Shown here: piece after piece, positions 1-64,000 of the stretch | Numbering within the stretch: the first letter of the stretch is position 1 | Layout of the letters: every line of letters begins with the position of its first letter | From: the human T2T-CHM13v2.0 reference genome, Homo sapiens | Length of the DNA: 64,000 nucleotides | Reading direction: 5' to 3' | Assembly (NCBI GenBank): GCA_009914755.4 | Contig: CP086569.2 | Location: 3,968,001 to 4,032,000 of the forward strand | Made by a program: the position numbers and the translations under genes | Notes under the pieces: generated by a model | What the model saw: only the letters and a program-made list of their open reading frames with translations | Database searches by the model: none | What the model was told of the DNA's origin: nothing

Positions 1-131
1 TAATGGTAATCCCACCACCCTTTGCTGACTCTCTTTTCAGACTCAGCCCATCTGCATCCAGGTGAAATAAATAGCCTTGTTGCTCACACAAAGCCTGTTT
101 GGTGGTCTCTTCACACGGATGTGTGTGACAA
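1..131 (+). mobile_element. LTR7/HERV-H-like LTR, 3'-terminal (R/U5-like) fragment, cut by the window start
   Basis: The sequence aataaa tagccttgttgctcacacaaagcctgtttggtggtctcttcacacgga matches the conserved 3' end of LTR7-type LTRs as I recall it. The rest of the element lies outside the window. Confidence 0.4.
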
Positions 132-169
132 TAAGGTCTTGGATTTGACAATAAAAATGAGAAACCGAG

Positions 170-540
170 TGTATTAGTCCATTCTCACACTGCTATAAAG
201 AAATACCCAAGACTGGGTAATTTATAAAGGAAGAGGGTTTAATTGACTCACAGTTCCACATGGCTGGTGAAGTCTTAGGAAACTTACAATAATGGAGGAA
301 GGCAAAGAGGAAGCGAAGACCTTTTTCACATGGCATCAGGAGGGAGCAAAGTGTGCAAAGGAGGAATTTGCCAAACACTTATAAAGCCATCAGATCTCAT
401 AAGAACTCACTCATTATCACAAGAACAGCATGGGGGAAACTGCCCACGTTTTAATCACCTCCCAACAGGTTTCTCTCTTAACACCTGGGGATTAAAATTC
501 AAGATGAAATTTGGTTGGGACACAAAGCCTAACCATATCA
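170..540 (-). mobile_element. THE1-type (ERVL-MaLR) solo LTR
   Basis: Reverse complement of the THE1 LTR consensus from tgtattagtcc...ttaattgactcacagttc...catcagatctc...acaagaacagcatggggg...tcacctcccaac...ggggattaaaattcaagatgaaatttggttggga...aaccatatca. It is flanked by near-identical 5-bp direct repeats, ccgag at 165-169 and ctgag at 541-545. Confidence 0.8.
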
Positions 541-879
541 CTGAGGTGAAACAAAGTACACGTTCACTGAAAAATATTTCAAGGACCTTTGATAACAGAA
601 GACTGGAAAGATTATTCATAAGAATACAGAACACACAGCAAACCCATGCCAAGTGAGCAATGCATTTTCTTTAGCACTCTGTACTGTTGTTCTGAAGTAA
701 AAGAACTGTTTCTGAAAATCAAACAAAATATTATAAAAGCTTCACAATCAAACAATTTGAAACAAACCATCAATTTAAATGTGCAAATAAATTTTAAAAG
801 AAACATAAAATTAAAATTGCTATGAATTAGAAGTAGTGCTGGAGAAGTAAAAAAACAAAATATTTCAATGGATAAGGGA

Positions 880-1192
880 TAGTGGATATTAAGGGTTGAA
901 TTATGCCCTCACAAAAGACATGTTTAGGTCCTAATACCCAGCATCTCAGTATGTGACCTTGTTTGGAAATAGGGTTGTTACAGATGTAATTAGTTAAGTA
1001 AAGGTGAGGTTATACTAGAGTAAGATGGGGCCTCAATACAAAATGACTGAGGTCCTTATAAGAAGAAAAAGTCACACATGTGGAATAAATGACCTTTTAA
1101 AGACAGAGCCAGAGATTAGAGTGATGCTGCTACAAGTCAATCAATACAAGGATTGCCTGCAAACATCAGGAGATAGAAGAGCCTTTTAACAT
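880..1192 (+). repeat. MLT1-like MaLR LTR fragment, truncated at its 3' side by the adjacent L1
   Basis: Typical MLT1-family string: gttgaatt.tgccctc.caaaa.acatgtt.aggtcctaa.acccag...gtgaccttgtttggaaatagggt.gttacagatgtaattagttaag...ggtccttataagaag. The subfamily cannot be assigned. Confidence 0.45.
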
Positions 1193-2180
1193 GAAATGAT
1201 GTTGAATTTTATTGAAAGCCTTTTCTGCATGTATTGAGACTATCATGTAGATTTTTTCATTCTTTTTTATGTGATGAAGTAAATTTACAATTTGTATATG
1301 TTGAAACAACCTTGCATTCCAGGAATAAAGCCTACTTGATCGAGCTGGTTTAGCTTCTTGATGTACTACTGTATTCTGTTAGGTAATATTTTGTTGAGAA
1401 GTTTTGCATCTATATTCATCAAGGATCTTGACGTGAAGTACTCCTTTTTTTGTGTGTCTCTGCCAGGTTTTGGTATCTGAATAAAGCTGGCCTCATAGAA
1501 TGATTTAGGGAGGAGTCATTCCTCTGCATTTTTTTTTTAATAGTTTCAACAGGAATGGTATCAGCTGTTCTTTGTACATTTCATAGAATTAGGCTGTGAA
1601 TCAACCTGGTCCAGGGATTTTTCTGGTTGTTAGGCATTTTGTAACTTATTCAATTTTCAAACTCATTATTGGTGTATTCAGGGTTTCAATTTCTTCCTGT
1701 TTCAATCTTGGGAGGATGTATGTTTCCAGGAATTCATCCATTTTATATAGATTTTCTAGTTTGTGTGCATAGAATTGATTGTAACAGTCTCTGAGAATTA
1801 TTTTGTATTTCTGTTGAGTCGGTAATAATGTCACCTTTGTCATTTCTGATTGGGTTTATTTTAGTTCTCTCTTTATTAGTCTAGCTAGTGATCTATCAAT
1901 CATTTATTCTTTCAAAGAAACAACTTCTTATTCCTTTGATTTTTTTATTGTATAGATCTCAACTCTCAATTTCATTCAATTCAGCTCAGATTTTTGTTAT
2001 TTCTTGTCTTCTGCCAGCTTTGGGTTTGGTTTGCTCTTTTTTTTTTTTTTTTTTTGTAGTTTTTGGTGTGATACCAGCTTGCTAATTTCAGATCTTTATA
2101 ACTTTTTGATATGGGCATTTAGTGCTGTAAACTTAACTCTTAACACTGCTTATCTCTGCCCTAGGGATTCTGTTATATCT
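1193..2180 (-). mobile_element. L1 fragment covering ORF2 codons about 330-665 (EN/RT linker to RT N-terminal half), antisense
   Basis: Minus-strand ORF 1646..1843 reads ...[36 protein letters not shown].., the L1 ORF2 Z-domain. The reverse-complement translation of 1193-1500 gives ..[12 protein letters not shown].. and [28 protein letters not shown]. The region catttagtgctgtaaac at 2110-2150 is the reverse complement of the ORF2 [14 protein letters not shown] region. A (T)20 expansion lies inside the element at 2036-2055. Confidence 0.85.
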
Positions 2181-2760
2181 TTTATTTTTAATTTTAGCTT
2201 TTATTTTAGATATGCGGGTACATGTGTAGAATTGTTACATGGGTATATTGGACTCCATTTGTGAGCATAGTACCCAGTAGCTATTTCTTCAACTCTCACT
2301 CCCACTTTCTTCCCTCCTCCCTCTAGTGGTCTAGTAGTTTAGCTCCCACTTATTAGTGAGAGCTAAACATTGAATAAACATGGACATAAACATGGAAAAA
2401 ACAGAAACTGTGGTCATTCAGTTTTCTGTTCCTGTGTTAATTCATTTAGGACTATGGTCTTTAGCTCCATCCATGTTGCTGCAAAGAACATGGTCTCCTC
2501 TTTTTATGGATGAATAGTATTCTATGGTGTATATGGACCACACTTCCTTTATCCAATTCACTACTGATAGGCACATAGATTGATTCCATGTATTTGCTAT
2601 TGTGAATAACACAGTGATGAACATAAAAGTGAGTGTTTTTTTGGTACAATGATCTATATTTTTGGGGGTATATATCCAGTTCTGAGATTGCTGATAAGCA
2701 TTGTAGTAGACACCTAGCTGGGCTCATTTACTCCCATCTCTCCCTGTTCCACATGACATG
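2181..2760 (-). mobile_element. L1 3'-terminal fragment (ORF2 C-terminus plus 3'UTR), antisense, not colinear with the preceding L1 fragment
   Basis: Minus ORF 2442..2624 reads MFITVLFTIANTWNQSMCLSVVNWIKEVWSIYTIEYYSSIKRGD, matching the ORF2 C-terminus MFIAALFTIAKTWNQPKCP..DWIKKMWHIYTMEYYAAIK. The A-rich tail in reverse complement lies at 2181-2210 and is followed by tatgcgggtacatgtg, the L1 3' end in reverse complement. Confidence 0.8.
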
Positions 2761-2865
2761 TTGATCTTGAGGCACCATTTTATTGGACCATTCCTCACAT
2801 CTTTAAAAATAGAAATGACATATATTTTTCCAATGAAATTAGCTCAAATTCCTAATGTTAATTTT

Positions 2866-2930
2866 CAAGGTTTTTTATCAATTAGCATAAAAATTCTCAA
2901 GGTTTTTACCAATTAGCAGAAAAATTCTAA
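2866..2930. repeat. Tandem duplication of about 32 bp (two copies)
   Basis: caaggttttttatcaattagcataaaaattct followed by caaggtttttaccaattagcagaaaaattct. Confidence 0.7.
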
Positions 2931-5900
2931 GTAATACTTAATGAAACTAAAAACAGGAGAGTCTGTAATGTTAATTCCAACTATTCTCCCATGAAGAAAC
3001 TTAGTACATGGTTCATGATAGCACAAGGGAGAGTCTATTAGTAACAGAATAAATAAGTGAGATAAATTGGCTGTAGTAGGGAGTTGAAAGCAGAGTAACC
3101 ATTTACAGTAGTCCATTAATGAGTTTATAGCTTCAAAAATCACCTGCATGCAACTTCTATGCATATAGCAGCATTCTAAGCATTACAGAAAATACAAAAT
3201 AGTTCACTGACTGTTAGGTAGTCAAGAACCATCTTAGGGAATAAAGTTAAGAAAAAAGAATAATATCTTAATAACCCCTAAGAGGTAATAAAAGTATTAG
3301 AAGGAGAGAGAGAGATAGCACCAGATCTGGTTAGGAGAGACTTAGCTTATACAAAGTTTTAGTGGTGACAAATGAGCAATTTTTCTTGACTGACTACAAA
3401 ATAGATTAACCTGGTCAGAATAAAAGATTCACAGTCGTGAACCACGTAATATCAGTCAGTGATGGACCACATATATGATGATGATTTCATAAGATTATAA
3501 TGAAGCTGAAAATTTCTATAGCCTGTTGTTTACTATACTGCACTTTTCATCATTATTTAGAATGTATTATTGTGAAAGAGTAACGTATAAAAAATATTAC
3601 CTGTAAAACAGCCTCAGGCAGGTCCTTCAGGAGGTATTTAAGAAGAAACCATTGTTATCATAGGAGATGACAGCTTCATGCAAGTAATTGCCCCTGAAAA
3701 TCTGAGATGTGGAGGTAGAAGACAGTGATATTTATGATTCTGGCTCTGTGTAGGCCTAGCATCAAGTGTATTTTTGTGTCTTCGTTTATAACAAAAAAAG
3801 TTTAAAAACTAATGAAAACATTAAAAATTATTTTTAAAAAGGTTGTAAACAAGCATATAAACAAAGAAAATATTGTTGTACAGCTATGAGGTGTTTTTGT
3901 GTTTGAAGCTAAGTATTATTTTTGATCAGTCAAGGAGTTGAAAAAATAAAAATTTTATGATGCAAAAAAGTTATAGTAAGCCAAGCTTAATTTATTTTCA
4001 AGAAAAAACAATATTTTAAATGAACTTAGCACAGCCAAAGTGTTCAATGTTTATAAAGTCTGCAGTTGAATGCAATCTTAGGCCTTTACATTCACTTACC
4101 ACTCACTCACTGATTCAACCAGAGCAACTTCTAGTCCTGTGAGTTCCATTCATGCTGAGAGCCTTATACAGATGTATCAAATTTAATCTTGTACGCTATA
4201 TTTTGACTCTACCTTTTCTATGCTTAGATATGTTTAGATGCACACATATATATTATTGTGTTACAATTGCCTACAGTATTCAGTTCACTAACGTATCACA
4301 CAGGTTTGTATCCTAGAAGCAATAAGGTATACTCTATAGCTTAGGTGTGTAGTAAGCTATAACATCTAGGTTTGTGTACATACATTCTACAATATTTATT
4401 CAATGAAGAAATTGCCTAAGAATACATTTCTCAGAAATATATTCACTGTTTTAAACAATATGTTATTGCAACAGGCATACCTCAGTTTTTTGTTATTTGC
4501 TTTATTGTGCTTCACAGATATTGTGTTTATTAACATTTAAGGTTTGTGGCAATCCTGTATCAAGAAAGCCTATTGGTAACAATTTTCCAACATCACTTGC
4601 TTACTTTGTGTCTCTGTGTTACATTTTGGCAATTCTCATAATATTTCAAAAATTTTCAGTATTATATCAGCTATGGTCATTTATGGTCTCTGATGTTACT
4701 ATTGTAATTGTTCTGTGGCACCATAAACTGCGGTCACATAAGACAGTAAACTTAATACATAAATGTTGTATGTGTTCTGACTGCTCCACCTACCAGCATT
4801 TCCCCCATCTTTCTCCCTCTTGTCAGGCCTGTCTATACCTTGAGACACAACAATATTTAAATTAGGCCAATTAATAACCCTACAATGACATGTAAGTATT
4901 CACGTCAAATAGAGTTTCATGTCTCTCACTTTAAATCAAAAGGTAGAAAGTGATTAGACTTAATAAAGAAGGCACTTCAAAAATCAAAATAGGCTGAAAA
5001 CTAGGCATCTTGCACTAAATAATGAGCCAAGTTGTGAATGCAAACTAAAAGTTATTGGAGAAAATTAGAAGTGCTACTCCAGTAAAAATCTGAATGATAA
5101 GAAAGTGAAACAGCCTTATTACGTGCTGATATGGAGAAAATTTCAGTAGTCTGAATCAAAGACAAACCAGCCACAAAATTCACTTAGGCAAAAGCCCAAT
5201 CCAGAGCAAGGCCCTAACACTCGTTAATTCTATGAAAACTGAGAGAGGTGAGGATGTTACGGTAGGAAAGTTTGAAGCTAGTAGAGGTTGGTTCATGAGG
5301 TTGAAGGAAATAAGCCATTTTCATAACACAAAAACGCAAGGTGAATCAGCAAATGCTGATGGAGAAGCTGCAGCAAGTTATCTGGAAGATCTAGCTAGGA
5401 TAATTGAAGAAGGTGGCTATACTAAACAACAGATTTTCATTGTAGACAAAAACAGCCTTCTGTTGGAAGATGATGACATCTAGGACTTTCATAGATGGAG
5501 AAAGGAAGTCAATGCCTGACTTCAAAGCTTTAATAGACAAGGTGACTCTCTTGTTAGTGGCTAATGCAGCTGGTGACTTTAAATTTAAGTCAGTGCTCAT
5601 CTACTATTCTGAAAATCCTAGGGTATTTAAAAATTATGCTAATTATACTCTGCCTGTCCTCTATAAATGGAGTGGCAAAACCTGGATGAGAGAACATCTG
5701 TTTACCATATGGTTTACTTAATATGTAAGCCCGCTGTTGAGACCTACTGCTCAGAAATAAAGATTTCATTCAAAATATTACTGTTCACTGACAATTCACC
5801 TAGTCAACCTAGAACTCTGATGAAAATTTGCAAGGAGATTAATGTAGTTTTCATGCCTGTTAACACAATATCCATTCTGTAGCCCTAGATGAATGAATGT

Positions 5901-5941
5901 TTTTGACTTCCAAGACTTATTTAAGAAAAGCATTTCATAAT

Positions 5942-6115
<174 letters not shown>

Positions 6116-6454
6116 ATAGGGCTATATCTGCCATTGGTAATGATTCCTCTGATAGATCTGGGCAATTCCTTCTGGAAAGAAAATCACCATTCAAGATACC
6201 AATTAAGAACATTTGTGATTCATGGAAGGTCAAAATATCTACATTAACAGAAGTTTGGAATAAGATAATTCCAACCTTCATGAACGACTTCAATGGATTC
6301 AACACTTCTATAGAGAAAGTAATATAAATATGGTGGGAATAGCAAGATAAATAAAATTAGAAGTGGAGCTTAAAGATGGAACTAAATTACTGCAGTCTCA
6401 TGATAAAACTTGGATGGATGAGCACTCGCTTTTTATGAATGAACAAATACATTG

Positions 6455-6505
6455 CTCCCTCTCCCTCTCCCTCTCCCTCTCCCTCTCCCTCTCCCTCTCC
6501 CCTCT
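6455..6505 (+). repeat. (CTCCCT)n hexamer array, the 5' module of the SVA
   Basis: Eight tandem ctccct units followed by ctcccctctttccatggtctccctctgatgccgag. Confidence 0.9.
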
Positions 6506-7839
6506 TTCCATGGTCTCCCTCTGATGCCGAGCTGAGGCTGGACTGTACTGCCGCTGTCTTGGCTCACTGCAACCTCCCTGCCTGATTCTCGTGCCTCAGG
6601 CTGCCGAGTGCCTGGGATTGCAGGTGCACGCCGCCACGCCTGACTGGTTTCCGTATTTTTTTGGTGGAGACAGGGTTTCACTGTGTTGGCCGGGCTGGTC
6701 TCTAGCTCCTAAACATGAGTGATCTGCCAGCCTCGGCCTCCCGAGGTGCCGGGATTGCAGATGGAGTCTCCTTCACTCAGTGCTCAATGTTACCCAGGCT
6801 GGAGTGCAGTGGTGTGATCTCGGCTCAATACAACCTCCACCTCCCAGCCGCCTGCCTTGGCCTCCCAAAGTGCGGAAATTGCAGCCTCTGCCCGGCCGCC
6901 ACCCCGTCTGGGAAGTGAGGAGCGTCTCTGCCTGGCCGCCCATCATCTGGGATGTGAAGAGCCCCTCTGCCCGGCTGCCCAGTCTGGGAAGTGAGGAGCG
7001 CCTCTTCCCGGCCGCCATCCCATCTAGGAAGTGAGGGGCATCTCTGCCCAGCTGCCCATCATCTGAGATGTGGTGAGCGCCTCTGCCCCGCTGCCCCGTC
7101 TGGGATGTAAGAAGTGCCTCTGCCTAGCTGTGACCCCATCTGGGAGGTGAGGAGCGTCTCTGTCCGGCTGCCCCATCTGAGAAGTGAGGGGCCCCTCCGC
7201 CCGGCAGCCACCCCATCTGTGAAGTGAGGAGCCCCTCCGCCCTGCAGCCGCCCCGTCTGGGAGGTGTACCCAACAGCTCATTGAGAGCTGGCCATTATGA
7301 CAATGGCAGTTTTGTCGAGTAGAGAGGGGGGAAATGTGGGGAGGGGATGGAGAGGTCGGATTGTTGCTGCGTCTGTGTAGAGGGAAGTAGACATAGGAGA
7401 CTCCATTTTGTTCTGTACTAAGAAAAATTCTTCTGCCTTGGGATGCTGTAAATCTATAACCTTACCCCCAACCCTGTGCTCTCTGAAACACGTGCTGTGT
7501 CCACTCAGGGTTAAATGGATTAAGGGCGGTGCAAGATGTGCTTTGTTAAACAGATGCTTGAAGGCAGCATGCTCATTAAGAGTCATCACCACTCCCTAAT
7601 CTCAAGTACCCAGGGACACAAACACTGCAGAAGGCCGCAGGGTCCTCTGCCTAGGAAAACCAGAGACCCTTGTTCACTTGTTTATCTGCTGACCTTCCCT
7701 CCACTATTGTCCTATGACCCTGCCAAATCCCCCTCTGCGAGAAACACCCAAGAATGATCAATAAATACTAAAAAAAAAAATAAAATAAAAACAAAATAAA
7801 ATAAATAAAAATCAAGAGGGGGAATATTAAAAAATAAAT
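6455..7839 (+). mobile_element. SVA composite retrotransposon (hominid-specific), short copy, nested in Tigger1
   Basis: Canonical SVA order on the + strand. A (CTCCCT)n hexamer array lies at 6455-6505. An antisense Alu-like region follows at about 6506-6890 (gagacagggtttcactgtgttggccgggctggtctc). A GC-rich VNTR of roughly 37-40 bp units lies at about 6890-7260 (gccgccaccccgtctgggaagtgaggagcgtctctgcc...). A SINE-R (HERV-K-derived) region at 7261-7773 starts gtgtacccaacagctcattgagag and ends ..gagaaacacccaagaatgatcaataaatactaaaaaaaaaaa. The poly(A) and A-rich tail run to 7839. Putative target-site duplication: aaatacattg at 6445-6454 and aaataaattg at 7840-7849. Confidence 0.85.
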
Positions 7840-8120
7840 AAATAAATTGATTTTTGCGGGGATAGAGTCCACTCCTGGTGAAGATGCTGTGAACTTGGTT
7901 GAAATGACAGCACCTGATTTAGAAGATTACAGAAACTTAGTTGATAAAACAGTGTCAAGGTTTGAGATGATCAACTAAAACTTTGAAAGAAGTTCTGTTG
8001 TGGGGATGATGCTATCAAAAATCACTGCATGTTACAGAGAAAATTTTTTATGAAAGAAAGAGTCAATTAATATGGCAAACATAATTGTCTCATTTTAAGA
8101 AATTGACATATTTTCTACCT

Positions 8121-11100
8121 GGGACCAAAGGAAGATGGCAGATAGGAGGCAGGGCTAATGTGCATCTCCCACTTGGATAGACAGAACGATGTGTTGATAC
8201 TCACACTGTGAACTGTTGTTCCAAGAATTACTGCAGGAACGTATCAGGAAAACCAAAAGAATTAACAGATATTTGAAAGAAGTGACATGCCACTGCAAAC
8301 TCTGCAGGACGAGTGAAAAGCTTTGAGTTCCCAAATTGTGAGAGTGAGAAAACCTGCCTTTGAACACACATCCCCACTGGGAAATCTAAAATTTCAGATA
8401 ACAGGAGAAGAATTTAACCTTATCTAGAGCTGGAATGGATTTAGGGAGCCATGTGAAATACAAAAGTAGAAGCAGCAGTATGAGAAGCCTCGTAGGCACT
8501 CCCAGTCTCCAGTTTGAGCCCATGGAAGCCATCTCTGACTTTATCTCACAGGGGCCCTCAGGAAAGGCAGACAGCAGAATTAGGGAGGGGACACAGGGTG
8601 AAAGAATCTTCCAAATAAATGTGATAATTTCAAGTGGGAACAAAATCCCTCGAACAGAATCTAGGGGATGAATGGGAACTACAGCAGAAATGAGCATAGG
8701 AACGGGTTATCCACCATTGCAGGTAAATGGAGAGGGGTGTGGCATGAACACTGTGCTTGCTTTTTCAGCGGGGAATCTTATGGCATGGGGAGGGTCTGAG
8801 TTCTGTGCACAGGCAGCCTGGATCTAAACTGACCACTTGCACTGTTAGTGGGGCACTGTGGGAACAAGACCAGCCTTGCCAACTGTGTGGAGGCTGAGTG
8901 AAGCCTTTTACTACCAGTGACCCCCTACTTCCCTAGTGAAGTCTCCTGTATGGGAGAGGTAGCCATAATCCCCTCTGGAACATAACCCCATTGGCCTGAG
9001 AACTACCTGCTTATCCCCACAGTGACAGCTGCAAGCCCTGCCCAAGAAGAGTCTTTACTAGATCAGCCTAACCCTGCCCCCATCTGATGGTATTTCTCTA
9101 CCCACCCTGGTAGCCAAACACAAAAGACACAAACTCTTGGGAGTTTTATGGCCCCACCCATCACCTGAGAAATCAGAATACTTCCCCTGGCCAACTTAGG
9201 GCAAGCTCAAATTCCACTGCTAATACAACAGCTGGGATCTCCTGAAAGTGCCACCTCCTGGCTGGAGGTCAACCAGCTAAGGCCATTACAGCATCTCATG
9301 ACAGAATAATGCTCCTCCCAGGAAGGAGAAAACAGCAACTAATACCACTGCCTGCAACATCCTGGCTACCAGAGGTCCTGAGTCTGTCCATGTAACAACT
9401 TCACTGCTAGCATAACCAGCATTCATGAAAACTAGGATTTAACCTGTCTACAACCAAGGATTCTCAGAATCTGCATCACTCCCCTGCCATCTCCACCAGA
9501 GCAGGTGCTGGTATCCATGGCTGGGAGACCCAAAGACTGATCATATCACAGGATTCTTTGCAGACATTTCCCAGCACCAGCCCAGAGCCTGGTAGCCCCA
9601 CTGGGTGGCTAGATCCAAAAGATCAATTACAATCACTGCAGTCTGGTTCTCAGGAAGCCCTATCCCTAAGGGGAAGGGGACAACACCACATCAAAGAATC
9701 ACCCCATGGGACAAAAGAATCTGAACAGCGGGCCTTAAGTTCCAGATCTTTCTCACAGCAGAAACACAATTGCAGTGCTGGATGCAGTAATAAAAATTCT
9801 GCACCTATACCACAACAGGCAGGCAGCCTCAGTGATCATGAAGAGCCTTGGAGAAGGGGTCCTTCTTCCCCCTGGTACTCTATGCAGACACAGCTGGGGC
9901 TTCCCCCACAGGAATGCAGTATGGAGTCACCTATAGACAGACTTTGTGGAACAGTCCTGGTGAGTGCAGCCCCATAGGAGGAGCCTACCCCAGATTCAGG
10001 CCTGCAAGTGTGGCAGAGTCACAATTCCCCCCTACTTGAAACATCAACATTTCCATAGACAAAAAGTGGTGCCTGTATGATCTGAATAGCTGAAACATAA
10101 AGCAGGAGTGAGGCTGTGAAGCTTTCCTGCTGATCTGGCAGGAAGTTGAGGTAGCTCCCACTCTTCACCCTGATAAAACCTCAGCACATTTAATTGAGAG
10201 TTCACTCAGCCATCCTCATTATGGCTGGGACCTTGACCCAACATTGGGTATTACATCTACCCATCTGCCTTAGTCAGAATCAATGCTTACCCAGGGATAT
10301 CTCCCCTATTGGCCTGAAGCCTGATTCATCAACTTAGTAAATAAAATACAAGGACAAATAATAAATAAATAAAGTGTATACCACAAGAGAATGAGATATG
10401 CTTCAAGAGATCCTTGCCTTTCCAACTCCATAGGAGATAGTAAACTTACCCACACACCAAGAATATAACTACTACAACCAGCATTAGGGAAAACCAGAAC
10501 GCAAAGACTCTCATAACTAAGGATCTCTTAGAGAGTCATCACCCCTACAAGCATCAAGAATCAAATTAGGCTAAAATAAACATTAAAGTCTGATCCTTAA
10601 GAGAATAAAAAAGAAATATATATTAAATAAAAACACAGTTCAATTAAAAATAAATTCCAAAAAAAATTTTAAGTACTAGCCTACTCAAATGAGAAGGAAC
10701 TAGAAAAGTAATTCTGGTAATATGACAAAACAGGGTTTTAAAGCACCCCCAAAAGATCACACTAGCTCCCTAGCAGTGGATCCAAACCAAGAAGAAATCT
10801 CTGAATTGCCAGGTAAGGAATTCAGAAGTCACACCTGTAATCCCAGCACTTTGGGAGGCCGAGGTGGGCAGATCACGAGGTCAGGAGTTCGAGACCAGCC
10901 TGACCAACATGGTGAAAACCCGTCTCTACTAAAAATACAAAAATTAGCAGGGCATGGTGGCACACACCAGTAATCCTAGCTACTCAGAAGGCTGAGGCAG
11001 GAGAATCGCTTAAACCCATACCCAGAAGGTGGAGGTTGCAGTGAGCTGAGATCACATCACTGCACTCCAGCCTGGGCGAGAGAGTGAGACTCAGTCTCCA

Positions 11101-13900
11101 AAAAAAAAAAAAAAAAAGAAAAAGAATTCAGAAGGATGATTATTAAGCTACTAAGCTACTCAAGGAGATAACAGAAAAACATGAAAACCAACTTAAAGCA
11201 ATTTTGAGAAAACAATAGAAGATATGAATGAGAACATTTTCAGAAAAATAGATGTCATAAAGAAAAAACAATCACAACTTCTGAAAATGAAAGTCACACT
11301 TAGAGAAATACAAAATGCAGGAGAGAGTTGCAACAACAGAATAGAAAAAGTAGAAGGAAGAACTTCAGAGCAAGGCTTTCAAATTGAACCAATCCTACAA
11401 AGACAAAGTAAAAGTAATAAAAAATGAAGAAAGGTTCCAAGAAGTTTGGGATTATGTTAAGTGGCCAAACTTAAGAACAATTGGTGTTCCTGGAGAAGAA
11501 CAGAAATCTAAAAGTTTGGAAAATTTATTTGAAGGAATAATTGAGGGAAACTTCCCTGGCCTTGCTAGAGATCTAGACATTCAAATACAAGAAGCTCAAA
11601 GAACTCCTGGGAAATTTATTGTGAAAAGATAATCACTAAGGCAAATAATCATCAGGTTATCTAAAGTCAAGGCAAAGGAAAGAATCTTAAGACCTGTGAG
11701 ACAAAAGGATCAGATAACCTATAAAGGAAAACTTACCAAATTAACAGCTATTTCTCTGCAGTAACCTTACAAGCCAGAAGAGCTGGAGGTCCTATCTTTA
11801 GCCTTTTAAACAAGATAATTGTCAGCCAAGAGTTTTGTATCCAGCAAAACTAAGCTTCATAATTGAAGGAGAGATAAAGTATTTTTCAGTTAAACAAATG
11901 CTGAGAGAATTTGTCATTACCAAGCCAGCATGGCAAGAAATTCTAAAAGGAGTTCTAAAACTTGAAACAAAACCTCAATATACATCAAAATAGAACTTCA
12001 TTAAAGCATAAATTTCACAGGGCCTATACAAAAATAACACAATGAAAAACAAAAGTATTAAGGCAACAGCTAACAGGATAAATAGAACAGTACCTCACGT
12101 CTCAATACTAATGTTGAATGTAAATGGCCTAAATGCTCCACTTAAAAGACACCGAATGGCAGAATGAATAATCTACCAGCCAAGTATCTGCTATTTTCAA
12201 GAGACTCACCTAAAAAATAACAATCACATAAACTTAAGGTAAAGGGGTAAAAAGTATATATTCCATGCAAATGGAAACCAAAAGTGAGCAGGAGTAGCTA
12301 TACTTATAGTCAGACAAAGCAGACTTTAAAGCAACAACAATAACAAAGAAAAAGAAATAGATGGACATTATATAATGATATAGCTAAATGAATCCAATAG
12401 CATATCAATAAGAGAACACACCATGATCGAGAGGGTTTCACACCAGGGGTGCAGAGATGGTTTAATATATGCAAGTCAATAACTGTGTTACATCACATAA
12501 ACATAATTAAAAACAAAAAATATAGTATAATCCCAATAGATGCAGAAACAGTATTTGACAAATTCCAGCATCCCTTTATTATTAAAGCCCTCAGCAAAAT
12601 TGGCATAGAAGGAACATACCTCAAAGTAAGAAAAACCATCCATGAAAAAAACCGCAGCCAATATTACACTGAATGGAAAAAAAACGTTCAAAGCATTCCC
12701 TCTGAGAACTGGAACAAGACAATGGTGTCCACGTTCACCACTTCTATTCAACATATTACTGGAATTCCTGACTAGAGCAGACAAGAGAAAGAAATATAAG
12801 GTATCAAAATCAGAAAAGAAAAGTCAGACTGTCGCTGTTCACCGATGATATGTTCATATAACTAGAAAACCCTGAAGACTCATCCAAGAAGTTCATAGAT
12901 CTGACAAATGAATTCAGTAAAGTTTCAGGATAAAAATCAGTGTACACAAATCAACTGCACTGCTGTACACCAAAAAACACCAAGCTGAGAATCAAATCAA
13001 GAACTCAGTTTATTTTACAACAGCTTCCAAAAAATAAAAATAAAATAAAATACTTAGGAATACACTTAACCAAGGAAGTGAAATGTCTCTACAAGTAAAA
13101 CTACATAACACTGCTGAAAAAGTAATCGCAGATGACACAAATGGAAACACTGCCCATGGAAATGCAAATTAAAACTACAACTCATTCTTACAAGAATCAC
13201 TATAATTTAAAAAATCAAAAAGTAATGTTGGCATGGATGTGGTGAAAAAAGAACACTTTTACACTGCTGATGGGAATGTAAACTAGTACAAACACTATGG
13301 AAATCAGTATGGAAATTTCTCAAAGAACTAAAAGTAGAACTACCATTATAACTAGCAATCCCACTACTGAGTATATACCCAAAGGAAACTACATCATTAT
13401 ATGAAAAAGACACTTGCACATGCATGTCTATAGCAGCACAACTTGCAGTTACAAAAATACAGAATTATCCTAAATGCCCATCAACCAATGAGTAGATAAA
13501 GAAAATACAGTATATATATACATGCACCAAGAAATACTACTCAGCCATAAAAAAAGAATTGAAATATTGGCATTTGCAGCAACCTGGATGGAGTTGGAGA
13601 CCCTTATTCTAAATGAAGAAACTCAGGAATAGAAACCCCAAAATCCTATATTCTTACCTATAAGTGGGAGCTAAGTTATGAGGACACAAAGGCCTAAGAA
13701 TGATATAATGGACTTTGGAGACTTGGGTGAAAGAGTGGGAGGGGTGTGAGGGATAAAATATTATACATTGGGTAGAGTGTGTACTGCTCAGGTGAGGGGT
13801 GCACCAAAATTTCAGAAATCACCACTAAAGGACTTATCTATCTAATAAAAAAAGTTTGTTCCCCCCAAAAAATATTGCAATAAAATAAAATTAAAAAAAG
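8121..13900 (+). mobile_element. Old primate L1 (L1PB/L1MA-like) with about 2.6 kb 5'UTR, ORF1, and ORF2 carrying a large internal deletion (EN end joined to mid-RT), nested in Tigger1
   Basis: Starts gggaccaaaggaagatggcagataggagg, which resembles the L1 5' terminus gggaggaggagccaagatggccgaatagg. The ORF1 region at 10722-11640 includes ...IQEVWDYVKWPNLRTIGVPGEEQKSKSLENLFEGIIEGNFPGLARDLDIQIQEAQRTPGKFI. The ORF2 start at about 12060 translates to NRTVPHVSILMLNVNGLNAPLKRHRMAE. At about 12400 the sequence jumps to ORF2 around codon 590 (HQGCRDGLIYASQ, then ..HHINIIKNKKY.IIPIDAETVFDKFQHPFIIKALSKIGIEGTYLKV..). The ORF2 C-terminus and 3'UTR run to an A-rich tail at 13880-13900. Confidence 0.8.
10829..11123 (+). 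mobile_element. AluS-type element (first about 15 nt missing) inserted in L1 ORF1, with a perfect 11-bp TSD
   Basis: tcacacctgtaatcccagcactttgggaggccgaggtgggcagatcacgaggtcaggagttcgagaccagcctgaccaacatggtgaaaccc...gcctgggcgagagagtgagactcagtctccaaaaaaaa. The TSD gaattcagaag occurs at 10818-10828 and again at 11124-11134. Confidence 0.9.
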
Positions 13901-16900
13901 AAACTTCCTCAGCTACCTCAACCTTTAGTAACCACCACCCTGATCAGTCAGTAGCTACCAACATCCAGGGAAGACCCTCCACCACTCAAGAGAATATGAC
14001 TTGTTGAAGACTCAGATGACTGATAACATATTTCAGCAATAAAGCAATTTTAAACTAAGGTATGCACATGTTTTTAGACATAATGTTATTCTTGCATACT
14101 TAATAGACTACAGCAAAGTGTAAGCATAACTTGTATATGCACTGGGAAAACAAAACATTAATGCCAGTCACTTTAATGTGATATTTGCTTTATTGAGGTG
14201 ATCTGGAACCAAACACAAAAGCTTGAAGGACAAAATGTGGACATTGAATCGCTTGAATGACAGGCAAATTGTATTAAAATTGATTATTTGGATACATAAA
14301 ATATAAGAACAGATTTTGAGAAGTAAAGAAACATGATAAGAACTATGATTTTGGAATATTGATCTAGCAAAGGCATGTAAGATAGCTTGTTGTGGGGAAA
14401 TAATAGTCAGAGGGATAAATATGAAGGTTATTAGAATAACTAAGCATAAGTAGTTAAGGCCAAAACTAGAGGTTAGTATTGGAATAATAGAAAATATTAA
14501 AGGTAATATTCAGTGAAGGGTTATTATGTTACCTGCTATGTGCTTTATAAATGTCCTGCAGTATCTACCACGCAAATTAGGCATGTGCTTTTATTATTAC
14601 TGTGTTACAACTAAAGTGACTTGAGATTATTATAGGTTATATGCTCACTCAAGGCTACATTGCTAATAACTGACCAGTGGTATGTTGAGAACTTGGAATA
14701 ACCTCCATACTAAATTCTAACATAACAATTGTGTGAGGGAGAGATAATACAATAATTAATGTTTTGGTGACTAACTGATGGGCAAGAAGTTTATAGATAA
14801 ATCATAGATGATTCTGAAGTTTCACATATGGCTTACTGGGTAATGATGATATTTATAAATTTCATAATTTAGAAAGGACTGCTTTCTTAAACATTTTATG
14901 GAAAGGTTTGGTTTTCTGTTCTTTACTTTTACTATTCTCTCAAAAGGAGGTTTGTTGTTGTTGTTTGTTTTTGCTTTCTTTTGTGTCATTGTCATTGTCT
15001 TTGTTTAAACTCTACAACAATAGAAACTCATTCTTTTTTTCCCACTCACTCTTAAGACATACCTCTAAAGCTAAACATTTTGCTCCATTAACCCTAGCTG
15101 CAAATATCTCCTTTATCTTTGAATTTCAACATATTCATGTGTCCAGAATAATGCTGTTTTAAACTTGCCTGTATTTTGTTAAATGATTCTCTTTCTCTAA
15201 ATTGTCCATATTTTCAAATCAGAGGTAAAGTACTATGTTTACATTACAGAGTTGTAGATAATTTTGTATTACTCTTCTGAATGCTTCACAATTTAAAAAT
15301 AACAGATATTTAAATATAACTACACTTACACAACCACTACTTTTTACCAAACACAGATGAACAAGAAAATACCAATTATTGTGGAAAGAATTAAGCTGGA
15401 TTTAAGTATACATTTTCTGATAATCAGAACTGCTAAATATTTATATTTTTATTGGGAAATTATAAAATGTACCTTTCCCTGAAACCTTTAAAATGGAATT
15501 GATGTAATACTGCAGTTAATTACTGAAAGTGCAACATTTTTCATTAAGACTCAGTGGACCTTAGGCTATGCTTACTGATCCTATAAATGAAATTCACAAA
15601 TAAAGTACACCAATGTTAAAGAAAAGCCTTACCACAGCATGACTAACAAGTAACAAATTAACAAATTATTTCAAGTTGTGATTATTTTTGTGGTATCCTT
15701 GTTTTGCTTTTGCTGCAAATATAAATCTGGCCTGTACAATCATCATAATCTAACAGTTTCTATAATACAAAGGCAGTCATGTAAATGCTAAAAATTATCA
15801 TAATTGCTTGAAATAGAGTTATAATCTCCAAATGTATGGAGATCAGTATACTGTTCTTTATTTCTTTATATTTCCCTCTCTCTCTTTCTATTTATTTCTT
15901 TTTTAAATTTTGCTAACTTGAATTCCCATGTTGAAAAGTCTAATTTCTCTAACCTGCCAGAAAAAAACAAATGCTGCTAAAGACCTTCAGTTTCACGGCA
16001 TGCATTGAAAACATAGTCCAAAAGGACTGAATCAATCCAATCATTTGGGAATAATTTAAACATTTTGATGGGGTCAACAATGCCAAAAGCTTATGCAAAA
16101 TTGCTTTGCTGTTCTGTGTTATTCAGATGCAATATACAAATTCTTACAAAAAGTTGCCATTACAAGATCTGTAGCAATAGAAGGATCTTAGAGAAGCGTG
16201 TATAATTATACCTCAGAGAGGAGTAGTAGCAGAAATATCTGCTGCAAAACTAATAAACACAAGAAAGCAAGTAAGATTGTCTCATGTAGGTGCACTGGTG
16301 GATTCAGGCTTTGTAGGTTTTGCCCCTTATATAATTTGAAGTGGACGCTTTAAGTAAAAGAATAACAAATTAGGAATGAAAGTGAATGTTTCTTTAGAAT
16401 GAGCAAAGGAAATCACACAAAATTACAAATTTATAAAAGCTGACAAGTATCACAAACTTCACAACATCCAGAAAAAAAACATAATATTTTTAATTAACTG
16501 AGAAACCTCTTTCATATTATTTTTCTATTTTTTGTTACCAATGCTTTGATTAGCTCTTCATAGCACAGTGATTTTGTGACATTATTTTCTATAGAGAAAA
16601 GAGAAACATAATTTGGTTTTCCTCTAGCATAGTTTAGGAAAGTTTCTTTCAACTTTACAACTCATTCTTGGTAATGTAATTAAACTATAGGATTCTAATC
16701 AAATTTATACAATTGACTATGATGTCTCTTTCATACATAAACTGCAAGATTTGGGACACATTTCTATAGCTTAGATGCTGGCTATACACATTTCAAACTT
16801 TTGTTTCTTCTCCAATACTCACGTACTCCCAGAGTTAAGTATCATAAACCAGTTCATATGACAATACCACCTCTGACACTGAAACTTCATGTCATGATGC

Positions 16901-17077
16901 AGAGTGGATTGGCACAGTACACACAAGTGCACAGAGCAATGGGGGAGAATGAAATGCACGGTGCATGGCAAGGAAACTGAGCACATTCACTCCAGGAAGA
17001 GCTGGCAAACTCCAGCTTGGGAATCTACAGTGGTCACTTATTAAGCCATCTGGGGGCAGGATTTTTTCTGCAGTCAA

Positions 17078-17163
17078 CTTGTCTGTTTCAAGTCATTTGA
17101 CACCCCTAGTTACAGCTTACTTGTCTGTTTCAAGTCATTTGACACCCCTAGTTACAGCTTACC
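17078..17163. repeat. Tandem duplication, 43 bp in two copies
   Basis: ttgtctgtttcaagtcatttgacacccctagttacagcttac is repeated twice (17078-17120 and 17121-17163). Confidence 0.85.
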
Positions 17164-18401
17164 TGATAGAAAAAATAAGGTGAGAGTGGACCAAAAAAAG
17201 TTTGATCCAAGATTCCTAAAAAGTAGTAATGGAAGCAGAAAAATTATTTTATAGCTGCCTACCACCAGGATTACGCTGCAAGAATCAACCCTGGGCTAGT
17301 AAATATGATATTGGTAATACTTTTCTCTAACAGTAAATTTAAGATTAGAATTTCCAGATTCTATAAATCTATAACGTATATAATGGCATATATTATCAGT
17401 AATCATGAAAAGTAACAGGTGTCTTTCTAAATGCTGCAACCACAAGAGTTACCTCTTTATAGATTAAAAGGTAAAAAAAAATGCTGGCAAAAAAAATAAT
17501 AAAATCATCTATTTTAAATCCATTTATTTTTCTTATAGAATCTTCAGAGCTTTACAAAAGGGTCTGATGTTTTACTGCTAAAAATTGATTATAAACACCA
17601 CTTCCTTGGATTCTAAAGCATCCAGGAAGACTAAAAACACTAATGACCTCAATTTTTTTTCCAGTTATAAATTCAGAAAACTAATCAGAATTTAAAAATT
17701 AAAATTTAACACAAAACAATACAATCTAAAAAAGGTCAGATTGCCTAGCCCACTGGCTTTGCACTCATACAAACAGGAAGCTGAAATTTTGAGTTTTGAT
17801 GGTCACTGTATCATTAATCTATTATGTTTCCATAACAAATTACCTGCTCAAATTTAAGTTTTCTTTATCTGCAAATCTTAAAGAGTTCACTGTGTCATGA
17901 GTATAATTGGTAAACAATCATATCTCCCTATATGAGGCAACCTCTCTGAGCACTAAACTAATTACCTAAACAATTTTTTTACCATGAAGATTGGTAACAA
18001 CGATATATAGGAGAAAAAAATATTAGAATTAAAGTGTCTTTGTTGTAAGATAATATTTTTTCTAATGATCTGGTTTCACTGCCAGTGTTAATAATTTATC
18101 TCTACCCAAATCTGTTCAGAAATAGAAATACTTTCTTTTATTACCTAAGAAGCTCTGAATAATCCCAACTGAAAAATGCCTGCCATGCTACTAGTACGGA
18201 AATCAAATTTTCTATACCTGTACATTTTAATTGGTGATGGAGGAATTTGTGCCTAATTATTTATATATGGTTTGAATTATATAATTAATAGTGCTGTTTT
18301 AAATAATTTTACCTATGATAGAATAAATTTCTCAAACTAATATTTTAATTCTTTCACCTTGCTTTGAGTCACTTGCAGGATGACTTGAAAATAGTATTCT
18401 T

Positions 18402-18740
<339 letters not shown>

Positions 18741-19479
18741 TTACTCTTGTAGGAAATGTGGCTTACTATTACAAGCTGATAGAATAGTTCCCTAAACTAT
18801 CCTCTTATTATTATCTGTGATAATATATTGAAAAGTATAGGTCATTGCTTAGACATATGTTGGGTTGTCAATACACTGAATACTCAGTAATACATAACAC
18901 AAAATATTTTGTCAACATATGTTAACTCAATGAAGTTTACAAGTATAGAAGTATGCTTATGGAGCTTCCTCATTCTGTACAATCAAGTTGCTCATCTTTC
19001 CTAGGACCAGAATAGACCAGAATATTTTTCCCTCTTAATTAATTCCTGGGTGTACTGAAGAAAAAATAGCAAATCTTAATTTTGACCTAAAACTAAATTC
19101 CAGAGTGCTACTTTCTACACATATTAGCTACAAATAGCATACATATTTCAAGATCTGGAATAGAAGTTGATAAGCTACACTTAAATCTTGGCTTGCTTTG
19201 GCCCTTGAGTTGCAAAACACAATGCTTATGGCATAGAGACCCTGATATTATCTCCATAAATGTGACAAATTACAAGCCAAATTAAATGACATACACCTAG
19301 AAGAGCCCCAATGGTACAATTTATTAAATACTTTAGTATAATGAGTATTTATGTTAAATTGATTATGCTAAGACTATGGCAGGTTAAGCTTAATATTTCT
19401 GGTTTCTGAATGCTCAGTTTAATATATCAGATTACAGCATCTTCACCTCTGTTTATTGTTTTGTGCTGCGTGTGTGTGT

Positions 19480-20576
19480 GTGCACAAACTCAAAGAACTA
19501 AAAAAAGAAAAAGAAACTAAGCCCGTATTAGCAGACTAAAGTGAATAATAAATATTAAATCAGAACTAACAAAATAGAAAATAATTTGTAAAAACTCAAT
19601 AAAAGTGAGTTACTTTTTGGAATGACCAACAAAATTCACAAAACTTCAGCTAGACTGAAAAAAGAAAAAATTCAAATAAATAAAATAAAAAATGAGGAGA
19701 CATTATAACTGACATCACAGAAATATAAAATGATTATAAGAGATTATTATGAACAGTTGTACACTAACAAATTGGATAACTCGGAAAGATGGATTAATTC
19801 CTACAAACATATAATCTACCAAGAATGAATCATGAAGAGATAGAAAGTCTGAACAGACTGATAATTGGTAAGGAGTTTGAATGAATGAAAAAAACCTTCC
19901 AAAAAAGAAAAGCTTAGGAACATATGGCCTTACTGGTGAGTTCAACCAAACATAAATAAGAATTAACACCAATCCTTCTCAAGTTCTTCCAAAAAATAAA
20001 GAACAGTGAACACTATTGAACTGATTTTATGAAGCTGAAATGACCCTGATACCAAAGAAAGGCAAGAAGTCTACTAGAAAAGAAATTATGAGCCAATATC
20101 CCTGATGAACATAAATGCAAAAACTCACAACAAAAAGCTAGCAAACTAAATTCAACAAGATAACAAAAGGATCATACATCATGACCAAGTGGAATTACCC
20201 CTAGAATGCAAAAAAAAAAAATAATATAGGAAGCTATCAGTCAATGTGATATACCATATTAATAGAATGAAAAATAAAAATTATTTGATCATCTCAATAG
20301 GTACAGAAAAAACATTTGAGAAATTTCAACAACTTTTCATGATAAAAACAGACTAGATATAGAAGAAATTAACTCAAAGTAATAAAAGCCATATATAGAT
20401 AGCCCACAACTATTATATTCAATGGTGAAAAACTGAAATTTTTTTCTCTAACGTGAGGAAAAAGTCAAGGATGCCCACTCTCACCATTTCTGTTCAACAC
20501 AGTACTGGAGTTTCTAGCCAGGGCAATAAGTAAAAAAGGGCATCTAAATCAGATAGGTAGAAATAAAATTATAAAG

Positions 20577-20617
<41 letters not shown>

Positions 20618-22480
20618 TTAGAACTAAAAAACAAATTCAATATAATTGCAGAATACAAAATAAATGTACAAAAATTGTGTTTCTGTACACTGACAATGAA
20701 ATATTGGAAAAAGAAGTTATGAAAATAATGTCATTTACAATAGCATCAAAATAATAAAATACATATGAATAACCTAGCCAAAAAGGAAAAAGACTTGTGT
20801 ATACTGAAAACTACAAAACACTGGTGAACAAAAGTAAAGAAGATAAAAATAAATGCAAAGATTCCCTGTGTTTATGAATTGGAAGAGTTAATATTGTAAA
20901 AATATACATACTACTCAAAATGACCTGCAGGTTTTTCCAATCTGTATAAGAAACTCAATTTTTTTACATTAATAGAAAAAGCAATCTTAAAATTTATATG
21001 AGACTATAAAGGATTGTACCCAAATCTTAAGAGAAACAAAGACAAAGGACTCTAACATCCTAATTTTAACACACACTACAAAGCCACAGTAATCAAAATA
21101 GTATGATACTAGCCTAAAATAGACACTTAGACCAATAAAGCAGAATAGGAAGCCCAGAAATAACATCATGCATATATGGTCAACAGAGCTTCAACATGGG
21201 AGCTAAGAATACAAAGTGGAGTAAGGGTAATCTCTTCAACAAATGGTGATGAGAAAATTGCAAATTCACAGGCAGAAGAATAAAATTGGGCTTTTATGTC
21301 ACGTAATTCATAAAAACCTACTCAAAATGAGTTAAAGACTTAATTGTAGAATGTAAACTGTAAAACTTCTAGAAAAAAATAGGAGAAAATCTTCATGACA
21401 TTGATCTTGGCAATGATATATTGGATATAACACCAAAAGTACAGGTGAGAAAAGCAAAAATAGACCAGTGGGACCGTATCAAACTAAAACGCTTTTGCAC
21501 AACAAAGGAAATAACCAACAGAATAAAAAGGCAACCTACAGTCTGTAGGAGAATATTTGCAAACCATATATCTGATAGCTTAATATCCAAAATATATAAA
21601 AAACTACAACTCAATACCAAAAAAAACCCAAATAACCCAATTAATAAGTAATAAAATGATCTGAATAGATATTTGTTCAAAGAAGATGTCCAAATAGTCA
21701 AGAGGAATATTAAAAGTTGCTCAACATCCTAATACCCAGGGAAATGCAATTCGACAACAATGAGATATTACCTTATACTTGTTAGAATTTAAAAACAAAA
21801 ACCAACAAATGTAGCAAGTGTTGATGAGGATGTAGAACACAAGGAACACTTGAGCACTGAAGGGAAATATGTAAAATAATAAAGCTGCTAGGGAAAAACA
21901 GTATAGCGTTTCCTGAAAACATTAATAATGGAACTACCATGTGATCCAGCCTTCCCAACTCTGGCTATTTTTTCAAAATAACTGAAATCCAGATCTTGAA
22001 GAGATATTTGTACTCTCATATTCTGGGCAGATTATTTATAGTAGCCAAGAGGTAATGCCCATGGACTAATGAATAAAGAAAATGTGATATATACATACAA
22101 TGGAATTTATTTAGTGATAAAAAATATGCCATATGCTATAATCTGGATGAACCTTGAGGACTTTATGTTAAGTGAAATAAGCCAGTTGCAGAAGGACAGA
22201 AACTGTATGATTTAACTTATGTGATATATGTAAAGGTGTCAAACTCATAGTAGTACAGAGTGGAATGTTGTTTGCCAGGGGCTGGGAGGAATGGAGAATG
22301 GAGAGTTGCTGTTCAAAGGATATAAAATTTCCTTCAAGCAGGATGAAAATGTTCTAGAAATCTATTCTACACTATTGGGATTATAGTTAGCAACACAGTA
22401 CTCTGCACTTAAATATTTGTTAAGAGGATGGAAATTCATATGTGTGTCTTTTTGAACAAAATAAAAAAAAAAAAAAAAAG
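19480..22480 (+). mobile_element. Ancient L1 (L1M-type) 3' portion: ORF2 from about codon 350 to the end, then 3'UTR and poly(A)
   Basis: The translation follows L1 ORF2 with many stops: ..ITDITEI.NDYKRLL.TVVH.QIG.LGKMD..YKHIIYQE.IMKR.KV.. then ..EAEMTLIPKKGKKSTRKEIMSQYP..INAKTHNKKLANXIQQ..IHHDQVE. The RT motifs .[29 protein letters not shown] and ..EEKVKDAHSHHFCSTQYWSF.PGQ are present. The C-terminal region reads ...MDITPKVQVRKAKIDQWDRIKLKRFCTTKEITNRIKRQPTVCRRIFANHISDSLISKIYKKL, which is ORF 21421..21651. A (CA)17 lies inside the element at 20579-20614, and poly(A) at 22462-22480. Confidence 0.8.
20579..20614. repeat. (CA)n microsatellite, about 17-18 units, inside the L1M
   Basis: Uninterrupted cacacaca... 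run. Confidence 0.95.
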
Positions 22481-22589
22481 AACTTGGCCTTGGTAACGTA
22501 TCAGACCTAGTTTGGAGCTTTCAATTCTGTTGGTCCTGTGGCCTTTAGTCAGTCAGTTTACTTAATCCATTTAATAGGTAATAGCATTT

Positions 22590-22815
22590 AACATTTATCC
22601 ACTATAGCGTTTAGTATGTACAAGACACTTTTGAAATGCTACATAGATTGATAGATGATAAATAGATGGCCAATTGATACATAAATGCCAATACTCCTTT
22701 AATCCTCACAACAATCCATTCTACAAATGAGAAAACTAAGGCAGGGAATGATCAACTAATTTGTCACATAGCTAGTAAGTTATAGTGTGAGAATTCAATT
22801 CTAGGCAGCCTAGAT
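22590..22815 (-). repeat. MIR (mammalian-wide interspersed repeat) core region, antisense
   Basis: ..aatcctcacaacaatccattctacaaatgagaaaactaaggcagggaatgatcaactaatttgtcacatagctagtaagttatagtgtgagaattcaattctaggcagcctagattcaca matches the reverse complement of the MIR core (aatcctcacaacaaccctatgaggtaggtattattatccccattttacagatgaggaaactgaggctcagagaggttaagtgacttgcccaaggtcacacagctagtaagtggcagagccaggattcgaacccaggtct). Confidence 0.65.
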
Positions 22816-24379
22816 TCACAGTTTTTGCTTTTAACTAATCTACTATATTATCTTGAAATCTCTTTACTTTCCTGCAAAGAGGTAGTATATATAAAACATT
22901 AAACAAGTGCTTTGCACATAATAATTAATATAGGCTTATATTACATTATTTATTACAATAAAGTGTAATAAAACATGGAAAGTCATGATGAATATCAGAA
23001 GGCAATAAACTTTGCAACAAATTAAATAACCATTGCAATGAAAAGGGTTGAAAGTTTAAGCAATGAAATATAAAGACTTCAGCTAATTATCAGAATGTCA
23101 TATAGTGGTTCCAATTTTGGTCTCAATTTCCTGGTCTTTATAGTTGGAATAATATTTCTCTCATAGGATGTGTAAAAATTAAATGAATTCACACACCTGA
23201 AGTATTTAGACCAAAGCCTGGTATATGTTAAGTGCTCAAAAACAGTGCATGTGTCACAGAGGATTGACCTGCTGCATAGTTGTAATAATTAAAAATATAT
23301 GGTTATGTATATTATAAAATGTCTTTCAATGGTGAATGTCAAGATTTAACAACCTTCACAGCAAGAACTATTTCCTTCTATCATAACTGAATCTCATAAT
23401 CTCCATGGGCTGGAAAATAACACATTATATTGCTTTTATAATTATCCTTATAATAAATGGACAATATCAAATAATTTTCCTGAATTCTTTGTTTTAGATG
23501 AAATGTTTTCAGCTCCTAAATTGATTTCAGATGTTTTGGATTTCCTAACAGAAAGCATTTACTTTATTCCCTTTAAAACTAGTCTATGTTAATCTCAAAA
23601 TTTGGAAATCAAATTGTAGTAAAAATTTAAATAATCTAGCATTTTGCAATGCAAGATAATTACTCATTGAACAAAGTTTTAAAAAATCAAGAAATGCATA
23701 TGGCTCACGTCACTAACCATACAAGAACATTATGAGGCATTTTGGCAGCAGATACTGGGGAAACTATGACTTTGACCAGCATATACCCTTTGAATAGAAT
23801 AGGAGAAAAAATAAAAGACTACAGTAAATTTAACTGGTCTCAAAACTATTGATTTTGTAATAGAGTTTTTAAATTTTTCAAAGACCAAAGTCATTACTTC
23901 AGAAATAATGAACCATCAATATTCCACCAAACAGCTTCTAGCAGATATAAAAGGAGATGTAATTGGAAGGAAATCAACTTCAGCTACTCCAGTGAAAACT
24001 TTGCATAAATATGTTGTTAAAAATGGTCTTGGTGGTTATGGACCTGTAGTTTATGTTGCTTTCATGGAGTACACTATGGATTTATTAATGGAACTACAGG
24101 TCTATGGTAACTATAAGTTAAGTATTTAGGTGAATATATAAATTGTCATTATTTTAAATACAGAAAAATTTGTAAATATTCTAAATAATGAAACAATTTA
24201 ATTTACAATATATGTACAAGGTTTAGCAAGCAACAAAACTCCAGATTAAAGCAAAAATACAGTAGTGATTTTTAAAAATAGTACAATGGTAAAAGTAAGA
24301 TATGTGTGTATCTGAAAGTTTAGAAAATTGTATAAGCCAGTCAGGACATTTCTTATGGGAATGCAGCAAGACTGAAGAG

Positions 24380-25375
24380 CTTCTGCACAGCAAAAGAAGC
24401 TGCCATCAGAGTGAACAGGCAACCTACAGCATGGGAGAAAATTTTTGCAATCTACTCATCTGACAAAGAGCTAATATCCAGAATCTACAAAGAACTTAAA
24501 CAAATTTACAAGAAAAAAAACAAACAACCCCATCAAAAAGTGGGCAAAGGATATGAACAGACACTTCTCAAAGGAAGACATTTATGCAGCCAAAAAACAC
24601 ATGAAAAAATGCTCATCATCACTGGCCATCAGAGAATGCAAATCAAAACCACAATGAGATACCATCTCATGCCAGTTAGAATGGCAATCATTAAAAAGTC
24701 AGGAAACAACAGATGCTGGAGAGGATGTGGAGAAATAGAAACACTTTTACACTGTTGGTGGGACTGTAATCTAGTTCAACCATTGTGGAAGACAGTGTGG
24801 CGATTCCTCAAGGATCTAGAACTAGAAATACCATTTGACCCAGCGATCCCATTACTGGGTACATACCCAAAGGATTATAAATCATGATACTATGACACAT
24901 GCACATGTATGTTTATTGCGGCACTATTCACAATAGCAAAGACTTGGAACCAACCCAAATGTCCATCAATGATAGAGTGAATTAAGAAAATGTGGCACAT
25001 ATACACCATGGAATACTATGCAGCCATAAAACCGGATAAGTTCATGTCCTTTGCAGGGACATTGATGAATGGAAACCATCATTCTCAGCAAATTATCACA
25101 AGAACCGAAAACCAAACACCGCATGTTCTCACTCATGGGTGGGAATTGAACACTTGGACACAGGGCGGGGAACATCACACATCAGGGTCTGTTGTGGGGT
25201 GTGGGGCTGGGGGAGGGATAGCAGTAGGAGAAATACCTAATGTAAATGATGAGTTTATGGGTTCAGCAAACCAAGATGGCAAATGTATACCTATGTAACA
25301 AACCTGCTCATTGTACACATGTGCCCTAGAACTTAAAGTGTAATAAAAGAGAGAAAAAAAAGAAATTTTATTATA
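24380..25375 (+). mobile_element. Young L1PA-type 3' end (5'-truncated, about 1 kb): ORF2 C-terminal about 190 codons, 3'UTR and A-rich tail
   Basis: ORF 24411..24887 reads [157 protein letters not shown], close to L1HS/L1PA ORF2. The element ends ..cctatgtaacaaacctgctcattgtacacatgtgccctagaacttaaagtgtaataaaagagagaaaaaaaagaaa. Confidence 0.9.
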
Positions 25376-27844
25376 TTTAAATCATTACAACACCTGCTTT
25401 ATGTGTGGTATAAGTTTACTTCTTGACTTCTTCCAATATCAATATTTTGTTCTTGAAAGAAATCAAACATGGGTAGTATTAATAGTCTAGGCTATACTGG
25501 CAGGAAGAAGCCATCTCATTTTCATAGCCTATGATATAACAATGTGAATCCTGCAAATAGGAATATATAAATAAATAGAAAGATTTGTAATTTTAAGTGT
25601 CAAAAAAAGTGGAGAATTTGTGAACAACCATATATCCATTTAAAGCTTTAGTGACTGCATAAGGAATAAATGTACAGTTATAATACAGGATTTAGTAAAC
25701 AACACAAATTGTGTTTTTATTTGGTTATGATTAATATTGACAGGTTTTTACTATATGAAGAACTGACAGGTGCCCAGAAAAGTATCCTCATAATAAAACA
25801 AAATATCAGAAGGACCTACCCAGTATTTGAAGGTCAAATAATAAGCCTTAACTTAAATGATTTTAACAATTTGTGATTTTATTCCTCTGTTCTTTCACAA
25901 GATCGCAGATTCAGAATTTGTTTGTGTTTTTTTTTCTTTCAAACACTAGGGAGTTATTTCCTAAATAATATTTTAAGTGTGCACTTTTAAAGAAGTAATT
26001 GTGTTTGAAAAGGAAAATAAAAACATATGCTTTGCTGTTGTTAAATGAACTTCCTTCTAATCAACTTTTAACAGTGATTCCCATAGAATAAACTCACATA
26101 AAAATTATTTGAGCTTTATGAGTAAAATTTATTCCTAGACTAAAACATATTTCACAGGGAAGCAAAATATAAGACAGAATACGATATTGAGTAAGAAAAT
26201 TTACTACTCTAGTGTTTTATGTATCTCCTCCATTCTCCCTCTGCATGTCTATAAATTGTTTTCTGCTAGTTTATTTGGTTATTGGGTGGTCATTCTAGGA
26301 CATCACACATTTATATTTCTGAAAAAAAAAACTAATATTAGAGAAAGATTTAGGTATATAAAACATTTTTTCTCAATTAATAACTTTGTACACATTTAGA
26401 TAGAAAAACAACTGTTTGTTTTCTGAAATACAAAATAACATTATAGTTGAGAATCTGCTTGCATTAAATTGTATCACTTCACAATGTGTTAAGAGAAGCT
26501 TTAGGATTTGTAATAGTATAGGAATCCCTTACAGAGAGTAAAAGTGGGAATTACAAATGGTAACTAATCACCCACATTTAGAAAACAAGAGTAGAGTTTA
26601 AGCAGTAAAAAGAAAAGATAGCTATATTTTTAGATTTGTCTTTTATCCCTCTATCTATCCTCTGTTGAAGTTCCCTCTTTAATACAATCTGAAAAAAAAC
26701 ACCTGTGGATATAATAAAAGACATGATAAATGAGCAGGTAAAGGTATTAACACTCTCCAAGAAAAGGGCTTGGATACATCAGAGAACAGTCCATTTTGTA
26801 GTTAGCTAGGTGATCTATTGTATTATTTTTTGTTTCTAATTTGGTCTTGAGATCTTCATAACAAGAGTGTCTACAAACTCTAGACTTAACTTATGGGACT
26901 CCAGGGCACTCATCAAGCAGGTATCCTGCAAGAAGTTCTAACTGGTGGGTTTAGAGCAAGCAGGTTCCATGGAATCACACTGTGACTGCGAGGTAGTAAC
27001 TTTGGCATACCTGCACAATCCATATGGGGTAAAGGAGTCAGTGGGGTGAGTCAAATAAGTTGTATTTAACTGTTCCACAGGGATGTGGGACACCAGGAGG
27101 TGGTTGTACAAGGCAAATATCTGGGTCGACTACACTGAGGAACTGGGAGGAGGTGGAGAACTAGAAAGTTTGTCAAGGGCAATTAAGCTTTCTGGTATGA
27201 GAAAGCCCAACTTCTATTCAAAATGGATGCTGAAGCAAAACAAAATTATAGGACTTAATTACTGCTATAATAAAGATAAACTGCATCTATAGCCAGTCCT
27301 TATTTTCAGGGAAGCAGAGGTGGTGTGGAAGGAGAGGGCATAAGGACTGAATAAAGAGTGATTTTAAAGAGAATATCCACAGAGCTTGAGGGTAAAAAAT
27401 TTGCTTCAGAAATTTAACCCTGATTGAGAGAATGTTAATGCCTTTTGTTGAATCAATGAACTTGGGAAATAGGCCAATATTTTTAAGAGAGGTGAGCAGG
27501 TTATGAACCTCATTGTAGGTAAATTGAATGAAGTGGTAATTAAACTTCCACATGATAATACTGTCAACATGTAGAGATATGAAACTAGAGTTAAAACTAG
27601 AGGTGGTATAACCAAACATATGAGGTGTCCACATAGAGGTAGTAGTTGAAGCTACAATATATGATCATTTTATCCACCCCCAAAATGGAGATTAGTAGAA
27701 CCAAATGAATTATATACCAAATATATTTGCTAAGAAGGAGTTATGAATTAATGTTTGGGAAATTGCTATTTATATTTATTTACTTTTACCATGAGTATAT
27801 ATTGATAGGGAGTGATCGAATGATAAAATTAAACATGACTTAAT

Positions 27845-28878
27845 TTCTAGATTTCAGAGAATGTAAGAAAATGCCTGGATGTCCAGGCAGAAGTTTGCTG
27901 CAGGGATCTCTTTTAGGGCAGTGCAAAAGGGAAATGTGGTGTGGGAGCTCCCACACAAAGTCCCCACTAGGCAGCACTGCCTAGTGGAGCTGTTAGAAGA
28001 GGGACACCATATGCCAGACCCCAGAATGGTAGATCCATTGACAGCTTGCACCATGTGCCTGGAAAAGCCACAGACACTCAAAGCCAGCCTGTGAAAGCAG
28101 CCAGAAGCAGGGGGGATGTACTTTGCAAGGTCACAGGGATGAAGGTGCCCAAGGCCATGGGAACCCACCTCTTACATCAGTTTGACCTGGATGTGAGACA
28201 TGGAGCCAAAGGAGATCATTTTGGAGCTTTAAGATTTGACTGCCCCACTGGATTTCGGACTTGCATGGGGCATGTAGCCCCTTCATTTTGGCCAATTTCT
28301 TCTATTTTGAATGAGTGCATTTACCCAATACCTGTACTCCCATTGCATTTAGAAAGTAATACTCAGAAGGGACTTGGCGTGTCTCAGATGAGACTTTGGA
28401 CTGTGGAGTTTTGAGTTAATGCTGAAATGAGTTAAGACTTTGGGGGACTGTCGGGAAGGCATCATTGGTTTTTAAATGTGAGGGCATAAGATTTGGGAGG
28501 GCTTGGGGGCAGAATGATAGGGTTTGGCTGTGTCCCCACCCAAATTTCATGTAAAATTGTAGCTCCTATAATTCCCACGTCCTGGGAGGGACCCAGTGGG
28601 AGGTAATCGAATCATGCGCGTGGATATTTCCCATGCTGTTCTTGTGATAGTAAATAAGTCTCCCAAGAGCTGAATGTTTTATAAAGGGGAGTTCCCCTAC
28701 ACAAGCTCTTTTTGCCTGCCACCATGTAAGACATGACATTGCTCCTGCTTTATTTTCCACCATGATTGTGGGGCCTCCCCAGCCATGTGGAACTGTGAAT
28801 CCATTAAACCTCTTTCCTTTATAAATTACCTTGTCTCAGGTATGTCTTTATGAGCAGTGTAAGAACAGACTAGTACAC
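27845..28878 (+). mobile_element. THE1 (ERVL-MaLR), 5'-truncated: internal 3' region (27845-28514) plus 3' LTR (28515-28878)
   Basis: The LTR at 28515-28878 is tgatagggtttggctgtgtccccacccaaat.tcat...attgtagctcc.ataattcccacgt..tgggagggacccagtgggaggtaat.gaatcatg...gtgatagtaaataagtctc...tttataaag.ggagttcccct.cacaagctct...gcctgccaccatgtaagacatgac.ttgctcct...ccaccatgattgtg.ggcctccccagccatgtggaactgtgaatccattaaacctctttcctttataaattacc..gtctcaggtatgtctttat.agcagtgtaagaacagactagtaca. The upstream internal part is the same sequence seen in reverse complement at 57990-58700. Confidence 0.85.
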
Positions 28879-30474
28879 CCTTGATCCAGTTTAATATCTT
28901 TATTTTATAGCTGCAGATACTGAGTCATAAAAGAGAAATTTACCTACATAAAGTCATAAATATATTAGATGAATTTAATAGGACAAATAAGAATTATAAG
29001 ACTATGTTCGAGATGGTTCAAGGCTATTTTCCTAAGTATCTGTACATCTGTGTTCACACATGCAAGAGTGGTGGAGAGTATAAAATCTTGAAACAGACCT
29101 ACTGTGTTCAAATCCAGGATCCATGACTTTGTCAGTCAGGGTTCTATTAGAAAACAAAACCAAGGTTAGATTGAAAGATATGGATGATAGGTAGGAATAG
29201 ATAATAGAGAGAGAGAGATCAATAGATAGATAGACAGTTGGTGGATCTGTTAAAGTATTAATTTTACAATTGTGGGAGCAGGCTATTCTTGCAGCTGATG
29301 CAAGAGCTTGAATCCACAGGATAAGCAGCAGGGAAAGAAAGATAGATGTAAGAAAGATAGATGTCCCAGGAAAAAATTGGGACAGTATGAGGGCAGACTG
29401 AAACCCATGTAAGTCCTCATTGTCTCTGACCTTGATAATGTAGATGTCACACAGAAGCCAGGGCTCTTTGTCATGGAGATAAACATATCACATAGGTTAG
29501 GATTTGGAAAAGTCAAAGGAAAATCCAGGAAATGCTGGAGCCCTTACAGGCTAACTACTGCTTCATGCTAACAAAGTGAGTTTGCAGATCAGCAACAATA
29601 TGTGTAAGAGACAAAACAGCTGCTATTTCCCATCCTTTTTCTAAATCTCTAAAGAATCTCACTTGTGGTCCACTCCATCCAGCAACATAGAGCAAATAAA
29701 TTTATTAGAAATAGAATTCAACCTAGCCAAGTTGGCACATTAGAAAGCCACCACAAAGACTTATAAGCTATGGGTTTTACAGCAAATTAATTAATTTTAA
29801 TATCCTAATCCTTAAAATATTAATAGTAATGATATCAATCACATAGGGTTGTTACAAATGATCAAATGAAATAAGTATGTAAAGAGTATAACACACACGG
29901 TCCCTAGAATATTGTTTATACTACATACATATTAACATAGAGGGTCACAAATTTACTATTACCTAAAAATTTATCTTTGCACTTTCTCTGTAATCAACTC
30001 TAATTTCACTTTCTGCTCGCATAGATGAATACCCTGGTTTTTAGCTAAAATTTTATAGTTAGAAAGACAAAAAGAAAAACATATTAATCCTTTTCAAATT
30101 ATTACCTTATTTTATTTACTTTTTATTAATCATCATTTTATATTACTGCTCTTGCTGTGTGTTATTATGTTGTCATTGTTCTTGTTATTGCCTGAAATGT
30201 CTTCTCTGTTTTTCTGTATTCTCAAAACCTTCCCATTTTTTACATCATCTCTTTCTACTTCTAATGCAGCTTTTCTTCACTGAACTTCCACTTTTCTGAA
30301 CTCATAATCTATATTTATAATGCTTGTCATGCATTATTTCTCCTACACAAATTAGCACTTAGTTGTACACATTCATATATAATTAATTAAGTGACTTGTA
30401 TATATTATTGTTGGATCTTTAACTGAGTTCTAAGTTTCTGGAGGGCAGAAGAAAGTCTAAGATTGCTAGTATTT

Positions 30475-33400
30475 GGGAGGAGGGGCCAAGATGGCCTACT
30501 AAAACAGCTGCCATCTGAGGCTCCCAGCAAGAAGAAGAAAAAGGTGAGTGAATCATGCATCGTCAATTGAGGTATTCAGGTTCTATCATTGGGACTGACT
30601 AGGCAGTTGGTGCAACCAATGGAGAGTAAGGAAAAGCAGGGTGGTACTACGGCTCACCTGGGAACCCACACGGGAAAAGGGGAACTCCCACCCCAGCCAA
30701 GGGAGGCAATGAGTGATTGTGCTACCCTATCTTGGAAACCACACTTTTTTCACAGATTTGTGCAACCCATGGAACAGGAGATCCCTCTCGTGAGCCCACG
30801 CCACCAGGGCTTTGGGTCCCAAGCACAGAGTGGTGCAGATTCTCAGCAGCCACTTGGCTGGAGACTGCCTAAGACTGCTGAGTTCCTGAGGGGAAGGGTG
30901 GCCATTATCGCTGCAGCTGCCTGCTGCCTAAGAAGACTGAGGATCCAGAGAGAGCAGAGGCAGCCATTGCTGCAGTTCCAGTCTGCCACTAGTCTCCTGC
31001 TGGTGCCAGGGAGATTGGACAGTTTGGACCTAGGAGGAATTCCTCACAGTGTAGCACAGCAGCTGTGGAAGATTGTGACAAGACTGTCTCTTTAGGCAAG
31101 ACAGTGACCAATCCCTCCTCACTGGGCGGGGACTCCCTGCAGGAATTTCAGCAAACTCCAGTCAGGGGGTTTAGGGACAGAACTCTCATCTCCCTAGGAC
31201 TGAGCCCCTGCGGGGAGTGGTGGCTGTGGTCTCTATGGATCAGCAGAGTTAGTCTTTCCTCCTGCTGGCTCTGAGGAATCCCAGCAGTCCAGACAAGTGG
31301 GAATCCGCTTGGGGTGCACAGTGCACCCCCTCCACCAAGGAACAGCCAGAGTGCTTCATTAAGCGGGTCCTGAATCCTGTGCCTCCTGACTCAGTGACCC
31401 CCAATAAGAGTCATCAAACATATTATACAGGAGAGTTCCACTGGCATCAGATCGGTGCCCTTCTGGGACACAAATCCAACAGGAAGCAGAAGGCAGCCAT
31501 CTTTGCTGATCTGCCCCCTCCACGGGTGACACCTACAGGTGCAGGAGGGACCCAGACTATAGGGTCTGTAGTGGACCCCCAACAAACCACAGCAGCCCTA
31601 TGGAAAACTGGCGTGACCATTAAAAGAAAAACAAACAAACAGAAAGCAACAACAATAGCATCAACAGAAAAGTCCCCACCCAAAACCCTATCTAAAGGTC
31701 AGCAGCCTCAATCACCAAAGCTACATAAACTCATGACTATGAGAAACAATGAATGAGAAAACATTGCAAACTCAAAAATCCAGAGTCTCTCTTACAAATG
31801 ATCGCAGCACCTCTCCGCAAGGGCACAGAACTGGGCAGATGCTGAGACGGATGAATTGACAGAAGTAGGATTCAGAAGGTGGGTAGTAACAAACTTCACT
31901 GAGCTAAAGGAGTGTGTTATAACCCAATGCAAAGAAGCCAAGAACCATGATAAAACATTACAGGAGCTGTTAACCAGAATAACCAGTTTAGAGAGGACAA
32001 CAAATGACCTGATAAAGCTGAAAAACACAACACAAGAACTTCACAATGCAACTACAAGTATCAATAACCAGATAGAACCAGCAGACGAAAGAATTTCAGA
32101 GTTTGAAGACTATCTTGCTGAAATAAGACAGGCAGACAGATTAGAGAAGAATGAAAAGGGGTGAACAAAACCTTCAAGAACTATGAGATTATGTAAAAAG
32201 ACTGAACCTATAAATGATTGGGGTACCTGAAAAAGATGTGAAGAACAGAACTAAGTTGAAAAACATAATTTAGGATATCATACAGTAGAACTTCCTCAAC
32301 CTAATAAGACAGGCCAACATTCAAATTCAGGAAATCCAGAGAACCCCAATAAGATATTCCATGAGAAGATCAACCCCAAGACACATAATCATCAGATTCT
32401 CCAAGGTCAAAATTAATAAAAAAATGTTAAGGGCAGCCAGAGAGAAAGGCCAGATCACCTACGAAGGAAAACCCATAAGACCAACACCAGAACTCTCAGC
32501 AGAAACCCTACAACCAGAAGAGATTGGAGGCCAGTAATCCACGTTCTTAAAAGAATTTCCAATTCAGAATTTCATATCCTGCCAAACTAAGATTCATACG
32601 TGAAAAAGAAATAAAATTCTTTTTGGAAAAGCAAATGTTGAGGGAATTTGTCACCACCAGGCCTGCCTTGCAAGAGCTCCTGAAGAAAGCACTAAATATT
32701 GAAAGGAAAATCCATTACCAGCCAATGCAAAAACACACTGAACTAAAAAGACCAATGGCACTATGAAGCAACTATATTAAAAAGTGCAAAATAACCAACT
32801 AGCATCATGATGACAGGATCAAATTCACATATGACTATCTTAACCTTAAATGTAAATGGGCTAAATGACCCAATTAAAAACACAGAATGGCAAGATGGCA
32901 AGATGTATGGAGTCAAAACCCATTAGTGTGCTGTATTCAACAGACATATCTCATGTACAAAGACACATATAAGCTCAAAATATAGGGATGGGTGAAATTT
33001 ACCAAGCAAATGGAAAGCAGAAAGAGCAGTGGTTGCAATCCTAGCTTCTGAAAAAACAGACTTTAAACTAACAAAGATCAGAAAAGACAAGGGCATTACA
33101 TAATGGTAAAGGGAACCATACAACAAGAAGAGCTAACTATCCTAAATATATATGCACCCAGTATAAGAGCACCCAGATTCTCAAAACAAGTTCTTAGAGA
33201 CCTACAAAAAGACTTAGATTCCCACACAATAATATTAGGAGACTTTAACACCCCACTGTCAATAGCAGATAATTGAGATAAAAAATATACAAGAATATTC
33301 AGGTCTTGACTTCAAGTGGACCTGACAGATATCCACAGAACTCTCCACACAAAAACAACAGAATATACATTATTCTCCATGCCACATGGTACTTACACTA

Positions 33401-36400
33401 AAATCACATAATGGGAAGTAAAACACTCCTGAGCAAAAGAAAAAGATCTGAAATCATAACCAACAGTCTCTCAGAAAATAGTGCAATCAAATTAGAACTC
33501 CAGATTAAGAAACTCACTCAAAACCATACAACTACGTGGAAATTGAACAACCTGCTCCTAAGTGAGTCCTGGGTAAATAATGAAATTAAGGCAGAAATCA
33601 AGAAGCTATTTGAAACCAATAAGAACAAAAAGTCAACACACCAGAATCTCTAGGACACAGCTAAAGCAGCGTTAAGAGGAAATTTATAGCACTAAATGCC
33701 CAATCAAAAAGCTAGAAAGACCTCACTCAAATCTACCCCCTACATCACAATTAATAGAACTAGAGAACTAAGAGAGAGAAAAAAAAACAACACTAGCAGA
33801 AGATAAAAAATAATCAAGATCAAAGCAGAACTGAAGGAAATAGAGACAAGAAAAAAATCTTAAAAAAAAAATCAATGAATGCAGGAGCTGGTTTTTGAAA
33901 AAATTAATGAACTAGATAGACCACTAGCTAGACAAATAAAGAAGAAAAGAGAGAAGAATCAAACAGACAAAAAAATTATAAAGGGGATATCACCACTGCC
34001 CCACAGAAATACAAAGTGCAATTAGATAATATTATAAACATTTCCATGCAAACAAACTAGAAAATCCAGAAGTAAGTGGATAAATGCCTGGACACACACA
34101 ACCTCCCAAGACAGAACCAGGAAGAAATTGAATCTCTGAATAGACCAATAACAAGCTCTGAAATTGAAGCAATAATAAATAGCCTACCAACTAAAAAAAG
34201 CCCAGGAACAGAGAGATTTACAGCCGAATTTTACCAGAGATACAAAGAGAAATTGGTACAATTCTTTCTAAAACTATTCCAAACAATTGAAAAGGATAGA
34301 TTTCTCCCTAACTTATTTTATGAGGCCAGATTCATCCTGATACCAAAACCTGGCAGAGATACCATAAGAAAACAAAACTTCAGGCCAACAATCCTGATGA
34401 ACATCGATGCAAAAATTCTTAATAAAATACTCACAAACTGAATGCAGCAGCACATCAAAAAGTTTATCCACCGCAAGCAAGTTGGCTTCATTCTCATGAT
34501 GCAAGACTGGTACAACATACACAAATCAATAAATGTAATTCACCAAATAAACAGATCTAAAGACACAAACCATGTGATTATCTCAGTAGATTCAAAAAGG
34601 GCTTTTGACATAATTTAACATCCCTTCATGTTAAAAATTCTGTATAAACTAGATATTGATGGTACATGCCTCAAAATAACAAAAGCAATTTTTGGCAAAC
34701 CCACAACCAATATCATGCTGAATGGGCAAAAGCTGGAACCATTCCCTTTGAAAACCGGCACAAGACAAGGATGCCCTCTGTCACCACTCCTATTCAACAT
34801 AGTATTGAAAATTCTGGCCAGGGCAATCAGGCAAGAGAAAGAAATAAATGTTCAAATAGTAAGAAAGGAAGTCAAACTGTCTCTGTTTGCAGATGACATG
34901 ATCCTTTATTTAGAAAATCCTATAGTCTCAGCCCAAAAGCTTCTTAAGCTGCTAAGCAACTTCAGCAGTATCAGGATACAAAATCAATGTGCAAAAATCA
35001 CAAGCATTCCTATACTCCAATGATAGACAAGCAAAGAGTCAAATCATAAAGGAACTCCCAATTACTAAAAAGAGAATAAAAAATCTAGGAATACAGCTGA
35101 CAGGGAAAGTTAAAGACCTCTTAAAAGAGAACTAGAAACCACTTCTCGAGGAAATTAGAGAAGACACAAACAAATGGAAAAACAGTCCATGCTCATAGAT
35201 AGGAAGAATCAATATTGTGAAAATGGCTATACTGCCCAAGTAATTTATAGATTCAAAGCTATTCTCATTAAACTACCATTGACATTCTTCACAGAATTAG
35301 AAAAAAGTACTTTAAAGTTTATATTGAACCAAAAAGGAGTCCATGTAAGTGAAGACAATCCTAAGCAAAAAGAATCAACCTAGAGACACCACACTACTCA
35401 ACTTCAAACTATACTACAAGACCACAGTAACCAAAACAGCATGGTACTGTTGCACCATGTACAGGTACAAAAAAGACACATAGACCAATGAAACAGAATA
35501 CAGAACTCAGAAATAAGACCACACATCTACAACCTCTGATCTTCGAGAAACCTGACAAAAACAAGCAATGGGGAAAGGATTCCCTATTTAATAAATGGTG
35601 GTGGGAAAATTGGCTAGCCTTATGCAGAAAATAGAAACTGGACCCCTTCCTTATACCTTGTAAAAAATAAATCAAGGTGGATTAAAGACTTATATGTAAA
35701 ACCCAAAACTATAAAAACCCTAGACAAAAATGTAGGCAATAGCATTTAGGACATAAGTACAAGCAAACATTTCATGAAAAAAACGTCAAAAGCAATTGCA
35801 ACAAAAGCAAAAAATGGCAAATGGCATCTAATTAAACTAATGAGCTTCTACAGAGCAAAAGAAACTGCCATCAGAGTGAACAGACAACCTACAGAATGGG
35901 AGAAAGTTTTTGCAATGTATCCATCTGACAAAGGTCTAATATCCACAATCTGCAAAGACCTTAAACAAATTTACAAGAAGAAAACAAGCAACCCCATTAA
36001 AAAGTGGGCAAAGAACACGAACAAACACTTCTCAAAAGAAGACATTTATGTAGCCAACAAACGTATCAAAAAAGCTCAACATCTGTGATCATTAGAGAAA
36101 TGCACATCAAAACTACAATGTGATACCATCTCACACCAGTCAGAATGGCAATCACTAAAAAGTCAAGAAACAAACAGATGCTGGCGAGTCTATGGAGAAA
36201 TAGGAAGACTTTGACACTGTTGGTGGGAATGTAAATTATTTAAACCATTGTGGTAGACACCGTGGCAATTCCTCAAAGTCCTAGAACCAGAAATACCATT
36301 TGACCCAGCAACCCCATTACTGGGTATATTGTCAAAGGTATATGAATCATTCTGTTATAAAGATACATGCATGCATATCTTCATTGCAGCATTAATCCCA

Positions 36401-36862
36401 ATAGAAAAGACATGGAATCAACCCAAATGCCCATCAGTGATAGACTGGATAATGAAAATGTGGTACATATTCACAATGGAATATTATGCAGCCATAAAGA
36501 GAAACAACATCATACTTTTTGCAGGGACATAGATGGAGCTGGAAGCCATAATTGTCAGCAAACTAACACAGGAACACAAAACCAAACACCACATGTTCTC
36601 ACTTATAAGTGGAAGCTGAACAATGAGAACAGATGGACACAGTTAGGGGCATAACACACTCACACTGGGGCCTGTTGGAGGCGGAGGGAGGGAGAGCATC
36701 AGGATAAATAGCTAATGCATATGGAGCTTAATGCCTAGATGATGGGTCGATAGGTGCAGCAAACCACAATGGCACATGTTTCCCTATGTAAAAAACCTGC
36801 ACGTCCTGCATATGTATCCCAGAACTTACAATAAAATAAAATTAAGTAAAAAAATTAAAAAA
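30475..36862 (+). mobile_element. Full-length (about 6.4 kb) decayed L1PA-type element: 5'UTR (30475-31855), ORF1, ORF2, 3'UTR and A-rich tail
   Basis: Starts gggaggaggggccaagatggcc. ORF 31856..32164 reads MTEVGFRRWVVTNFTELKECVITQCKEAKNHDKTLQELLTRITSLERTTNDLIKLKNTTQELHNATTSINNQIEPADERISEFEDYLAEIRQADRLEKNEKG, the ORF1 coiled coil. ORF2 lies at about 32800-36640 and is interrupted by many stops and frameshifts. It includes MTGSNSHMTILTLNVNGLNDPIKNTEW, then ..[86 protein letters not shown] 34076..34441 (..[41 protein letters not shown]) and ORF 34628..35023 (..[47 protein letters not shown]). ORF 35774..36088 gives the C-terminal part. The element ends ..cccagaacttacaataaaataaaattaagtaaaaaaattaaaaaa. 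Confidence 0.9.
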
Positions 36863-38687
36863 TTGCAGGTGTTTTTATTCAATAATTGAGGAATGTTAAT
36901 TTGCTGAGTGGGGTGAAAATGTGTTCTGATAGAGCAGGCAGTAGAATGAAAATTCAGAATATGACAAAAACAATTTCTTAATATTCCAATTGGAATTCAA
37001 GTGTTATAATGAATTGTGAAAATGAACAATATAATCAGAATATCATGCCTCTGTGAGATAAAGCTGTTCATTTAATAGAAAACAAGAAGCTTCTAAGTAA
37101 CACATTCTAAGGCAACAACCATGTATAGGTCAAAAGTGCCAGAAGAAGACTAATATTTTATTGTTATTTAGAAATGCTTTAAAAAGGTTAGGTTGCATTT
37201 AAATATTTCATTTTAATTGGCTCTGAAAATATACATATTATATTATATAATAACGTAACAATTTATTTGGGGGTTGAAGTTTTATAGAAGAGATAAATAA
37301 GACAAAATACAAATATTTAAAATAAATGGTTAGTTTTTAAAGGTCTGAGATGTGGCAGAGCAAGTAAACTGCTGCACTAGGAAAATTCATAATGCTCTCG
37401 ATGCCGCTTAAACTTTGTATCTCTTAAATCACAAACTTTCGGTTTCATAGATACATATAACTCATGGTTCATGTAGTGTAAATTACTATATTTAATTATC
37501 TCTAAAACACTATTGACTATAATATGCACCACTATTTTATGTACTGCTAAGAATAAGAAAGCATTGCCAATTATAATTGGAATCTCATTGACTGTAAATA
37601 TATTCCTATTTCGGAGATAATAAAAGTATGAAAAACGTGTCTTGGAATCAATAAAATAAGGTATGTTTCAACTTCTTACTTTAATTTAAAGGAAATCAAA
37701 ATTTCTGTTACTTAGCACTCTCAATTATTCACATTACTCTTTAAACTCTTCCAGCAATAGAAGAATCTTATGACTTCCACAGACTTACAGTAAAATATAC
37801 AGTGATTAATATTTTACTTTAAATTCCTTTCTTTTTCTGACTATAAACTCAAATATCTCTATTTTTTCATTTCTATTCAGAAGACACTTTTGAAGTGTGG
37901 TCTAAGAAGAAGGAGAATAATTGTTCAATCTCACTCCTGACAGTGACTTCCTCTAAGGGCAAGTATGCTATGGCTCATCACTTAATCTTCATGTTGCAGA
38001 TTCTCTCTGTAAGAATAAAACAATACATGTCATTATAGTCTATCCATTACTTTGAGAAGGAATAAACAATCTCTACTTATTTTTCTAATTATGATATTTA
38101 TAATTCCAAAAATATGGCATTTAAGCAGGGTGAAATCCGTTTTAATGGTGAATTGTATCAGACCCTGAAGGTATCACAAAACAGAGGTTGAAAGTGTACA
38201 GCAACTGATTCCAGCATAAACATGTATTTGGCTATGTTTGAGCATACTCACCTTCCATCAAATTTCAATGTACCTCCATCTATGCAATACTTTTAAAGCT
38301 GAAAAATTATGCACCTATAAATGAAGCTGTCATTTTAAAAATTTAAGCACATAATGGCTATAAAACACTTTCTTTGGGAGGATTAAAAACTTCATCAATT
38401 TTCTCAGCTCTTTATTAATCAAATGTTTCTTATTTTTTGAAAAAATATTTCTGTGACCATGGCTCATATTGAGCAGAAGTAAGATTTCAAGATACCCAAC
38501 AAATCAGTTCCCATTCTCCTTCTTGCTAAAAATAAAATTTTGAAAACATTATTTTTTCTAGACATTCCCTCACTACCTTCCATAATTTATCTAACTGTAT
38601 CATTACCAGAAATCAATGATTCATTCTTTTGACAAGCCCATTTCATTTTTTACATAATTACTTTACCATATCATTATAAAAACTTAC

Positions 38688-38977
38688 TTTTTATTTTTGA
38701 GACCGAGTCTCGCTCTGTCGCCCAGGCTGGAGTGCAGTGGTGCGATCTCACTGCAATCTCCACCTCCCTGGTTCCAAGAGATTCTCCTGCCTCAGCCTCC
38801 TGAGTAGCTGGGATCACAGGCTCCCACCACCACACCCGGCTAATTTTTTGTATTTTTAGTAGAGACAGGGTTTTACCTTGTTGGCTAGCCTGGTCTCGAA
38901 CTCCTGACCTCAGGTGATCCGCCCTCTTCACCCTCCCAAAGTGCTGGGATTACAGGCGTGAGCCCCCATGCCCGGCC
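38688..38977 (-). mobile_element. AluS element, antisense, with several CpGs retained
   Basis: tttttgagaccgagtctcgctctgtcgcccaggctggagtgcagtggtgcgatctcactgcaa...cctcccaaagtgctgggattacaggcgtgagcccccatgcccggcc. Confidence 0.9.
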
Positions 38978-39674
38978 ACTTTTTTTTTTCTTAATAGGTT
39001 GGCAACTTTATTTGAATAAAAGGCTTTCACATTTAAATCACATAGTCTTTTCCAGATTCAAAAATGTGTGAAATGCCCTGTGCAACTTCTGTCTTTTGGA
39101 GCACGAAAGCTTAAGATGGTTATAAAATATAAATATGTGTTTTATATATATAAGCAAAAGCATAAAACTGTATTCAAGGATAGTGTAAAAAGTTGATAGA
39201 TACTAAAGAAAACATACAAAAATGAACCCTAGGTAGTAAAAACTTTGAAGAAGAAAAAAATTGCAGCATTTCCATCCATAAATTGTTCATTCACCAAAAT
39301 TTTTTAGAGACTATTAAAGGGCTTCTGGTTCAATAAGCAGACTTGTGTTTAAGTCTTTTTATCCTAAATTAGAAATACAATAAAGAATAGAGTTTCTTCT
39401 GTACAAAAAAGGGAAGACAGTTTTACTAACAGATCAGATACATAAAAAAAAAAAAAAATTGAAAGAATTCCAGAGCGCCTTCATGATCAGTGGCAGATAT
39501 GACAGAGATCAATAATAAAAAGTGGTGTTGAAATCTGGTGAATTGATTGAAACTGCATATGGAACAGCTGAGGCAGCCTATGACTCCATAGTTTTCTCTA
39601 AATGTGCAGAGAACTGTTAGCCTAGTTATCCCCAGGTAAAAAAGCATAGCATTTCTTTCTAAAAAAAATTGAAC

Positions 39675-39851
39675 TATCTGGGGAAAACAAAAGCTTCATT
39701 TATGGGTGCTGAAAATTCAGAATAAAATTCTTCTCATTCTGGCTGGCATGCAAGTTTTGAGGGGAGAGGGAGTGTTGGTGAGGCCACAGCCTGACATCCA
39801 GCTTCCCACTTTCTTCTAGTTAATTAAAATATAATACCTTATATACTATAC
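39675..39851 (+). repeat. Copy 1 of an unclassified 177-bp repeated segment (about 93% identical to 45989-46165)
   Basis: tatctggggaaaacaaaagcttcatttatgggtgctgaaaattcagaataaaattcttctcattctggctggcatgcaagttttgaggggagagggagtgttggtgaggccacagcctgacatccagcttcccactttcttctagttaattaaaatataataccttatatactatac. Confidence 0.8.
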
Positions 39852-40436
39852 TCATTAAATAAGCTACCAGTTTGATGTCATGCTCATATGAAAAATCAGA
39901 CTTAAAAAAGAATAGAGGGAAACCATACCAGCTACCTAGAATTTTCTTCTAAATATAAACAGACAATCACAGATCACTAGGAATAAAAAACAAACCTTCT
40001 GCATGAAAATAAAAGTTGAAATAATTAAAAAGTATACTCAGGTGAAACAGAAAATGTAAGAAAACTTTAAGAAAAAAGTCCATATGGAGAGCATTTTGAT
40101 AAGAATTTTAAATGTTGTTTAAAAATGTCAGAAATTAGAAAAATATTTTACCTCTTACAAATAGAATTTCCAGAATAAAACTTTAATAGAAAAGATTAAA
40201 AATAAGGTGGGAATCCCTTAAAATGTTAAGCATAAGGGCAAAGAGACAGAAAATATGAGAGAAAAGACTCATATATGATCACTGCATGAAGTCCAACATT
40301 TGATCAGTAAGAGTCATAGGACAGAGAAAAGGGAATACGTTCAAATAAAACAACATAAGATAATAAACCATATACCAAAAAAAAAAAAAAAACCTACTGC
40401 AGAGATGGAAAAATCTGAGCACAGAGCATATCAATT

Positions 40437-42490
40437 TTTTTATTAGTTTTTAAATTTTAAAAAAATTAATAATTTTTATTTTAAAATTTTACATTCAGGG
40501 AGTACATTTGCATGTTCCTTACATGGATATATTGCATAATGGTGGATATTGGGTTTCTAGCATACCAGTCACCAAAATAATGAACATTGTATTCAGTAGG
40601 TATGCTTTTAACACTCACCCCTCTCCTCCCCCATTTTGTAGTCCCCAGTATCTATCCCATTTTGTTTTAAATTGAGCTTATTTTGATCTTCCCTCTTCTT
40701 TTCTTGGTTAATCTTGCTAATGGTATAACAATTTTATTTATTTTTTCCAAGAACCATCTTTTTCTTTCATCTATCTTTTGTATTTGTTTGTTTGTTTCAA
40801 TTTCATTTAGTTCTTCTCTGATCTTGGTGATTTCTTTTCTTCTGCTGGGTCTGGGTTTGGTTTGTTCTTGTTTCTCTATTCCTTGAGGTATGACCTTAGA
40901 TTGTCTATTTGTGCTCTTTCAGCTTTTTTGATGTAGGCATTTAATGCTGTAAACTGCCCTTTTAGCACTGACTTCTATATCTCAGAGGTTTTTATAGGTT
41001 TTGTCACTATTATAATTCAGTTCAAATAATTTTTTAATTTCCCTCTTGATTCTATAGTTAACCCAAAGATCATTCAGGAACAGGTTATTTAATTTCCATG
41101 TATTTATGTTGTTTTGAAGATTCCTTTTGAAATTGATCTCCAATTTCATTCCACTGTGGTCTGAGAGAGTACTTAATATAATTTCATTTTTTAAAATTTA
41201 TTGTGACTTGTTTTGTGGCCTACCACATGGTCTGTCTTGGAGAAAGTTCCATACACTTACTTGTAGAATGTGTATTCTTCGGTTGGTGGGTGAAATGTTC
41301 TGTACATATTTGTTAAGTCTATTTGTTCTAGAGAATAGTTTAAATCCATTGTTTTTTGTTAACTTTCTACCTTGATGACCTGTCTAATGCTGTTAGTGGG
41401 GTATTGAAGTCCTTCACTATTATTTTGTTGCTATCTAACTCATTTCTTATGTCTGGTAGTAATTGTTTATAAATTTGGGATCTCCAGTGTTAGGTGCATA
41501 TACATTTAGGATTGTAATATTTTCCTGTTGGACAAGGCCTTTTATCATTAAACAATGTCCCTCTTTTTTTTGTAAATGTGGTTTCTTTAAAGTTTTTCTG
41601 TCTGATATAAGAATAGCTACTCTTGCTCACTTTTCGTGTCCATTTGCATGGAATGTCTTTTTCCACCCCTTTATGTTAAATTTATTTGTGTCCTTATGTG
41701 TTAGTGAATCTCTTGAAAGCAGAAGATACTTTGTTGGTGAATTCTTATCTATTCTGCCATTCTGTATCTTTTAAGTGGAGCATTTAGGCCATTTACATTC
41801 AAAGGCAGTATTGAGATGTTAGGTACTATTCCATTCATCATGCTATTTGTTGCCCGAATACCTTGGGTTTTTAAAAATTTATTTATTGTATTTTTATTTT
41901 ATAGATATTGTGAGATTAATGCCTTAAGGAGGTTCTGTTTTAATGTGTTTTTAGAATTTGTTTCAAGATTTAGATCTCCTCTTAGCAGTTCTTGCAGTGC
42001 TGGCTTGTTAGGGGCGAATTCTTTCAGCATTTGTTTGTCTAAAACAAACTGTGTCTTTCCTTCATTTATCAAGTTAGTTTCACTGGATACAAAATTCTTG
42101 GCTGATAATTGTTTTGTTTAAGGAGGTTGAAGATAGGACCCCAATCCCTTCTAGCTTGTAGGGTTTCTGCTGAGGAATCTGCTGTTAATCTGATAGGTTT
42201 TTCTTCATAGGTTACCTGGTGCTTTTGTTTTACACTCTTAAGATTCTTTCCTTCATCCTGACTTTAGATAACCTGATGATGTACCTAGATGATAACCTTT
42301 TTGCAATAAATTTTTCAGGTGTTCTTTGAGCTTCTTGTATTTGGATGTCTAGATCTCTAGCAAGGCCAGGGAAGATTTCCTCAATAATTCCCCCAAATAC
42401 ATTTTCCAAACTTCTATATTTCTCTTCTTCTTCAGGAACACCAATTATTCTTATGTTTGGCCATTTAACATAATCCCAAATTTCTTGGAG
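40437..42490 (-). mobile_element. L1 segment(s), antisense: a 3'-terminal about 250 bp with the A/T-rich tail in reverse complement (40437-40685), joined to ORF2 codons about 1-400 plus the ORF1 C-terminal half (40686-42490)
   Basis: The 40490-40680 region is the reverse complement of the L1 3' end (acactcacccctctcctcccccattttgtagtccccagtatctat). The 40690-40960 region is the reverse complement of ORF2 codons about 330-410 (ttaatcttgctaatggtataacaatttt...ggcatttaatgctgtaaactgccc). The minus-strand translation of 42230-42490 reads ..QEIWDYVKWPNIRIIGVPEEEEKYRSLENVFGGIIEEIFPGLARDLDIQIQEAQRTPEKFIAKRLSSRYIIRLSKVRMKERILR, the ORF1 C-terminal domain. The roughly 2.6 kb between ORF2 codon 400 and the 3' end is absent. 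Confidence 0.75.
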
Positions 42491-42492
42491 CC

Positions 42493-45400
42493 TTTGGCTA
42501 CAAAAGGTATTAAATAACCACACAACAGTAGTGGGAGACTTTAATGTCCCACTGACAGTGTTAAACAAATCACCAAGGCATAAAACTACCAAAGGAACTT
42601 TAGATTCAAATAGGAAAGTAGATAAATTGAACCTAATAGAAATATACAGAACACACCACCCAACAACCATAGAATATATTTTCTTCTCATCTGCACATGG
42701 AACATATTCTAAGACTAACCTCATGCTCTGTCATAAAGCAAACTTCAATAAATTTAAAAAAAACTGAAATTATACCAAGTATACTCTTGAACCACTGTGC
42801 AATAAAAATGGAAATCAATATCAATAAGATCTCTCAAAACTACATAAGTACATAGAAATTAAACTACTTACTCCTCAAAAACTCCTCGGTGAACAAAATT
42901 CATTAAGAAATAAAAAATATTCTATAAAATTAATGCAAATAGGGACACAATTGACTGAAATCTCTGGGATGTAGCCAAAGCAGTGTTAAGACAAAAGTTT
43001 ACAGACTAAACACTTTCCTCAAGTAGTTAGAAAAGTTTCAAATTACCAGTGTAAGTTTGTACCTAAAGGAATTAGGAAAAAAAAAGTACAAACCAACCCA
43101 AAGGTAGTAGAAAAAGACACATTAAAATTAGAGAAAAACTGAATGAAATAGAGATGCCAAAATTCATACGAAAGATCATTGAAACCAATAGTTGGTTATT
43201 TAGAGAAATAAACAAGATTATAGACCCATAACAAGATTAAAAAAGAAAAAGAAAGATAAGATACAAAGCACAATCAGCATTGACAAAGGTAATATTACAA
43301 CTGACTTCACAGAAATACAAAAGATCCTCAGAGACTGCTAGGAACAATTCTATGCACACAAATTGGAAAATCTAGAAGAGATGTATACATTTCTAGAACC
43401 ACACACACTGCCAAGATTTTTTCAGGAAGAGATTAAAACCCTGAACAGAACAATGTAAACTTCTGAAATGCAAGCAATAATAAAGAACCTGTTAACCAAA
43501 AAAAAAAAAAAAAAAAAAAACCCTGAACCAGATAGATTCACAGCTAAATTCTAACAGTAGAACAAAGAAAAATAGACACAAAACCTAGTGAAATAATTCC
43601 AAAACAAAATGAGGAGTAGGGGCTTTTCCTTAACTAATTCTGTGAAGCCAGCATTATCCTGATACCAAAATATGACAGAGCCACTAAAATAAACTAAAGA
43701 ACAAAACAAAACAACAAAAAAAACTTCAGACCAATATCTGTCATTAACATAAATGCAAAAATATTTAAGAAAATACCAGCAAATGGAATACAGTAACCCA
43801 TCAAAAAGTTTACATACCACAGGCAAGTAAGCTTTATTCTTGGAATGCAAGGCTAGTTCAATCTATGCAAATCAATAAACGTGATTCACCACATAAACAA
43901 AATTAAATATAAAAACCATATGATTATTTCAAAAGACAAAGAAACTTCTTTTGATAAAATTCAAAATCAATTCATGATAAAAACTCTCAACATATTAGGC
44001 ATCAAAGGAACATATCTCAAAATAATGAGAGCCATCTATGACAAATACACAATTAACATCACATTGAATGGGCAAAAACTTGAACAATTTCCCTTAAGAA
44101 CTGAAACAAGATAAGGATACTCACTTTTGCCACACCTATTCAACATAATACTAAAAGTCCTAGCCAGAACAATCAGGCAAGATAAATAAATGAAAGACAT
44201 CCAAACTGGAAAATATGAAGTTAAACTATTTATCTGCAGATGATATAATTATATACCTAGAAAATCCTAAAGACTCTGCCAAAATATTCCCAAAATTGAT
44301 AATTGACTTTAGTAAAATTTCAGGACACAAAATCAATGTACAAATCTAATTATTATTTTTGTACACCAAAAACATCCAGGCTGAGAGTGAAATCAAGAAC
44401 ACAATCTCACCTATGAAAGTGACAAAGAAAATTAAATGCCTAGTAATATAGCAAACTAAGGAAGTTAAAGATCTCTACAAGGGAGCTACAAAACCCTGCT
44501 GAAAAAATCAAAGATGATACAACTAAATAGAGAAACATTCCATCCTTGTAGATTGAAGAATCAATATTATAAAAAATTGTCATATGGACCAAAGCAATTT
44601 ACAGATTCAATGTTATTCCTATAAAACTACCAATGTCCTTCTTTAAGGAATTAGAGAAAACTGTTCTAAAATGCATATGAAACAAAAAACCCAAATAGAC
44701 AAAAGAATCCTAAGTGAATGAATAAAGTCAGAGGCATCACATTACCTAACTTTAAGTATTTTATAAAACCACAGTAACGAAAACAGCTTGATACTGGTAT
44801 GAAAGCAGACACATAAATGAATGGAAAAAAAAAAAGATAGAAACCTCAAAAATAAAGTTGCACACTTACAACCATCTGATCTTTGACAAGGCCAACAAAG
44901 ATAAGTAATATCGAAATAACTCCCCATTCAACAAATGGTGCTGGGATAACAGGTTAGGAGATTGAAGCTCGACCCCTACTTTTATCATATACAAAATTTA
45001 ACTCAATATGGAATAAAACTTTAAATGTAATACTTCCAAATATAAAAATCCTTAAAGACAAACTAGGAAATACTCTTGTCGACATCAGCCTTGGCAAATA
45101 ATTTTTGGCTGTCCCCAAAAGCAATTGCAACAAGAATAAAAATAGACTAGGACTTAATTAAACTAAACAGCTTCTGCATAGCAAAAGAAACAACAGAGAA
45201 AACAGACAACCTACAGAATAAGAGAATATATTTATAAACTATGCATTTTACAAAGGCCTCACATCCATAATCTGCAGAGAACTTAAACAAATCAACAAGC
45301 AAAAACCAAATAACGACATTTAAAAATGGGCAAAAAACATGAGCAGACATTTTTCAATAGAAGACATGCAAGTGGCCAACAAACATATAAAAAAAGTTCA

Positions 45401-46350
45401 GCATCACTAATCATGATAGAAATGCAAGTCAAAACGACAATGAGATATTATCTGACACCAGTTAAAATAGCTATTACTAAAATGTTAAAAATCAACAGAT
45501 ACTGCCAAGGTTGTGAAGAAAATGGAATGCTTATACAGTATTGGTGAAAATGCAAATTAGTCCAGCCACTTTGGAAAGCAATTTGGATATTTCTCCCCAA
45601 AATTAAAACAGAGCAACCATTTGATCCAGCAATCCCATTACTGAGTATATTTCCAAAAGAAAATAAATCTTTCTACCAAAATGACACATGCACTGATATG
45701 TTTATCACTACACTATTCAGAATAGCAAAGACATGGAATCAATCCAGGTGTTCCTCAATGGTAGGTAAGATAGATAAAACTTGGTACATATAAACTGTGA
45801 AATACTATTCAGCCATAAAAATAGTGAAATCATGTTATTTGCAAGAACATGGATGGAGCTGGAAGCTATAACGCTAAGCAAAGTGATGTATGAACAGAAA
45901 ACCAAAAACCCCATGTCCTCACTTATAAATGGGAACTAAGCTTTGAGCACACATGAACATAAATGTAGGAACAATTAACACTGTAGACCATCTGGGGAAA
46001 ACAAAGGCTTCATTTATGGGTGTTGAAAACTCAGAATAAAATTCTTCTCTTTCTGGCTGGCATGCAAGTTTTGAGGAGAGAGGGAGAGTTGGTGAGGCCA
46101 CAGCCTGACATCCAGCTTCCAACTTTCTCATAGTTAATTAAAATATAAGACCTTAAATACTATACAGAAATACTAGTAGAAAGTGGAGGGAGAAGGAGTG
46201 GGTTAAAAAATTACCAATTGGATGCTATGGCCTTAAGAGGGTGACAGGATCCATAATACAAATCTCTGCATAATTCAATATTCCTAAGTAACAAATCTGC
46301 ACATGTACACCCTGTATCTAAAGTAAAAGTTGAAACAGAAACAAAAAGCA
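42493..46350 (+). mobile_element. Old L1 (L1PB/L1MA-like), 5'-truncated within the ORF2 endonuclease domain (about codon 170), running to the 3'UTR end. It abuts the antisense L1 head to head.
   Basis: ORF 42531..42767 reads GDFNVPLTVLNKSPRHKTTKGTLDSNRKVDKLNLIEIYRTHHPTTIEYIFFSSAHGTYSKTNLMLCHKANFNKFKK, the L1 EN domain. ORF 43881..44114 reads ..[66 protein letters not shown], the RT domain. ORF 45326..45547 gives the C-terminal region. The 3'UTR ends ..gcacatgtacaccctgtatctaaagtaaaagttgaaacagaaac. A poly(A)24 lies inside the element at 43498-43521. The 177-bp segment of copy 2 is inserted in the 3'UTR. Confidence 0.8.
45989..46165 (+). repeat. Copy 2 of the unclassified 177-bp repeated segment, inserted in the L1 3'UTR
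   Basis: catctggggaaaacaaaggcttcatttatgggtgttgaaaactcagaataaaattcttctctttctggctggcatgcaagttttgaggagagagggagagttggtgaggccacagcctgacatccagcttccaactttctcatagttaattaaaatataagaccttaaatactatac. The L1 3'UTR consensus is contiguous across this point: ..aacactgtagac | insert | agaaatactagtagaaagtggaggg. Confidence 0.8.
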
Positions 46351-46431
46351 CTTTGATAATTGCCAAAATGGAAGTTTGTATGTGGGATAGTAGCACTATA
46401 ACTCAAAGCCACAGAGAAAAGGGAATACTTA

Positions 46432-46726
<295 letters not shown>

Positions 46727-46789
46727 CTATAGCAATGACCACTATGAATTTCAGTGGTCAAAAGGCACCAATTAAAAGATAGAGATTTT

Positions 46790-49700
46790 TAGAGTGGATC
46801 AAAAATAAGTCCAGACTATATGTTTTCTATGAGAAGCCCACATTAAATATAAAGACCCATAGAGAAAATGAATGGATGGAGAAAAATGTGCTATGCTAAC
46901 ACTAATCAAAGAATGGAGAAAAATACACTATGCTAACACTAATCAAAGGAAAGTAGGAGTAGCTACATTAATTTCCAACAGAGTATTTCCTTCAAATGAA
47001 GGAAAATTATTAGGGATAAAGAAGGGCACTGTATAATAAAGGTGTCAACTTTCCAAGGAGAAATAACAATTGTTAACATATATACACCTCACAACAGAAT
47101 GTCAAGTTAAGTGAGGCAAAAACTATTAGAACTGCAAGGAGAAATGGATAAATTCACTAAGATAGTTGGAGATTTCAACAAATCTCTATCAGAAATGAAC
47201 AGATCCAGCAGGCACAAAATGATTAGAAACATAGTTGAACTCACAATACCATCATTCAACTGGAAATAATAGACATCTATAAACTACTTTATTTTAAAAC
47301 AGAACACAATATTCTCAAGCTCACATGGAACATTCATCAAGATAGGGTACATTCTGGCCATAAAAGATATCTTAATACATTTAAAATATTATTTAAAATA
47401 ATAGAAACCATACAATGGTTACTACAATAATAGTAAGAGCAGACAGAGATGTAATTGAAAAGAAGTCAATAAAACGACAGACCAATGCCTCTCATAAACA
47501 CACGTGCAAAAATTCTCTACAAAATACTAGCAAATTGAATCTAACTATATATAAAAATAGAAGTATGTACCACAATCAAGTGGGATTTATTTTCAGTTTA
47601 GCAAGGCTGGTTCAACACCTGAAAATCAATTAATGTAATCTATCATATCAACAGGCTAAAAAATAAAATCACATGGAAATACATATAGATTCAGAAAATG
47701 CATTTGACAAAATCCAACAACCATTCATGATAAAAAAAAATTTGGTAAACTCAGAATAGAGGATAATTTTATCAATTTGATAAAGAATGTCTCAAAAATT
47801 TCCACAGATAACATCATATTAATGATGATAAACTGGAAGCTTTCCCACTAATATCAAGAACAAGGCAAGATGTCTCATCTTACCACCCCTTTTCATTGTT
47901 TTTCTGAAAGTTCTTGATAATGCAATAAAACAAGTAAAGGAAATAAAATGTATATGGATTGAGAAGAAAGAAATAAAACTGTCTTTGTTAACAGATAATA
48001 TAATCATCTATGTAGAAAATCTGAAACAATTGACCAAAAAAAATTAGGACTAATAATCAATTATAGCAAGGTTTCACAATAAAGGGTTAATGTACAAAAG
48101 TCAGTCGCTTTCTTATATGCTAGTAATGAACAAGTAGAATCTGAAAGTAAAATCATAGTGTCATTTATATTCACAGCCAAAATAACAAACTCTTAGGTGT
48201 ACATTTAAAACTATATGGAAGATCTATATGAGAAAAATCTTTAAAAACTCATTTGAATGAAATCAAAGAACTCAATAAATGGAGAGATACTTCATGTTTT
48301 TGGATAGAAAGGCTCAATGTTGTCAAAATGTCACTTATTCCCAACTTGAATTGGGATTCAATGCAATCCTAATCAAAATCTTAGCAAGTTATTTCGTGGG
48401 TATCAACAAACTTATTTTAAAGTGTATACGATGAGGCAAAGGACTCAGTAATAGTTGACAAAATATTGAAGGAAAATAACAAATTTGTAAGACTGACACT
48501 ACCTCATTTCAAGACTCATTGTAAAGATACAATAATCAAGACAATATGGTATTGGGCAAAGAACAGAGAAATAGATCAATGGCAAAGAAGATAAAGCCCA
48601 TAAATATAGTCAACTGAACTATGGCAAAGGAGCCAATGCAATACAGTAGAGCAAGGGCTGTCTTTCAACAAATGAGTCTGGAACAACTAGATAGCCACAT
48701 GAAAAATTGAACTCAAAATGAATCATAGACTCAAAAGTAAAATGCAAAACTATGAAACTCCTAGAAGATAACATAGAAGAAACCTATTTGACCTTGGGTA
48801 TGGTGATGACTTTTCATATACAACACTAAAGGCACAATCCAAAAAAGAAAGAATTAGTAAACTCTTGGAATCATTACAATTTAAAACTTCTGCTCTATGA
48901 TAGACAATGTCAAGAGAATGAGAAGTCAAACTACATACTGAGAGAAGATATTTGCAAATGACATATCTGATTAAGGACTGTTTTCCAAACTATGCAAAGA
49001 ACTCTTAGAACTCAAAAATAAGAAAAACAAACAACCTGACTGAAAAACAAGCTGGACTTTGACAGTTCACCAGATAACATATACAGATGGCAACAAGCAT
49101 ATGAAATCATGTTCCAAATCATATGACATTAAGGAAATAAAAATTATAAAAACAATGAGATACCATTACATACCTATCAATGTGACCAAAATCTGAAACA
49201 CTGACAATATAAAATACTAGTGAGGATGTGAAACAACAGGAACTGTCATTTGTTACTGTTCGGAATAAAAAATGTTACAGCCCTATTGGTGGACAATTTT
49301 TTATAAAACTAAACATATTCTTACCATACTATCCAGCAATTATGCTCATTGGTATTGATCTCAATGAGTTGCAAACGTATGTCCACAAAAAGTCTTGCAC
49401 AAGGATGTTTATAACAGCTTTATTCATGGCTGCCAAAAGATTGAAGAAATGAGGATGTCCTTCAGGAGGTGACCGAATAAAGTGTGGTACATCAAGACAC
49501 AGAATATTATTATTACTAAAAAGAAATGAGCTATCAAACCATAAAAATAAATAGAGTAATTCTTAAATGCACATTGCTAAGTGAAAGAAGCCAATATTAG
49601 AAGGCTACATACTATCTGATTCCAACTACATGACGTTTTAGAAGAGGCAAAACTATGAAGACAGTAAAAAAATTAGTGCTTTAGTGGTTTTGGATAAAGA

Positions 49701-50030
49701 AGAATGAATGAACAGAGCACAGAAGATTTTTAGGGGAGTGAAAATCTGTATGATCCTATAAAGAGGGATACATGTCATTATATAATTTTCCAAATCTGTA
49801 AAATGTATAATACCAAGAGTGAAGTCTAAGGTAAACTATGAACTTTGGGTATTTACAATGTGTCAATGTAGCTTCATCAGTTGTAACAAATGTACCACTC
49901 TGGCGGGGGATATTGATAATGGGGGAGGCTTTGCATGTTTGAAAGAAGGGGTACATGAGAAATATCTCTACCTTCTTCTCAGTTTTCCAGCAAACCTAAA
50001 ACTGCTTTAAAAACATCTTAAAAGATAAAA
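46790..50030 (+). mobile_element. Ancient L1 (L1M-type, MB/MC-like): ORF2 from near the EN domain to the end, plus the typical L1M 3' terminus
   Basis: The EN domain reads ..TFQGEITIVNIYTPHNRMS..EMDKFTKIVGDFNKSLSEMNRSSRHKMIRNIVELT. RT and C-terminal remnants are degenerate. The 3' end reads gttgtaacaaatgtaccactctggcgggggatattgataatgggggaggctttgcatgtttgaaagaaggggtacatgagaaatatctctaccttc..cagttttccagcaaacctaaaactgctttaaaaa, as is characteristic of L1M 3' ends. An internal 37-bp tandem duplication lies at 46882-46958. Confidence 0.75.
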
Positions 50031-50388
50031 AAGAGGAGGAAGTGATTTATAATGAAGGAGGAAAATGAGGGAGAATCAGGAAAGATTTCCTAGATCAGTG
50101 AATTGAACCATAAAAGAGATTAAATGGAAGAAATGGCAGGGTAGGGTAATAGGAACAATTCACTGTAAGGTTGTAAGGTAACGTTATGAAGAAATGCACC
50201 TACAGAGTATACTTAAATAGTTAGTGGCAACTTGTGGCTGGAATGGAGAATGTACTGCAATGAGATGGAGTAGTGTGAATGACAGCAGCAGCAAGTGTTG
50301 CAGAGAGCCCAGTGAGAGTGAAAACATTTTAAAAAATGATTAAATATTGTGTGTAAGGAATCATCAGAGACCTTACAGAAAACACCTT

Positions 50389-50446
50389 CAGTAGTGTGGG
50401 AGGTTATGGACGTGAAGCCAGTAGTGTGGGAGGTTATGGATGTGAA
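50389..50446. repeat. Tandem duplication, about 29 bp in two copies
   Basis: cagtagtgtgggaggttatggacgtgaagc is followed by cagtagtgtgggaggttatggatgtgaagc. Confidence 0.85.
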
Positions 50447-51373
50447 GCCAAAGGTATAATGCAGTGCAGGTTTCTCTCCTAAGATGTGTTGCAATGGAAG
50501 GAAGAGGGGAAGTGCATAACTTTAGCATCCACTAGTGTTAAGAAGATTACTTTAAAACATTTTTAAGATGAAATAACAGGAGCATACTTGTAGCACAAGG
50601 AAGGGACTGATAAGGAGAGAGTAATTAAAAGTGCAAGAGAAGAGGATAATTGCCAGATAAATGTTTCTGAAGAGACAGGAATGAGTCCAAATAAGTGGTT
50701 CTGCACACATTATCCAGTAGGATCTCACTTCATAATTTCCTTAGTAGGGATTCTCTCTTTACCAAATTATGCACAGTTTACCAGAAAGTTAAAATTATAG
50801 GGTAATTTCAATGTCTATTTTTATATTGCCTTTCCTTAATTTTAGGATTCTTACATTTTAAGATGTCTTATTTATTTGTCATTGTATTAGGTGTGCCTGG
50901 AGAAATTAAGTTAACCCATCATGTAAATTATATGTTCATATATAGTACACACTAAAATACAAATAGATAATTTCCACAGTAGTAAATGTTTGTTTCCTTG
51001 TTACTAGAAGCTCAAAGAGCATTGACTGGCGTACAGGCAAACTGCTGACTGCAACTGTTGCACATTTTCTAAGATAGAGAACATTAGCAAAGTTAGCATA
51101 GACATCGTGTTTAGCTAATAAATGAAGAAATCATACAAGTATTTCAAAATAATAATTGGTGTCCGCCACAGAGCCCATAACATCACCAAGATTTATGCTT
51201 GCTATTCTCTGATCCTTCTGCTGTGCATGCTGTGACTTAGGAATTATTTGTATGTGGGTAATGACAACATTTAGCCTCTCACACAGAAGCTCAGTAATTG
51301 TGCTAATGGTAGTGATGAGTCCATCCCTCTAAATTCAGAAGTTGAAGACTATGTTGCAAGAAATGCTAAAAGG

Positions 51374-51420
51374 TGGGCGACAGAGCGAGACTCCGTCTCA
51401 AAAAAAAAAAAAAAAAAAAA
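51374..51420 (+). repeat. Alu 3'-terminal remnant (about 25 nt) plus (A)26
   Basis: gcgacagagcgagactccgtctc followed by a 26-nt A run. Confidence 0.6.
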
Positions 51421-54400
51421 ATGCTAAAAGGTTAAACATGTCAAAGAGTTTATCAAGTACTGATCAAAATCCCATACTTACAAAAATTAGCAAAACAACC
51501 CTCAAATTTGGGCAGATGTAACCTTTAAATATGAAGTGTTATTTGTATAGTTTGTACCAATTTGCACTAACAGATATTCACTCCACCACCTCTAGCTTTA
51601 TTCCTGTAGCTAAATATCTTTTCTAGTTTTTTCCATTGGATATTTATTGCATCTTGAAAAATCTGGCATTTTCAAGCTTGTGTGTTCTTCTGCAAGCTCC
51701 TGATTTTAACGTATAGCTTTTCTTTTCTTTCTTCATTCATATAAACAAATCTTGTATTTATTTTAGAAATCTTCATGACCCTTCCAAAAGAAAATTACTT
51801 CATTTCATAGTATAAACTGAAAAGCTAGCTTTTATCTTACTGCTTTATTTGTATTATCACAGGAAGTCACACGGTTTTTCCATTCTTGCAGTAAACTATC
51901 GTGGATAATTGATCCTCACACAGTACAGAGAAAGGCTGCAGGCTAAATTCTGTCCAAAGATACAACTCTAAAATTATCTGGGAAGAAAGGAAATACATAG
52001 ACAGATAAAGAGAAAGATGAGAGAGAGAGAGCACCAAAAAGTGAGTTCATCTCTATTAAGTGAACATTACTTTGTTATTGGCTTCAATCTGATCGTGGTT
52101 GTCATTTCTTTTACCAGTTTGTTTAAGGAGACATGCATCATTCTAGTTTTAGGCAGTAAAAGGTGACATTGTAGATATAAATAGTATTAGATTTTGTTGA
52201 GGTACTGAATATATTTGAAAAATTTTTGAAAAGCTGTTAAATATTTTGAAATATAAGGCATCAGTCAGCAGTTTTTTTAACTTCCCAGATAATAAACCTT
52301 TTCAGCCTTGCAGGCCATATAGGCTCTGTTGCAATTTCTCAACTTTTCATATTGGGAAAGCAGCTATAGATAATACATAATTGGATCAGCATGGCTGTGT
52401 TCCAGTGAAATTGTATTTACAAAAGTAGGCATATTACTCAGACAGTAGTTTACCAATCCCTGAAGATATCATTATGATTTATCATCAGTTAGTTTCACAT
52501 CATTCCATTGTACTAGCATTCTTCCATTAAATCCAAATTCTGTTATCTGTTATTTTTCTGTGTGTCTGTTAAATGAAGAGTTTTAATCTAGAATAGATTC
52601 ATGAAAATATCCAAGAAAATATGGTTATTAAGGAAATAATTACTTAGCACTTATGAGGTTTTTGAAAAATTGTTGCAAGGCATTGTTTCCTGTAAACATA
52701 TGCAGAACTTCATTGAAATGACTCTTTATAGCTTATTTTAAATGTATTGTTTGGTTTTGTTTCTATCTAGCACATAGTTATAATATCTAGTGTCTCTATG
52801 GGTCTATAACTAGTACCCAGGGCAATAAGAAAGTAATTGTAAAAGAACAAAATGAAGAAGCAAAAAAAAAAGAAAAATAAAATGAGTGAAATAATTAGAC
52901 AATTTACCTACAAAATAAATAAGTACAAGTGGCGTATATGCACAGCATCACTTATAATCCCGAAAATGGAAGGTAAACAGAAAATTTTTTATCATATTGA
53001 CAAAAACAGAAAAAAGATCAGTCTTCTGATTCTTGGTGAGGATGTGAGGAAATGGGAATCTCCTAACAGATTTACAGGACAATTCAGCTGTATCTATGGC
53101 TATCATAAATGTTTACACCTTTGAACTCAGCACTTCCCACTACTTGGAATTTATGCAAGTCAGCAAAATATTAAATGTCCCATTATTTAAAATACTAAAC
53201 ATTTGGAAACAAGTCAAATGCTTATCCTTAGAAGCATGGTAAAAGTAAATTGCAGAACAGTATATAGAACATAATTCCATTTTTATTAAAAAATAACTAG
53301 TTAAAATGAATATAGTGAAGTTGAAGACAATGATAAATTGTGCAGGTTGAGTAAGTTTAAATTTCCTTAACCTCAGTTTCAACCTCTACAAAATTCTAGC
53401 TAAAAAAATGATATGACTATATACAAATAAATTCCTGAAAATAAAAAGCATGATTATGAAGTGATTCTGAATTAGAATTATTCAAACAGCCTATTTAGAG
53501 TTGTATATATAAGTGAAATTAATTAAACTAAGGGTAAGAAGATAGAGTACTTTTAAACTCACAAACTTTTTTTATGTTTTCTTTGACAAGAATTTGGAAT
53601 CATCAGAAATATTTGAAGAAGAATCAAATACCACCTTTGATTAACTGGTATCTGTAGTATTTGAAGTGGTTTGCATGAGAGTGTTAATATAAGTGGGGAA
53701 ACTTTTGAAAAGAGGTTATAGTTGTCAATGGAACTTAACCTGAACAAAAGCTTTGGTAAGGGCCTTGGGAAAATTAGAATATTATTGATGATGGCGTCAG
53801 TATAGAATGAGCTATGTATACTTACTAAGAAGCCTTTAGGTATATTATCAGTATGAATGTGATTGATTGCAAGAAAGAAAATATCAAATTAGAATGATTC
53901 AAATGATGAGAACATGTATTGTCTTACCCGCAGGCCGTGCATTTTCAGGGTTAGTTTATTCAGTTTCACACATATTAGGGCTTTTGGTCTGCTTCTTGTG
54001 GTCACAAGATGGCTGCTACAGTTAAATGAAGTATCCCAGACAACGGGCCCCTTCTGTCTCCTTGGCCAGGATTGCATCACATGCTATTGCCTAGACCAAA
54101 TGTTGATCAAAGAAATAGTAATGTCATGATTGTTTTAGACTTTTCAGTGTTCACCCCAGGAGAAAGGGAAGGGAAGAGAAGGTGCATGAGAGGGTGGATT
54201 TAAACACAAAATCAGTTACCAAGCAAAGAGGTGAAGACAATATGACGGTAAAGAAATCATCTGTATGGCAAACAACCAATGGCATCTGTCACAGCTGTCA
54301 ATGGTTTCTATTCAGTAGATGGAAGATAAAGTCTAGGGATTAGATACCAAGGAAATTTATTCACTCAGATTTTTTATTCCCTTATTTAATGCATGATTTT

Positions 54401-57302
54401 TTCCATTTAGATAAATATTTTTTAAATGTAAAACAGTTAGTAAAATTAGGGCGCAGTGAAAAGCGTGCATATCATGTAGAGCAATAAACTGGGACTCAGC
54501 AGACTGAGATTTTATTATTTTACTTTGGTAGTTAATTTCTATTCGAAATATGATGTGTCTTTTTCCAAAAAAACTGTAAAAAAGGTAAAATACAACAAAC
54601 TACCTATATCCTACTTTGCAGAACATAATATAGAATTTAAATAGGTAGAACGTCTGTAAGCTTTAAACTGCTTGGAGGAAGATACTATGTGAATAAAATA
54701 TCTCTGAACTTTTTAAAAGGAGAAATATTAGATAATTCTTGAAAAATTATCTTGGAGGATGTATGCTAGAAATTTTCCTAAGAACATACTAATAGTATTG
54801 GATATAATACGCATAAAATTCCTGTTTGTTAAAAAATTATGTTGGGAATAATTAACATAAAATAATACGTATTCCATATGCTGTATTTGCATGTAATATT
54901 TAATGAAAACTATTATAACATGCAAGTCATTTTTGCTTATTTTGTAAATAATGAATCAATGTTTTAAACTATTCATCTTTTTCAGAAAATCACTTAAAAA
55001 TAAATTCGATGTCAAATTAAAGCATAATCATGAGAATAATGTTTATTTTACTTTGACTACTTTCATATATTTCCTTCTTCAAAATAAAAAGAAAATTAAA
55101 ATTGTTTTTGTGAAAATAATGTGTTCATTAAGAACTTAAACACTTCAAAAAAAAGTTTACAAAAAAGGAAAAGAATCATCAATCCAAATTCTATTCACCA
55201 GAAATAACAATTCAAGAGCAGTCAAAATTTAGACCATAATTTGATATCTGTCTTTTACAAATATTTGCTAACAGATACGGTATTAATTTAACATCCCTCA
55301 AAGCCATCCCCAATCTCATTAGGTTATTCAGAATATAGCAAAAAAATCTATAAGATTTTAGAAGGATAGATCATTTCATTAGTTGCAATATAAATATAGA
55401 CTCACTTTTATTTAATTAAACCAGTTTAATTTTTTATTACCAAACTAGAAAATATTGATTAGCTGAGAAATCTTTACATTGCTTAAACTGGAGGAGTCCA
55501 ACCTCTTTCTTAATTTGATTTCAAATAAAAACTCCTCAGTATTATATTGCCGTGCCTTTTTTTTTTTCATCTATATTTATAAACCCTCTGTGGTACAGAT
55601 TCAAAAGAGGTTTGACTTGGCGATAGCTTCGGCTAAAGCCAAAGATTTTCAGTAGGACAATTGTTCTAATATATTAATGCTTTTAAAATAAGTAACCTAT
55701 GGAATTGTGAAAAATGGAGATTCTCTAGGCACACCTTTGTGGTTTTAATATGGTACATCTGGGAAGGATCTTAGGAGTCTGAATATTTAATAAGCACTCC
55801 ATGTAATTCTGATTCATGTGGCAGATGGGCCAAACTTTAGAAACACTATCCTAAATCCATTGTCACTAGTTTCTCCTAAAAAAAAATAGTAAAGTCTTTG
55901 CTCTACTAATATTTTTTCTTTGTTTGTAAGGCACACAAGGTGTATTTAAGATCATGTAAAATTTTCTTATACTTAGAAAACCATAGTAATTTTATTACTG
56001 AATGTTTTAGAAGGCATGACAAAAACAGAGAATGTTTAAATATGGTCATGTAATTTGTAATGTTCTAATTTGGTTGTGGCCATTATATGGGAAAATCAAT
56101 TATTTTAAAATAAGAAATACCATTATTCTTAAAAATCTATTGAGATTCATCATATAGAAATTTAGAGAAATTCTACTTTTAGTTCTAGAAATATTATGAT
56201 TTTTTAAATAATAAATATATGTTTCCTGAGCTATCTCTTTTTTCTCATTACAAGTGTTGCAAGGGGCTACACCTTGACCTAACGTCTTTACGTGGGTACT
56301 TGCGCTTACTTTGTAGCCTTCATCAGGGTTTGCTTCTATTACTTAAGGCCTTCTATTACTTAAGGCATGCCATCTTACTGGTAAACTTCTACATTGATCT
56401 TCTATTCGTTGTTAAAAAAACATAAAATATTAGTCAATCATCACTTGCTCTATTCTTATCCATTTCTAGGACATGCATCCACCACGGCTGTTTCAGGCAT
56501 TTCTATTTAAAGTGCTGTGAATGTCTCCTGAACTCTTACCATTGGTTCCTTTAGAATATATACTTCTTTGTGTTGAATGCGGCTGATGATGGTTATAAAA
56601 TGAGTGCCTTCTCTCATGTCTGTCTTTGTTTTTTTTTTTTTTTAGACTTTTTTGTCTTTAGAAATGTGAATCTATTAGTTACTTCCCCATTACTCTGAAG
56701 GATGCTAGTATCAGAATTGGTACTCATTTCTAATCGTCTGATTCTCCTAAGGCCAACTCAATTCACATGTTAACCACTTTATATTTCTTTATTGTGCTTA
56801 GTGAAAGAAAGCTTATCAAAACTAAAACAAAAGAAAGAATCGTATACTTATTAGTATAAGGTTTCATCTATTTTCTTTATTCAAAAGAAAAAATTAAAAA
56901 CCTAAACAATTTCTCCATGATTCTAACATTTTCTCTAAAAATTATAACATTACTCTTCACAGAATTCCACCATACACTTGTTTACAAAGATTACCAAACA
57001 TTTTCCCTGCTTAGCTAATAACTCCAGAAGATTTATCTTTTTCACTATGCTTTTTTTGTTTGATCACGGAAGAGTTTATGACTGTCCTTCATAATGAGAG
57101 CATAACATATCTCAGTGTCAAATGCACTTAATTTTATCTTGTATGTAATATAAACAATTCACTATCTGTAGCACTTTAGGTGAACGCTGGATTAGTTGAA
57201 ATAGCAGCACATATACTACAACTATTATTTACCCATTTATTTTGCCACCTATATGGCAAGAGTTTTTAGGAAAGATTGTTACAGAATATAGAAGACAGAA
57301 TA

Positions 57303-57339
57303 TGTGTGTGTGTGTGTGTGTGTGTGAGAGTGTGTGTGT
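57303..57339. repeat. (GT)n microsatellite with one interruption
   Basis: (tg)12 agag (tg)5. Confidence 0.95.
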
Positions 57340-59088
57340 ATTCTCTTATAATATATACCCATATTTTCTTATTATTAAGCTTATACATATCAAGACAAAT
57401 TCCCTTAGTCCCTGGAATTCCTAATATGGGATATACCCAGTAAGAAGAGTGAGAAGGCAAGGCAGCATGGATTAAGTAGGACACCAATATTCACAAAGTG
57501 AGGAAAAGAGAATGTGCCAATGAAAAAAAATGGAAAAGAAATATTCAAAGAAGTAAAAATCTAAGATAACGACATAGAAGCTAAAAGAGAAAATAGTTTC
57601 AAAAAGATGAAGTGGTATATTAGTCTGTTCTCATGCTGCAATAAAGAACTGCTTGAGATTGGGTAATTTATAAGGAAAGAGGTTTAATTGACTCACAGTT
57701 CTGCACAGCTGGGGAAGCCTCAGGAAACCTACAATCATGGCAGAAGGGGGGAGCAAAAACAGCCTTCTTCAAATGACGGTGGGAAGGAGAAGTGCTAAGC
57801 AAAGGTGGAAAAATCCCATATAAAACCATCAGATTTTGTAAGAACTCACTATCATGAGAACAGCAGCATGGGGGTAACCACCACCATGACTCAATTACCT
57901 CCCACCAAGTTTCTCCCATAACACGTGGGGATTATGGAAACTACAATTCAAGATGATATTTGGGTGGAGACGCAGACAAACCATATTATTTCATCCCTGG
58001 CCCCTCCCAATCTCGTGTTCTTGCAATTTAAAACACAAACATGCTTTTCCAACAGTCCTCCAAAGTCTTAACTCATTCCAGCATTCACCCAAACGTCCAA
58101 GTCCCGAGTTTCATCTGAGACAAGGCAAGTCCCTTCCACCTATGAGCCTGCAAAATCAAAAGCAAGTTTGTTACTTCCTAGATACAATTCAGGTACAGCA
58201 TTGGTAAAATGCACTTTCTCCAAGTGGGAGAAATTGGCCAAAACAAAGGGGTCACAGGCCCCATGCATGTTTGAAATTCATTAGGGTAGTCATTAAACCC
58301 TAAAGCTACAAAATGATATTTTTTTACTTCATGTCTCACATCCAGTTCATGCTGATGCAAGAGGTGGGCTCCCACTGCCTTGGGCAGCTTCACCCCTGTG
58401 GCTTTTCAGGATACAGCCCCCTTCCTAGCTGCTTTCATGGTCTGGTGTTGAGTGCCTGCAGCTTTTTCAGGTGCACAGTGCAAGCTGTCAGTGGGTCTAC
58501 CATTCTGGGGTCTGGAGGATGGTGGACCCCTTCTCACAGCTCCACTAGGCAGTGCCCCAGTGGGGACTCTGTGTGGGGGCTCCAACCCTACATTTTTCTT
58601 CCTCACTGTCCTAGAAGAGATTCACCATGAGGGCTCTGCCCCTGCAGCAAACTTCTGCCTGGACAGTCAGGCATTTTCATACATCCTCTGAAATCTAGGC
58701 AGAGGTTGCCAAACCTCAATTCTTGTCTTCTGCACACCTGCAGGATCAACACCATGTGGAAGCTGCCAAGGCTTGGGGCTGAAGCAATGGCCCGAGCTAT
58801 ACCTTGGCCCCCTTTAGCCATGGCTGGAGCTGAAGCATCTGGGATGCACAGCACCATGTCCCTAGGCTACGCAAAGCAGGAGGGTCCTGGGCTAGGTCCA
58901 GGAAAGCATTTTTACCTTTTAGACCTTCAGGCTTGTGATGGGAGGGGCTGCCATGAAGGTCTCTGAAATGCTCTGGAAACATTTTTTCCATTGTCTTGCT
59001 AGTTAACATTTGACTCTCTGTTATTAATGCAATTTTCTTCAGTGGGATTGAATTTATCCCCAGAAAATGTTTTTATTTTCTGTCATAT

Positions 59089-60069
59089 TGAGAGGTGACA
59101 ATGTGCTAGCAGCCCTCACTCTCGGCACCTCCTCGGCCTCGGCGTCCACTCTGGCTGCACTCGAGGAGCCCTTCAGCCTGCTGCTGCATCTGGTGGAGGC
59201 CTTTGAGGCTGGCTGAGTCTGGAGCCAGCTCCCTCTGCTTGCCGTGAGGTGGGGAGGGAGAGGCGTGGGCAGGAGCGGGGCTGTGTGCCGCGCTCGCAGA
59301 CCAGTGTGGGTTCCAGGTGGGCACGGGCTTGGTGGGCCCTGCACTCAGGAAGGCCGGCCGGTGACTGCTGGGCTTGACTGGGGGATGAGCTCCCTCTGGG
59401 CTGCCAGAGTGCCTGGGCTAGGTGCCGCAAAGACCCATGGTGAGTGCCATTGAAAAGTGAAGCCAAGGTTTATAAATGCACCAATCAGTGCTCTGTGTCT
59501 AGCTAATCTAGTGGTGACTTGGAGAACTTTTCTGTCTAGCTAAAGGATTGTAAACGCACCAATCAGCACTCTGTGTCTAGCTAAAGGTTTGTAAATGCAT
59601 CAATCAGTGCTCTGTGTCTAGCTAATCTGGTGGGGACTTGGAGAACTTTTGTGTCTAGCTAAAGGATTGTAAACGCACCAATCAGCTCTCTGTAAAACGG
59701 ACCAATCAGCTCTCTGTAATATGGACCAATCAGCAGGATGTGGGTGGGCCAGATAAGGGAATAAAAGCAGACCATCCGAGCCAGCAGTGGCAACCTGCTT
59801 AGGTCCCCTTCCACACTGTGGAAGCTTTGTTCTTTTGCTCTTCGCAGTCAATCTTGCTGCTGCTAACTCTTTTGGTCTGTGCCACCTTTATGAACTGTAA
59901 TGCTCACCGCAAAAGTCTGCAGCTTCACTCCTGAGGCCAGCGAGACCACAAACCCACCGGAAGGAATGAGCAACTCCAGATGCACTTAAGAGCTGTAACA
60001 CTCACTGAGGGGGTCCGCAGCTTCATTCTTGAAGTCAGCAAGACCAAGAACCCACCAATTCCACACACA
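59089..60069 (+). mobile_element. LTR12-family (HERV9/ERV1) solo LTR, about 980 bp, nested inside the THE1 internal region
   Basis: Begins tgagaggtgaca and ends ..gaagtcagcaagaccaagaacccaccaattccacacaca, i.e. TG..CA termini. A GC-rich 5' part (59089-59460) retains CpGs. The U3 carries 5 tandem units containing ccaatcag. The promoter-proximal block reads gatgtgggtgggccagataagggaataaaagcagaccatccgagccagcagtggcaacc...ccttccacactgtggaagctttgttctttt, followed by two actcac(c/t)g(c/a)..gtc(t/c)gcagcttca.tc.tgaag.cagc.agaccaa.aacccacc units. A 4-bp TSD atat lies at 59085-59088 and 60070-60073. Confidence 0.85.
59470..59770 (+). promoter_or_regulatory. LTR12 U3 enhancer/promoter module: 5 CCAAT-box tandem repeats, a GC/GT box and a TATA-like element
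   Basis: ccaatcag occurs at 59481, 59559, 59678, 59702 and 59726, with a degenerate tcaatcag at 59600. gtgggtggg lies at 59738-59746 and agataagggaataaaag at 59751-59767. LTR12 elements with this architecture are known to act as NF-Y/Sp1-dependent promoters. The downstream poly(A) signal position reads agtcaa rather than aataaa in this copy. Confidence 0.6.
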
Positions 60070-61549
60070 ATATCATCAGGCTACAATTTTTCAAATTTTT
60101 ATGCTGTGCTTCCTATTGAATGCTTTGCCACTTAGAAATTTCTTTCAGCAGTTACCCTAAATGATCTCTCTCAAGTTCAAAGTTCCATAGATCCCTAGGG
60201 CAGGGGCAAAATGCCACCAGTCTTTTTGCTAAAGAATAGCAAGAATCACCTTTATTTCAGTTCCCAGGAAGTTCCTCATCTCCATCTGAGATCCTCTCAG
60301 CCTGGACTTCATTGTCCATATCACTATCAGCATTTAGTGAAAGCCATTCAACAAGTCTCCAGGAAGTTCCAAACTTTCCCACATTTTTCTCTATTCTGAG
60401 CTGTCAAAGTTATTACAACCTCTGTCTGTTACCCAGCTTCAGAGTTGCTTCCACATTTTCAGTTATCCTTACAGCAGAGCCCCACTACCTCCTAGTACCA
60501 ATTTACTGTGTTCATTTATTCTTATGCTGCTATAAAGAAATGCCCATGACTGGGTAATTTATAAAGGAAAGAGGTTTAATTGGCTCACAGTTCAGCATGG
60601 CTTGGGCGGCCTCAGGAAACTTACGATCATAGCGGAAGGGGAAGCAAACACATCCTTCTTCACATGATTGCAGGAAGGAGAAGCGCCAAAGACCCTTATA
60701 AAACCATCAGATCTCATGAGAACTCACTCACTGTCACAGCAGCATGGGGGTAACTGCCCCCATAATTCAATTACCTTCCACCAGGTCCCTCCCACAACAT
60801 GTGGGAGTTATGGGAACTACAATTCAAGATGAGATTTGGGTGGGGATGCAGCAAAATTATATCAAGTGGTCAATAATGTCAAATGCTGCAGAAAGTCTCA
60901 GTAATATCAAGTTTAAAAACAAGGCACAGAATTTGGCATAAATAGTACTTTAGTGTCCTTGCTGATATAAGTTTCTTCTTGTGGGTATGAATGAAATTCA
61001 TTTATATTGCCAACAACACTACCTCAAATAATTCCTAAAGTCTCTTTTTGAAAATTCATTTAAATTGGTTCTCCTATTTAAAAAGCCAGATAAATTTAAA
61101 CATAAATATCCCACACTGCATGTTACAACAAGCTGAAGGCCCAGAATCAAATAATATTCTCTTCTGATTGAGCTTCATAGAAGAATGTAAAACAAATCAA
61201 CTTTTTTTTTCTTTACTGCTATTTGTTAATCTGTGCATGGTACTCAAAATTGTTTAGAAACAGGCAGATTGGACCAATGCTAGGAACTTCCAAAAATGAT
61301 GTAAGGTTGAGTAACTCATAGTAAACAATAACTTGGTTGTACATTTAAAGACAACTAAAAGAGTGTAATCATATTATTTGCAACTCAAAGGATAAATGCT
61401 TGAGGAGATGGATATCCAATTCACTATGATGTAATTATTTCACTTTGCATGCCTGTTTCAAAACATTTCATGTATGCCATAAATATATACACCTACAGTG
61501 TATTCACTAAAATTAGAAAATAGGAAACTAAGCAAAACAAAACAAAACA

Positions 61550-64000
<2,451 letters not shown>

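What the first reader, a model, noticed from the sequence alone, without database searches (positions are those of the whole stretch)
59089..60073. CpG-retaining LTR12 (HERV9) solo LTR with five CCAAT-box repeat units, GC box and TATA-like element, nested antisense inside a THE1
LTR12-family LTRs are well documented as NF-Y and Sp1-driven, epigenetically silenced promoters that can be reactivated (for example by HDAC or DNMT inhibition) and can drive chimeric transcripts. This copy keeps the key motifs: ccaatcag five times, gtgggtggg, and ataagggaataaaag. It also keeps many CpGs in its 5' GC-rich part, suggesting methylation-protected or relatively recent sequence. Its own poly(A) signal appears mutated (agtcaa), so transcripts starting here would read through on the + strand into the THE1 antisense sequence and beyond. 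The 4-bp atat TSD supports a bona fide integration rather than a rearrangement.
Basis: partly seen in the sequence, partly recalled or inferred. Interest (0 to 1): 0.55.

Follow-up and report, generated by a model that had tools for sequence, protein, structure and literature searches.

The report
Ordinary decayed ERV9 (LTR12) solo LTR
This is an ordinary leftover retroviral promoter, a solo LTR of the well-known primate ERV9/LTR12 family, sitting inside an older retrotransposon; its promoter motifs are intact, but it is old and CpG-depleted, and nothing suggests it is special.

Summary
Window 59089-60069 (+) is a 981-bp LTR with TG..CA ends and a 4-bp ATAT target-site duplication. It carries five CCAATCAG boxes, GTGGGTGGG, AATAAAA and the published LTR12 start-site motif GCCAGCAGTGGC at 70% of its length. 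It also has two U5 repeats and one perfect U7 "HDE-like" motif.

I fetched 120 homologous copies from human-contaminated metagenome contigs. Their homology starts and stops at these termini. One copy (L025) continues into a PBS-like sequence and gag-pro-pol, so the family is a retroviral LTR. This copy has neither, so it is a solo LTR.

It lies inside an antisense THE1-like MaLR element (57616-60864) that has its own 5-bp duplication, AGTGG. The poly(A) hexamer is mutated: AGTCAA here against AATAAA in 70 of 95 copies.

The "CpG-retaining, so protected or recent" reading fails. Only 5 of 36 covered consensus CpG sites survive, and 21 are now TG or CA. That is the lowest retention among 46 copies, and no 200-bp window reaches CpG-island criteria.

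The element is short and diverged, not of the LTR12C type. The exact subfamily cannot be assigned without Dfam. Promoter activity cannot be tested here. It is most likely a silenced relic with latent NF-Y/Sp1 promoter potential. Already known kind; low interest.

The parts
59085..59088 (.). 5' copy of the 4-bp target-site duplication (ATAT)
   Evidence: Read directly from the sequence. Identical to 60070-60073.
59089..60069 (+). LTR12-family (ERV9) solo LTR, 981 bp, TG...CA termini
   Evidence: BLAST against 120 fetched copies: alignments start at 59085-59089 and end at 60057-60078, and none reaches into the flanks.
59089..59464 (+). GC-rich 5' part of U3; short form lacking about 350 nt that most fetched (LTR12C-like) copies have
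   Evidence: The first 352 nt have GC 0.67 and 15 CpGs, observed/expected 0.39. Blocks of 44, 43 and 264 alignment columns, present in more than half of copies, are absent after 59356-59388.
59465..59742 (+). U3 tandem-repeat enhancer region: six 24-nt core units, five with CCAATCAG and one with TCAATCAG
   Evidence: Tandem Repeats Finder periods 41, 119 and 24. Direct-repeat family D2 has six copies. Motif positions.
59740..59748 (+). GT/GC box (GTGGGTGGG) directly upstream of the TATA-like box; one G shorter than the family consensus GTGGGTGGGG
   Evidence: The literature places an Sp1 site directly upstream of the TATA-like box (PMC11853044).
59760..59766 (+). AATAAAA TATA-like box
   Evidence: GAATAAAAGC is kept in 79 of 95 copies, including this one.
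59780..59791 (+). GCCAGCAGTGGC inverted repeat; published LTR12 start-site motif marking the U3/R border
   Evidence: Single occurrence in the window, at 70.4% of the LTR length. Exact in only 42 of 95 copies. Motif and its ~70% position are from PMC11853044.
59846..59851 (+). Mutated R-region poly(A) hexamer (AGTCAA in place of AATAAA)
   Evidence: At this column 70 of 95 copies have AATAAA, and this copy alone has AGTCAA.
59888..59958 (+). U5 'B element' repeat, copy 1 (71 nt)
   Evidence: Direct-repeat family D3.
59986..60056 (+). U5 'B element' repeat, copy 2 (71 nt, 75% identical to copy 1); contains a perfect U7 HDE-like motif AAGAGCTGTAACACT at 59988-60002
   Evidence: Motif sequence from PMC11417402.
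60070..60073 (.). 3' copy of the 4-bp target-site duplication (ATAT)
57616..60864 (-). Host element: full-length THE1-like MaLR (LTR-internal-LTR), 2264 bp without the insert. Its LTRs are at about 57616-57986 and 60519-60864. It is flanked by a 5-bp duplication, AGTGG, at 57611-57615 and 60865-60869.
   Evidence: The two LTRs are 78.9% identical over 360 nt in the same orientation. Related copies lie at 169-538 and 27847-28886. Termini and duplication.

Best explanation
The element is a solo LTR of the primate endogenous retrovirus ERV9, that is, a member of the LTR12 family. It is a short, diverged form, not of the LTR12C type.

An ERV9 provirus integrated in + orientation into the internal region of an older, antisense THE1-like MaLR element, making a 4-bp ATAT duplication. 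Recombination between its two LTRs then removed the viral genes and left one LTR.

The LTR still carries the family's promoter layout:
- five NF-Y CCAAT boxes in the U3 repeats;
- a GT/Sp1-type box;
- the AATAAAA TATA-like box;
- the GCCAGCAGTGGC start-site repeat at 59780-59791;
- one U7 HDE-like motif in U5.

It has lost its poly(A) hexamer and all GATA cores, and most of its ancestral CpGs have decayed to TG or CA. That decay is what long-term germline methylation produces.

It most likely sits silent and methylated in normal somatic tissue. It may be a latent promoter that fires on the + strand under HDAC or DNMT inhibition or in germ cells. Transcripts would then run through the antisense MaLR into a sense L1 before the first poly(A) hexamers at 61679 and 61857.

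Identity, boundaries, nesting and motif content are shown. Silencing and latent activity are inferred.
For: - **Termini and duplication:**
- **Interspersed repeat with these exact ends:** 120 copies were fetched from human skin, gut and oral metagenome contigs, and homology begins and ends at the termini.
- **The family is a retroviral LTR:** in L025 the homologous LTR is followed by TTTTGGCGACCCAGATGGGAC (PBS-like). ORFs after it match Gag_MA, zf-CCHC, RVP, RVT_1, RNase_H, rve and Integrase_H2C2. Six copies are preceded by a shared polypurine tract, AGAGGGGGGAT.
- **This copy is solo:** it has neither a PBS nor a polypurine tract. Its flanks belong to a MaLR with its own AGTGG duplication.
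- **Literature-defined features (PMC11853044, PMC11417402) found here:** about 41-nt U3 repeats with CCAAT; a GT box upstream of AATAAAA; GCCAGCAGTGGC at 70.4% of the length; U5 repeats; the HDE-like motif.
- **CpG decay:** 5 of 36 consensus CpG sites are kept and 21 are TG or CA.
- **Poly(A) hexamer:** AGTCAA against AATAAA in 70 of 95 copies.
- **Background on activity:** most LTR12 copies lie in unmarked chromatin, and 10-60% are NF-Y bound depending on subfamily (PMC12065363).
Against: - No Dfam or Repbase model could be run, so the family label rests on homology to unlabelled copies plus published motif descriptions. The subfamily is unresolved.
- The closest fetched copy (L098) is only 82.5% identical over the aligned U3.
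- The majority consensus used for the CpG analysis is LTR12C-like. Some of the 'lost' CpGs may never have existed in this copy's own subfamily.
- No expression, methylation or ChIP data could be consulted, so both silence and latent activity are inferred.
- The empty-site test failed: no uninterrupted MaLR copy across the junction was found.
Confidence: 0.9

Rival explanations
1. The LTR is an active alternative promoter, or the start site of a non-coding RNA, in some normal tissue (for example testis or early embryo) or after epigenetic drugs. It would drive a + strand transcript that reads through into the MaLR and L1 sequence or splices to a downstream exon.
For: - The core promoter is better preserved than in many copies. 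The exact GCCAGCAGTGGC is present in only 42 of 95 copies and this one has it, and AATAAAA is intact.
- Five optimal CCAATCAG boxes are present.
- The LTR's own poly(A) hexamer is destroyed, and the next hexamers lie about 1.9 kb downstream.
- Hundreds of LTR12 copies are inducible by HDAC or DNMT inhibitors or by U7 depletion (PMC5085097, PMC11317136, PMC11417402).
Against: - Heavy CpG-to-TpG/CpA decay argues for long-standing germline methylation.
- Published chimeric-transcript drivers are mainly LTR12C, D and E, which carry the ~600-bp 5' extension (PMC8767690). This copy lacks about 350 nt of the region that most fetched copies have.
- The perfect HDE-like motif would favour U7-mediated repression (PMC11417402).
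- The 4 kb downstream in the window is only repeats, with no exon evidence.
- The GATA cores are lost.
Confidence: 0.15
2. The LTR acts mainly as an NF-Y-bound distal enhancer or chromatin element rather than as a promoter.
For: - There are five high-quality CCAAT boxes within about 250 bp.
- NF-Y binds 10-60% of LTR12 copies. The bound copies that carry any chromatin mark are mostly enhancer-like (PMC12065363).
Against: - Most bound LTR12 copies lie in unmarked chromatin (PMC12065363).
- This is an AT-rich, repeat-dense region, GC 0.356 overall, with no gene identified in the window.
- Nothing can be tested here.
Confidence: 0.1
3. It is not an independent retroviral integration. It would be part of a larger ERV9 provirus, or a segment moved here by rearrangement or gene conversion.
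For: None beyond the general possibility. The empty-site test could not be completed.
Against: - The complete TG...CA termini coincide with the homology boundaries.
- An identical 4-bp duplication is present. Among other copies, 3 of 20 also show 4-bp duplications, against about 0.08 expected by chance, despite chimeric assemblies.
- The flanks lack a PBS or polypurine tract. Joined together, they complete a 2264-bp MaLR with its own 5-bp duplication.
Confidence: 0.02

Closest known systems
LTR12 family (LTRs of ERV9/HERV9, class I ERV): LTR12, LTR12_, LTR12B, C, D, E, F
   Same: - TG...CA termini and a 4-bp duplication.
- A GC-rich 5' U3.
- About 41-nt U3 repeats with CCAAT(CAG) NF-Y boxes.
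- A GT/Sp1 box, then AATAAAA, then the GCCAGCAGTGGC start-site motif at about 70% of the length.
- About 72-nt U5 repeats carrying the U7 HDE-like motif.
- Homology to copies that flank PBS-gag-pro-pol.
   Different: - Short form, 981 bp, lacking about 350 nt of the central GC-rich region present in most fetched LTR12C-like copies.
- No GATA core in the U3 repeats: TCTGTGTCTAGCT instead of TCTGTATCTAGCT.
- Poly(A) hexamer mutated.
- Strongest CpG loss of the sampled copies.
- Subfamily not assignable without Dfam or Repbase.
Co-opted LTR12 promoters (for example LTR12D at DHRS2; LTR12C at GBP2/GBP5, TP63, TNFRSF10B)
   Same: Same promoter motif grammar (NF-Y boxes, Sp1-type box, TATA-like box, start-site inverted repeat), so the same mode of activation is conceivable (PMC11853044, PMC5085097).
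   Different: No downstream gene or exon is identified within the window. There is no evidence of activity. The copy is more decayed and lacks part of the 5' region associated with driving chimeric transcripts (PMC8767690).
THE1/MST-type MaLR (ERVL-MaLR) elements, the host of the insertion
   Same: A structure of about 360-bp LTR, about 1.55-kb non-coding internal part and another LTR, with a 5-bp duplication. Its own-strand 5' end, TGATATAATTTTGCTGCATCCCCACCCAAATCTCATCTTGAATTGTAG, resembles the THE1 consensus start as I recall it.
   Different: THE1 versus MST subfamily is not testable here. The resemblance to the THE1 consensus rests on memory, not on a library search.

Membership tests
LTR12 (ERV9 LTR) | Full-length sequence homology to other family copies, with homology ending at TG...CA termini | tested here: met
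   120 copies were fetched. Alignment starts cluster at 59085-59089 and ends at 60057-60078, and no alignment enters the flanks.
LTR12 (ERV9 LTR) | Family copies bound a class I provirus (LTR-PBS-gag-pro-pol...PPT-LTR) | tested here: met
   L025 runs from the LTR into a PBS-like sequence and then ORFs matching Gag_MA, zf-CCHC, RVP, RVT_1, RNase_H and rve. A shared polypurine tract lies upstream of six copies. That the PBS matches tRNA-Arg is from memory, not tested.
LTR12 (ERV9 LTR) | U3 enhancer of 5-17 tandem ~41-nt repeats bearing CCAAT (PMC11853044) | tested here: met
   Period-41 array x4, plus 119- and 24-nt periods. Six core units, five with CCAATCAG. This is at the low end of the published range.
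LTR12 (ERV9 LTR) | Sp1-type box directly upstream of an AATAAAA box, with the start-site motif GCCAGCAGTGGC at about 70% of the LTR (PMC11853044) | tested here: met
   GTGGGTGGG at 59740, AATAAAA at 59760, and GCCAGCAGTGGC at 59780, which is 70.4% of the length.
LTR12 (ERV9 LTR) | GATA motif (TCTGTATCTAGCT) and MZF1-like GTGGGGA in the U3 repeats (PMC11853044) | tested here: not met
   There is no TATC anywhere in the LTR. Three units read TCTGTGTCTAGCT. GTGGGGA is kept once in the repeats, at 59630. This is a loss within one copy, since the family consensus tolerates both variants; it does not argue against membership.
LTR12 (ERV9 LTR) | U5 with ~72-bp B-element repeats; U7 HDE-like motif AAGAGCTGTAACACT (PMC11853044, PMC11417402) | tested here: met
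   Two 71-nt units at 59888-59958 and 59986-60056. A perfect HDE-like motif at 59988-60002.
LTR12 (ERV9 LTR) | AATAAA poly(A) signal in R | tested here: not met
   AGTCAA here against AATAAA in 70 of 95 copies. This is a copy-specific mutation.
LTR12 (ERV9 LTR) | 4-bp target-site duplication | tested here: met
   ATAT on both sides. Three of 20 other copies with both ends also show 4-bp duplications, against about 0.08 expected. The other 17 lack an exact 4-mer match, and some at least are chimeric short-read assemblies: L020 and L044 share an upstream flank but have different downstream flanks.
LTR12 (ERV9 LTR) | Match to a curated Dfam/Repbase LTR12 model and subfamily assignment (LTR12, _, B, C, D, E, F) | not testable with these tools
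   No repeat library is available. The architecture differs from the majority LTR12C-like copies, and the length of 981 bp lies within the published 500 to >1300 bp range.
Solo LTR | No adjoining ERV internal sequence; both flanks belong to the pre-existing target | tested here: met
   The flanks lack a PBS or polypurine tract. They form one MaLR with two same-orientation LTRs and an AGTGG duplication.
Active LTR12 promoter or enhancer | NF-Y occupancy, start-site usage, open or unmethylated chromatin | not testable with these tools
   No functional genomics data are available. CpG decay argues indirectly for germline methylation.
CpG island | At least 200 bp with GC >= 0.5 and CpG observed/expected >= 0.6 | tested here: not met
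   The highest observed/expected value in any 200-bp window is 0.485.
THE1 (MaLR) host element | LTR-internal-LTR structure with a 5-bp duplication; match to a THE1 model | tested here: inconclusive
   The structure and the duplication are met. THE1 versus MST subfamily cannot be tested without a repeat library.

The most novel reading that the evidence does not exclude
Despite its decay, this short-form LTR12 could be the start site of an unannotated, testis- or drug-inducible non-coding transcript. Because its own poly(A) signal is destroyed, the transcript would read about 1.9 kb or more through antisense MaLR sequence into a sense L1. The single perfect U7 HDE-like motif in the transcribed U5 would act as its off-switch.
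Probability: 0.12. Interest if true: 0.25.

Novelty: already known. Interest (0 to 1): 0.08.

Why it matters
It matters little. LTR12 solo LTRs number about 4,000-6,000 in the human genome and are routinely annotated, and their NF-Y/Sp1 promoter grammar is well described. The useful result is a correction. This copy is not CpG-protected or young. It is among the most CpG-decayed of the sampled copies, while by chance it keeps an intact core promoter and has lost its poly(A) signal. It would gain modest interest only if locus-level data showed that it starts a real transcript.

Tried and rejected
- **Viral contig scan.** A scan of viral contigs for the LTR12 core 23-mer found nothing.
- **Empty-site test.** I scanned genome contigs for the reconstructed pre-integration 20-mer, TTCTGTCATATCATCAGGCT. 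The single hit was in a Nitrospinaceae genome assembled from a metagenome and matched only those 20 bases, so it is a chance match. The other MaLR copy in the window (27847-28886) stops before the insertion point, so it gives no internal empty site either.
- **Duplications in other copies.** Only 3 of 20 copies showed clean 4-bp duplications. Some at least are chimeric short-read assemblies that share one flank but not the other, for example L020 and L044. This supports a 4-bp duplication for the family but is not conclusive.
- **Rfam.** A gathering-threshold scan of the window gave no match.
- **Bacterial promoter/terminator scan.** It is irrelevant to a eukaryotic LTR. Its only use was to show the R-region hairpin.
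- **Age from divergence.** The majority consensus is LTR12C-like. The 19% non-CpG divergence in U3 therefore mixes subfamily differences with decay, and I rejected it as an age estimate.
- **Subfamily assignment.** Clustering the fetched copies gave only weak neighbours: L098 at 82.5%, and L117 and L093 at about 79%.
- **Locus identification.** The six ORFs of 130 aa or more gave only L1 ORF1 or ORF2 matches, or nothing, so the locus could not be mapped.
Full report
**1. Observation**

The sequence at 59089-60069 (+) is a 981-bp element that begins TGAGAGG and ends ACACACA. It is flanked by ATAT at 59085-59088 and at 60070-60073. The finding's end coordinate, 60073, includes the 3' duplication.

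- CCAATCAG at 59481, 59559, 59678, 59702 and 59726. These are the only + strand copies in 64 kb. One more lies on the - strand at 1846, and about 2.6 are expected in the whole window.
- A degenerate sixth unit, TCAATCAG, at 59600.
- GTGGGTGGG at 59740.
- ATAAGGGAATAAAAG at 59753.
- AGTCAA at 59846.

The repeats are real. Tandem Repeats Finder gives a 41-nt period (4 copies), a 119-nt duplication (94% identical) and a 24-nt period (2.7 copies). The 3' part holds two 71-nt units.

The LTR has 24 CpGs (observed/expected 0.33), of which 15 are in the first 352 nt (0.39). The flanks have 0.04-0.11.

**2. What it is**

No repeat library is available, so I fetched relatives. The 23-mer CCAATCAGCAGGATGTGGGTGGG gave no hit in viral contigs. 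The contigs whose names state a source are from human skin, gut and oral samples, so I take these hits to be human contamination.

BLAST of the element with 500-nt flanks against these loci shows homology starting at 59085-59089 and ending at 60057-60078. No alignment enters the flanks. The segment is therefore an interspersed repeat with exactly these ends.

The family is a retroviral LTR:
- In L025 the homologous LTR runs into TTTTGGCGACCCAGATGGGAC, which is PBS-like. I recall that ERV9 uses tRNA-Arg, but I did not test this.
- ORFs after that sequence match Gag_MA, zf-CCHC, RVP, RVT_1, RNase_H, rve and Integrase_H2C2.
- Several other copies have the same PBS-like sequence downstream.
- Six copies share the polypurine tract AGAGGGGGGAT upstream.

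The window copy has neither a PBS nor a polypurine tract, so it is a solo LTR.

**3. Host element**

The flanks belong to one MaLR element in the opposite orientation. Its LTR copies lie at about 57616-57986 and 60519-60864 and are 78.9% identical. Related copies lie at 169-538 and 27847-28886.

The MaLR spans 57616-60864 and has its own 5-bp duplication, AGTGG, at 57611-57615 and 60865-60869. Without the insert it is 2264 bp. Nesting is therefore shown. Its own-strand 5' end looks THE1-like from memory, but THE1 versus MST was not testable.

**4. Comparison with the published definition of LTR12**

The review PMC11853044 lists these family features:
- 5-17 U3 repeats of about 41 nt with CCAAT/NF-Y, GATA (TCTGTATCTAGCT) and MZF1 (GTGGGGA) motifs;
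- an Sp1 site just upstream of an AATAAAA box;
- the start site within GCCAGCAGTGGC at about 70% of the LTR;
- 72-bp U5 repeats.

Here GCCAGCAGTGGC is at 59780-59791, which is 70.4% of the length. AATAAAA is at 59760. One GTGGGGA is kept in the repeats, at 59630. There is no GATA core at all: three units read TCTGTGTCTAGCT.

The U7 snRNA HDE-like motif, AAGAGCTGTAACACT (PMC11417402), occurs once, perfectly, at 59988-60002 in the second U5 unit.

In a 95-copy alignment of the core promoter and R region:
- this copy is 89% identical to the majority consensus, which equals the median of the copies;
- it keeps the exact start-site motif, which only 42 of 95 copies do;
- it keeps the AATAAAA box (79 of 95 copies);
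- it is the only copy reading AGTCAA where 70 of 95 have AATAAA.

The poly(A) claim therefore holds. The next + strand poly(A) hexamers are ATTAAA at 61679 and AATAAA at 61857. They lie just upstream of a sense L1 ORF2 fragment at 62490-63431.

**5.

"CpG-retaining, hence methylation-protected or recent" does not survive comparison with the family.

- In the first 350 nt most other copies hold about 20-29 CpGs (observed/expected about 0.45-0.65). This copy holds 15 (0.39).
- Of 57 majority-consensus CpG sites in U3, this copy covers 36 and keeps 5 (14%, against a median of 65%). Twenty-one are TG or CA, the deamination signature. That is the lowest retention of 46 copies.
- No 200-bp window reaches CpG-island criteria; the maximum observed/expected is 0.485.

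The element looks CpG-rich only against its much older, fully decayed surroundings.

One caveat applies. The consensus is LTR12C-like, and this copy belongs to a different, short-form lineage. It lacks about 350 nt of the central GC-rich region, and its best neighbour, L098, is 82.5% identical. Some of the "lost" sites may therefore never have existed in its own subfamily.

**6. Mechanism**

- *Shown:* integration with a 4-bp duplication into a MaLR; solo-LTR status; an intact NF-Y, GT-box, TATA-like and start-site layout; a destroyed poly(A) hexamer; lost GATA cores; strong CpG decay.
- *Inferred:* the LTR has been methylated in the germline for a long time and is silent in most tissues. If derepressed (HDAC or DNMT inhibition, U7 loss, germ cells; PMC5085097, PMC11317136, PMC11417402), it would start on the + strand at about 59780-59791 and read through.

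The literature says chimeric-transcript drivers are chiefly LTR12C, D and E, which carry the ~600-bp 5' extension (PMC8767690). It also says most LTR12 copies lie in unmarked chromatin even when NF-Y is bound (PMC12065363). I therefore give about 0.15 to real promoter activity at this copy.

**7. Novelty and verdict**

This is a routine member of a well-known repeat family, in a repeat-dense, AT-rich stretch of a hominoid genome. An SVA-like array elsewhere in the window supports the hominoid origin. The kind is already known and interest is low.

Its CpG inference is wrong, and its functional suggestion remains untested.

Noticed in passing
window 6455-7266: A (CTCCCT)n hexamer run at 6455-6501 is followed by a roughly 40-bp GC-rich VNTR array at 6884-7266 (9.8 copies). 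This is the layout of an SVA retrotransposon in + orientation and would place the window in a hominoid genome.
   Followed up: no
window 62490-63431 (+), 34628-35023 (+), 42230-42724 (-): These are L1 remnants. Two ORFs match reverse transcriptase (RVT_1) and one matches the L1 ORF1 RBD-like domain (Transposase_22). The first lies about 2.4 kb downstream of the LTR12 on the same strand.
   Followed up: partly
window 169-538 and 27847-28886: Two further MaLR copies are related to the host element: a solo LTR (+) and an LTR plus about 700 nt of internal sequence (-), about 72% identical to it.
   Followed up: partly
window 59808-59824: A perfect 7-bp hairpin, CTTCCACACTGTGGAAG, lies in the R region about 20-30 nt downstream of the start-site motif. 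It is conserved in the 95-copy family consensus. Its function was not examined.
   Followed up: no
L025 770-830; L106 (downstream of the LTR): Some ERV9 proviral copies carry two or three tandem PBS-like units (TTTTGGCGNCC...GGGAC) directly after the LTR. This may correspond to the 'short appendage upstream of the PBS' bound by ZNF728 that PMC8767690 describes.
   Followed up: no
L116 (LTR at about 919-2357): One LTR copy is preceded by the proviral polypurine tract and followed by a PBS-like sequence. This means either tandem proviruses sharing an LTR or a chimeric metagenome assembly.
   Followed up: no
window 57303-57340: A (GT)n microsatellite lies about 280 nt upstream of the MaLR host element.
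   Followed up: no
window 17077-17162: A perfect (100% identical) tandem duplication of a 42-bp unit. This looks like a recent local duplication and is unrelated to the finding.
   Followed up: no
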